From positions 4,900,001-4,964,000 of the forward strand of contig CM075995.1 in assembly GCA_038087875.1 (NCBI GenBank): a DNA stretch of 64,000 bases, in the 5' to 3' direction. Positions 1-64,000 of the stretch are shown piece by piece. Both the position numbers and the translations under genes were made by a program. The notes under the pieces are model-generated. The model saw only the letters and a program-made list of their open reading frames with translations, made no database searches and was not told the origin of the DNA. Source of the DNA: Malacoraja senta. Lineage: Eukaryota. How positions within the stretch are numbered: position 1 is the stretch's first letter; every line of letters begins with the position of its first letter.

Positions 1-885
1 TGTGGAATTCATTGCCACTGATGGCTGTGGAGGGAGGCCAAGTCAATGGATATTTTTAAAGCAGAATTTGACAAATTCTTGATTAGTAAGGGTGTCAGGG
101 GCTAAGGGGTGAAGGCAGGAGAATGGAGATGAGAGGGAAAGATAGATCAGCCATGATTGAATGGCGGAGTAGAATTGATGGGCTGAATGGCCTAATTCAA
201 GGTTTCAAGGTTGCAAGGTCAGTTTATTGTCACATACCAATTAAGGTACAGTGAAATTTGAAGTTGGGCAGGATAGGACTTTATTCCTTGGAGTGCAAGA
301 GGGTGAGGGGTGATCTTATAGATGTGTATAAGATCTTGAGGGGAATAGATTGGGTGAATACACAGTCTTTAACCTAAGATAGGAGAATCAAGACCCAGAG
401 GACAGGCTTAAGGTGAGAAGGAAAAGATGTAATACAAACCTGAGGGACAACTTTTTTCACACAGAGGGTGGTGGGTACATGGAACGAGATGCCAGAGGCG
501 GTAGTTGAGGCAGGTATTATAACAGCATTTAAAAGACACATGGATAGGAAATGCTTTGAGCGATATGGACCAAAGTGGCGCCTCTTGCATATGGACTCGG
601 TAGGCTGCTCTGTGTGTACTGCACTAACTGGGGCGATTGTGTTTATGTGCGGGGATAGTCTTGCGGATCTGTATGCAAGGAATGTATTTCACTGAACCCG
701 GTACACATGACAATAAAGAAACCATTGACCATCAAGCATGGAAAATGGGGGTTAGTTTAGATGGGGCATCTTGGGTGGGCATGGACAAGTTGGGCCGAAG
801 GGTCCGATTGCGTGCTGGATGGACTCATGTCTCTGTGACTAATTAATTATCCCGTTAAGTAAAAGAGGAAATGCACTATACACAA

Positions 886-1207
886 GGCGGCACAGTGGCG
901 CAGCGGTAGAGTTGCTACCTCACAGCGCTTGCAGCGCCAAAGACCCGGGTTCGATCCCGACTGCGGGTGCTGCCTGTACAGAGTTTGTACATTGACCGCA
1001 TGGGTTTTCTCTGAGATCTTCGGTTTCCTCCCACACTCCAAAGACGTACAGGTTTGTAGGTTAATTGGCTTTGGTATAAATGTAAATTATCCCGAGTGTG
1101 TGTAGGATAGTGTTAATGTGTGCGGGGATCGCTGGTCGGTGCAAACTCGGTGGGCCGAAAGGCCTGTTTCCGCGCTGTATCTCTAAACTAAACTAAACTA
1201 AACTAAA
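886..1207 (+). mobile_element. tRNA-derived V-SINE (HE1-like), full length
   Basis: A box gtggcgcagcggt, B box ggttcgatccc, central gcgtgggtttt...ggtttcctcccacactccaaagac core, CR1-type tail with (taaac)n. Confidence 0.9.
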
Positions 1208-2731
1208 CACAGTGAGAGTAGTGACTGCAGAGAGGAGCGTTTCATTGACTAACTGAATACATAACCCAGAGTTCAAATTCCAGGGCTAGCTGTTGTTGCT
1301 TGTATGAGAAGGAAAGTCAGACACAGTGCTCTGTGTGATGTTAGCTGTGCTAATATCAATTTCACAGCACATTCTGCAGGCCAGCTCATTATCTCTGGGT
1401 TTGCTGGCTTTCTACAGTAGCTCTCTCACCTGAACTGTGCATTTATTATTTTTCGCCTTTAACGTTTAATAAACTGCACACCGCACCTGCTCCCCCCCCC
1501 ACCACCCCACCTCCTCCAGAGATCAACAAAACACCCTGTGCCTTATTTCGAGCAGACTGGCTAATTAGACCAAGTGTAAGCCAGTTTATTAGATGGAGTG
1601 CTTCCCAGTGGCGGAGCATTTTAAATCGCACTGATTCCACAAATACATCCGTGATTCAACCCGATCCCGGACATTAAAAATAAGCTCTGTTTGCCTTATT
1701 ATTAGTTCCACGTGTACCGAGATGCAGTGAAAGATCTTTGCACTGCATGCTATCCGGTCAAATCATGAACACAATCAAACCACACACAATCACAACAGGT
1801 AGAGCTGGGGATATGGAGGAAAGGGGAAGAAATTTACGTGTGTTTTATTCATATGTTCATAAGTTATAGGAGCAGAATTAGCCCATTCGGCCCATCAAGT
1901 CTACTCCGCCATTCAATCATGGCTGATCTATCTCTCCCTCTCAACCCCATTCTCCTGCCTTCTTTCCATAACACCTGACACCCGTACTGATCAAGATTCT
2001 ATCAATCTAACGCCTTAAAAATATCCATTGACTTGGCCTCCACAGCCGTCTGTAGCAACGAGTTCAGCAGATTCGCCACCCTCTGGATAAAGAAATTCCT
2101 CCTCATCTCCTTTCTAAAGGTACGCGCTTGTATTCTGAGGCTGTGGTCCCTGGTCCTTGACTCACGCACGAGAGTCATAGAGTGATACAGTGTTGAAACA
2201 GGCCCTTGGGCCCAACTCGCTCACACCGGCCAACAATGTCCCAGCTACACTAGTCCCACATTGTTATCCTCTCCACATCCACACTATCCAGGCCTTTCAT
2301 TATTCGCTAAGTTTTTGAACTTTTGATTTAAAAACAAAGGTTAGATCTAATTAAAGTTGTCAGCACCAGATTAGGATGCGGGGCGGGCAAGGGACAGGGT
2401 GGGTGGTGGTGGTTAGATTATTGCAGCAGATGGACATTGAGGCAGGCGTTTAAGGCCATTTATCTTTACGCAGTGATTAAACATCTTCGTGGGATGCCTC
2501 TGCTCTTTGACAAAATACTGGATAATCTGAACCACACCTGTTTGCTGGTTGTGACGAAGATGCCTCAGGAGAGATGCTGCTTGTGTGGCCACTGCAGTCT
2601 GCTTTGCGCTGTGGATATTGTGTGTTCAAGAACAAATCCCACAAGAAAAAACGAACCAATAGCTCTTAAAGGTTCCCGACCTGAAGGATCACCTCTCCAT
2701 ATTCTCCAGAGATGCTGCCTGATCCGCTGAA

Positions 2732-3030
2732 TTTAGAGATACAGCGAGGAAACAGGCCCTTCGGTCCACCGAGTCCGCACTGACCAGCAATCCCCGCACA
2801 TTAACACTATCCTGTACACACTGGGGACAATTTGACATCAATACCAAGCCACATAACCTACAAACCTGTACGTCCTTGGAGTCTGGGAGGAAACTGAAGA
2901 TCTCGGAAAAAACCCACGCAGGTCACGGGGAGAACGTACAAACTCCGTACAGACAGCACCCGTTGTCGGAATTGAACCCGGGTCTCTGGCTCTGTAAGGC
3001 AGTAGCTCTACTGCTACACCACCATGTCAC
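2732..3030 (-). mobile_element. HE1-like SINE nested in a pLTR remnant
   Basis: The host pLTR is split at about 2731/3035; the whole unit is flanked by caatagctcttaa repeats. Confidence 0.85.
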
Positions 3031-3519
3031 CTCCAGTTACTCCAGCATTTGGTCTCTTTCTTTGGTATAAACCAGCATCTGCAGTTCCTTGTTAATACAA
3101 TAGCTCTTAATGTCAGGTTCATACCATGCGCATGTAGCTTATTTTGCATTTAGAGTGAAACTTTCCAAATGCAATATTTTGCTGTCATGAGAAAGTTGCT
3201 GAAGAAAATTGGAGATTAATTGGGGCCTGTTGTGTCTCTGCCATTTGAAACTGTGAGGCAAAAGAAAAAAAGACCTTCGCCCAGCAGTTTGTCTTCCGTC
3301 AGAAGCACTAACTAGAGCCAAATACAAAGAAAAGTTTGACCACACATTGTTTTCATTTAGTCTGCTGCAAGTGATGGCAGATATTGCTACGACATTCCTA
3401 AGGATTACTCGGAAGTATCACAGGAGTCTGTTTCTAACAATTAGTCTCCCTCTAGACCAAGGTACACAAAGAAAACCGAAGTGGACCCAGAGGTCCTGCA
3501 GAGTTTCATTGTCCGTATA

Positions 3520-3800
3520 ACTCGTTACCACCTGGCCCACTGGCAGCAATGGACCATTGTGGGCTCCACCTTTCCTTGATCGTCGTTACTTTTTGCATAT
3601 CTTTCGTTCATTTGTTCTATTATCTCTCTGTATCACTGTCTATATCTCTCGTTTCCCTTTCCCTTGACTCTCAGTCTGAAGAAGGGTCTCGACTCGAAAC
3701 GTCATCTGTACTTTTTCTCCAGAGATGCTGCCGGACTCGTTGAGTTACTCCAGCTTTTTATGTCCATCTTCGGTTTAAACCAGCATCTGCAGGTCTTTCC
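3520..3800 (+). mobile_element. Penelope pLTR remnant
   Basis: Same family as 25368-25655; hammerhead-like core at 3676-3703. Confidence 0.8.
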
Positions 3801-4061
3801 AATGCAGAAGTCCTGTTCTCTGAACCTCTGCTAGTGTACGTGGTGATCGCTGGTTGGCGTGGAGCCGGTGGGCCGAAGGGCCTGTTTCTGCGCTGTATCT
3901 CTAAAGTCTAAAGTAAATTAAACCACCGCCAGTGTACTACACTTGCCATACATCATAGTGTCTTACAGCGTGGAAACAGGCCTTTCGGCCCAACGCCCAC
4001 ACTGACCAACATGTCCCATCTAATCCCACCTGCCTGCATTTGTCCCATATCCCTCTAAACT

Positions 4062-4965
4062 TCAAAGTAACATTAGCAAATTTGCAGATGACACAAAGCT
4101 GGGTGGCAGTGTGAACTGTGAGGAGGATGCTATGAGATTACAGAGTGACTTGGACAGGTTGGGTGAGTGGGCAGATGCATGGCAGATGCAGTTTAATGTG
4201 GATAAATGTGAGGTTATCCACTTTGGTAGCAAAAACAGGAAGGCAGATTACTATCTAAATGCTGTCAAGTTGGGAAAAGGGGAAGTACAACGGGATCTGG
4301 AGGGGTCCTTGTTCATCAGTCAATGAAAGTAAGCATGCAGGTACAGCAGGCAGTGAAGAAAGCGATTGGCATGTTATAACATGCCATTTATAACAAGAGG
4401 AGTTCAGTATAGGAGCAAAGAGGTCCTTCTGCAGTTATATAGGGCCCTAGTGAGACCACACCTGTAGTATTTTGGTCCCCTAATTTGAGGAAGGACATTC
4501 TTGCTATTGAGGGAGTGCAGCGTAGGTTTACAAGGTTAATTCCCGCGATGGCGGGACTGTCATATGCTGAGGGAATGGAGCGGCTGAGCTTGTATACTCT
4601 GGAGTTTAGAAGGATGAGAGGGTATCTTATTGAGACATTTGAGATTATTAAGGGTTTGGACACGATAGAGGCAGGAAACATGTTCCCAATGTTGGGGGAG
4701 TCCAGAACCAGGGGCCCCAGTTTAAGAATAAGGGGTAAGCTACTTAGGACGGAGACGAGGAAACACTTTTTCTCGCAGAGAGTTGTGAGTCTGTGGAATT
4801 CTCTGCCTCTGAGGGCAGTGGAGGCCGGTTCTCTGGAAACTTTCAAGAGAGAGCTAGATAGGGCTCTTAAAGAAAGCGGAGTCAGGGGATATGGGGAGAA
4901 GGCAGGAACGGGGTTCTGCTCGAAGGGCAAATGGCCTACTCCTGCACCTATTGTCTATTGTCTAT
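4062..4965 (+). mobile_element. CR1 (HER1-like) LINE 3' fragment
   Basis: ISKFADDTKLGG...LQSDLDRLGEWA and RKDILAIEGVQRRFTRLIP...FFSQRVVSLWNSLP, followed by the 3' UTR tail. Confidence 0.92.
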
Positions 4966-5315
4966 AAACCTATCCTATCCATGTACCTATCTAAATGTTA
5001 CGTAAACGTTGCAATAGTCCCTGACTCAACTACCTCCTCCAGCAGCTCGTTCCATACACCAACCACCCTTTGCATGAAAATGTTACCCCTTAGGTCCCTA
5101 TTAAATCTTTCCCCCCTCACCTTAAAACTTTGTCCTCTTCTTCTCGACTTGCATACTCTGGCCAAGAGATTTTGTGTGTCAACTCGATCTATTTCTCTCA
5201 TGCTTTTGTACACCTTTATAAGATCACCCCAACCTCCTGCGCTCCAAGGAATAGAGTCCTATCCTGCTCAACCTTTCCCTATACTGTAGCTCAGCCCCTC
5301 GTGTTCTGGCAACAG

Positions 5316-5625
5316 AGCAGCGCGGTGGTGCAACGGTAGAGTTGCTGCCTCACAGCGCCAGAGACCCGGGTTTGATCCTGACTACGGGTGCTGTCTGTGC
5401 AGAGTTTGTACATTCACCCCGTGAGCTGCGTGGGTATTTCTCCGGAATCTCCGGTTTCCTCTCACACTCCAAAGACGTGCAGGTTCGTAGGTAAATTGGC
5501 TTGGTAAAATTGTAAATTGTCCCTGACGTGCGTAGTATAGTGTAGGTATGCGGGGATCGCTGGTCGGCGCGGGCACTGTGGGCCGAAGGGTATGTTTCCT
5601 TGCTGTAAAACTTCTCTAAAACTTT
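5316..5625 (+). mobile_element. HE1-like SINE
   Basis: A/B boxes, V core and tail. Confidence 0.88.
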
Positions 5626-8095
5626 AAAAAGAAACATCCTGCTAAATCATATTGTGAATTATTCCTCTGCTGCATCACACAGACAACCTGATGTGCATTT
5701 GAATGAATCGACATTAGCTATTCTGTTGTCTCCCTGCGATCTCGGTTCACAGACTGCCCACTCACTCAATCAAACTTGTTTCCACAGGCATGTTTTAAAT
5801 TTACCTTCCTCACACACTCCATGAACTCTGCTTCTATTCTGGGCAAGATGAAGCAGTTCATCCTGTCCTTTATAGAACCTCATGAAGGTCCAATACACAC
5901 TATCCCCCCCCCTTTTCTTTCCAGTAAAAACACACTCAATTAAGGATACGGATTGCTCTTTCTACAACCTCTGACACCCGTACTAATCAAGAATCTATCT
6001 ATCTCTGCCGTAATATAATCCATTAACTTGGCCTCCTTCACCAGTGAGTCAGTGAAATTTTTAACACAGGGATTTATTTTAACGGCAGCGAGAGATATTT
6101 GTGCAAAAGCGATCACAGAAAGCAAATTCAACAAATACAGCATCAACAAAATCTGACGAGACTGTGCCATGCTTAAAACTAAGTTGTTCCTGCTAATCCG
6201 GTTGAATTTTTATTAAGATAGAAGCTTTGTGTATTAATATGGTGTTGAAAATTATATTTTATACTGAAGTTCCACCAAATGATTATTATTTTTTTCTGAA
6301 GTTAGACACCAAAAGCTGGAGTAACTCAGCGGGACGGGCGGCATCTCTGGAGAAAAGGAATAGGTGACGTTTCAGGTCAAGACCTTCCTTCGTTACCTCT
6401 TCCTTCTCTCCAGAGAAGCTGCCTGACCCGTTGAGTTACTCCAGTGTTTTGTGTCTATCTTCCATTTAAACCAGCTTCTGCAGTTCCTTCCCACACAATT
6501 CAGATTTTCTCTTTTCTGGGTGTGGAGATGGGGTGGGGTAGAGTGGGGGAAGGGAGGGGTCGGTGAAGAGAAGGCTGGAGAAATATCAAGAGCATGACTA
6601 ATCGTTACAAGGAATAAGAAACGTCAGATTGTTAACAGTTGTGACTGCTATTATATATCCTGCAGTCTTAATTAATCTTCCAAATAATAATAGGTTTACC
6701 TGCAATTGGGTGGAGTAAATTTGAGTTTGAGTGGCTTGCTTCCAATCTGTAAAAATATCTTAATATTGTTAAGACTGATAAATTGCAAATATTTTTTCAA
6801 ATGAATCTTAACCAAAATTGATGAGAGAGCAATATTTACTGACCAAGTAATTGAACACTTCAAAATGTTAACGTTTTTAGTTGTTGCCAGTCTCTGTCAA
6901 TGTTTAAAATCCAGCTTTTTGCACAGTTTAATTTAATACTTGGTGCAATGGTTAATTAGTTTGTGTGGATTTGTGTCCAAGGGAAGTGGGGAAGGGGGGG
7001 TCAAACAATTCAATTGAAATGCAAACTTCCTTTGTGACTCGTTGAATGGAGCTGCCACATTTAATTTAATTCCTGTCATGGTCAGCATTTCAGAAGTCTT
7101 AAGAGTTCCACACTTGCATGGACCAGTTTTATTCCTGACGGTCACTTCTGTCCCCAAAAAAAGCAGTGGTTACCGATCCGTAGCAAATTGTTCAGTCTTC
7201 CTCCAATTACGTATCTCAATGTCCCTCCCCAACCACAAACCCATGACGTTGATCTTTACAGAGTAGTAACCGAGAGAGTGTAGGAAGGAACTGCAGATGT
7301 TGGTTTAAACTGAAGATAAGACACCAAAAGCTGGAGTAACTCAGCGGGTCAGGCAGCATCTCTGGAGAAAAGGAAGAGGTGGCGTTTCGGGTCGAAACCC
7401 TTCTTCAGACGACAGATAGAGATAGAACCGAGATAGAGTGGATATGGATAGAGTGGGCTGGATAATGGATGTGGAGCAGATGTTTCCAATAGTGAGAGGT
7501 TCTTGGACCAGAGGGCACATGCTCAGAATAAAAGCACGTACCTTTAAGATGGAGATGAGGAGGAATTTCTTCAGCCAGAGGGTGGTGAATCTGTGGAATT
7601 CATTGCTACAGGCGGTGGGTAAGCCAAGTCATTAGGTATTTTTAAGGTAGAGATTGATAGCTTCTTGATTAGTAAGGTCGTTAAAGGTTACGGGGAGAAG
7701 GCAGGAGAATGAGGTTGAGAGGGAGAGATAGATCATCCATGATCCAATGGCTGATGCAGACTTCATGGGCCGAATGGCCTAATTCTGCTCCTACTTCTTC
7801 TGATCTTAAGAATGAGGATGCGAAAACAAGGATTTAATTTTTTCATAAGGATGTGAACACAGACTCAAACCTTTATGCCTGCATCCCCATACAATTCTTA
7901 CGCATAGAAAATGGACCTGTTTGCAACTATTCTTTTTAATAAACTTCTTGCAGTAGTTTTGATGCGTTTACATGCTTTTAATGTTGAGATCCTGTCCATC
8001 AGTAAATTGGACCAGGCACTTCTTGTTACTCTCCCAATACGGGTCTCTTATAATTGTAATATTGTGTGCATTAGGGGACATCAAAGCCTCTAGGC

Positions 8096-8319
8096 CAGGG
8101 ATTCCCAACCTTTTTCGTCCCGTTTACCCCTGGCAACTTTAATAGCACATAACAATGTTATCTCACTTATTTATGAACAACTAATGAACAGATACCAGAA
8201 CCAAACACAGTCAGTCAATGAGAAAAATATATGTACAAATCCAGAATCAACAAATTTACCTCCTGGGCAGGCGAGATTTACCCCCTGGGGGTAAATTTAC
8301 CTCAGGTTGGGAACCCTTG
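8096..8319. mobile_element. hAT (Charlie-like) MITE
   Basis: TIRs cagggattcccaacct / aggttgggaacccttg; 8-bp TSD ctctaggc / ctttaggc. Confidence 0.88.
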
Positions 8320-11300
8320 CTTTAGGCTTATGTTATTTACTTCATGACCAAAGTTTTATCAAAACAATCTTCAAGTATATAAATCACAAGCAGGCAGAGG
8401 CGAGTAGCTTAACTTGGCATCGTGTTCAGCATGGACAAATGTTCATAAATGAAAGGAGCAGAATTAGGCCATTCGGCCCATCAAGTCTACTCCGCCATTC
8501 ATTCATGGCTGATCTATCTTTTCCTCTCAACCCCATTCTCCTGCCTTCTCCCCATAACCCCTGACACTCGTACTAATCAAGAATCTATCCATCTCTGCCT
8601 TATAAATATCCATTAACTTGGCCACCACAGCCTTCTGTGGCAAGAAAATCACCCTCTGACTAAAGAAATTCCTCCTTATCTCCTTCCATGGTGGGCTGAA
8701 GATCTTGTTCCGTGATTTTTTACGATGCATAACACTTGGAATCTTGGAATATATCAATGCTGAAAGTAGTGAATAATAAGTGAACCAATGTGATTGCCCA
8801 GGGCACTATTTTTACTTCTGTACATGTATTGCCTATAGTTTTCATTTTTAGAAATTGTTGCCAGTTACCTATGTAAAATCAAGGGCTCTGTGATGCTGCT
8901 AACCACAGGCCCCTGAGGATGTGGATCCCATGTTGCAGCTGAGATTAGGAGCGGGGGGGGGTTGCAGGCAGGTGTGAATGGCACAGTGGCACAGTGGTAG
9001 AGTTGCTGCCTTGCAGCGTCAGAGACAATAGACAATAAACAACGGACAATATAGATTCGATCCCGACTACAGGTACTGTCTGTACGGAGTTTGTACGTTC
9101 TCCCTGTGACTGCGTGGTTTCATCCATCACTAAAGACACACACGTTTGTGGTTAATTGGCTTTGGTAAAATTGTAAATTGTCCATGATATGTAAGATAGT
9201 GCTTAGTGTACGGGATGATTGCTGGTTGGCACAGATTCGGTGGGCTGAAAGGCCTGTTTCCGCGCTGTATCTCTAAGGTCAAAATTCTAAAGGTGGGACT
9301 AGCATAGATGGGTATCTTGGTCGGCATGGGTAAGTTGTGCCGAAGGGCCTGTTTCCGTGATGTGTGACTCGATTACTCCAAGTGACCAAGGGGTATGAAC
9401 ATCAAACAATCTTCAAGGATATAGATCACAAGCAGCCAGAGGCGAGTAGCTTAACTTGGCATCATATTCAGCATGGACAAAAGCTCATGAGTCCTTCAGT
9501 CATAGGAGCGGAATTTGGCCATTCGGCCCATCAAGTCTACTCTGCCGTTTGAGGTCAATGATGATCTCCCATGTAGATACATGCGCCTTCACCCTCTCCC
9601 ATTGTATTCCCGACAATTACCACCGCCTCCCATCTTTTTCACCATTCCCCTCCTCATCTGTTCTCCATCAGCTCTGAGATCCACTGTAAGGCATGTAAGT
9701 TCAATTTTAATAACCTTAAGAGGAAGAAGACCACAATATCAATGTCTTAACGTAATCAGGTCGTAATTTTGCAAATGCTTTCTTTGTTAGTTAGGATTTG
9801 ACAATCCAATAAGCAAAATTCACATACGGCAGCTCAAGTTTAATGAGATGCAGTATTTAAGGTAACATTTAACCCGCACTTCTTCCCCTCCCCACCCCCC
9901 TCACTTCCTTGTGAACCATCTGGACTCGCATTCAATTCTCCCCTCCCCTTCCCCTTCCCCTTCCACCTATATTCCTTCCTCTGGCTTTACAATTCGCAAC
10001 TTCTATCCTTATAGAGTCATAGAGTGATACAGTATGGAAACACGCCCTTCGGCCCAACTCGTCCACACCGGCCAACATGTCCCATCTACACTAGTCCCAC
10101 CTGTCTGCGTCCGGCCCATATCTGTCTGAACCTGTCCTATCCATGTACCTGTCTAAATGTTTCTTAAGCCTTGCGATAATACCTGCATCAACTATCTCCT
10201 CCAGAGATAAACTCTGTGACTCTATAATCTTTGCAACAATGCAATGATGGGGATTCATTTCAATAACCGTTGATCAGAGGATGCTGTTGGAAGGGTTTGC
10301 TTCACAACTTCTGCTGAAAATATTCATTTCTCATTTAGTTAACGGAAGACGGGTCCCTCCCTCGTGCTCTGTGGCAGGGCTATAAAGTGGTTATTAGCAC
10401 AAAATGCTACTCTATGGGCAGATGAAGATGATTGGGGTTGGATGAGTCTTATGAATTAATTGCAACTTCTCCATTGCTTTTTAATAGGAGCTCATTTGGT
10501 GATGAAATGATCGTCTGCCAACATCTCTTTTGCAAATCAAAATTGAAGATATTGTTTCCATAACTCATATTGCGAGCTCAGGAGTCCACGAAGAAGCGGT
10601 TTCGACCCGATACGTCACCTATTCCTTCTCTCCAGAGATGCTGCCTGGTCCGCTGGGTTACTCCAGCGTTTTGTATCTATCTCTGGTGTGAAGCAGCATC
10701 TGCAGTTCCTTGTTAATACAATAGCTCTCAATGTCAGATTCATAACATGCGCATGTGGCATATTTTGCATTCAACACATTTCAAGCGTTGCTTAGAAACA
10801 TAGAAACACAGAAAATAGGTGCAGTAGGCCCTTCGGCCCTTCGAGCCAGCACCGCCATTCAATATGATCATGGCTCATCAATCAAAATCAGTAAAGTAAA
10901 ATCAGTAGCTGTTCCTGCTTTTTCCCCATATCCCTTCACAGCTCTAAGAGCTAAATCTAACTCTCTCTAATTAAAGCAAGATGTGGAAGCCGATTGTGCA
11001 CTAACTAGTCGACATGCTCCGCTTCACATGTGACCTGGGTTTTGAGGGCTGTCAGCTGATTCTGTGGCATGTGACAGTCAGCTGCTTGATTACAGCTGCT
11101 GTTGCTCTGTTTACTTGTGCTGACTCCAGTTGTTATCCCAAGAAAACAGAACCTTGCAAGACATCCATGACCTCACCCCCAGTTCCCATGTAGGAAATAG
11201 CAAGGCACTCTTGTGGTTGCATAATTGTGGGGGAATCCACTGACACATACACGCTGATGAGTGCAGGTTACAACACTCATCCTTTCCAGTGTCTTTTTGA

Positions 11301-11794
11301 CATTAAACAAACTTTGTTAATAGTTCTACTTTGGCAGAATTCTTTATTTTAAACAAACTTTGCTAATAGCGCTAAACTTTGGCAGAGTTCTTTATATGAA
11401 AATGAACATATGATATAATATTAATATTTTTTAAATAAGTTATATTAACAAATCTCTGGAGAGAAGGAATAGGTGACGTATCGGGTCGAGACCACTTCTT
11501 CGTGACTCCTGAGCTCGCAATATGAGTTATGGAAACAATATCTTCAATTTTGATTTGCAAAAGAGATGTTGAGCAAGATGAAGAGGAGAGGGGAGGGAGT
11601 GCTGGGGGATGAGTGGGAATGGAGGAGGATAGGGGTAGGAAGAGGGATGGCGAGGCGCAGTTGGGGGAGGGTTGTCGTGACTCGCGTCACAACGGGAACC
11701 CCTGAGCCGTGCCTGTGCAGTTGGGGGCTATGGGTCAGTGGTGGATGGGCCCAACGGGTGCGCACCTGGTCTAGTCTTCTCCTATATTCTTTAA

Positions 11795-12121
11795 AGCCCT
11801 GTCCCACTGTACGAGTTCATTCAAGAGTTCTCCCCGTTTGCCCTGATTCGAACTCGGAGATTTACGCTAATGGCCGCTCGTCGGTACTCGGGGCTCTCGT
11901 GGACATTTTTCAACATGTTGAAAAATCTTCACGAGTCTTCCCGAGCTTACCTGTCGTTAGCGAGTCTTCCCGAGTACCCGCCGTTAGCGTTACGAGCCCC
12001 TAAGAGACGTCCCCGAGCTCCAACGTACCCGCCACGTTCATTCTACGTGCTTAACACGAGTTTGATTTTTTTTTAAACTCGGGAGAGCTCTTGGATGAAC
12101 TCTTACAATGGGACAGGGCCA
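11795..12121. mobile_element. PIF/Harbinger-like MITE
   Basis: About 40-bp imperfect TIRs (gccctgtcccactgtacgagttcattcaagagttctccc / gggagagctcttggatgaactcttacaatgggacagggc) with TAA / TTA flanks. Confidence 0.75.
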
Positions 12122-12924
12122 TTACTCTGGCTTCACAATTCGCAACTCTTCAATCTATCTGTCTCACACCTTCAGCTCTAATTTCTTGCCTTTGTTCCAG
12201 CCATCTGGTTATCAATAACCTCCCTCGCCTGTGTGCACTTATTACATGTCATGGTTTGTCTCTCCCCACCCCCCCCGTCCCCCCCCCCCCCCGTCCCCCA
12301 ACCTCCAACCCCCCCACAATCAGTCTGAAGAACGATCCCAACACAAAATGTCACCTATGCATGTTCTCCAGAGACTTTGCTTGAACTGCTGAGTTACTCC
12401 AGCATTTAGTGTTAATAATTCTGGACTTTGGCAGAGTTCTTGATATTAAACAAACTGTGGTAATAGTTCTGGACTTTGGCAGAGTTTATTCAAATTAGAG
12501 AAAGGACCTTTTGTTGGATTCTTAACTATTTTTACACACAATAAAGTCTTTATATCTATCTTTATTTGTACAATTGGCACTGGCAAAAGAAGTGGATTGA
12601 TTTCATCCAGGTTTATTGTTAGCAACATTCATGGGTGTTGAAGTGAGCTGAGATTAATGTTTAACTCTGGATTTGTGCTGGTTGGAGGTGTTCACATGTT
12701 TTCCATGTCTTATCGGCGGGGACATTGTTACGACTCTGGGTGTGTGATCTCCAAGATACACTGAAATATTGGTTGAGTTTAGTTTAGAGATACAGCGTGG
12801 AAATAGGCCCTTCATCCCACTGAGTCCGCGCCGACTGGCGATAACCCGTGCACTAGTTCTATCCTGCACACCTCTCAAACCCCATTCTCCTGCCTTCTCC
12901 CCATAACCCCTGACACCATGGAGT

Positions 12925-13963
12925 GATTGGCTTATTTGAGGAAAGACCTCCTTGCTATTGAGGCAGTGCAGCGTAGGTTCACGAGGTTAATCCCCGGGAT
13001 GGCGGGACTGTCATATGAGCAAAGATTGGAAAGAGTGGGCTTGCATTCACTGGAATTTAGAAGGATGAGAGGAGATCTTATAGAAACATATAAAATGGTA
13101 AAAGCAATGGACAAGCTAGATGCAGGAAAAATGTTCCCAATGATGGGGGAGTCCAGAACCAGGGGCCACAGTAGAAGAATAGTGGGGAGGCCATTTAAAA
13201 CGGAGATTACAAAAAATGTTTTCACCCAGAGAGTTGTGAATTTGTGGAATTCTCTGCCACAGAAGACAGTAGAGGCCAATTCACTGGATGAATTTAAAAG
13301 AAAGTTAGATAGAGCTCTAGGGGCTAGTGGAATCAAGGGATATGGGGAGAAGGCAGGCACGGGTTGAGGATGATCAGCCATGATCACAATGAATGGCGGT
13401 GCAGGCTCGAATAGAAACATAGAAACATAGAAAATAGGTGCAGGAGTAGGCCATTCGGCCCTTCGAGCCTGCACCGCCATTCAATATGATCATGGCTGAT
13501 CATCCAACTCAGTATCCTGTACCTGCCTTCTCTCCATACCTACTGATCCCTTTAGCCACAAGGGCCACATCTAACTCCCTCTTAAATATAGCCAATGAAC
13601 TGGTCTCAACTACCTTCTGTGGCAGAGAATTCCACAGATTCACCACTCTCTGTGTGAAAAATGTTTTTCTCATCTCGGTCCTAAAAGACTCCCCCCTTAT
13701 TCTTAAACTGTGACCCCTTGTTCTGGACTTCCCCAACATCGGGAACAATCTTCCTGCATCTAGCCTGTCCAACCCCTTAAGAATTTTGTAAGTTTCTATA
13801 AGATCCCCCCTCAATCTTCTAAATTCTAGCGAGTACAAGCCAAGTCTATCCAGTCTTTCTTCATATGAAAGTCCTGACATCCCAGGAATCAGTCTGGTGA
13901 ACCTTCTCTGTACTCCCTCTATGGAAAGAATGGCCTCCTCCTGCACCTATTTTCTATGTTTCT
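12925..13963. mobile_element. Two CR1 3' fragments: a minus copy (about 13412-13925) nested in the 3' UTR of a plus copy
   Basis: ORFs 12927-13367 (+) and 13509-13946 (-). The tail of the plus copy resumes at about 13930 (tggcctcctcctgcacctattttctatgtttcta). Confidence 0.88.
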
Positions 13964-14219
13964 AAGGCACATACAAATCTACCTACATGGACCAGGCACT
14001 AATGCCACATTTTTCAGGTAGGGGATAATTGTGCAGAATCTGGCATGGAGGGTCTCTCTCTTTTCCTATCCCCCTTAATATTTTCCTTGCTTTCAGCTGC
14101 TGCAAGCTGCTTGTTTGATGTTGCTTGGTTTGTTGCCACAGCATATTCTTTGGTTGTGACATCAGCGTATAAGTTGACATTCCAAATAGTACTGCAGGTG
14201 GGAGTGAAAGTAGGTTAAC

Positions 14220-14538
14220 GGCGGCACTGTGGCGCAGCGGTAGAGTTGCTGCCTTACAGCGCTTGCAGCGACGGAGACCAGGGTTCGACCCCGACCACGG
14301 AGTCTGTACGGAGTTTGTACGATCTTCCCGTGACCTGCCTGGGTTTTGTCCGAGATCTTCGGTTTCCTCCCACACTCTAAAGACGTACAGGTTTGTAGGT
14401 TAATAGGCTTGGTATAAGTGTAAAAATTGTCCCTAGTGTGTGTAGGATAGTGTTAATGTGCGGGGATCGTTGGTCAGTGTGGACTCGGTGGGCCGAAGGG
14501 CCTGTTTTTGCGTTGTATCTCCAAACTAAATTAAAACT
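14220..14538 (+). mobile_element. HE1-like SINE
   Basis: A/B boxes, V core and tail. Confidence 0.88.
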
Positions 14539-14875
14539 ACTGAGGTTCTTCATTAACATTACATCCTGAAGCATCCTGACCCCAACAAATGCAGAAGCAG
14601 TTGGAGTGTGGAGATGCGGAAGTGTGGAGTGGGGAAGATGCAGCGTGAGGGACACTTTCCAAAATTCACCTGCCAATACAATGAAGTGACCACCTTATTC
14701 TGTAGAAACAAAGATAGTCACTGAGTTGAGTTGATTTAGTTTATTGTCACGTGTACCAAGGTACAGTGAAAAGCTTTTGTTGTGTGCTAACCAGTCAGCA
14801 GAAAGCCAACACATGATTTCAATCAAACAATTCACAGTCAGATACATGATAAAAGGAATAACGTGAATAATGTGA

Positions 14876-16299
14876 ATGCATTAGTGATAATTTTTCAAAA
14901 CTCTTTAGATTCTGGAGTAGTTCCTGAGGATTGGAGGGTAGCTAATGTAACCCCACTTTTTTAAAAGGGAGGGAGAGAGAAAACGGGGAATTACAGACCA
15001 GTTAGTCTAACATCGGTAGTGGGGAAAATGCTAGAGTCAGTTATTAAAGATGGGATAGCAGCACATTTGGAAAGTGGTGAAATCATTGGACAAAGTCAGC
15101 ATGGATTTACGAAAGGTAAATCATGTCTGACGAAAATTATAGAATTTTTCGAGGATGTAACTAGTAGAGTGGATAGGGGAGAACCAGTGGATGTGTTATA
15201 TCTGGACTTTCAGAAGGCTTTCGACAAGGTCCCACATAAGAGATTAGTATGCAAACTTAAAGCACACGGTATTGGGGGTTCAGTATTGATGTGGATAGAG
15301 AACCGGCTGGCAGACAGGAAGCAAAGAGTACGAGTAAATGGGTCCTGAGGGAATTGAATGCAACATCTCCAAGTTTGCGGATGACACGAAGCTGGGGGGC
15401 AGTGTTAGTTGTGAGGAGGATGCTAGGAGGCTGCAAGGTGACTTGGATAGGTTGGGTGAGTGGGCAAATGCATGGCAGATGCAGTATAATGTGGATAAAT
15501 GTGTGGTTATCCACTTTGCTGGCAAGAACAGGAAAGTAGACTATTATCTGAATGGCGGCCGATTAGGAAAAGGGGAGATGCAACGAGACCTCAGTGTCAT
15601 GGTACACCAGTCATTGAAAGTAGGCATGCAGGTGCAGCAGGCAGTGAAGAAAGCAAATGGTATGTTAGCATTCATAGCAAAAGGATTTGAGTATAGGAGC
15701 AGGGAGGTTCTACTGCAGTTGTACAGGGCCTTGGTGAGACCACACCTGGAGTATTGCGTACAGTTTTGGTCTCCTAATCTGAGGAAAGACATTCTTGCCA
15801 TAGAGGGAGTACAGAGAAGGTTCACCAGTGATTCCTGGGATGGCAGGACTTTCATATGAAGAAAGACTGGATAAACTCGGCTTGTACTCGCTAGAATTTA
15901 GAAGATTGAGGGGGGATCTTATAGAAATTTACAAAATTCTTAAGGGGTTGGACAGGCTAGAATCAGGAAGATTGTTCCCGATGTTGGGGAAGTCCAGAAC
16001 AAGGGGTCACAGTTTAAGGATAAGGGGGAAGTCTTTTAGGACCGAGATGAGAAAAAAAAATTCACACAGAGTGGTGAATCTGTGGAATTCTCTGCCACAG
16101 AAAGTAGTTGAGGCCAGTTCATTGGCTATATTTAAGAGGGAGTTAGATGTGGCTCTTGTGACTAAAGGGATCAGGGGGTATGGAGAGAAGGCAGGAACAG
16201 GATACTGAGTTGGATGATCAGCCATGATCATATTGAATGGCGGTGCAGGCTCGAAGGGCCGAATGGCCTACTCCTGCACCTATTTTCTATGTTTCTATG
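14876..16299 (+). mobile_element. CR1 LINE, longest RT fragment in the window (internal deletion near 15343, frameshifts)
   Basis: NYRPVSLTSVVGKMLE...QHGFTKGKSCLT...YLDFQKAFDKVPH and ISKFADDTK; ends in a (tctatgtt)n tail. Inserted into a Rex/Babar-like 3' end. Confidence 0.93.
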
Positions 16300-18851
16300 A
16301 ATAACGTTTAGTGCGAGATAAAGCCAGTAAAGTCTGATCCAAGATAGTCTGAGGGTCTCCAATGAGGTAGATATTATTTCTGGTCTGCTCTCATGTTGTG
16401 GTAGGATGGTTCAGTTACCTGATAACAGCTGTGAATAAACTGTCATGGAGTCATACAGTGAATCAGTGTGGAAACAGGCCCTTCGGCCCAACTTGCCCAC
16501 ACCGGGCAACATGTCCCAGCTACACTAGTCCCACCTGCCAGTATTTGGTCCATATCCCTCCAAACCTGTCCTATCCATGTACCTGTCTAACTGCTTCTTA
16601 AATGTTGGGATAGTCCCAGCCCCAACTACCTCCTCTGGCAGCTTGTTCCATACACCCACCACCCTTTGTGTGAGAACGTTACCTCTCAGATTCCTATTAA
16701 ATCTTCTCCTCTCACCTTAAACCTATGTCCTCTGGTCCTCGATTCACCTACTCTGGGCAATAGACTCTGTGCATCTCTGTCGCTGAGGAAGCTTCACATT
16801 TCTATACCTTTTGCCCGATGGGAGAGGGGAGAAGAGGGAGTAGCCAGGGTGCGACTCGTTTGCGAGTAGTTTGATTAATATCAAGAATTCTGCCAAAGTC
16901 TAGAACTATTACCACAGTTTGTTTAATATCAAGAACTCTGCCAAAGACTAGAGCCACTAACACAAAGTGCTGGAGTAACTCAATGGGTCAAGCAGCATCT
17001 CTGGAGAACATGGATAGGTGATGTTTTTGGGGCCTGATTAGTCCTGGTCTTTTCCAGCCTCCAGCTCTTCACTCCCCACCCCTTTCTTTCAGTTTGAAGA
17101 AGGGTCTCGATCTGAAACGCCACCTACCCCTTTTCTCTCGAGATGCTGCCTGACCCACTGAGTTACTCCAGCACTTTTTGTCTATCTTTGGTGACCACCT
17201 CATTCTGATTAATTGACTGTTGAACTTGTCCTGCCAGCAGTCCAAGTGTTGGAATATTCTAGTTTTAGTTAAAACCAAGAAAAAGGTTCCTCATTGATTT
17301 CCTCCTGCAAGTATGAAGCGGGTAATATTGTCTTTTGAAAAATAGAGAACTAAATGTTCAAAATACTCTCCAACACTGGGGAAGGCCAATCTGCGCCATG
17401 GTATCCAGCCATGGTATCCAGGTATTCAAGAGCTGCTTTAAGTCTGATTGAACTTAGTGATTTTGGCCATGATATCTGCCCAATAGTATGTCCTTTGAAA
17501 CTCTGTTGATCAAAGAAAATCGGCAGCATTTACCGTGAAGTGTTTAGTACATGGTCTCTTCTGGGTACTTGAGTCCTACTTCCACTTTCCCAAGGGCAGT
17601 TACAATGCATCAGTGGTGCTGCCCTGACCACAAGCCACACATAATGAAAAGGAAAGGCAGTTCAGTTCAGTTTAGTTTCAGGTTAGTTTATTGTCACGTG
17701 TACCGAGGTACAGTGGAAAGCTTTTGTTGCATCTGGCTGTACCTGGCTGTAAGGGACAACTTTTTCACTTAGAGTCTATGGAACGAGCTGTCAGAGTGGG
17801 TAGTTGAGGCAGACCCTAGTAAAGCAATTAAAGGAGATTTGGACAGGTGCATGAATAGGAATGGTTTAGAGGGATGTGGGGCAAATGCAGGCAAGAGGTC
17901 TAGTTTAGATGGGGCATCTTGGTTGGCATCTGGATCTTGATCAGTCGGGCAAATGGGCTGAGGAATGTTAAATGGGGGTTAATACAGATAAGTGCGAGGT
18001 GTATTTTGGGAAGTCAAACTAGGCCAGGACCTTTGCAGTAACTGGCTATGCTCTGGGGAGTGTTGTAGAGCAGAGGGATCTAGGAGTGCAGGTACATAGT
18101 TCCTTGAAAGTGGCGTCACAGGTAGATAGGGTGGCCAAGAAGGCTTTCGGCACATTGACCTTCATCAGTCGCCAACCTCAACAGCAGAGTATTTGTCTCA
18201 TATCGAGTACGTCCATTGAAACTCTGTTGATCAAAGAAAATTGACAACGTGTACCGTGAAGTGTTTATGAATTTTACAGATTCTATTCTGCAAATTCATC
18301 TATGTTGCTAAGGAACTCGAGGTTTATCTTAAATGTCATGGTGATATCAATTTTTTAATCAATGTTTATTTCCAAAGCATGTTGCATTACTCAGTACCTT
18401 GTGAATTAACTGGGAATATTTGAATGACCGTGTCTGAGTGTGCACGATATTCTTTCCAAGTGAAGTAAACGTAAATACGTAAAAGATGCCCTCAAATTAC
18501 TAGGGTGAACTCTGTACATAAAGAATCGGCAATGAGCTGAACTCCAGTCATCTGGCACGGGGAAATTAACTGAACCTTTCAGGACGAGAGGAAGTCTGTC
18601 CTTGCGTTGGCGACAGGGAAGCTTTCTGCAAACCGTGAGCGGGCACAGCTTTGTACACAGGCCCTTGCATTCATCAGAGGCAGAAGCAACAAAGCTGGGC
18701 TTGTCATATTTCATAATTTAGTACATGGTCTCTTCTGGGTACTTGAGTCCTACTTCCTCTTTCCCAAGGGCAGTTAGAGTGCGTCAGTGGTGCTGCGCTA
18801 ACTACATGCCACACATAATGAAAAGGAAAAGCTGTTCAGTTTAGTTTTAGT

Positions 18852-20367
18852 GTTAAAGAAGGAACTGCAGATGCTTGAAAATCGAAGGTACACAAAAATG
18901 CTGGAGAAACTCAGCGGGTGCAGCAGCATCTATGGAGCGAAGGAAATAGGCAACGTTTCGGGCCGAAACCCTTCTTCAGACTGATAGGGGGTGGGGAGAA
19001 GAAAGGAAAAAAGGCGGAGGAGGAGCCCGAGGGCTGGGGGAGGGGAGGAGACAACCAGAGGGCTGATGAAGGGGAGGGGACAGCAAGGGCTAGCAGAATT
19101 GGGAGAATTCAATGTTCATGCCCCCAGGATGTAGACTACCCAAGCGGAATATGAGGTGCATTTCCTCCAATTTCCGGTCGCACCTGGAACGACTGCTTAG
19201 GTCCTTGAATGGAGTCGAGGGGGGAGGTGAAGGGACAAGTGTTGCATCTCTTGCGGTTGCAAGGGAAAGTACCCGGGGGGAGGGTGGTACGGGAGGGAAG
19301 GGAAGAATTGACAAGGGAGTTACGGAGGGAGCGGTCTTTGCGGAAGGCAGACATGGGGGGAGATGGGAAGATGTGGCGAGTGGTGGGGTCACGTTGGAGG
19401 TGGCGAAACTGACGGAGGATCACTTGTTGTATGTGACGGCTGGTGGAGTGAAAGGTGAGGACTAGGGGGACTCTGCCCTTGTTGTGAGTGGGGGGATGAG
19501 GAGAGAGAGCAGTGTTGCGGGGTATGGCAGAGACCCTGGTGCGAGCCTCATCTATGGTGGAGGAGGGGAACCCCCGTTCCCTGAAGAATGAGGACATTTC
19601 GGATGCCCTGGTGTGGAACGCCTCATCCTGGGAGCAGATGCGGCGTAGACGGAGGAATTGGGAGTGGGGGATGGAGTCCTTACAGGAAGCAGGGTGGGAA
19701 GAAGTGTAGTCCAGATAGCCATGGGAGTCGGTAGGTTTGCAGTGGTTTGTGGTTGTGGTTGCAACCGCAAGAGATGCAACACTTGTCCATTCACCTCCCC
19801 CCTCGACTCCATTCAAGGACCTAAGCAGTCGTTCCAGGTGCGACAGAGGTTCACCTGCATCTCCTCCAACCTCATCTATTGCATCCGCTGCTCTAGATGC
19901 CAGCTGATCTACATCGGTGAGACCAAGCGGAGGCTTGGCGATCGTTTCGCCGAACACCTCCGGTCGGTCCGCAATAACCAACCTGACATCCCGATGGCTC
20001 AGCCCTTCAACTCCCCTTCCCATTCCGTATCTGACCTCTCTGTCCTGGGTCTCCTCCATGGCCACAGCGAGCAACACCGGAAATTGGAGGAAATGCACCT
20101 CATATTCCGCTTGGGCAGTCTACATCCTGGGGGCTTGAACATTGAATTCTCCCAATTCTGCTAGCCCTTGCTGTCCCCTCCCCTTCATCAGCCCTCTGGT
20201 TGTCTCCTCCCCTCCCCCAGCCCTCGGGCTCCTCCTCCGCCTTTTTTCCTTTCTTCTCCCCACCCCCTATCAGTCTGAAGAAGGGTTTCGGCCCGAAACG
20301 TTGCCTATTTCCTTCGCTCCATAGATGCTGCTGCACCCGCTGAGTTTCTCCAGCATTTATGTGTACC
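18852..20367. mobile_element. Penelope-like element: two 5'-truncated copies in head-to-head inverted arrangement
   Basis: The minus arm encodes KPTDSHGYLDYTSSHP...SIPHSQFLRLRRICS (RT C-terminus). The plus arm encodes a GIY-YIG endonuclease (NLIYCIRCSRCQLIYIGETKRRLGDRFAEH...EMHLIFRLGSLHPGGLN). The pLTRs are near-identical inverted copies. Flanking direct repeat ttcagtttagttttagt at 18835-18851 / 20368-20384. Confidence 0.93.
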
Positions 20368-20424
20368 TTCAGTTTAGTTTTAGTTTAGTTTATTGTCACG
20401 TGTACTTTTGGTGCGTGCTAACCA

Positions 20425-20751
20425 CGGCGGCACGGTGGTGCAGCGGTAGAGTTGCAGCCTTACAGCACCTGCAGCCCCGGAGACCCGGGTTCGATCCCAA
20501 CTACGGGTGCTTGTCTGTACGGGGTTTGTACGTTCTCCCCACGACCGTGTGGGTTTTCTTCGAGATCTACGGTTTCCTCCCACACTCCAAAGACGTACTG
20601 GTTTGTAGGTTAATTGCCTTGGTATAATTGTAAATTGTTCCCAGTGTATGTAGGATAGTGTTAATGTGCGAGGATCGCTGGTCGGTGCGGACTCGGTGGG
20701 CCAAAGGGCCTGTTTCTATGCTGTATCTCTAAACTAAACTAAACTAACTAA
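20425..20751 (+). mobile_element. HE1-like SINE
   Basis: A/B boxes, V core and (taaac)n tail. Confidence 0.88.
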
Positions 20752-20864
20752 AGTATTCATACTTGGACTATTGATCCACATTCCACCAGGGAGTAGAGAA
20801 AAGTAAATTCACATTATTAAATTAGACTGATTAGACTGGCAGAAGCTCACCAACATTGGTTTCT

Positions 20865-20924
20865 CCACCCCACCCACCCTCCCCCCCTCCCCCTCCCCCC
20901 CCCCCCCCCCCCCCCCCATCCCCA
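20865..20924. repeat. Poly-C / C-rich tract (G-rich on the minus strand)
   Basis: Long C runs seen directly. Confidence 0.9.
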
Positions 20925-21614
20925 TGTACTGTCTTAGCCTTGCCTCACTAATGGAATAATTAAATCACAGATTTGTACTGCTGAGAAACAAGCCCTTTCA
21001 GCCCACTTCATATGTGGCTGTCATGCCTATCCAGACCAATCCCATTTGCCTCTATTGGGCCTTCTGTACCTTTTCTGTTCAAGCACCTGTGGAAAACCCG
21101 TATAAATATTGTAAATGTTGTAATTGTATCTGCCTGCAACATCTCTGGTAGCTTGTTCCCAATATCTATAACCATCCGTGTGGAAAAACCTAGTGTTGGC
21201 TTATTATTGTCACGTGTACCGAGATGCAGTGAAAAAGCTTTTGTTTGCGTGCACTCCTAGCAAATCAAATCAAACTATGCGTGAGTATACTCAAAGCATA
21301 CACAAGTACACCAGGTAGCACAAAGAGAAAAACATCGCAATGCAGAACGTAGTTTTACTGCATTGTGGCATTATAGTTCCAGAGAAAATGTCCAATGTCC
21401 ACAGTGAGGTCACAGACCATTCGGTAATTGGGATGACAGAGGGTAGGTTCCTGAATCTTGTGGTTTAGTTTAGTTTATTATTCTTTTCGCGTCCATCTAT
21501 CCAGGCTTTTCATTATTCGCGAGGTTACTGGATATGGGAGAGCTTGTTTGTAAGTGTAAATACTTATAGTGATGAAGTGGAGTGCAATATCAGCACAGCA
21601 TAATAGTAGGTAGA

Positions 21615-22015
21615 GATAGCATCTGTGGAGCGAAGGAATAGGTGACGTTTCGGGTCAAAACCCTTCTTCAGACTGATGTGGGGGTGGGGGCGGGAACAAG
21701 AAAGAAAGAGGCGGAGGCAGTGGGCTGTGGGAGAGCTGGGAAGGGGAGGGGGAAGGAGGGAGAAAGCAAGGACTACCTGAAATTGGAGAAGTCAATGTTC
21801 ACACCACGGGTATAAACTACCCAAGCGAAATATGAGGTGCTGCTCCTCCAATTTTCAGTGGGACTCACTCTGGCCATGGAGGAGGCCCAGGACAGAAAGG
21901 TCGGATTCGGAATGGGAGGAGGAGTTGAAGTGCTGAGCCACCGGGAGATCAGGTTGGTTAATGCAAACTGAGCTCTCCCACAGCCCACTGTCTCCGCCTC
22001 TTCCTTTCTTCTTCC
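21615..22015 (-). mobile_element. Penelope 3' fragment (GIY-YIG C-terminus plus pLTR) with a short inverted segment
   Basis: QPDLPVAQHFNSSSHSESDLSVLGLLH on the minus strand. 21971-22015 is an inverted copy of about 21693-21737. Confidence 0.85.
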
Positions 22016-22137
22016 CTGGGGAGGATTGTAGGGCAGAGGGAGCTAGGAGTGCAGGTACATAGTTCCTCGAAAGTGGCGTCACAGATAGACAGGGTAGTCA
22101 AGAAGGCTTTCGGCACATTGGCCTTCATCAGTCGGAG

Positions 22138-22885
22138 CAGGGGTCTCCAAACAATGGCCCGCGGGCCACATCCGACCCGCCATGAGATTTTATCCGGCCC
22201 ACAGCAATCTCTTAATACGTTCCGTGCAGCGGGCTATTTAGCGGGTTCTGTGGTAGTTACACATCAGTTTGCCGTAGGGCAGGGGTCGGCAACCTTGTTC
22301 TGCATCGGGGACAGGACCCATGTCTGTGAGCGGGTGGCGGGCCTCATCTTATCCCCTCCAAAGCGCTGGAACGAACTGCAGGGGTTAAAGATCGCAGGGG
22401 TCTTTAGCTGCGAAAGCAGCTTTAGCAGGGCAAAGCTGCAGGGGTTAAAGATCGGTGGAAGGAGAGATTGTGCGAGGCACTCGCTGGCTTTGCGGTGCGG
22501 TGCGGAGTAGGATAGAGTCGAGTCTGTGCTGGTGCCAAGCCTGTCCTTCCCTGGGCTGTGTCTCCAGTGTCCCGCCGGGAGATCGGCGCGGCAGCTGACA
22601 GAAACCCGAGAAGGAGGAAAGGGTGAAGAAGTTATTTCAAGAAAATTCCCCCCCCCCCCCCACTTCCCCACCTCGCCCCGATCCAACGGGAGATCCGCCT
22701 GGAGAAGCGAGTGATTGATAAAAACCCTCCGGCCACCGTGCAGATCCCGCAACCGCTGTTGCCCTCGGTGTCTCACACACTCACACCTCAATACACAGAC
22801 ACACACGCCACACGCCACACGCTGGTTTCAGCTGCCCGAAGCATGAGCCCACCTCCCAGGAAAAAAGCTTGTTGTGATTCCCGAG
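22138..22885 (+). mobile_element. Composite of truncated hAT left ends, GC-rich, within a CR1 fragment
   Basis: hAT-type termini caggggtctccaaac...ggcccgcgggccacatccg at 22138 and caggggtcggcaacct at about 22279. No matching right TIR was found, so the right boundary is approximate. Confidence 0.6.
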
Positions 22886-23745
22886 GTTAAGCAGGCTAGG
22901 ACTTTATTATTTGCAGCACAGGAGGCTGAGGGGTGATCTTACAGAGTGTATAACATTGTGAGGGAATTAGATAGGGTAACTGCACAGAGTCTTTTACCTA
23001 GAGTAGGGGAATCAAGAACCAGAGGTCACCAAGCAGTCGCCAGATGTTTAAAGTGAGGGGGAAAGATTTAATAGGAATCTGAGAGGCAACTTTTTTGACA
23101 CAAAGGGTGGTGGGTGTAAGGACCGAGCTGTCAGAGGAGGTAGTTGAGGCAGGGACTATCACAACATTTAAAATAAATTTGGATAGGTACATGGATAGGA
23201 TGGGTTTAGAAGGATATGGGCCAAACGCAGGCAGGTGAGACCAGTGCAGATGGGCGTGGGCAAGTTAGGCCGAAGGGCCTGTTTCCACACTCTATGACTA
23301 TGGCATGAACAAGTTGGGCTGAAGGGCCTGTTTCTGTGCTGTATGACTATATGATCCTTTCTTTAAGGTAATTTACCATCGTGTCCATTACACTGAGCAA
23401 AACAATGCTTTGCTTTTTGTGAGAGAGCTTAATGGTATCATTTTTGTTGCTTTTGTTATTAAAGCCCAGCTAAAGAAAATGTTCATTTGTCACTTTGTCA
23501 AAAAGAAAAGCAACCAGTTGGCAGATCCTGTGGAGCAGCATGTTGGTTGGCATGGACTAATTGGTCTAAAGGCCTGGTTCCATGCTATATGACTCTGTGA
23601 CTCTAATGCATCATCCACTTTATCAAGGATTTAATGAGCAATAATATTATGAACCTTAGAAGTCCCCAAAATGTTTTAATATGCAAGTGTTGTGGTGGAT
23701 GCAAGAAGTCCATTTCATGAGGTATTGCTTTTTTCTGTTTTCCAG

Positions 23746-23797
23746 CATCAAGTTGTTAGCCGTGCAGGAAATTGTTGATCGAGAAGCTCTGGACAAG
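23746..23797 (+). CDS. EEPD1: EEPD1 internal coding exon (52 bp, probably equivalent to human exon 3): (S)IKLLAVQEIVDREALDK
   Basis: Acceptor ttttttctgttttccag and donor AAG|gtaagt. The peptide matches recalled human EEPD1 SIKLLAVQELLDREALEK, including the EEP-family AVQE motif. Ends in phase 0, compatible with the next exon. Confidence 0.95.
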
Positions 23798-23882
23798 GTA
23801 AGTTTTTCAAAGGTTTTGCTGCATTTAAATAATTGTACAAACTTGTACAAAATGGTTCAATTAATTTGAAGAGCAATTTGAA

Positions 23883-24185
23883 GGGCAGCACGGTGGCACA
23901 GCAGTAGAGTTGCTGCCTTACAGAGCCAGAGACACAGGTTCGATCCTGACAACGAGCGCTGTCTGTATGGAGTTTGTACGTTCTTCCCGTGACCTGCGTG
24001 GGTTTTCTCCGGGTGCTCCGGTTTCCCCCCACCCTCCAAAGATGTGCAGGTTTGTAGACAATCTGGCTTGGTAAAATTGTACTTTGTCCCTAGTGTGTGT
24101 AGGATAGAGTTAGTGTGCGGGGATCGCTGGTTGGCGCGGATTCGGGGGGCCTGTTTCCGCGCTGTATATCTAAACTAAACTAAAC
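23883..24185 (+). mobile_element. HE1-like SINE just downstream of the 52-bp exon
   Basis: A/B boxes, V core and tail. Confidence 0.88.
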
Positions 24186-24316
24186 AATTATCACCTGTTT
24201 TGCCCTGTGAAAGTCAGTAGTATTCAAGTCAGGTCAAGTTTATCATCATATGCACAGGTTCGGTGAGATACAGGTATAATAGAGATCTTGCTTACAGCAA
24301 CATCATCGTCCAAATC

Positions 24317-25310
24317 ATTGTATATTAATGATTTGGCCGAGGGGATTGAAGGCTTTGTGGCCAAGTTTGCGGATGATACGAAAATAGGTGGAAGGGCAGG
24401 TAGTGTAGAGAAAGCAGGGAGTCTGCAGAAGGACTTGGACAGGTTGGGAGAGTGGGCAGAGAAGTGGCGGATGGAATGTAGTGTAGCAAAGTGTGGAGTC
24501 ATGCATTTTGGTCGTAGGAATAAAGGCGTAGACTATTTTCTAAATGGGGAGAAAATCCAGAAATCGGAGGTGCAAATGGACTTGGGAGTGCTGGTGCAGA
24601 ATTTCCAAAAAAGTTAATCTGCAAGTCGAAACGGTAGTAAAGAAAGCAAACTCAATGCTAGGTAAACACAAAAAGCTGGAGTAACCCAGCAGAACAGGCA
24701 GCATCTCTGCGGAGAAGGAATAGGTGAAGTTTCGGGTCGTGACCCTTCTATCCCGCCGAGTTCCTATAGCATTTTTTGTCTTTCTTCGGTTTAAACCAGC
24801 ATCTACAGTTCCTTCCTACAAAAACTTAATTTATACATAAATTGCAGACACAAATTCTGCAGTACAGTAAAAAAAACATGTCCAGGATAGTGCATGAGGC
24901 GGTTGATAGTAATAGACAATAGACAACAGACAAAAGGTGCAGGAGTAGGCCATTCGGCCCTTGGAGCCAGCACCGCCATTCACTGTGATCATGGCTGACC
25001 TTCCACAATCAGTACCCCGTTCCTGCCTTCTCCCCATACCCCTTGACTCCGCTCTCTTTAAGAGCTCTATCTAACTCTCACTTGAAAGCATCCAGCGAAT
25101 TGACCTCCACTACCTTCTTAGGCAGAGAATTTCACAGACTCACCACTCTCTGAGTGAAAAAGTTTTTCCTCATCTCCGTTCTAAATGGCCTACCCCTTAT
25201 TCTTAAACTGTGGCCCCTGGTTCTGGACTCCCCCAACATCGGGAACATGTTTCCTGCCTCTAGCGCATCCAATCCCTTAATAATCTTATATGTTTCAATA
25301 AGATCCCCTG
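24317..25310. mobile_element. CR1 fragments (+ 24317-24660; - 24910-25310) flanking an inverted pLTR pair
   Basis: LYINDL...FVAKFADDTKIGG; minus-strand CR1 3' end with (attgtct)n tail. Confidence 0.85.
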
Positions 25311-25367
25311 ATCCATTGTCAAGGTAGGATTAGGGTTGTGAGGATAGGCACAAAGCAGGACAGGCAG

Positions 25368-25655
25368 CATCAATATTGATTTCTCCAACTTTCAACTGAC
25401 CCTTGCATTCCCTCTCTCTCCATCCGCCCCCACCCGTCGCACCAGCATCTCGTTCTCACTTTAACGCCGTCACTTTTTTGCATATCTTTCATACATTTGT
25501 TCTATATCTCTCTACAGCACCATCTATACCTCTCGTTTCCCTTTCCCCTGACTCTCCAGTCTGAAGAAGGGTCTCGACCCGAAACGTCACCTATTCCTTT
25601 TCTCCAGAGATGCTGTCTGAACCATTGAGTTACTCCAGCTTTTTGTGTCAATCTA
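25368..25655 (+). mobile_element. Penelope 3' end / pLTR with minimal hammerhead motif
   Basis: Starts with the PLE ORF end (atcaatattgatttctccaacttt). Contains ctgaaga-a-gggt-ctcg-accc-gaaa-cgtc at 25561-25588. Confidence 0.85.
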
Positions 25656-26618
25656 TGTTCTAAGATAATGTGCAGGATTTATTGTTAGTCCAGCTGTCAA
25701 CCTATTTTTGTTTCCATTTTGGGTGGAACCTGCCTCTAAAGATACAAACAGCTGATTATAGCAGCAAGAATGTGTACATGACTCATTAATGCCAAATGAT
25801 TTGGAGGCTTACAAAATGTCCAATGGGATATCTGGAGTATGTGGCGGATTGCCAGATGAAAGCAGGGAATGTGTACAAGAAAGGGAAAATATAATTGATA
25901 GGCCATGACAACTCTTCCACTGAGAATGTCTTTTTCATTTACTGATGCCATTTAACAAAGTCCTCCATGCAATATTAAACTTGCTCTGCTGTTATCATTT
26001 GATGTTTAAAGAAACCTGCAATAGATTTAATAGTGGTTGAAGGAAAGCAAAGAATTTCAGTTTGAGATGGAAAAAATGAAGCCTGCTCCAGTAAATTAGT
26101 GGCGCAGCTGGTGGAGCCGCTGCCTCACAGCACCAGAGACCCGGGGTTCGAACCTCACCTCGGGTGCTCTCTGTGTGGCGTTTGCACGTTGTCCCTGTGA
26201 CTTTCTCAAGGGTTTCCTCCGGGTGCTCCGGTTTCCTCTCACATTCCAAAGACGTTCATAAGTACATAAGTGATAGGAGTAGAACTCGGCCATTCGGCTC
26301 ATCGAGTCTACTCTGCTATTCCATCCTGGCTGATCTATCTCTCTCTCCTGCCTTCATCCCATAACCTCTGACACCTGTACTAATCAAGAATAGTAAGATT
26401 AAACGAGAACTTACCAGTTTGAAGTTTGATCTTTATTTTATGAGGAGTTACGTTGGTGATTACGTGAAGAAGACCCGTCAGGGCGCATGCGCGTCAATCT
26501 TCAAAGCAGCGGTATGAAATCACAGACAACACCATAATTGAAGTAACATATTAAGATGATCAACATGAGAACTACCATTATGACCTTTTTTCTATGAGAG
26601 AGGGTTGGGCGTGGCGGG

Positions 26619-26730
26619 CACGTAATCACCAACGTAACTCCTCATAAAATAAAGATCAAACTTCAAACTGGTAAGTTCTCGTTTAATCTTACTATTTTAC
26701 TTCGGAGTCACGTGAGTGACTACGTGAAGA
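26619..26730. repeat. DIRS internal complementary region (ICR)
   Basis: 26619-26696 is a perfect reverse complement of 26389-26466, and 26694-26730 is a perfect reverse complement of 30710-30746. Confidence 0.93.
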
Positions 26731-26942
26731 TTTTAAAGCTCTGTGATTTTTATGCCGCAGATCAAAATCCCGGCTTCTCACTGCATCGATTGACTCTGAG
26801 TATCATCAATAATGCTGTAAACATGACATTGTATATCATGCAAAAACAAAACAGTTTTATTTTTGGTCATACAACAACCAATAAACCCTCTTAATGTAGG
26901 GGCAACAAACAAAACAGAATTAAACAGTAATGAAAACAGACT

Positions 26943-27900
26943 TTAAACAATAGCAACAGCACTCAATATTGAGTTGGCAAACAGCCCTCCATCGGCAATC
27001 GGCCGATGGTAGTATTGCTGAAACACAAGTTCATTTTTCCAACTTGCGGCTTTTAATATATGGTCGATGGGAACGTCCATCGCCCTGGCCGCGGATGTTG
27101 CTACTGCGCTAGTGGAATGAGATGTAAACACATAAATGTTAATTCCTGCCTGAACCAACTCTTGCTTTAACCACCTTGAGATAGTCTGAACTGCCACTCT
27201 TTTATGTTGGCTTCTTGTAACTGACAAATAATCCTGTTTCTTGTCTTAAAGCCCTTGTGGCTTCAATGTAATGTAACAAATGTGTCCTTACACATAAACA
27301 TGGAGCTGTAGGATATGCTGAGAACACAATCTTAAATCCTGTCACACCTGGCCTGCTTTGTTTGAGCAGGTCATAAATATAAAACAGAACATTCTCTGTA
27401 TTCACTTCCATTCTATCTAACTGAAGTTTTTGCAAAGTCTGCACTCTCTGTACTGATACCAATGCCATTAGCATAGCCAATTTCATGGTTAATTTTAACA
27501 AAGTTATAGACGTGACAGGGACCCAATGACGAAGCATGTTAAGAACGCTTACATCGCAAATTACCATATACCTAGGCTTAGGCGGTTTGGAATTAAAGAT
27601 TCCTTTCATCAACCTAGATATGAGAGGGTGAGAACCTATACTTTGTGTCCGTGTACCTATTACAAGATATGCCGACAAAGCACTTCTAGCTGTATTGATA
27701 GCAGTATAGCTAAGACCCTCATCATAATAAAGTGTAGATAAAACTCTAGCACATTTTCAATAACTACAGTATCATATTGAATATTCTTTTGAACACCATA
27801 TTGTTCCCATTTTTTAATGTCATATACTGCTTTTGAGTACTCTTTCTCCAGGCTGCAGTGAGTATATCCACCGTTGGCCTAGAAAGTCCTCGACCAATGT
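26943..27900 (-). pseudogene. DIRS tyrosine recombinase, frameshifted
   Basis: ORFs 27202-27678 and 26943-27227 contain HPLISRLMKGIFNSKPPKPRY, LTMKLAMLMALVSVQRVQTL, KQSRPG, HSTSAVATS (HxxR Arg replaced by Ser) and ASW...FQQYY. Confidence 0.9.
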
Positions 27901-28019
27901 AAGGCATTCTTAAAAACCTGCAAATTAACAGATCAATACGATCACATAACGGATGAACTTAACGCGTTACTGGATGGTCCAGCAAATTCCTACTGTTTGG
28001 AATCAGCAAAAGGAGGTTG

Positions 28020-28330
28020 GATCGCTATCTGTAACATCAGAGGGAACCATGGTTGAATCGGGCAATTTGGTATCACGAAAACCCCTGAAGCGGCATCCTG
28101 CTTGATTTTCTCAAACACCGAGCTATGTGGCAGAATGGTGGGAAAATGTACACAAACATATCATCCCAATTTAGTGAAAAAGCATCAATTGCCCCTGCCC
28201 CTGGATCTGGTGCCCATGAAATATATTTTGGCCTTCCATATAGAAGTACTATATTCTTGAACACATCCTGGTTCAACATCCACTCTGTATTATCACGGAA
28301 TTTTCGTGAGCTGCCATCTGGTACTACATT
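28020..28330 (-). pseudogene. DIRS DNA N6-adenine methyltransferase-like domain, decayed
   Basis: YISWAPDPGAGAIDAFSLNWDDMFVYIFPPF, the DAF..W...Y.FPPF signature of the DIRS1 MT domain. Confidence 0.85.
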
Positions 28331-29300
28331 AAGTTTCCCTGGCAGATAGATAGCTCCAATCCAAATATCCATACTCCAGGTCCAATTTTATTTGCCAACC
28401 TGTCACATGATAACGATTTGATTCCACCTATGTGATTCATATAAGCAACTGCTGTAGTGTTGTCTATTTGGCACTGCACATGCAAACTAGTTTTGTTAGT
28501 GCCATAAGTCTTGAGTCCATAAAATACTCTTGGTTAATTACCCATGTTTGCAGAAGCAATGTCCATCTGTCTCCACAGCTGGATCTTGTATCAGTAGCAC
28601 CCCACCCAAGTGCTCTGACATCTGTCTGCAAAATCATGGAAGCTTGGTCCAATAACACTTTGGAACTACTAGTGGACACATGCTGAATCCACCATTGTAC
28701 ATCAGCAACAGCCTCTATTGATAGAAGCATAGGTCTATTATAATGACCCCAGTGTATCCTCAGTGCTTGTTCCTTTGACCTTTGTAATTGTAGATAATAA
28801 AGTGGCCACTATTGAACTGCTGGAAATGCTGCCAGCAATTTCCGCAGCAGACTCGTCACCTGGCTAATTGAAGGCTGTGTGTCAGCAATTAACTTGATAC
28901 AGCTCTTAATTAGCTCTACCCTTTTTTGCCTGGGCAAGGTCACAATCATGTTGATTAAGCCTATTGTGAACCCAACTAGTCAATTTGTGTCACAGGTATT
29001 AATTTAGATTTCTCTGGATAGCTTATGAAGTCCAATTTTTAAAAAGTGGTTTTTACCAACTGCCACTGATGCTTCAGCTGTTTCCTTTGATTGTCCTACA
29101 ATCAAGATATTAACTAGTTAAGCCATGAGCACCTGCCCTTGACTTCTCATCATGCCTAGAATAGGTTTTAACAACTTTGTAAATACTCTAGGAGCTGAAG
29201 ACAAACGATTAGGCAGTGCATTGTATTGCCATAATTGCCCCATCCAGCTGAATTTTAAATCTTCTCTCCTGCAAATGAACAGACACTGAATCCCATTAGA
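28330..29300 (-). pseudogene. DIRS reverse transcriptase / RNase H, inactivated
   Basis: LKFSWMGQLWQYNALPNRLSSAPRVFTKLLKPIL...LMA*LVNILIVG (YLDD motif destroyed at about 29109-29120). RNase H LQTDVRALGWGA and AIYLPGKLNVVPD..SR. The RT N-terminus appears deleted. Confidence 0.88.
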
Positions 29301-30068
29301 TCTGTCTACATGAGAACCAGACCCACTTACATCCTTACCACCTGGCATTCTTCCCCGCCCTTGAGCTGGATATCTCACCTTCCCTGGTGCTGCTACAGCC
29401 GAACGCCAACTGCGCTGCATCGTAGCTGGACTCGTCCCTTGCCCGGACCAGTCTCCTCGCTTATGGGGATACTTCCTCCAGCTCCTTCACCTGCTTTGCG
29501 AAATCCTCGCCAAACAGCTGTGCCGGTTGCACTATGCGAGGCTGGCAGAGTGAAGCATATTTAGGGTTGATGGTTGGTCTAAACGCAGTCTTGCGGAGGC
29601 AGTTGATCTCAAAGTGGGCACTCCACAATAGCGCCACACCTTTTGTTGTAATTTCGTCATGGCCTCTCCATCCACAATCCTAGCAAAGCTCGTTATGCCA
29701 GATGCCAGCAACTTTAAAAAATATGCTGGAGCTTCACCTCCTCCTGGGCTCTCATTTGTATGCCCATCTTGCCCCAAATCTTCCTGTTCCCAACAGGAAC
29801 TTTTAACAGGCCACAGTTGATTGTGGCTTCATGCTTCCTTACTGTCTCATCCATTGTCAGCTCCTGTAGCTGATGTGAGACTTGGTAATTTATGCTGGTG
29901 GCAAGTTCCTCACCCAGAGTCTCACCAGCGTCCGACGACATGGCAAACCGTGTTGCACACCGTGTCAGCTCTGGCTGCTGCATGCCCTCCCTTTGGAAGT
30001 CGTCGTCGGACTCAGGGTCAGAGCGCATCTGCCCTTCTGCACTCACCTCTTGCAAAGAGGGTGCTTTC

Positions 30069-30236
30069 AAGCAGGCCTCTCCTAGGCACTGCCGGCGGAG
30101 CCTTCCCGACGGCCTCCCGCCCACACAACTCCTCCTGGAGTGTGGCTTTGTGAAGCAGGCCTCTCCTAGGCACTGCCGGCGGAGCTGTCCCCACGGCCTC
30201 CCGCCTGCACAACTCCTCCTGGAGTGTGGCTTTGTG
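30069..30236. repeat. 84-bp tandem duplication within the DIRS gag-like region
   Basis: Units 30069-30152 and 30153-30236 both start aagcaggcctctcctaggcac; unit length is a multiple of 3. Confidence 0.9.
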
Positions 30237-32638
30237 GAGCAGTCCCTGTATGCGCTGCTCCTTTTGGATAACCGCTGGGGCACGGTATCCTGTCCCGGAC
30301 GGGACTCTCCTGGCCCAACTCTGCAGAGTCAATGGCCCTGACAGACTTGGCTTATGCCTACCGCCCGACTGGCGTTGGCTGTGTACCCGGCTGGGCACTT
30401 TGCCAAGTCTGTCGCCGCACCGCTACCGGCTTGCGACTCCCCAGAGGTGACAGGCTGCCTTTCAGAGACTGCGCTCCCGCAGCTCTCTCTCTCCTTGTCC
30501 GTAGCAGGCCTGCACCGTGATGATTTTTTACTTCTTCCTGCATTGTTGGGAAAAAATACAGCAACAAACTTCTACTTTTTTCAAACTCCTCCAAAGTCTC
30601 CCCGACTGTGGTGGAGCTGTAACTACTCACCTGCAGGAGGAGCTCCGTCTTCCTGCTGCCGGGCGCCAATGCGTCAGACGTAATGACGCGCATGCGCCTT
30701 GACGGGTCTTCTTCACGTAGTCACTCACGTGACTCCGAAGTAAAATCTATCAATCTCTATCTTAAAAATATCCATTGACTTGGCCACCACAGCCTTCTGC
30801 AGCAATCAATTCCACTGATTCACCGCCCTCTGACTAAAGAAATTCCTCCGTATCTCCTTCCTAAAGGAACGTCCTTTAATTCTGAGGCTATGTCATCTAG
30901 TGCTAGACTCTCCCACTAGTGGAAACATCCTCTCCACATCCATTCTATCCAGGCGTACGGGTTTATAGGTTAATTGGTCTCAGTAAATTGCCTCCAGCGT
31001 GTAGGGAGTGGATGGGAAAGTGGGATAACATAGAACTAGTGTGAACGAGTGATTGATGGTTGGAGTGGACTTGATGGGCCGAAGGGCCTGTTTCCCTGCT
31101 GTGTCACTAAACTAAACTAAATTCTGTGTTATGTCTGAGCGCTGAAAAAGGACAGAGCTTTTGTAAGTGTTCCAAAGGCAGGGAAGCACCTGAACTGTAG
31201 TGTGTTGGTGACCATAATGAGATGATATCAAGCCATCGACTTCGAATGTAGACACAAGGAGCTGCAAATGCTGGAATCTTGAACAAAACACCAAGTGCTG
31301 GAGGAACTCAGCGGGTCGGGCAGCATTTGAGAAGGGGATGGAGAGACGGCATTTTGGGTCAGACCCTTCTTCAGACTAAGAATGGACCTTGATATGTGGA
31401 CAAACTTATGATCACATTGCCAATGTGCACCAGAAAGGATCTTTCAAGGCTAGATCTGCTGTAAATTACTTTCAGAATTATTTACCTGGGATTGCAGAAT
31501 ACATCATTACTAGTCACACCAAAGGATGAAAAGTTATACTGTAGTGTGAGAGAGGGTAAAGTTATGGAAAGGTAAGGTTTAGAGGTATGTGTAGGAAAGA
31601 ACGAGTGGGAGAGTCTAGGACCAGTCGTAGACTCAGAATAAAAGGACGTTCATTTAGGAAGGAGATGAGGAGGAATTTCTTTAGTCAGAGGGTGGTGAAT
31701 CTATGGAATTAATTGCCATGGAAGGCTGTGGAGGCCAAGTCAATGGATATTTTTAAGGCAGAGATAGATAGATTCTTGATTAGTACGGGTGTCAGGGGTT
31801 ATGAGGAGAAGGCAAGTGAATGGAGTTGAGTGGGAGAGATAAATCAGCTATGCTTGAATGGTGGAGTAGACTGGATGGACCGAATGGCCTAATTCTGCTC
31901 CTATCACTTATGAACATATGAGAACTGCAGCTGCTGGTTTAAACCGAAGATAGACACAAAAAACAAGAGTAACTCAGCAGGTCAGGCAGCATCTCTGGAG
32001 AGAAGGAATAGGTGCCATTTCGGATCGAGACCCTTCTGCAGACTGGGAGTCATGGGAAAGGGAAACAAGAGATATAGAAGGTGATGTAGAGAGATATGGA
32101 ACAAATGAATATTTGGAGGTAAGTGAAAACACCAAATTGGCTGAAAATAAGAACATTAGATGCAGAGATTCCAAGTGTCAAATGAGAGCTAAAATGTTTT
32201 TTTTTAGATTCTGCTTTGAGTTTATTGATGCTGAGTATCAGAAGAGGAAATTACTTTACGTTCCTGTGGTGTAACTGCCCTTGAAACTGAGCACAGATTA
32301 GGTTTGTGGTTTAAATTGCTCCATGAATTTTGACCTGTGAACAGTGTGGTGTAAGTGTTCATTTGCGTAAATGCTCTCCTCATTGTTTGGGAGATCATTG
32401 GCACTGGCCTTCTGCAGCTCACTGCTCTTATCCTCTGCATGTCTGTTGCCCTTTTCTCCACTGCATTCTGTAAATCTAAGCATCTCTTGCAGAAGGGAGA
32501 CGGGGGAGAGTGTCGGTCATTTTAGCTGCAAGTTAGCCAGAGATCAATGGCGAACATCTATTTCTCGGGGGTAGTCAGGAAACACCATCTGAGTCACACA
32601 AGAGCCAACTCATGCACAATGCTTTATCCGAATCACTC

Positions 32639-32661
32639 ATATATATATATATATATATATA
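32639..32661. repeat. (AT)n microsatellite
   Basis: Seen directly. Confidence 0.9.
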
Positions 32662-32684
32662 CGTCAGGATATTTTTAGTCACAT

Positions 32685-33005
32685 AGTGGCACGTTGGTGC
32701 AGCTGGTAGAGCTGATGCCTCAAAGTGCCAGAAACCCGGATTTGATCTGACCTGGGGTGCCGTCTGGGCGGAGTTTACACGCTCTCCTTCTAACCATGTG
32801 GGTTTCCTCGTGGTTCTCCGGTTTCCTCCCACGTCCCAAAGACCTATGAGTTTGCAATTACTCGGCCTCTGTAAATTGCCCCTAGCGTGTACGGAGTGTA
32901 TGCAACAGTGGGATAACATAGGACTAGTGTGAACGGGTGATCGATGGTCGGCGTGGACTCGGTGGGCCGAAAGGCCTGCTCCCATGCTGTATCTCTAAAC
33001 TAAAC
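32685..33005 (+). mobile_element. HE1-like SINE (older subfamily)
   Basis: A/B boxes, V core and tail. Confidence 0.85.
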
Positions 33006-33302
33006 TCAACATGCTAACACAAACACTAAAGTTTAGTAATAGCCTGGCTGATGTTCCACTTGCTAATAGACAACAAACCAGTAAATGCTTCCTTATTTAA
33101 ATGCAGTCTTTGTATTTGACAGCATAATTTGCCAGAAATCACTTTTAAAGCCCTTGAGAAACAATTTATTTTAATCTATCCACCATTTTTGAAGTGTGGA
33201 TTGATAAAGTTTTCATTGTTTACTTTCCTTCTTTTAAACTTCCTTCTCTTGCTTTCTCACCAAGTTGCATTTAATTACTTTAACCTATATTAATAATGTT
33301 CA

Positions 33303-33450
33303 GGATGTGTAGGAAGGAACTGCAGATGCTGGTTTAAATCGAAGATAGACACAAAATGCTGGAGTAACTCAGCGGGTCAGGCATCATCTCTGGAGAGAAG
33401 GAATTGATGACGTTTCGGGTTGAGACCCTTCTTCAGACTGAACTTTTCTG
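33303..33450 (-). mobile_element. Solo Penelope pLTR with 14-bp TSD
   Basis: Flanked by attaataatgttca at 33289-33302 and 33451-33464; hammerhead core on the minus strand. Confidence 0.85.
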
Positions 33451-34479
33451 ATTAATAATGTTCAACTCCTCACCTTGGATATAATTGATGAATTTATGCA
33501 ATATATTTTTGTTTATAACTGGAACTATACCGTTCCTCTCCAGCACCAGTGTAACTTAAAAACACATCCAATCAAAAATGACGACCTTCTGATGGTCAGA
33601 AACGGTCTTTTAACCAGAGTAGGGGAAACAAGAACCAGAAGACACAGGGTTAAGGTGAGAGGGGTAAGATTTAATAGGAACCTGTGGCAACTTTTTCACA
33701 CAGTGTGTGTGGAACAAGCTGCCTGAGGAGGTAGTTGAGGCAGGGACTGCAGCAACATTTAAAAGACATTTGCACAGGTACATGGATTGGAAAGGTTTAG
33801 AGAGATAGAGGCCAATTACGGGCAGGTGGGATGTGCAGATGGGGCATCTTGGTTGGCAAGGGTAATTTGGGATGATGGGCCTGTTTCTGTGCTGCATGAC
33901 TCGATAACTAAATGTTGACTTCATTTATTTGTAGAAGAATGTTCTTGGCAGCATAGAACGATTGAGAAAACATAAAACTGAATGTATTGTTTACTTGAGC
34001 TTATATGAACTCATTCTCATAAACCTATTTTTTATCAGCCCGCAAATGTCAGGCACCACCACATATAACTAAGTCTGTGTCACATGTTTATCTGAATAAT
34101 TAATTGTCAGAATTAAAGAATGTTCTTTTAGAAAGGAGATGAGGAGACATTTATTTGGTCAGTGGGTGGTGAATCTGTGGAATTCTTTGCCACTGAAGGC
34201 TGTGGAGGCCAAGCCAGTGGATATTTTTTAGGCAGAGATAGATAGATTCTTGATTAGTATAGGTGTCAGCGTCATGGGGAGAATAATAATAATAATAATA
34301 ATGGGTTAGGAGGGAGAGATAGATCAGCCATGATTGAATGGCGGTGTAGACTTGATGGGCTGAATGACCTAATTGTACTCCTATCACTTATGACCAAAAT
34401 GAAATAATTTACAGTAGTAAACTCGCTGGATGTTAGGATCCCGAACCGAAACGTCACCCATCCTTTTTCTCCAGAAGGG

Positions 34480-34780
34480 GGGCCAAAATGGCACAGCGGT
34501 AGAGTTGCTGCCTTACAGCGCCGGAGACCCGGGTTCGATCCTGACTACGGGTGCTGCCTGTACAGAGTTTGTAGGTTCATCTGCGTGGGTTTTCTCCGGA
34601 TACGCTGGTTTCCTTCCACACTACAAAGACGTACAGGTTTGTAGGTTAATTAACTTAGTTAAAATTGTAAATTGTCCCCAGTGTGTGTGTAGGATAATGC
34701 TAGTGGGCGGGGATTGCTGGTCATCATGGACTCGGTGGGCCGAAGGGCCCGTTTCCGCGCTGTTTCTCTAAACAAAACTA
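34480..34780 (+). mobile_element. HE1-like SINE nested in a pLTR remnant
   Basis: The pLTR is split at ...ttctccaga| and |agatgctgcctgacc. Confidence 0.85.
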
Positions 34781-35527
34781 AGATGCTGCCTGACCTGCTG
34801 AGTTACTCCAGCACTGTCTATCTTTGGTATGAACCAGCATTTGCAGTTCTTTGTTTCTGTCCTAGGATCACCTACCTTACCTTCTCCTTGTGGGCGTGTT
34901 GAAGGCAAGAAACACTTGGCTTGCCACGTGAGACTGCCCTGCTCTAGATTGTACACGGCCATATGCGGTCTTGACTGAAGAATTTGATTTCTCTCCACTG
35001 CCTTTAAATTGACACATGATGAGAATGTCCATGAGTTATCATTTTGTAAATGCTGTTGGCATCTCCATTGAGTCATAGTGTCATAGAGTGATACAGTGTG
35101 GAAACAAGCCCTTCGGCCCTACTTGCCCACACCGGCCAGCATGTCCCAGCTACAAACCTGCCTGCGTTTGGTTCATATCCCTCCAAACTTGTCCTAGCCA
35201 TCTACCTGTCTAACTGTTTCAAAAAATGTTAGGATAGGCCCTGCCTCAACTACCTCCTCTGGCAGCTTGTTCCATACACCCACCATCCTTTGTGTGAAAA
35301 AGTTACTCCACAGATTCCTATTAAATCTTTTCCCCTTCACCTTGAACCAATGTCCTCTGGTCCTTGATTCCCCTACTCTGGGCAAGAGACTCTGTACATC
35401 TAATTGAGTTGTTTGATAAAATTGAACAGATCTTGTTGGTCTGGCCCAGGCTGGCGTTGGATCCCTGAGGGAACTGCAGCCACATTCATCATTCCCAGCC
35501 ACATGGATTCTACTAGCTGAGTTTGTG

Positions 35528-36238
35528 TTTAGTTTATTGTCACGTGTACCGAGGTACAGTGAAAACCTTTTGTCGCGTGCTAACCAGTCAGCAGAAGACA
35601 ATACATGATCACAATCGAGCCATCCACAGTGCACAGATACATGATAAAGAGAATAAGGTAAATAATGTTTATTGCAAGGTAAAGTCCGATCAAAGATAGT
35701 CCGAGGGTCTCCAATGAGGTAGATGGTAGCTCAGGACTGCTCTCTAGTTGTTGGTAGGATGGTTCTGGAGGTGTTGGGATCATATCTGTCAGACAAAGCT
35801 CAGAGTGCTGTGAATCATTTAAAAAATTGAAATGGCAGTCAAAAAATATAGAAATATATAACAAGGTCGAGTCGCACCTTGGCCACTCCCTCTTCTCCCT
35901 TTCCCATCAGGCAAAACGTATAGAAGTGTGAAAATGCACACCACCAGATTCAGGGACAGTTTCTTCCCAGCTGTTATCAGGCAACTGACCCATCCTACCA
36001 CAACTAGAGAGCAGCGCTGAACTACTATCTACCTCATTGATGACCCCCAGACTACCCTTGATTGAACTTTGCTGGCTTTACACTGCACTAAACGTTATTC
36101 CCTTATCATGTAAGGGAACACTGTAAATGGCTTGATTGGTCATGTATAGTCTTTCTGCTGACGGGTTAGCATGCAACAAAAGCTTTTCACTGTACCTCGG
36201 TACATGTGACAATACACAAAACTGAACTGAACTGAACA
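35528..36238. mobile_element. Two Rex/Babar-like 3' ends in inverted orientation (- 35528-35765; + 35866-36238)
   Basis: The tail tttattgtcacgtgtaccgaggtacagtgaaaa occurs on both strands; LPSGKTYRSVKMHTTRFRDSFFPAVIRQL on the + strand. Confidence 0.75.
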
Positions 36239-36251
36239 GAACATTTCCGTG

Positions 36252-36875
36252 TGGGCAGCACGGTGGTGCAGCGGTAGAGTTGCCGCGTTACAACGCCAGA
36301 AACCCGAGTTCGATCCTGACTACGGGTGCTATCTGTATGGAGTTTGGACGTACTCCCCATGACCTGCCTGAGTTTTCTCCGGGAGCTCCAGTTTCCTCCC
36401 ACACTCCAAAGCTGTACAGGTTTGTAGGCTAATTGGCTTGGTAAAAGTGTGAATTGTCCCTGGCGGGGATCGCTAGTCGGCCGAAGGGCCTGTTTCTGTG
36501 CTGTATCTCTAAACTAAAAACTAAACTGATACATTTTGAAAATGACCGAATTGGCAAAGTGCAAGTGTGGGACTGATGTCATCAAGGTCTTCATGCAAGT
36601 GGTAGTCAACACCGACCAGCGATCCCCGCACATTATCACTACCCTACACACACTAGGGACAATTCCACATGTACACCAAGCCAATTAACCTACAAACCTG
36701 TACGTCTTTGGAGTGTGGGAGGAAAACGAAGATCTCGGAGAAAACCCACGCAGGTCACGGGGAGAACGTACAAACTCCGTACAGAGAGCACCCTTAGTCA
36801 GGATTGAACCCGGGTCTCTGACGCTGTAAGCACTGTTAAGGCAGCAACTCCACCGCTGCGCCACCGTGCCACCCA
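36252..36875. mobile_element. Tail-to-tail HE1-like SINE pair (+ 36252-36527; - 36605-36875)
   Basis: SINE consensus on opposite strands, about 80 bp apart. Confidence 0.85.
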
Positions 36876-37439
36876 CTATCTATGTGGTCAGCAGAAAGAA
36901 TGAGGAAAGAGAGTACAGGTTACAAGATACAGTTGTGCAGATGTCCAGAATGTGCCTGTGTGTATGTGCATGTATGCACTTTAACACCAGCAGGACATGT
37001 TGAGAGAGCAGTTAATTCAGTAATTATTAAACTAAATACAGTATGAAACCATTTGAGACTTAAGGTCATAAGAGATAGGAGTAGAATTAGGCCATTCGGC
37101 CCATCAACTCTACTCCGCCATTCAATCATGGCTGATCTATCTCTCCCTCCTAACACCTGGCACTTCTCTTGCCTTCTCTCCGTATCCTCTGACACCTGGC
37201 ACTTCATAAATAAGAGAGAATACAAACAACAGAATCTTTATAAAACATTAGTTAAGGCCACAAACGAAAAAACAAAGTGTTGGATGATGTTTTAGGTGGG
37301 GATCTTTGAGACTGTTGTCATCTGTCCATTTCCCTCTCTAAAATTATATTATGCTAAATTTATTGTTATCTTTCCTCGTTCTTTCTACAAAAATGAATCG
37401 CATCGCAGTACTCTGCCTTCATTTGAAGGATTTTGTCAT

Positions 37440-38008
37440 TTTCCTCGGGATGGCGGGACTGTCATATGACGCAAGATTGGAAATCCTGGGCTTGTATTCA
37501 TTGGACTTTAGGATGAGAGGGAATCTTATAGAAACGTATAAAATTATAAAAGGACTGGACAAGCTAGATGCAGGAATGAATGAATGAATGAATGAATGAA
37601 TGAATGAGAAGAATGAATGAGAAGAATGAATAAGTTTATTGGGCAAGTATGTACACATGCAAGGAATTTGTCTTGGTGCTCCACTCACAAATAACAACAC
37701 GACATACAGTAACAATTAAGAATGACACATAAAACATTAAACATTAATAATATTAAAACTGAGATGAGAACAAATATTTTCACCCAGAGAGTTGTGAATT
37801 TGTGGAATTCTCTGCCACAGAAGGCAGTGGAGGTCAATTCACTGGATGAATTTAAAAGATAGATAGCGCTTTAGGGGCTAGCGGAATCAAGGGATATGGG
37901 GAAAAGGCAGGCACGGGTTACTGATTGTGGATGATCAGCCATGATCACAATGAATGGCTCGAAGGGCCAAATGGCCTCCTCCTGTACCTATTTTCTATGT
38001 TTCTATGA
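37440..38008 (+). mobile_element. CR1 3' fragment interrupted by a minus-strand LINE tail with (GAAT)n
   Basis: GMAGLSYDARLEILGLYSL; (gaat)n at 37574-37631; the CR1 resumes at about 37756. Confidence 0.8.
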
Positions 38009-38201
38009 TTGAGATGAATTTAGTCTCATTCCTCTGTGTGGGAGGTTGCAGTGTGATAATTGGCTGCAGTGTTCCTACATGGGTGACTACACTTTAGCAT
38101 TAACTGATTGGTTGGTGGATTGGGTTGTCTTCAGTTCATGAAAGTTGCAGTACCTATGAATTCATGTTCGTTTCTTAAAATTACTTCATAACATCCAAAT
38201 T

Positions 38202-38515
38202 GGGCAGCACGGTGGCTCAGAGGTAGAGTTGCTGCCTTACAGCACCGAGACCCGGGATCGATCCTGACTATGGGTGCTGTCTGTACGGAGTTTGTACGTT
38301 CTCCCCGTGATCTGCGTGGGTTTTCTCCCGATGCTCCGGTTTCCTCCCACACTCCAAAGATGTACAGGTTTGTTGGCTAATTTGCTTGGTAAAGTTGTAA
38401 AAATTGTCCCTAGTATGTGTAGGACAGTGTTAGTGTGTGGGGACAGCTGATCGGCACGGATTCGGTGGGCGAAAGGGCCTGTTTCCGCGCTGTATCTCTA
38501 TACTAAACTAAACTA
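38202..38515 (+). mobile_element. HE1-like SINE
   Basis: A/B boxes, V core and tail. Confidence 0.88.
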
Positions 38516-40046
38516 TCACTTATTTGCAAATGACGAGGTAAGTTGTAATATGAGTACAAATAAATGATTCAGAGATGTGTAGCAGGGCATTAACCCAGGA
38601 TTTATCTAGTTATTGTACCCAATCCCAACTCCAACTCCCAAACACACCGTGTGAGCAATACCAGGTGTTTCTTGTAAGCAGCAGAATGCTGATTCCTGTA
38701 GCCCTGCAAATGTATTTAACCGAGATACAGCAACAAATACGTAAAGCAAAATCAGCCAAAGAAATGTAATTCTGACCATGAGGCACAAAGTGCTGGAGTA
38801 ACTCAGGCAGCATCTCTGGAGAACAAAGATAGGTGATGTATCGGGCCGAGATCCTCCATCAGACTGACCTTGAGACTCCGTTCATCTTTTCAAAAGATTT
38901 TCAAGCTCAAAGGGATATGTATTATGAGCCAGGCGCTGGCAAACTAGCTTAGATGGGCATGGACCAGTTGGGCTGATGGAGCTGATTCCATGCAGTGTGA
39001 TTCTCATGACTCTTATGATATCCAATATTCATTAGGACTGGCATGGAAATTATGGGTTATATGACCTTCAGTGTTAGAAATCTTCTGTGATTCACCATTT
39101 CCTTGGCTCTGGTCATGAACTGTAAGTTGCTGCTTTATAGCGCCAGAGACCCAGGTTCGATCCTGACTAAGGATGCTGTCTGTACGGAGTTTGTACATTC
39201 TGTGACCGCGTGGGTTTTCTCCGGGTTTCCTCCCACATTTTCTGTGGGCAACTGTATCATCAACATAGACAATGTTTATGTGGTCCAATTTCATTTGTTG
39301 ATTATTTATAGAACTTGTTTGTCAAAGGAAAATAATTAATTTCCTTTCAAGCTTCATAAGAATTGCTTCTATAAGCTAAGTTTGGGAGAGTAAGTCAGTA
39401 GTTGTGGGAGAGCATGTCTAAGCTTTGCACTCATGAATTTGAGATCGGAAGATTATTAAGTAGAGGATATATATTTAAGGAAAATAGCGCATGAATTTTT
39501 TTTGTGAGCTGTAACTCCATTTTCATATAATGGTAAATAATCCATTTACTTACAAGACCTGTGGCGCAGCGGTAGAGTTGCTGCCAGGGAAATGGACAGA
39601 TGACAACAGTCTCAAAGATCCCCACCTAAAACATCATCCAGCACTTTGTTTTTTCGTTTGTGGCCTTAACTAATGTTTTATAAAGATTCTATTGTTTGTA
39701 TTCTCTCTTATTTATGAAGTGCCAGGTGTCAGAGGATACGGAGAGAAGGCAGGAGAAGTGCCAGGTGTTAGGAGGGAGAGATAGATCAGCCATGATTGAA
39801 TGGCAGAGTAGAGTTGATGGGCCGAATGGCCTAATTCTACTCCTATCTCTTATGACCTTAAGTCTCAAATGGTTTCATACTGTATTTAGTTTAATAATTA
39901 CTGAATTAACTGCTCTCTCAACATGTCCTGCTGGTGTTAAAGTGCATAAGTGCACATACACACAGGCACATTCTGGACATCTGCACAACTGTATCTTGTA
40001 ACCTGTACTCTCTTTCCTCATTCTTTCTGCTGACCACATAGATAGT

Positions 40047-40376
40047 GGGTGGCACGGTGGCGCAGCGGTGGAGTTGCTGCCTTAACAGTGCTTACAGCGT
40101 CAGAGACCCGGGTTCAATCCTGACTAAGGGTGCCTTCTGTACGGAGTTTGTACGTTCTCCCCGTGACCAGCGTGGGTTTTCTCCGAGATCGGTTTCTTCC
40201 CACATTCCAAAGACATACACGGTTGTAGGTTAATTGGCTGGGTACATGTAAAAATTGTCCCTAGTGGGTGTAGGATAGTGTTAATATGCAGGGATCGCTG
40301 GTCGGCGCAGACCCGGTGGGCCGAAGGGCCTGTTTCCGTGCTGTATCTCTAAACTAAAACTAAACTAAACTAAACT
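40047..40376 (+). mobile_element. HE1-like SINE
   Basis: A/B boxes, V core and tail; its 5' part belongs to the inverted duplication. Confidence 0.88.
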
Positions 40377-43300
40377 ATCTGCTTTCAATTGGATATTGCA
40401 GATGTAAAAACGGACCTCTTCAATGATTCCTCAGAGAACAAGGCAACAGCTGTCATCCACATTCAGGCCTCATTATCTATTTTGTTGAAGGTAGCAAAGC
40501 AGATCTAGTAGTAGGTCTGACGAAGGGTCTCGACCTGTAATGCCCTTATCCTTCTCTCCAGAGATGCTGCCTGCAATTCCTTTTCTCCAGAGATGCTGCC
40601 TGTCCCGCTGAGTTACTGCAGCATTTTGTGTCTATCTGCGGTGTAAGTTTAGTTTAATTTAGTTTATTGTACAGTGAAAGGCTTTTTGTTGCATGCTATC
40701 CAGTCAACAGAAAGACAATACATGATTACAATCGAGCCGTTTTCAGTGTATAGATGCATGATAAGGGCATAACGTTTAGTGCATGGTTAAGCCAGCAAAG
40801 TCCGATCAAGGATCTGCATTTCCTTCCTACACAGATCTAGTGGTGTATGAATCTAAGTATGATTTGTGTTGTTGTTGCTTTTGTTCATTTTGCATTTGAA
40901 GCAGGTGGGTTGTTAATGTAGCTTTGTGAAAATTGCCGGGGAAGGGAGATTGGGTAAAGTTTTCATGAAATGAAATACGGTGAAGCCTGCAATAATGGTG
41001 AAGCAATTTCAGCAACAATTTGGATTAATGCCAACATGTAGACATGGTGAGGATGTGTCAAAAGTGTGAAGGATTATGACTAAGTGCAAAGCCTATTCAA
41101 AGAGCTTCAGCAAACACATGTTAAAATTCTGATCTTCGAGGGTGTCAAATCAATTTTGAATGTAGTCCAGGCCAAGGTTGCATTGCTTGCCGTAAATGCC
41201 ATAGCCTCGGAATAAAAGGAAGTACTTTTAGAAAGGAGATGAGGAGGAATTTCTTTAGTCAGAGGGTGGTGAATCTGTGGAATTCGTTGCCACAGACGGC
41301 TGTGGAGGCCAAGTCAATGGATCATTTTATGGCGGAGTTTGACAGATTCTTGATTAGTACGGATGACAGGGGTTTTGGAGAGAAGGCAGGAGAATGGGGT
41401 TAAGAGGGAGAGATAGATCAGTCATGATTGAATAGTGTAGACTTCATGGGCCGAATGGCCTAAATCTGCTCATAGAACTTAATTGGTTTAAGGTCAAGGA
41501 GAAAAGATTTAATAGGAATCTGAGAGGTAAATTTTTCACACAAAGGTGTATGGAACAAGCTGCCAGAGGAGGTGGTTGAGGCTGGGACTATCCCAATGTT
41601 TAAGAAACAGTTAGACAAGTACATAGATAGACAGGTTTGAAGGGATATGGACCAAACGTGGGCAGGTGGGACTAGTTTAGCAGGGACATGTTTGCCGGTG
41701 TGGGCAAGTTGGGCCGAAGGGCCTGTTTCCACACTGTATCGCTCTAACTCTATGACTTGTGAACTTATTTAAATATAGCACTGGAAAATCTGTAAAATAC
41801 CATCAAGCTCTCTAGCTTTGGAATATATTTCTCATTCACATCATTTTGTACAATCTGAGATTCAAATTAATACCAGAGTGTGTTATTTATAAACTTTGTT
41901 GTTTAATAAAGAGAGCTCAGATTTTTTTTCCTGTCAAAATGTTGTTGAACCAATTAGTTATTGCTTGAATAACTGCTGTGGAAGTCACCAAAGCAGACCT
42001 GGTATTTGTAAATATTTTATTTTTTATTTTTACAGCGCTGAAACAGGCCCTTCGGCCCACTGAGTCCATGTCGGCCACCAATCACCCTTTCGTACACTAG
42101 TTCTACACACTTTCTACACACCAGTTGCAAATGTGGAGTTTTTGAACCCATCATCGACTGGAACTCTCATTTTTAAGGGCAAAGGCTTTTAGTGTAGCAA
42201 ACCATCGATCACCTGTTCACACTTATTTTGTGTTATCCCACTTTCACTAAATGTCCCGACGCACTAGGGGCAATTTACAGAAGCCAATTAGCCTACAAAC
42301 CCACATGTTATGGGATATGGGAGGAAACCGGAGCATCTGGAGGAAATGCACGTGGTCACAGGGAGAACGTGAAACTCCACGCAGACAGCACTCGAGGTCA
42401 GGGTCATAAAGTCATAAGTGATAGGAGCATAATTAGGCTATTCGGCCCATCAAGTCTGCTCCGCCATTCAATCATGGCTGATCTATCTCTCCCTCCTAAC
42501 CCCATTCTCCTGCCTTCTCCCCATAAACGCTGACACCCGTACTAATCAAGAATCTATCTATCGCTGCCTTAAAAATATCCATTGACTTGGTGTCCACAGC
42601 CTTCTGTGGCAAAAAATTCCACAGATTCACCACCATCTGACTAAAGAAATTTCTCCTCATCTCCTTCCTAAAAGAATGTCCATTAATTCTGGGGCTATGA
42701 CCTCTAGTCCTAGACTCTCCCACTTGTGGAAACATCCACTCCACATCCACTCTATCCAAGCCTTTCACTCGAATCGAGGACTCCGTTGCTGTGTGGCATC
42801 TTTGGGATGTGGGTGGAAACCGGAGCACCACTGTGAGATTGGTGTTGGGCCCGCTGTACTTTGTGCTTTACATGTGGGTGGCATGGTAGATAGTGAAGGA
42901 GGTTATCAAAAATTGCAGCAGGATCTTGGTCAGGTGGGCTGAGTCATGGTTAATGCAGTTTAATACAGATAAGTGTCAGTTGATAATACTGATAAGTGTG
43001 ACTTGTTGCATTTTTGGAAGTCAAACCAGGGCAGGACCTTCACTGTGAATTGGAGGGAGGAATGTTTTTCTGAAGTACTTTACTCATACAGAGTGGAAAC
43101 AGGCCCTTTGGCTAAACTTGCCCACACCGACCAACATGTCCCCTCTACACTAGTCCCATCGGCCTTCATTTGGCCCATATCCCACTGAACCTATCCTATC
43201 CCTGTACCTGTCTAAATGTTTCTTCAATGTTTCTTCAAATGTTTTTCCCACCCCCCCTCACCTTAAACCTAGATCCTCAATTCCTCTACTCTGGGCAAGA

Positions 43301-43606
43301 GACTATGCGGATCGCTGGTCGGCGCGGACTCGGTGGGCTGAAGAGCCTGTTTCCACCCTGTATCACTAAACTAAAACTAAGACTCTATGCATTTACCCAA
43401 TTTATTCCTCTTACGATTGTGTACACAAAATCATGATTTAATTCCGAAGGAATAAAATTAGTGATTCAGAAGGAAGGTAGTTGACTGCAGCGTGGCTAAT
43501 GTTGACAGTGGATAATGTTATCTGGAACTGATGTGCTTCAGCTTTGAACTTGGGTGGTTGAGCGGAGTTGACAGAACTGATTGTTGAAGATAGGATTTGT
43601 ATTTTT

Positions 43607-44911
43607 TTTAAATTAAAAAAATATATATATTTATTTTTATTAGAAGTCATATACAGTGGTGTACACAATTCAGATGTAATATAATACATTTCATATACAA
43701 CTTCTTGTTTTTAAATTTAATAATAATAATAAAAAAAGTAATAGAAGCAAAAAGAGAGAAAAAAAAAGGTTAGGTAGAGTGGTGAAAGTGATAGTTCGTG
43801 AAAAATACAAGAAAAAGAGAGATAAGAAGAGAGAGAGGGAAAAAACCCAGAAAAGATAAACAAAAAAATAAATAAAAATAAAATAAAAGGGATATACCTA
43901 CTTCGTATCTTTGCGCACCCCTCACCCAGTTCTGAAACAGTTCATTTCCAGGGTTATGTTGCACCATATGCTTGTAATAAGTCGATAAATGGAGACCAAA
44001 TCTTTAAGAATTGATCTGATTTGCCTGCTAGGACGAATCTCATATCTTCTAGGTGTAACAATTCAGACATGTTTGAAATCCACATTTTAAGCGTTGGTGT
44101 TGGTGCATTTTTCCAGAATTGTAATATGTTTTTTTGCCATTATTAAGCCATAGTTAAGGAAACTCTCTTGGAACGAAGTCAGCTCAGGGCCGGGCTCCAT
44201 TGTTCCAAAGATAATCAATTCTGCGTTAGGGTTCAATTTTGTTTTAAATACTTTTGTAAAAATCTTGAAGATTTCCTTCCAAAACTTCTGAAGTTTTATG
44301 CAAAAAACAAAAGAGTGTGCTATAGTTGCATCTTGAGATGAGCATTTATCGCAGATGGGGGACACATTTGGGAATATTTTATTCAGTTTAGTTTTTGAGT
44401 AATCTAATCTGTGTAAAATTTTTAATTGAATTAAGATATGTCTTACATTTATCGAGCATTTATGTACATATAGCAAATATTTATCCCATCTGTCTTTCAA
44501 GATATTTATAGATAATTCTTGTTCCCAATCTCTTCTAATTGCATCAGACAGTGGTATCTCTATGTTTAAATTGGTATTATACAAATATGATATTAAATTA
44601 GTGGAATCCGCCTTTCTGTTCATAGCTTCACCTAATATATCTGAAGTCAAAGTTTTATGTTAAATCAACTTTCAAATTAAGGAATCTATTGCGTCTTTCT
44701 TCTATTGTTAACAATCCGTCGTTTAAACCATCTATTATCGATAAAACGTTTATACACTGGGAAAGAATAGGAATTAAAACGTTTGGAGAAATGTATGAAA
44801 TGGGAAACCTTTTATCATTCCAACAATTACAACTCAAATATAACCTGAAAAGTAATCAATATTTTAAATATCTTCAAATCCGTGACTACTTGAAAAAACA
44901 TACAAAAGGAT
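43607..44911 (-). mobile_element. L1 (fish-type) 3' fragment with 5' inversion and 15-bp TSD
   Basis: ORF2 C-terminus WEQEL...QLKILHR...CDKC...HSFVFC..LQKFW on the minus strand. The upstream ORF2 segment lies inverted on the plus strand (44659-44911). TSD aggatttgtattttt at 43592-43606 / 44907-44921. Confidence 0.92.
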
Positions 44912-45910
44912 TTGTATTTTTATGTCTTCAGCTTTCGCTTTTGATTCTTGTGGGGTTTTGGAAGTGTATAGCAAAATATACCTGAAAGAGACAGATTTCA
45001 TTTTGCCCCGTCATTAGAAGGTCAACCATGAAGAATTTACATTTCATTTATTTTGCTTTGAGAATGCCACACGTAGATTCTAAGAAGCGAATGTAGTTGG
45101 CTGGCCTGTTTTATCTGTTTGTGGAACGCACTGTGGAATGCAAAATATAGTCTTTTCATTATTAAAGTGCTCTAGCTCTGTAGAGGATGACTAGATTAAA
45201 ACGGGTAATGATAACAAAACATGTACAATCATGGCTGTATTCATTAGAATTAACACTTGTCTTCCAGGTCATCACAGTCATAGGGTCACAAAGTCTTACA
45301 GCGTGGAAACAGGGCCTTCCGACCCTCTTGCCCACACATGTCCCATCTATACTAGTCCCACCTGCCTGCATTTGGGCCATATCCCTCTAAACCCGTCCTA
45401 TCCATGCACCTGTCTAAATGATTCTTAAACATTGCAAAAGTACCTGCCTCAACTCCCTCCTCCGGCAGCACGTTCCATACACCCACCACCCTTTGCTTGA
45501 AAAAGTTACTCCTCGGGTTCCTATTAAATCTTTCCCCTGTCACCTTAAACCTATGTCCTCTGGTTCTCAAGTCATACCACAGATCGGTACATTTCTCAAA
45601 GAGATAAGACTGACCAAACTGCATCAGCATCCTGGAATCCACAGCCTGCCTTCACAAAGCAAAATACATGAAATGTGGTTTCTTCACGGTTGACCTTTTA
45701 TGTGGAGCTTTAATGACGGGGAAAAATAAAATCTGACTCTTTCATGTAGACCTTATTCTACTGCAGGGAGAATATTCAAGTTTTGGTAAATCCATGTCTT
45801 GTTCCAAGTCATGAAGAAATGATCTCATCTTGACCATCCTTGTGTCTCGATAGTTAAATTATGTCTATTGACTCCGATTGTATGCTGTGTCTACACAAAT
45901 CCCGTTCTTT

Positions 45911-46271
45911 TTTTCCTTCTTTTTTTTCTTTCTTTTTTTAAAAATATTTTAATTTTATTAGAAGTAAGTACAATTGTATACAATCATATTTTCATAATAC
46001 ATTTTATGTACAGCTTATTTTTTTATTATAATAAAGAAGAAAAGAAAAAGAAATTAGATAATGAAGTATAGAAAATTGTGAGATATAAAGTGTGTGGAGA
46101 AGAAAAATAGAGAGTGAAAGAGGAAAGTTAAAGAGTAGAAAATAGGAAAAAGAGAATAAAAGAAAAAAAGGAAGAAAAAGAAAAAAGAAGTAAGGAGATC
46201 TTATTTATAATCTTGACCATCCCTCGCCCAGTCACGAGTTAGCTTTTACAATTGTGTTGCACCATATGATT
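45911..46271 (-). mobile_element. L1 3' UTR fragment with 17-bp TSD
   Basis: Similar to the 3' UTR of the L1 at 43607. T-rich tail on the + strand. TSD cacaaatcccgttcttt at 45894-45910 / 46272-46288, with a TTT/AA-type target. Confidence 0.85.
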
Positions 46272-49064
46272 CACAAATCCCGTTCTTTAATATTATAAAC
46301 CAACTTTGGTTTAAGCAGTAAGCACAGGTAATTTTCCAGTGTGTACCTTCTGGAGCCAGTGATAACCAGTTAATGTCAAAGATAGACACAAAATGCTGGA
46401 GTAACTCAGCGGGACAGGCAGCATCTCTGGGTAGAAGGAATGAAGTAAATGTCGGCCTGATTCTATCTATCAAAGTCTGAAGGATCCCAACCCGAAACGT
46501 CACCTATCCATGTTCTCCAGGGATGCTGCCTGACCCGCTGTTACTCCAGCACTTGGTATCTTTCCATGATTCTATCATCTCCCCTTTTGTCCCCAAGAGC
46601 TACAAGCTTGAAACTTTATAAAAAAAACAAGGATATTACCAGGACTTTTCGCGAGGATATTGCCAGGACTTAAGGGGCAGCGCAATAGAGAGAGGGGCAC
46701 AGGAGGATGAGGGGTGATCTTATAGAGGTGTATAAGATGATGGGAGGAATAGATAGGGCGAATGCACAGTCTTTTTATCCAGAGTACGGGAATCAAGAAC
46801 CAGAGGACATACATTTAAGATTAGAGGGAAAAGATTTAATAAGAATCTGAGGGTCAACTTTTTCACACAGTGAGTGGTGGGGATATGGAACAAGCTGCCA
46901 GAGGACGTAGTTGAGGCAGGCACAATAACATCAATCAGACAGGTACAAGGATAGAAAAGGTTTAAAGGGACATGGACCAAATATGGCAGATGGGACTTGC
47001 GTAGATGAGGCATTTTGGTCGGCATGGGCAAGTTGGCCCGACGGGCCAGATTCTGTGCTGTATGATTCTATGACCTATCCATGTTCCCCAGAGATGTTAC
47101 CTGATCTACTGAGTTACTCCAGCGCTTTGTGTCTTTTTTTTTGTAAACCAGCATCTGCAGTCTAAAAAAACCCTTCCCATTCATTGCACAGGTTACTGTC
47201 ATAAGTTTTTATAATTCAGGGCAGCGTGCGCTTCACCCACTGTAAAGTGCCTGTGGTGTTGTTCTATTGTTACGAGCTGGGTATTTGCGATCCATTGTGG
47301 CCAGCACTGCAGCGATTGTGTTGAACATGCCACAGGCAGCAGTGCATCTTGTTGGAAATAGCTGTGGCTATGGTTAAATGGTTTACATAATTATCGTGTC
47401 GCACCCCACTGCTGCTGCCTCATACCACAGTCACACGCTACTCCTTGCATGCCTGCCCCAGCATCTTCCTGTAATGTTGAGCCATTTCTCATGAATTTCT
47501 ATGCCCTATTGCATCTGCTGGTTTAGCAAGGGAAAGGGTGCTTGTGAGGCTGAGAAAAGTCGGCATGATTCAGACCTTACCTCACAAAGAGTGGTGGGTG
47601 TATGGAATGAGCTGCCGGAGGTAGTTGAGGCAGGGACTATGGCAATGTTAAGCAGCAATTAGACAGGTACATGGGTAGGCAGGTGTAGAGGGATATGATC
47701 AAACGCAGGCCAGTGGGACTAGTATAGATGGGACAAGTTGGTCGGTGTGGGCAGGTTGGGCCGAAGGGCCAGTTTCTGGCGCTGTAAGACTTTATGACTA
47801 TGACTTTTACTTTAGGTTTTACAGATACCACGAAGAAACAGGCCCTTTGGCCCACTGACCAGCGATCACCCCATACACTAGCACTAGCCTACACACGAGG
47901 AACAATTTACCCAATTTTACTGAAGCCAATTAACCTGCAAACCTCTAGGTCTTTGAAGGGTGGGAGGAAACCGGAGCACCTGAGAATATCCGTGATTAGT
48001 ATGGCTGCCAAATTTACGGGGAGAAGGAAGGAGAATGAGGTTAAGAGGGAATAATGGCCTAATTCTGTTATATCTTATGATCTTATGATTTGTACATTAA
48101 TTGTCCTCCAAATTTCTCAAAGTAAAATCTTGCAATTAACAAATTAGGTACCTTCGAAATGATACAGTAATTTGTGATGGGTGCCAATCAACCACCCTTG
48201 CCAGTTAAAAATGCGGAGACCTATTTCTTTAGGGAGTAATTGTTATTGCATATTTTTAAAGTGTCAAATGTCAAACCTTCAGCACATATGTACACATTAG
48301 AGAAAACGTTTTTCTGTTAATTTCTTGATATTTTTCTTCCCAGTTTGTTATTTACTTTTGTAACCGTTTTGATATTGAATTAACCGTACTAGTTGCAGTC
48401 CTTAAATCTTAATTTTGGTTAATTTGATAAACATATTGTAGAGCTGCTACCTCATGGCCCCAGGGACCTAGGTTCTCTCCTGATCTCAGATGCTGTCTGT
48501 GTGGAGTTTGCACCTTCTCCGTATGACTAGAGGTCATAGCATCAGAATTAAAGGATGCTCTTTTAGGGAAGAGATGAGGAGAAATTCCTGTAATCAGGTA
48601 GTGAATCTGTTGAATTCTTTGCCACAGAAGGCTGTAGAGGACGTCAATGGATATTTTTCAGGCAGAGTTCGATAGATTCTCGATTAGTTCAGGTTATGGA
48701 GAGAAGGCTGGAATGGGGTTAGGAGGGAGAGATAGATCAGCCATGATTGAATGGCGGAGTAGACTTGATGGGCCGAATGGCCTATTTCTACTCCTATCCC
48801 TTACGACCTTGTGACCGCGTGGGTCTCCACCAGGTGCTCCCACATCCCAATGACGTGTGGGCTTTGTCGGTTAATTGGCCTCTGTAAATTACTCCCAGTG
48901 TGTAGGGAGTGGATGCGGACATACAAACTTCACAAAGACAGCACCCGTGGTCAGGATCGAACCCTGGTCTCTGGCGATGTGAGGCAGCAGATCTACTGTG
49001 ACGCCACCGTGCCTTCCCTTCGGTTGTACTTTTACTTCTATATTAAGAATAAAATGTGGACTTA

Positions 49065-49310
49065 TGGGCCTGTCCCACATAGGCGATTTTTTTAGGCAAC
49101 TACAGGCGACTAGTTTGTCGCCACATGTTCGCCGGTGGTCGCTGGGATTAGTCTCATGAGTCTCGCAAAAAGTCGTAGCGTCTTTCTGGTCGCCGCTAAA
49201 CTTTCAACATGTTGGAAAAAATGTTGCCGACAGTGGGTTTGACGCCAATGAGCGTAGCTTGACTTCTCCTGACGTAGGTGCGGTCGTAGGTTGTTGCCAG
49301 GATGACGTAG
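49065..49310 (+). mobile_element. Truncated Harbinger-like MITE
   Basis: Starts tta|tgggcctgtcccac, like the TIR of the 11795 element; CpG-rich body. Confidence 0.55.
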
Positions 49311-49311
49311 G

Positions 49312-49675
49312 TTGGAAGAGTGTCCATCACCCAGTTGATGGCCTTCCAGCAACACTCGACGTCCGTCTCCGAATGTGTCCCTGGGAACTGTCCACAAATC
49401 AGAGTCCTCTGTTAATTATAAACTGTTCAGGATAAACTGTGACAAGGACCCTTGCATCCTTCTCCAGACTCTCTTTGCAAATTCACACTCTGCGAAGCGG
49501 TGGGCAGCCGTGAGCCAGTAGTAATATTCATGTTCATAAGTGATCGGAGCAGAGTTAGGCCATTCGGCCCAACATTCTCGTAAACCTCCTCTGGACCTAC
49601 TCCAGTGCCAGCACATCCTTCCTCAGATTCCAACAGTGCAAGAAGGATCTGACTGGGAGGACCCTCACACTGCCA
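49312..49675 (-). mobile_element. Tx1-clade LINE ORF2 C-terminal fragment, interrupted
   Basis: TAAHRFAECEFAKRVWRRMQGSLSQFILNS and, in another frame, PGTHSETDVECCWKAINWV (zf-RVT-like region). A CR1 tail piece is inserted at about 49525-49572. Confidence 0.7.
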
Positions 49676-50037
49676 ATATCTTATAGAAACATATCAAATT
49701 CTTAAGGAATTGCACAGGCTAGATGCAGGAAAAAAATGTTCCCCATGTTGGGGGAGTCCAGAACCAGGGGTCACAGTTTAAGAATAAGAGGTCGGCCATT
49801 TAGGACTGAGATGAGGAAAAACTTTTTCTCCCAGAGAGTTGTGAATCTGTGGAATTCTCTGCACAGAAGGCAGTGGAGGACAATTCACTGGATGTATTCA
49901 AGGGAGAGTTAGATATAGCTGTTAGGGCTAACTGAATCAAGGGATATGGGGAGAAAGCAGGAAAGCTTGCTAAATGGATCATGGATGAGGCATTTGGGGA
50001 AGTTCTGACAGGTTAAACCTCAGCAAATATTTTTTTA

Positions 50038-50342
50038 GTTTAGTTTAGCTTAGTGTGGAGATGCAGCGCAGAAACAGGCCCTTCGGCCCCCCGTGTCCGT
50101 GCCGACCTGCAATCACCGCACATTAACACTACCCGACACACACTCGGGACAATTTTACCAAGCCAATTATCCTACAAATCTCTACATCTTTGGAGTGTGG
50201 TAGGAAACCAGAGATCCCGGAGAAAACCAATGCAGGTCATGGGAAGAATGTACAAACTGTGTGGAGACAGCACCCGTAGTCGGGATCCAACCTGGGTTTC
50301 TGCCGCTGTAAGGCCGCAACTCTACTGCTCGAGCAATGTCAC
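50038..50342 (-). mobile_element. HE1-like SINE
   Basis: Reverse-complement SINE consensus. Confidence 0.85.
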
Positions 50343-51187
50343 CTTATTTTTCCAATAATTTAGTGTCCTCTGCTTCTGGGGAAAGTGACAGCGTGTAATT
50401 TGACTGAATGGATCTTGAATTGAACATTTTCATCACGCAATTCCATTTATTTTTCCATAAATCCAACCCTGCCACATCATTTACATGTCTTAATCCACAT
50501 AGGAATTTGGAGTGTAAGAAGTAAATTATTCAACAGAGCTATCAGATTTGAAGGAAGTTAATTCCATGTGGAAATTAAATTAAATCACTTGCAGCTGCAC
50601 GACACACACAGACCCAGATTACTCGTTGCGTCATAGATAGAGTCATACAGAAGGGAAACAGGCCCTTCGGTCCAACCGGTCTATGCTGACCAAGATTCTC
50701 CATCTATGCTAGTTCCACCAGCCCTACATTTGGCCCATTGAGGGGTGTGGATCACATGCAGGCGCAGATTAGTTTAACTTGACATCATGTTCAGCACGGA
50801 CATTGTGGGCCGAAGGGCCTGTTCCCGTGTCCGATGTTAAACCTCTTGCATAAATACAAGACTACATTGGACACATTATTCCATGTGATGAGGTCTGTAC
50901 GGAAAAAATCCGCTTCAATAAGTCATCTGAGTTTTATTGACGCAGTATAAAACCTACAGCTGTTGCTTCAATGCTTTTTATAATAACGATGCGATTATAG
51001 TTCAGTATCTAGGACAAATGCAAATCATTCGGCAGCGGTATTAACTGTTCTGACGCATTTCTAAAATAGAGACGTAACAGTTTTAAAGCATGTTATAATA
51101 TTTAGGTATTTCAAAACCGTAAAATGTTGCCCTATTTTAGTGAGTGCGTACGCCCACTTTGACCCAAATGATCTTTGTGTTTTGCAG

Positions 51188-51298
51188 TTCTGTGCGGAGT
51201 TGAATCAGCCCATGTTACCAAATGTTCGGAAATGGAAAGGTCCCAGAGGATGCTGGAAGTGTGCGGTATCCGAGAAACCATCTGTACAAATGCTCAAG
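51188..51298 (+). CDS. EEPD1: EEPD1 internal coding exon (111 bp): FCAELNQPMLPNVRKWKGPRGCWKCAVSEKPSVQMLK
   Basis: Acceptor tttgtgttttgcag and donor AAG|gtaagt; 37 codons, phase 0/0. Near-identical to recalled EEPD1 FCTELNQPTLPNIRKWKGPRGCWKAVVAEKPS. Confidence 0.96.
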
Positions 51299-51602
51299 GT
51301 AAGTTCTGTGCAATTCGCTGAGATACTGTCCACTGGTGCTTCATAATCAACAACATTCATCTGAGTTAATGAACACAGCTCTGAATGGATTGAGATGCAA
51401 TCCGGTTTTAGACAAGGTAATTTTTTTCCAGTGTGTAATCCCGTTATGCTAGTGCATCCAATACCGACTCACTTGCGTGTCTGTGCCACCAGCTGACGCA
51501 CACTATCACTCGTCCATTCTCTCTGGCACTGTCTGTAGCTGATCTCCATCTGTTAGTTTATGGTGCCGTTTTGTAATTGAAATGGAACTTTGTACTTGAC
51601 AT

Positions 51603-51945
51603 CATAGAAACATAGAAAATAGGTGCAGGAGGAGGCCATTCGGCCCTTCGAGCCAGCACCGCCATTCATTGTGATCATGGCTGATCGTCCCCTATCATTA
51701 ACCCGTGCCTACCTTCTCCTCATATTCCTTGAGTCCACTAGCCCCTAGAGCTCTATCTAACTATCTCTTAAATCCATCCAGTGATTTGGCCTCCACTGCC
51801 CTCTGTGGCAGGGTATTCCATAAATTCACAACTCTCTGGATGAAAAAGTTTTTTCTCACCTCAGTCTTAAATGACCTCCCCTTTATTCTAAGACTGTGGC
51901 CCCTGGTTCTGGACTCGCTCAACATTGAGAAAATTTTTCTTGCAA
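51603..51945 (-). mobile_element. CR1 3' fragment
   Basis: SRTRGHSLRIKGRSFKTEVRKNFFIQRVVNLWN plus tail. Confidence 0.88.
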
Positions 51946-52211
51946 TCATGAGGTATGTTCATTTATATGAAAAGATCCCGAAAAAAGATGAAAGCAGACT
52001 GTGTTCCACAGCAGATGTTAAGGCTGCTTCTCTCACATGACAGAGTCGTAGAGTCTTACAACGTAGAAACAGGCCCTTCATTTACATTTACACGACCTAA
52101 CTTGCCCACACCGACCAATATGCCCCTTCTTCGCTAGTCCCACCTGCCTGTATTTGGCACATATCGCTCTAAACCTGTCCTATCCTTGTACCTGACGAAA
52201 TGTTTAGTTTA

Positions 52212-52481
52212 AACCGAGTCCGCACCGACCAGCGATCCCTGCACATTAACACTATCCTACATACACTAGGGACAATTTACACATATACCAAGCCAATTAT
52301 CCTACAAACCCGCACGCCTTTGGAGTGTGGGAGGAAACCGAAGATCTCTAAGAAAACCCACACGGTCACGGGGAGAACGTACAAACTGCTTACAGACAGC
52401 ACCCGTAGTCGTGATTGAATCCGGGTCTCCGGCGCTGCAATCGCTGTAAGGCAGCAACTCTACCACTGCGCCACCGTGCCG
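52212..52481 (-). mobile_element. HE1-like SINE
   Basis: Reverse-complement SINE consensus. Confidence 0.85.
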
Positions 52482-54179
52482 CATTGTTTTTCAAACGTTG
52501 CAATGGTCCCTGCCTCAACTACTTCCTACAGCAGCTCATTCCATACACCTACCACCCTTTGCGTGAAGAAGTTACCCCTCGGGTTCCTATTAAATTCCCC
52601 CCCCCCTTCACCTTAAACCTATGTCCTCTGGTTCTCAATTCCCCCACTCTGGGCAACAGACTCTGTGCATCTACCCGATCTATTCCTCTCATTATTTTGT
52701 ATACCTCCGTAAGAACACTTGCACTTCTAATTTTTCTTCCCCTTGCTTTAAAGGACTGTTGGTTTGGCATTGATAGTGAGGGGGAAAATGTTTCTCAGTT
52801 CTTCCACTAGTTGTACGTCAAGAAGTAGGAATTGCTGCATAGAACTTGCATTCATATAGCAACTCGTACATCCAACCGAGTACTAGGTTTCCTTACTACT
52901 GTCCATTCAGGCCATTGACTAACAGCATTTAAACGACATTTCGCAGGTATGTGGATAGGAAAGGTTTAGAGGGATATGGTCCAAACACGGGCAGGTGGGA
53001 CTAGTGTAGATGGGGCATCTTGGTCAGCATGGGCAAGTTGGGCTGAAGGGCCTTTTTCCATGCTGTATGATAATATTTACGAGAATGTTGCCAGGACAAC
53101 AGGGTCTGAACTATAAGGGGAGAGGGGAAAGGTTTAATGGAGATGTACAGGCAAGTATTTTGCACAGGGTAGTGGGGGCCTGGAACGCATTGCCAGGGGT
53201 GGTGGTGGAGGCAGATACGATAGTGGCGTTTAAGAGGCTTTATGCTAGGCACATGTAAGTGCAGGGAATAGAGGGATATGGATCATGTACAGGCAGATGA
53301 GATCAGATCATCTTGGCATCATGTTCAGCACAAACGATGGGACGCAGATAGATCTGTGGGGCCACGAGACTGCTGCAATACCCAGTTTTCAGTTCAGTTT
53401 ATTGTCACGTGTACCGAGGTACAGTGAAAAGCTTTTTGTTGCACGCTAACCAGTCAGCAGAAAGATCATACTTGATTACAGTCGATCCATTTACAGTGTA
53501 GAGTTACGTGATAAGGGAATGACCCGAGCGTCGCTGTGCAGCAATTGAACGACTGTAAAGTGCTGTTGCTGTTCTTCTGCGGGCAAGCAGCCACAGTTTG
53601 CACAGATTGTGGTGCTGAAGGGAGAGATTTGGCCTGAGTCCAATGCTGCTATTCAAATAGTGCCACGTTTACCCTGGAGAGCACGCTGGGCCATGGTTTA
53701 ATATCTTATCTTATCTGACTTTTTACATTGCCACTCATTCAGCTCAGCCTCTCTTCTAAGTTTTCATAAGTTCTAGGAGCCCCATTGAGTCTACTCCGCC
53801 ATTCAATCATGGCTGATCAATCTTCCCCTCTCAACCCCATTCTCCTGCCTTCTCTCCACAACCCCTGACACCCGTACTGATCTGGTAGGTTAGCCTGCAG
53901 TCAAGCTTCATTTCATCGCTCAGGACTGGTATCTGTGTGACACCACACTTTATGTTTTGTTTCCTTGAAGCAGCAGGAATGGACTTGGGGTTTTCTGTGT
54001 AGTGCAAGAGAGCGACAGCACGGTGGCGCAGCTGGTAGAGTTGCTGCCTCACGGTGCCAGAGACCCGGGTTCGATCCTGACTACGGGTGCTGCCTGTGCA
54101 GAGTTTGCACGTTCTCCCTATTGGTTAATATGATAAACATATGGTGGAGCTGCTGCCTCACGGCGCCAGGGACCTGCGT

Positions 54180-55205
54180 TAGAAAACATAGAAACATAGG
54201 AAAATAGGTGCAGGAGTAGACCATTCGGCCTTCGAGCTAGCACCACCATTCAATGTGATAATGGCTGATCATCTAAAATCAGTACCCCGTTCCTGCCTTC
54301 TCCCCATATCCCTCTATTCCGCTAGCCCTGAGAGCTCTATCCAACTCTCTTTTGAATGCATCCAGTGAATCACCCCCCTGAGGCAGAGAATTGCACAAAT
54401 TCACAACTCTCTGGGTGAAAAGGTTTTTCCTCATCTCAGTCCTAAATTGCCTACCCCTCATTCTTAAACTGTGACCCCTGGTTCTGGACTCCTCCAACAT
54501 TTTTCCTGCATCTAGCCTGTCCAATCCTTAAGAATTGTATATGTTTCTATAAGATCTCCTTTTATCCTTCTAAATTCCAGTGAATACAAGCCCAGTCGAC
54601 CCATTGTTTCATCATTTGTCAGTCCCACCATCCCGGGAATTAACCTGGTGAACCTATGCTGCCCTCCCTCAATAGCAATAATGTCCTTCCTCAAATTAGG
54701 AGACCAAAATTGCACACAATACTCCAGGTGCAGTCTCACCAGGGCCCTGTACACTGCAGTAGGACCTCCTTGCTCCTAAACTCAAATCCTCTCACAATGA
54801 AGGCCTAATCTGACACCATTCAGATAATAATCTGCCTTCCTGTACATGCCACCAAAGTGGATAACCTCACATTTACCTCACATTTATCCACATCTGCCAT
54901 GCATCTGCCCACTCACCCAACCTATCCAAGTCACCCTGCAGCCTCATAGCATCCTCCTCGCAGCTCACACTGCCACCCAGCTTTGTGTCATCCGATGTCA
55001 CATTTAATTCCCTCGTCTAAATCATTAATATATATTGTAAATAACTGAGGTCCCAGCACCAAGTCTTGCGGCACCCCACTAGTCACTGTCTGCCATTCTG
55101 ATAAGCACCCGTTAATTCCTACTCTTTGTTTCCTGTCTGCCAACTAGTTCTCTATCCATGTCAATACCCTACCCCCAAGACCATGTGCTCTAATTTTGCA
55201 CACCA
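54180..55205 (-). mobile_element. CR1 3' fragment
   Basis: ORFs 54279-54524 and 54512-54754 encode the CR1 RT C-terminus. Confidence 0.9.
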
Positions 55206-55708
55206 ATCGATCCCGACCTCAGATGCTGTCTGTGGGGTTTGCACGTTTTCCCAGTGATCGCATGGGTTTCCTCTGGATGCTCCGGTTTCCTCCCACATCC
55301 CAAAGAAGTGCGGGTTTGTAGGGTTGGCTGGCCCTCTGTTAATTGCGGCTAGTGTGCAAGGAGTGGATGCGAAGGTGGAATAGCATAGAGCAAGTGCGAA
55401 TGGGTGATCGATGGTCGGCGTGGACTCAGTGGGCCAAAGGTCCTGTTTCCTTGCTGCATCTCTAAACTAAACCACGACCTCGGGGGCATTCCCCTTCTCA
55501 ATGACCTCTCTTCTGTTGACAGAGACAGGGGCCTGTTTGCTAGATTACACTGCCATCCTGCAGTTAAAGATTAACCACATTTGGAAGAAGAAACCAGGCA
55601 CTCCTGCTGACTTGTCAGAGTCATCAATTTGTGGGTCAGGAGACAGGAGCAGACTCCAACAGATCAGGCACATCTCGGCAGATTGAAAAACAAGAGCTAT
55701 AATAGATG

Positions 55709-55871
55709 GTAGACAAAAATGCTGGAGATACTCAGCAGGAGAGGCAGCATCTATGGGTCTCGACCCGAAATGTTGCCTATTTCCTTCGCTCCATAGATGC
55801 TGCCTCACCTACTGAGTTTCTCCAGCATTTTTGTCTACCTTCGATTTTCCAGCATCTGCAGTTCCGTCTTA
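55709..55871. mobile_element. Inverted (fold-back) Penelope pLTR pair with 14-bp TSD
   Basis: Arms are reverse complements of each other. Flanked by agctataatagatg at 55695-55708 and 55872-55885. Confidence 0.85.
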
Positions 55872-57044
55872 AGCTATAATAGATGAATCACAGCAAATGA
55901 TCCATTGTGCCATTTTTGAAAATTGTTGCTAATCCAACTTGGATAAGGGATATCACAGAGCCTGAAATGAGAGAGTTAAATTTAGCACTTAGGGCTAACG
56001 GAATCAAGGAATATGGGGAAAAAGCAGGTTTCGGTGTACTGATTTAGGATGATCAGCCATGATCATATTGAATGGCGGTCCTGGCTCGAAGGACCGAATG
56101 GCCTACTCCTGCACTTATTTTTCCATGTTTCTATGTCACCCATTCCTACTCTCCAGAGATGCTGCCTGTCCGGCTGAGTTACTCCAGCTTTTTGTGTCCA
56201 TCTTTGGGATGAGGGATAGATTCCTTTATCAAGTTTGTACAACTGATTAAAATTCATTAACATTCCTTACCTTACAATGTACCTTATTTACAATGACCAT
56301 AAATGTATACTGACACAAAAATGATTTACAAATATTAATGTAGTTTCCTATTCAGCAAAACGTTGTGTCACTTTGTCATCGCTGATTGCTTGATAATTTA
56401 TTATCTCATGTGACATGCCACAGTGAAATTCTTTGTTTTGCACACACAAGGTATGCAAAGGGTTGCCACGTATAGGGCGCTGACAAAGCTATAAGTGACC
56501 ATTGCATTCCCCAATGGTCCCTCTTTGTTCTCGGCGGTCTGTCGTCGACCGACCTCTAGCACCAGCTCACGGGCTCGTCTTCGGCCACCTGCCGCCGGGT
56601 CCTCTCTTGGATGGCTCCGCAGCACATTCCGGGAGCTTCCGACGACCCTCCTCGCTTCTTGACGGTCCTCCTCGCTTTCCTCCAACCCCACCGCATGAGT
56701 TCTTGTGTCTAGATTTTAGGGTTAGTCTTGCCCCAATATGTGCACCTCTATGTGTAAAGTGGGTGGGTGGCACAGTGACTCTGCCGGTAGACTGCTGCCC
56801 CACGGCACTAGAGACCCCGGTTCCATCCTCACCTTGTGTGGATCAGTCTCCAGGCTGTATCTTTCAATCAATGAATCAAAAGTACGTGGATTCAAAGACT
56901 TGGCAGGTGAAGTGGGCGGACGCACAGCAGTGCTGGTGACTGCAGGAGTGACTGATCTCTTTGAGGTAATGGCTTGCACATTCAGCTGATTTTAGCAACC
57001 CAGTTCACAATGCAAAGTGTTGCAAGATGCGATTATGATACGAC

Positions 57045-57432
57045 AGAACTTTATTTATCCCAGGTGGGAAATTGATCTGCCAACAGTCATAAAAACACAA
57101 AATACATGAAACATGAAATTAAAGTGACGAGTGGAAAGGGTGGGGGAACGGGGGGGAGGTGAGTCTCAGTCTCAGTCTACCCCACGACAGAAGGGGGAGG
57201 AGTTGTACAGTTTGATAGCCACAGGCAAGAAGGATTTCCTGTTGCGTTCTGTTCTGCATCTTGCTGGAACCAGTCTGTTGCTGAAGGATGACCAGTGTGT
57301 CATGAAGGGGGTGAGCTGTATTGTCCAGGATGCTCCGCAGTTTGAGGAGCATCCTCCCTTCCAAGACCACCTCCCATGAATCCAACTCCGCCCCCAGGAC
57401 AGAGCCAGCCTTCCTGATGAGTTTGTTCATTC
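57045..57432 (-). mobile_element. Rex1/Babar-like LINE 3' fragment
   Basis: NKLIRKAGSVLGAELDSWEVVLEGRMLLKLRSILDNTAHPLHDTL, a typical Rex/Babar C-terminus. Confidence 0.8.
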
Positions 57433-58369
57433 TATTGCAGTCTTCGCCCTACTGCCTCAGCACACGGCAGTGAAGAAGATGGCACTGATGAGGGCAGGTG
57501 TCCAGAGAGTAACTGTGAACACCTGCGCGACCTCCAGACATCCCAAATATCTTCACAGCCAAATAGATGTCCATTAGATGCAGGGTCACTTGCCCAGAGT
57601 AGGTAAATTGAGGACCAGAAGACATAGGTTTAAGTTGAAGGGGAAAATATTTCTATTTAATAGGAATCTGAGGGGTAACTTTTTCACACAGAGGGTGGTG
57701 GGTGTAGGGAACAAACTGCCAGAGGAGGTAGTTGAGGCTGGGACTATCCCAACATTTATGGAACAGTTAGACAAGTACATGGATAGGACAGGTTTAGAGG
57801 GATATGGGCCAAATGCAGGCAGGTGGGACTAGTGTAGCTGGGAGATGTTGGGCGATGTGGGCAAGTTAGGCCGAAGGACCTTTTTCCATGCAGTATCACT
57901 CTATGACTCTAATAATTTTATTATTAACAGCCAAATAACTTTTTGAAGTGTTGCCACGAATGAGGTACCGGAAACTCGGTAGTTTCCGGTACCTTTGCCT
58001 GTGTTGAGCTCCCACAAACAAATGTGATGAAGCTGTGATAGGCAAGCATTTCATCATTAAAAAAACAGCTAATCAAAAACAACTTTACAAAAGTCCCTTC
58101 CCTTCTCCAACTTCCAACCGGCTATGAAAACAATTATAGAAAAAAAGGGTCAATACCAAAGCACAATATGAGTTTGAGGGTGGGTGAAGGTAACGTACGT
58201 CAACAGATTGCTGGGTCACTAACCTTCTGCCCAATGTTCTCAACCAAACTCACTAAAACAGATGACATGATCATTCATCCAATGATGCACAGGATCTTAT
58301 GCAATCTGCCACATTTCATAAGTTCATAAAACACAGGAGCAGACGTAGGCCATCCAATCATGGTTGATC

Positions 58370-58747
58370 TATGGTTTTGGTCTCCAAATTTGAGGAAGGA
58401 TATTCTTGCTATTGAGGGAATGCAGCGTAGGTTCACCACGTGAATTCCCGGGATGGCGGGACTGTCAAACATTGAAAAAATGGAGCGACTGGGCTTGTAT
58501 ACACTGGAATTTAGAAGGATCAGAGGGGATCTTATTGAAAAGAGTATTAAGGACATGCTAGAGGCAGTAAACATGTTCCCGATGTTGGGGGAGTCCAAAA
58601 CCAGGGGCCACAGGTTAAGAATAAGAGGTAAGCCTTTTAGAACGGAAAAACGTTTTCACCCGGAGATTTGTGAATCTGTGGAATTCTCTGCCCCAGAAAG
58701 CAGTGGAGGCCAATTCTCTGAATGCTTTCAAGAGAGAGTTAGATAGA
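58370..58747 (+). mobile_element. CR1 3' fragment
   Basis: Decayed RKDILAIEG...LGLYTLEFRR...FPMLGES. Confidence 0.85.
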
Positions 58748-59231
58748 CATGTACTAATCAAGAATCTTGTCAACCTCCTGCTTAAAAATATCAATTGACA
58801 CGGCCTCCACAGCCATCTCAGAGACTGTCTCTGAATCTGGAGTTATGCGTTTTCACACTTGTGAGGCGTTGGTGTGCTTTCTTGGCCATTGCTTCGATAT
58901 GGCTAGTCCAGGACAAATTGCTGGTGATATTTACAAATAAGAACTTCTTTTTACTTGTAACCCGTGGCACCATTACGAATGAAGTATCTTTCAATCTCTG
59001 CCATGAAAATGTTCTACATTTCAACTGTGGCTATTCGGGGGAACAGTAGTGAACTGTGTGGAATACACGGAGGTTCCTCCAACACCACTAATGATGCTGA
59101 ATAAATCCAATTTTGTTTCTTTCGTTCGTTCCGTGCGAACAAATGAAGAATGGTGGCCTGGGTTAGGAAATGCCTGTGGAACCACACACAGTGACGAGTC
59201 ATCAGGTTCATGGGGTAATGGGAGGGGGAGG

Positions 59232-59530
59232 AACAGTGTTGCAGTTGGTAGAGCTGCTGCCTCACAGTGATAGAGACCCAGGTTCGATCCTGACCTCGGG
59301 TGCTGTCCGTCTGGGATTTGTGCCCTGTGATTGCGTGGGTTTCCTCCGGGCGCTCCGGTTTCCGCTCACGTTCCAATGAAGTGTGGGTTTTGCAGATTAA
59401 TTGGCCTCTGTAAATTGTCCCTAATGTGTAAGGAGTGGGAAAGCAGGATAACGTAGAACTAGTGTGAACGGGTGCTTGATGGTCGGCGTGGGCCAAAGGG
59501 CCGGTTTCCTTGCAGTATCTCAAAACTAAA
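59232..59530 (+). mobile_element. HE1-like SINE
   Basis: A/B boxes, V core and tail. Confidence 0.82.
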
Positions 59531-59685
59531 CAGACTGGTGACAACTGATGAATGTCCGATTTGCTGCGTGAATGGCTGTGTTTGAGTTTTGAGTTTTCAT
59601 AAGGAATAGGGGGAGAATTTAGGCCATTCGGCCCATCAAGTCTACTCCGCCATTCAATTATGTAAATAATGTTATTCTTTCTCAG

Positions 59686-59820
59686 AGTGCAGAGTACGCT
59701 GGTTATCTGTGGGACAGCAGCGCTGGAGTAGAAATAAAGACTGCCTGTCTTCTGGACAAGACACAGACCAATGGGAACGGCAAACCATGTGGCTCAAGGC
59801 CTTACCTCGCGCGCTGTAAG
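59686..59820 (+). CDS. EEPD1: EEPD1 internal coding exon (135 bp): SAEYAGYLWDSSAGVEIKTACLLDKTQTNGNGKPCGSRPYLARCK
   Basis: Acceptor ttattctttctcag and donor AAG|gtgagt; 45 codons, phase 0/0. Resembles recalled EEPD1 GAGYAGFLWDAAAGMEL...NGHGK...PYLGRFK. Absent from the supplied ORF track. Confidence 0.95.
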
Positions 59821-60342
59821 GTGAGTGATTTAAGGAGCAGCCCTCCTACTGTGGGAATCAGCAAGGGATCGTGCCGGCTTAACGTATAGTTCGGAAAAAA
59901 CACATACAACTGTGAGCAGCGATGACCATCTCCTCTGAACCCCTCTGTGAATCAGAATGGCCAGTGCTTCATGCAAGGAATACTTGTGGTACTTTATGGA
60001 CTCAGAGGTTTAAAGAGCTTTTTTTTCCCTTGGACTCATCAGAGTTTTACTGATTGTAGCAAAAATGTAGCAGGTGCAGTGAGGTGCAGTGAGCTTTGAC
60101 TAATTGAATGGATGAAAGTCCTAGAGTCAAATAGCACAGAAGCAGGCCCTTCAGCCCATCCCGTCCATGCCAATCAAGATGCCCCATCTAAGCTATTTGC
60201 CCACATTTGGCCCATATCCCTCTAAATCTTTCCTGTCCACGCAGCCATTGCGAAATTCCTAAGTAAGCTCAGGCCTGGACTACAGGGAACATTGCCCCAC
60301 TGGCCATCTGTGAGAAAAGTGGAACAGAATTTCAGCTATGAC

Positions 60343-60842
60343 TAGGGTTGCCAACTTTCTCACTCCCAAATAAGGGACAAAAGGTCAAAATACGGGACAA
60401 ATTCTTGAAGGCAATTCGTCAAACGACTCGGCCGTGGCTGGGTGAACGATGAGTTGGCCCGGGTGCTGGACTCCACATAAAGCCCAGCCAGCGGGCCAGC
60501 TGAGGAGTTTTGGCCTGCGCAACGTCGCTCGCAAAGTCCAGCACCCCATCCAACTCATGAACCGATGATCGGCCACGAGAAGGAGGGGTGGTGGTGTCGG
60601 CGGTAAGCGAACGTTCGAAGGTCAGACAGCGGGGCCACGGGCGAGGCGCTGCTGCTGCACTCCACGGGCTGCACTACGTCGGGACGGATGAGGCGGGGCC
60701 GGACGCGGCACTCCGACCCGACAGTCCCCTCGACCCGAGTAGTAGCAGTCAAATACGGGACAAGGGCGGTCCCGTACGGGACAAACCAATTTAGCCCAAA
60801 ACATGGGATGTCCCGGCTAATACGGGACAGTTGGTTACCCTA
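60343..60842. mobile_element. hAT (Ac/Blackjack-like) MITE, 500 bp, CpG-rich
   Basis: TIRs tagggttgccaact / agttggttacccta; 8-bp TSD gctatgac / gctacgac; repeated subterminal (c)gggaca motifs. Confidence 0.9.
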
Positions 60843-61199
60843 GCTACGACTGTGACTGGTCATAAGGAATAGGAGTAGAATGAGGCCATTTGGCCCATCA
60901 AGTCTGCTCCACCATTCCATCATGGCTGATCTATCTCTTACTCCTAACCCTATTCTCCAGCCTTCTCCCCATAACCTCTGACACATGGTCTTCTCACTGC
61001 TAAACTAACGCTTTGGTTTAATTTCTCCTGTAATGGATTGGAATTTGTGGAAGGATTTTACTTTAGTTTCGAGATACAGCACGGCCCACCCAGTCCGCAC
61101 CGACCAGCGATCCCCGCACACTAACACAACCCTACACAATTAGGATTAATCTTCTCTTCACCCTTTCCAGCATATTCCATCCCATAACAAGATGACCAC

Positions 61200-61935
61200 A
61201 ATAGACAATAGGTGCAGGAGTAGGCCATTCGGCCCTTCGAGCCAGCACCGCCATTCAATGTGATCATGGCTGATCATCCCCCATTCAGTACCCCGTTCCT
61301 GCCTTCACCCCATATCCCCTGACTCCGCTATCTTTAAGAGCCCTATCTAGCTCTCTCTTAAAAGTATCCAGAGAACCGGCCTCCACCGCCCTCTGAGGCA
61401 GAGAATTCCACAGACTCACAACTCTCTGTGAGAAAAAGTGTTTCCTCGTCTCTGTTCTAAATGGCTTACCCCTTATTCTTAAACTGAGGCCCCTGGTTCT
61501 GGACTCCCCAACATCGGGAACATGCTTCCTGCCTCTAGTGTGTCCGAACCCTTAACAATCTTATATGTTTCAATAAGATCCCCTCTCATCCTTCTAAACT
61601 CCAGAGTGTACAAGCCCAGCCGCTCCATTCTCTCAGCATATGACAGTCCCGCCATCCTGGGAATTAACCTTGTAAACCTACGCTGTACTCCATCAATAGC
61701 AAGAATGTCCTTCCTCAAATTAGGGGACCAAAACTGCATACAATATTCCAGGTGTGGTCTCACTAGGGCTCTGTACAACTGCAGAAGGACCTCTTTGCTC
61801 CTATACTCGACTCCTCTTGTTATAAAGGCCAACATGCCATTCGCTTTCTTCACAGCCTGCTGTACCTGCATGCTTACTTTCATAGACTGATGAACAAGGA
61901 CCCCCAGATCCCGTTGTACTTCCCCTTTTCCCAAC
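61200..61935 (-). mobile_element. CR1 3' fragment
   Basis: ORF 61479-61994 encodes the CR1 RT C-terminus; tail at about 61200. Confidence 0.92.
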
Positions 61936-62259
61936 CATGATTGAATGGCGGAGTAGACCTGATGGGCCGAATGGCCTAATTCTACTCCTATCACAAGTTC
62001 AAACTTTCTGAAGTGGTGCTTGCAGCTGGAGTCTTAGAGTGCTACAGTGTGGAAACAGGCCCTTCGGCCCAACTTGCCCTGTATTTGGCCCATATCCCTC
62101 TAACTTTGTCCCATCCATGTCGTCACCAGAGACTAATTGAGAATTCCTGGAGTCTGGGATGTCCGGGATGACCGAGTTACACTTGAAGGGTTGACAGTTC
62201 TGGCTATTCAGTGCTCCTCTATAATGTCTCATTCTATTACTTGTTTGACCTCTCTGCAG

Positions 62260-62386
62260 ATTGGAACCCTTGATGTTACTTTGGTCAACGTCCATCTGAA
62301 AGGCACTCTCGCAGATGGAGATAAAACTCCTCCACATGCCCATAAAGTCTCACTGTTTACAGACACTCTTCAGGAAACCCTGAAAG
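62260..62386 (+). CDS. EEPD1: EEPD1 internal coding exon (127 bp): IGTLDVTLVNVHLKGTLADGDKTPPHAHKVSLFTDTLQETLK(G)
   Basis: Acceptor tttgacctctctgcag and donor AAG|gtatag; 42 codons plus 1 nt. Carries the EEP-family LVNxHL motif and TLQETLKG, as in recalled EEPD1. Confidence 0.94.
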
Positions 62387-62431
62387 GTATAGTACTGTAC
62401 ACATGCCATGAAATAAATACTCTGCATGACT

Positions 62432-62712
62432 TCAGTTTGGAATTACAGCGCGGAAACAGGCTCTTTGGCCCACAGAGTCCTCGTACACTAGCACTTTCCT
62501 ACACACTTGGGACTATTTATAATTTTTACCGAAGCCATTTAACTTACGAACCTGTTCGTCTTTGGAGTGTGGGAGGAAACTGGAGCACCCGGGCAAATCC
62601 CACGCGGTCACGGGGAGAACGTACAAACTCCGTACAGCCAGCACCTGTAGTCAGGAATGAAACCAGGTCTCTGGCACCGCGAGGCAGCAACTCTACCGAT
62701 GCGCCACTGAGC
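62432..62712 (-). mobile_element. HE1-like SINE just downstream of the 127-bp exon
   Basis: Reverse-complement SINE consensus. Confidence 0.85.
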
Positions 62713-62759
62713 CACTCTTCTCCTGCTTCCTGAGGCTCTTTAGTCAAGATTCTTATATT

Positions 62760-63305
62760 GACTGGAATTTAGAAGAATGAGAGGGGGTCTTATAGTAACA
62801 TATAAAATTCTTAAGGGATTCGACAGGTTAGATGCAGGAAACATTTTCCCGATGTTGGAGGAGTCCAGAACCAGGGGTCACAGTTTAAGAATAAGGGGTA
62901 GACTATTTAGGACTGAGATGAGGAAAATCTTTTTCACCCAGAGAGTTGTGAATCTGTGGAATTCTCTGCCACAGAAGGCAGTGGAGGCCAATTCACTGGA
63001 TGTATTCAAGAGAGAGTTAGATTTAGCTCTTTGAGCTAACGGAATCAAGGGATATGGGGAGAAAGCAGGAACGGGGTACTGATTTTGGATGATCAGCCAT
63101 CTTCTTCTTGCGAATGGCTTGCACAGCCTAAAGTTGTAGGACAACTTGTTCTATTTGATCTTATTTGATTGTGCACACCTGTTTGTCGAAACAGGGCAGA
63201 CCACGTGAAGGTTGCAATCTCGCATCCCATGATCAGCCATGATCACATTGAATGGCTCGAAGGGCCGAATGATCTACTCCTGCACCTATTTTCTATGTTT
63301 CTATG
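62760..63305 (+). mobile_element. CR1 3' fragment hosting the 128-bp insertion
   Basis: ORF 62777-63034; the 3' UTR is split at 63100/63229. Confidence 0.9.
63101..63228 (-). mobile_element. 128-bp non-autonomous non-LTR retroelement (Vingi/Ingi- or RTE-like) with HDV-like ribozyme head and (AAG)n tail
   Basis: 12-bp TSD atgatcagccat at 63089-63100 / 63229-63240, inside a CR1 3' UTR. The minus strand begins GGG and ends gccattcgcaagaagaag. The head contains ACC-UUCACGU-GGU-CUGCCCU-G-UUUCGA-C-AAA. Confidence 0.8.
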
Positions 63306-63889
63306 TTCTATGTAAGATGCTGCTCGTTGAATCCATCAGTAGCCAGTCACCTTCCTGGGCTTCACTCCAGGCCAAGGTTTACACACCAAAATTCTATTTG
63401 AATGTCAGTGGGCAGCAGAAGAAAATACATGCGTGGGAAAGAACTGCAGATGCTGGTCTAAATCGAAGGTAGACACAAATTGCTGGAGTCAGGCTGCGTC
63501 AGGCAGCGTCACCCATTCCTTCTCTCCCGAGATGCTGCCTGTCCCGCCAAGTTACTCCAGCATTTTGTGTCTAGCAGAAGAATATACAACAAGGTTATGC
63601 TATTTCTTTTTACGTTTAGCAGTCTCAACAGAGGAAATATCTATTAACTTTAATTGTCAGTTAATGCTAGGTTAATTTTGAAGGGTTATGCCAGAGACTC
63701 AAGGTCATCACATTTTTATAAAAGCAGCCCTTGTTCAAGGCTGCTGTGTCCTGCAGAGTAGAGTCATAGAGTCAGTACAGCACGATCACAGGCCCTTCGG
63801 CCCAACTTGTCTGTGCCGACCAAGATTCTCCATCTAAGCTACTCCTATTTGCCCGCGTTTGGTCCGTATCCCTCCAAATCCTTGTAAAC

Positions 63890-63998
63890 CAGTCTGAAGA
63901 AGGGTCTCGACCTGAAACGTCACCCATTCCTTCTCTCCAGAGATGCTGCCTGTGCCATTGAGTTACTCCAGCTTTTTATGTCTATCTTCCTTCTAAAC
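63890..63998 (+). mobile_element. Penelope pLTR remnant
   Basis: cagtctgaagaagggtctcgacctgaaacgtcaccc...gagttactccagc family sequence. Confidence 0.8.
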
Positions 63999-64000
63999 CT

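Follow-up and report, generated by a model that had tools for sequence, protein, structure and literature searches.

Some LINEs and SINEs use HDV-like ribozymes (review, PMC6765202). For the R2 SIDEs and R2/R1 SIDEs of Drosophila, processing of the element from a co-transcript by the ribozyme has been reported (Eickbush & Eickbush 2012, PMC3414825). According to the same paper, the R2 SIDEs are about 0.5 kb long, rare, site-specific in 28S rDNA and possess a large ribozyme shown to cleave. The NARTc/L1Tc and RIME/ingi elements and the SIDERs of trypanosomatids are described as internal-deletion derivatives within the Ingi group, with an HDV-like ribozyme that cuts just before +1 (PMC4035085, PMC3383444). 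The NARTc/L1Tc head in these protists is reported to be 77 nt long, to contain P4 and to have shown promoter activity (PMC4035085, PMC3383444), and is regarded as both ribozyme and promoter (PMC3383444). Bipartite Vingi derivatives, e.g. those of Vingi-1_EE, retain only the 5' and 3' ends of the LINE after an internal deletion, as described by Kojima (2018, PMC5786205). The theta ribozymes were reported to follow tRNA genes with about 99% of their matches in Caudoviricetes, and the human and mouse genomes are named among those searched (Kienbeck et al. 2024, PMC10879173).

An insert found in the window, i.e. the whole analysed stretch of 64,000 nucleotides from the skate Malacoraja senta, was compared with these systems. 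The insert is a damaged copy of a non-coding element of about 138 nt that originates from both ends of a Vingi-like LINE, and the head of this element is likely a minimal HDV-type ribozyme that would cut at the first base. Similarly to the R2 SIDEs as described, it is a non-autonomous non-LTR element in which a 5' ribozyme, here a predicted one, is combined with the 3' end of its own LINE. In contrast to them, the skate element is 138 nt long, dispersed and present in about 9,000 copies, its partner is of the APE type, and its predicted ribozyme lacks P4. Its core is similar to that of NARTc/L1Tc, whereas the head is 54 nt long without P4, the host is a vertebrate and the partner has no RNase H. 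The design itself is already named, as SIDE or bipartite non-autonomous LINE. The interpretation of the earlier note on this DNA, a small ribozyme-headed family mobilised by a LINE, is supported, self-cleavage and the lack of a promoter being predictions; the minimal P4-less kind of the predicted ribozyme goes beyond it.

The coordinates of the features are presented in Table 1. The 128-bp minus-strand insert with identical 12-bp target-site duplications (TSDs), as had been noticed, was read directly from the sequence, and the (AAG)n tail is represented by (AAG)3 at 63101–63109, which closes the insert at its minus-strand 3' end. The sequence around the insert reads as the last part of a reverse-transcriptase ORF, a short UTR and a tandem tail, with the insert sitting in the UTR. 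The host repeat is taken by us to be CR1 on account of its motif. The empty insertion site was detected in 8 other copies of the host repeat within the 64-kb window (9 matches, one of which is the right-hand TSD), and the same pattern resulted in 0 matches in 100 shuffles.

Table 1. Features of the insert, its predicted ribozyme head and its surroundings in the window (bases of the head are numbered from G1).
Feature	Position	Strand	Basis or remark
Host repeat: 3' end of a CR1-type LINE (ORF remnant, UTR, tandem tail)	62768..63313	+	Name presumed from a motif
TSD copy 3' of the element, 12 bp	63089..63100	.	Direct reading
TSD copy 5' of the element, 12 bp	63229..63240	.	Direct reading; 8 empty paralogous host sites
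Short non-autonomous element, subfamily A, 128 bp (family about 138)	63101..63228	-	Direct reading, family alignment
P1 5' strand; G1 (63228) is the predicted cleavage site	63222..63228	-	Mismatches G4A and G7C in this copy
P2 5' strand GAUUGCA; partner strand deleted in the window copy	63213..63219	-	Alignment
P3 ACC/GGU closing L3 UUCACGU, conserved core	63200..63212	-	Comparison
P1 3' strand, last base U36 (G1.U wobble)	63193..63199	-	Alignment
G37 (P1.1 partner of C22), U38 and 5-nt loop replacing P4	63186..63192	-	Comparison
J4/2 C-N-A-A; C44 (63185) is the predicted catalytic cytosine	63182..63185	-	Alignment
Deletion scar: 12 family bases replaced by 2; P2 3' strand gone	63180..63181	-	Specific to the window copy
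5' arm of the stem closing the 3' domain	63170..63179	-	8 bp in the LINE and subfamily B, 10–11 bp in subfamily A
Hairpin AAGUUG/CAACUU: subfamily-A middle and start of the LINE-derived tail	63131..63147	-	
Last 39 bases common with the Vingi-like LINE (ORF end, 3' UTR, (AAG)n tail)	63101..63139	-	

The parse of the head proposed in the earlier note, from G1 through P3 and L3 to the candidate catalytic C, turned out to be correct base for base, and both P1 mismatches that it had taken as signs of decay are present. The downstream UGCACAAUC, regarded there as a displaced P2 strand, was assigned wrongly. The true P2 3' strand lay in family bases 48–59, and these 12 nt are replaced by 2 in the window copy. 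The Rfam scan of the window copy gave no ribozyme match. Due to the loss of the P2 3' strand and of two P1 pairs, the window copy is predicted to be inactive.

The insert had been proposed to represent a family, and it belongs to one of about 138 nt with thousands of copies. A BLAST search of the genome with the element resulted in 2,235 candidates, 40 of which were scored at 88–100% identity. Exact matches amounted to 1,456 for a 32-nt head pattern and 5,261 for a 19-nt middle pattern, with 0 for the reversed controls. A hand count over the first 37 Mb of C1 showed that, of 35 copies found with the head pattern, 21 were also found with the middle pattern, from which a total of about 8,800, or roughly 9,000, copies was estimated. 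Since a choice of copies by their heads was to be avoided, the sample was taken with the middle pattern: 90 of the first 100 matches were used and 8 duplicates were dropped, which left 82 aligned copies. The 5' start was G1 in 63 of the 82, fell on bases 1–3 in 74 and lay beyond base 19 in 3, so that the predicted clustering of 5' ends at G1 was observed in copies sampled without regard to the head. TSDs with a median length of 12 bp were determined for 72/82 copies, and in 61 they end within -1 to +2 of G1. The (AAG)n tails vary in length between copies, the insertion sites of the sampled copies are dispersed with unrelated flanks, and the 138-nt element has no coding capacity. The non-CpG divergence from the family majority was about 2%.

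The base preceding G1 in the 63 G1-starting copies was T in 36, compared with about 30% T in the flanks, and G in 8. The excess of T is probably a target-nicking preference. HDV-type ribozymes dislike G at position -1, which fits the low number of G before G1. Four copies (L413, L414, L429, L438) share one flank and have no tail, corresponding to an insertion into a later-amplified repeat. A pattern of the tail without the upstream bases of the family had 147 matches; among the 50 examined, one was a LINE end and one possibly had an unrelated upstream part, the others being short or truncated copies. Near-identical sequence was detected in 24 public runs from 12 studies with nine organism labels, all of them assembled contigs of mostly uncertain RNA status. 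The contigs span both the 5' and the 3' junctions, and in four runs 186–886 contigs each end at the same element boundaries, among the matches listed.

An autonomous LINE sharing both ends with the element, which the earlier note had suggested looking for, was found, although its copies are decayed. The end of its ORF was first read from a contig end in the public run X5. The ORF-end motif has 387 matches in the genome and is followed by the last 39 bases of the element in nearly all of the 30 loci examined. Near-full-length copies of about 3.3 kb start with the same head, and the ATG follows about 105 nt after G1. The ORF codes for an endonuclease and a reverse transcriptase, has a zinc knuckle in its C-terminal part and stops directly ahead of the tail. 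The C-x-C..H..C knuckle is presumably of the I/Ingi type. All near-full-length copies carry stops and frameshifts, and no intact parent ORF was detected, the longest open frame among the close N-terminal matches being 422 aa. The divergence of the LINE copies was about 3% (30 best matches of one query), comparable with about 2% for the element, and therefore the LINE and its parasite must have been active in roughly the same period.

The partner had been expected to be of the Vingi/Ingi or RTE type. The Vingi-like assignment stood; RTE was ruled out, as the relatives are single-ORF proteins of about 1,000 aa adjoining RNase H-bearing Ingi-like proteins, and the presumed I/Ingi type of the knuckle also speaks against it. 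The nearest intact relative, P0001, has 1,019 aa, is 64% identical over the C-terminal 272 aa and contains only endonuclease and reverse-transcriptase domains. The RNase H-bearing proteins are far more distant from the parent LINE. In the midpoint-rooted reverse-transcriptase tree, which was built without a named Vingi protein, 24 rows including the parent LINE formed a group apart from 4 relatives with RNase H, supported at 100/100. The partner LINE fits the Vingi definition as given in PMC13708176.

Several observations were made beside the search for the parent. An eel protein, P0002, shares 67% identity with the C-terminal region of the parent LINE. A search for the partner with Pfam PF14529 led to a different two-part LINE family, none of whose 30 loci match the element. 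The loci L031–L060 represent a young LINE family of another clade, which we take to be Nimb/I-like, with many copies having an open frame of 1,277 aa. In many copies of the parent LINE (5/30 loci) and in two metagenome relatives, a 5'-truncated body is fused without intervening sequence to the head in inverted orientation, which suggests that the second strand was primed immediately 3' of the ribozyme. A longer internal-deletion copy, L193 (C5:65169067-65172370), consists of the head and the last 1.5 kb of the LINE.

Two subfamilies of the short element were distinguished. Subfamily B, the older short form, is LINE bases 1–96 joined to the tail, i.e. a pure internal deletion, and its junction has 34 exact matches. 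In the dominant subfamily A, the middle is changed, a T4 run is lost, a hairpin is gained and the stem 59–69/114–124 is lengthened from 8 to 10–11 bp. As in SIDEs and bipartite elements, both ends come from one autonomous LINE with the middle deleted, and a TSD, a variable simple-repeat tail and the lack of coding capacity are found together; the described bipartite Vingi derivatives (PMC5786205) are similarly composed. The statement of the earlier note that the element has no tRNA head was confirmed: a tRNA was called in 0/5 loci and the head is the LINE's own 5' end, unlike that of a tRNA-derived SINE.

The first 54 bases of the family majority likely fold into a minimal HDV-type ribozyme, judged from pairing and conserved bases. 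The majority pairs in full in P1 (1–7/30–36, with G1.U36), P2 (10–16/48–54) and P3 (17–19/27–29), and has L3 UUCACGU, P1.1 C22-G37, a 5-nt loop in place of P4 and C44-N-A-A. The family P1 that had been predicted, GGGGYGG/CCGCCCU, holds, and so does the predicted UGCAAUC strand of P2 directly after C-N-A-A. Considering the features of HDV-like ribozymes, the 7-bp P1 has G1.U36 in 62 of the 63 copies with both bases, the 7-bp P2 crosses P1, the 3-bp P3 closes a 7-nt loop, C22-G37 is present in 76/77 copies and C44 stands at the start of J4/2 in 76/82. The 5-nt loop for P4 and the total of 54 nt correspond to the minimal or theta type; P4 has 24–43 nt in five sister families. Every pair of P1, P2, P3 and P1.1 together with C44 was intact in 33/82 copies, and in 47/82 neither P1 nor P2 had more than one mismatch. 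Frequent non-CpG variants occurred at position 8 (joiner), at 31 and 32 with the pair kept, and at 45 (the free N); one shared variant breaks a P2 pair in 4/78 copies. Deletions through L3-P1 were found in 6/82 copies. In single copies no protection of paired bases was detected (53/2,413 paired bases changed versus 14/867 unpaired); such even decay is expected of dead copies and thus gives the fold no support.

The pairing was also compared across related LINEs. With an endonuclease query, at least 5 other related Vingi-like families were found in the genome, each with its own HDV-type head including a P4 of 25–43 nt; some are younger than the parent and have open frames of 863–986 aa. A metagenome scan resulted in three more related families with heads. 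Upstream of the ORF, a head was present in 6 (L314, L304, L306, L307, L353, L359) of the 16 metagenome loci examined, the remaining loci being without a 5' end or distant. In the comparison of six LINE families with different P1/P2/P3 sequence, 89/90 cells were paired and double changes occurred in 12/15 columns, with a shuffle maximum of 73 (20,000 shuffles, which ignore kinship). A ribozyme descriptor had 10 matches in 874 kb of LINE loci, at or beside LINE 5' ends, and 2 in 2.6 Mb of shuffles; as the descriptor requires pairing, this count and the six-family count are partly circular. When P2 was placed by pairing alone, the C lay four bases before P2 in 7/8 families, and no P2 was found in this way at a ninth, decayed locus. 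Sister family V3 has a longer J4/2.

These heads also bear on how the element is transcribed. Copies would begin just as sharply at G1 if transcription started from an internal promoter. The head could be dual as in L1Tc/NARTc, a self-cleaving ribozyme in the RNA and an internal polymerase II promoter in the DNA, so that the element would not be promoter-less. There is a described precedent in the sister Ingi clade (PMC3383444, PMC4035085), and dispersed sites with unrelated flanks would be easier to sustain with an own promoter. However, the sister heads vary freely in the sequence of P1, P2 and P4, only the pairing and the core being kept, and no conserved non-structural motif was seen across them. 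The dual head is considered rather unlikely, and read-through from host transcription is the preferred route.

The P4-less form was compared with sequences outside the LINEs. A pattern composed only of the invariant core and spacing had 13 viral matches. All 13 possess a perfect 7-bp P1 starting with G.U, although P1 was left open by the pattern, and a tRNA-like arm just upstream, with an ARAGORN tRNA call in 11 loci. The 13 sequences agree with the theta ribozymes, for which cleavage in vitro has been described (PMC10879173). The theta ribozymes and the head of the element have in common the absence of P4, the 7-bp P1 with G1.U, an identical 13-base P3/L3 core, G-U, a 5-nt loop and C-N-A-A. 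In contrast, theta ribozymes belong to phages and cleave at the tRNA 3' end, and the element is a vertebrate retroelement with no tRNA. Consequently, the head, which is neither coded by a phage nor situated at a tRNA 3' end, was not classed as theta.

With Rfam, an intact copy scored 14.4 bits (E 1.7) with HDV-F-prausnitzii, RF02682, over exactly bases 1–54 (cut-off 44). The family cut-off was not reached by the element's own head in either the intact or the window copy, and neither scored with RF00622 (CPEB3). The intact copy L021:1485-1606 had a weak Phage_DGR match (16.5 bits, E 0.72) overlapping the ribozyme core, a hint that a related motif may occur in this phage RNA family. With ViennaRNA, which cannot represent the pseudoknot, the z values were -1.24 for the whole intact copy (23/200 shuffles as good), -0.96 for the window copy and 0.12 for subfamily B; significance was observed only for the 3' domain (z -3.71, 0/200 shuffles).

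The loss of P4 and the weak Rfam score could mean that the fold is mainly a protective cap and a protein-binding handle, with cleavage slow or dispensable for the short element. Cap-like protection by the fold has been described for R2 templates (PMC13708176), and the several LINE copies in which only the head is inverted at the 5' break suggest that the protein engages this region. On the other hand, phage sequences that lack P4 and have this core are members of a class reported to cleave (PMC10879173). Moreover, both the G1.U pair and the C in the catalytic position are kept across families. A mainly protective role is regarded as improbable.

That subfamily A is a polymerase III SINE carrying the ribozyme as a passenger inherited from the LINE is the least probable explanation: four consecutive T, which polymerase III reads as a stop signal, are present in subfamily B (34 junction matches) and lost in subfamily A (5,261), and UUCGA at 39–43 resembles by eye a part of the B box, but no tRNA was called in 5/5 loci, the A- and B-box-like stretches are 3 and 2 mismatches from the consensus, the same head stands on a 3.3-kb LINE with many T runs, and the shared variants respect pairing.

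In the preferred mechanism, with a self-cleaving head and a LINE partner acting in trans, a copy situated in a transcribed host region would be read through by RNA polymerase II. The head would then cleave itself 5' of G1, resulting in a unit-length 5' end protected by the compact fold. The Vingi endonuclease/reverse transcriptase, supplied in trans, would bind the shared 3' end and nick DNA, and target-primed reverse transcription of the unit-length RNA would generate the TSDs of about 12 bp. Every new copy that is intact would carry the ribozyme within itself and could thus act as a source.

The sister heads resemble a known mammalian RNA, the CPEB3 ribozyme. The Rfam model CPEB3_ribozyme matched 4/8 sister loci with 55.6, 34.4, 27.9 and 19.9 bits (cut-off 35); the two highest values belong to L314:2106-2189 and L274:504-586, respectively, both of which are LINE 5' ends. 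The element head has the same L3 loop and single-pair P1.1 layout as the CPEB3 ribozyme (RF00622), which is, however, a single intronic copy with a P4 stem, the element being P4-less and present in thousands of copies. The same L3 and P1.1 context is found in the 5' end of Vingi-2_Gav as given in the supplement of PMC5786205. A Vingi origin of the CPEB3 ribozyme was not found in a full-text literature search. The main text of the CPEB3 evolution paper PMC8233481 contains no wording on retrotransposons, transposable elements or origin, and no link between Vingi and CPEB3 occurs in the available text of PMC10919898, the AbRiDGed preprint, PMC5753468, PMC3391268 and PMC3277949. The element family and a P4-less ribozyme in a vertebrate retroelement were likewise not found in the full-text literature; Repbase, Dfam and patents were outside this search, and a prior description is possible.

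The broadest reading joins three proposals, for which we see the arguments as evenly balanced. A minimal ribozyme of the theta type, which has been regarded as occurring almost only in gut phages, would be the working head of a vertebrate retrotransposon family with about 3,000–4,000 intact self-cleaving sites in one genome. The heads of Vingi LINEs would supply vertebrates in general with HDV-like ribozymes, and a domesticated Vingi 5' end would be what mammals possess as the CPEB3 ribozyme. With sister heads near-identical to the CPEB3 ribozyme, the origin of the mammalian RNA becomes a directly testable question.

The Vingi clade is now used for RNA-only gene insertion, according to PMC13708176. 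If the head cleaves, the element would be among the smallest ribozyme-driven retroelements, and its 138 nt would hold all that the Vingi protein needs in cis; the element would therefore map the minimal template. In that case, minimal HDV ribozymes would no longer be a matter of phages but would number thousands in a vertebrate genome, and sense-oriented intronic copies would cut the host pre-mRNA, which is a testable cost.
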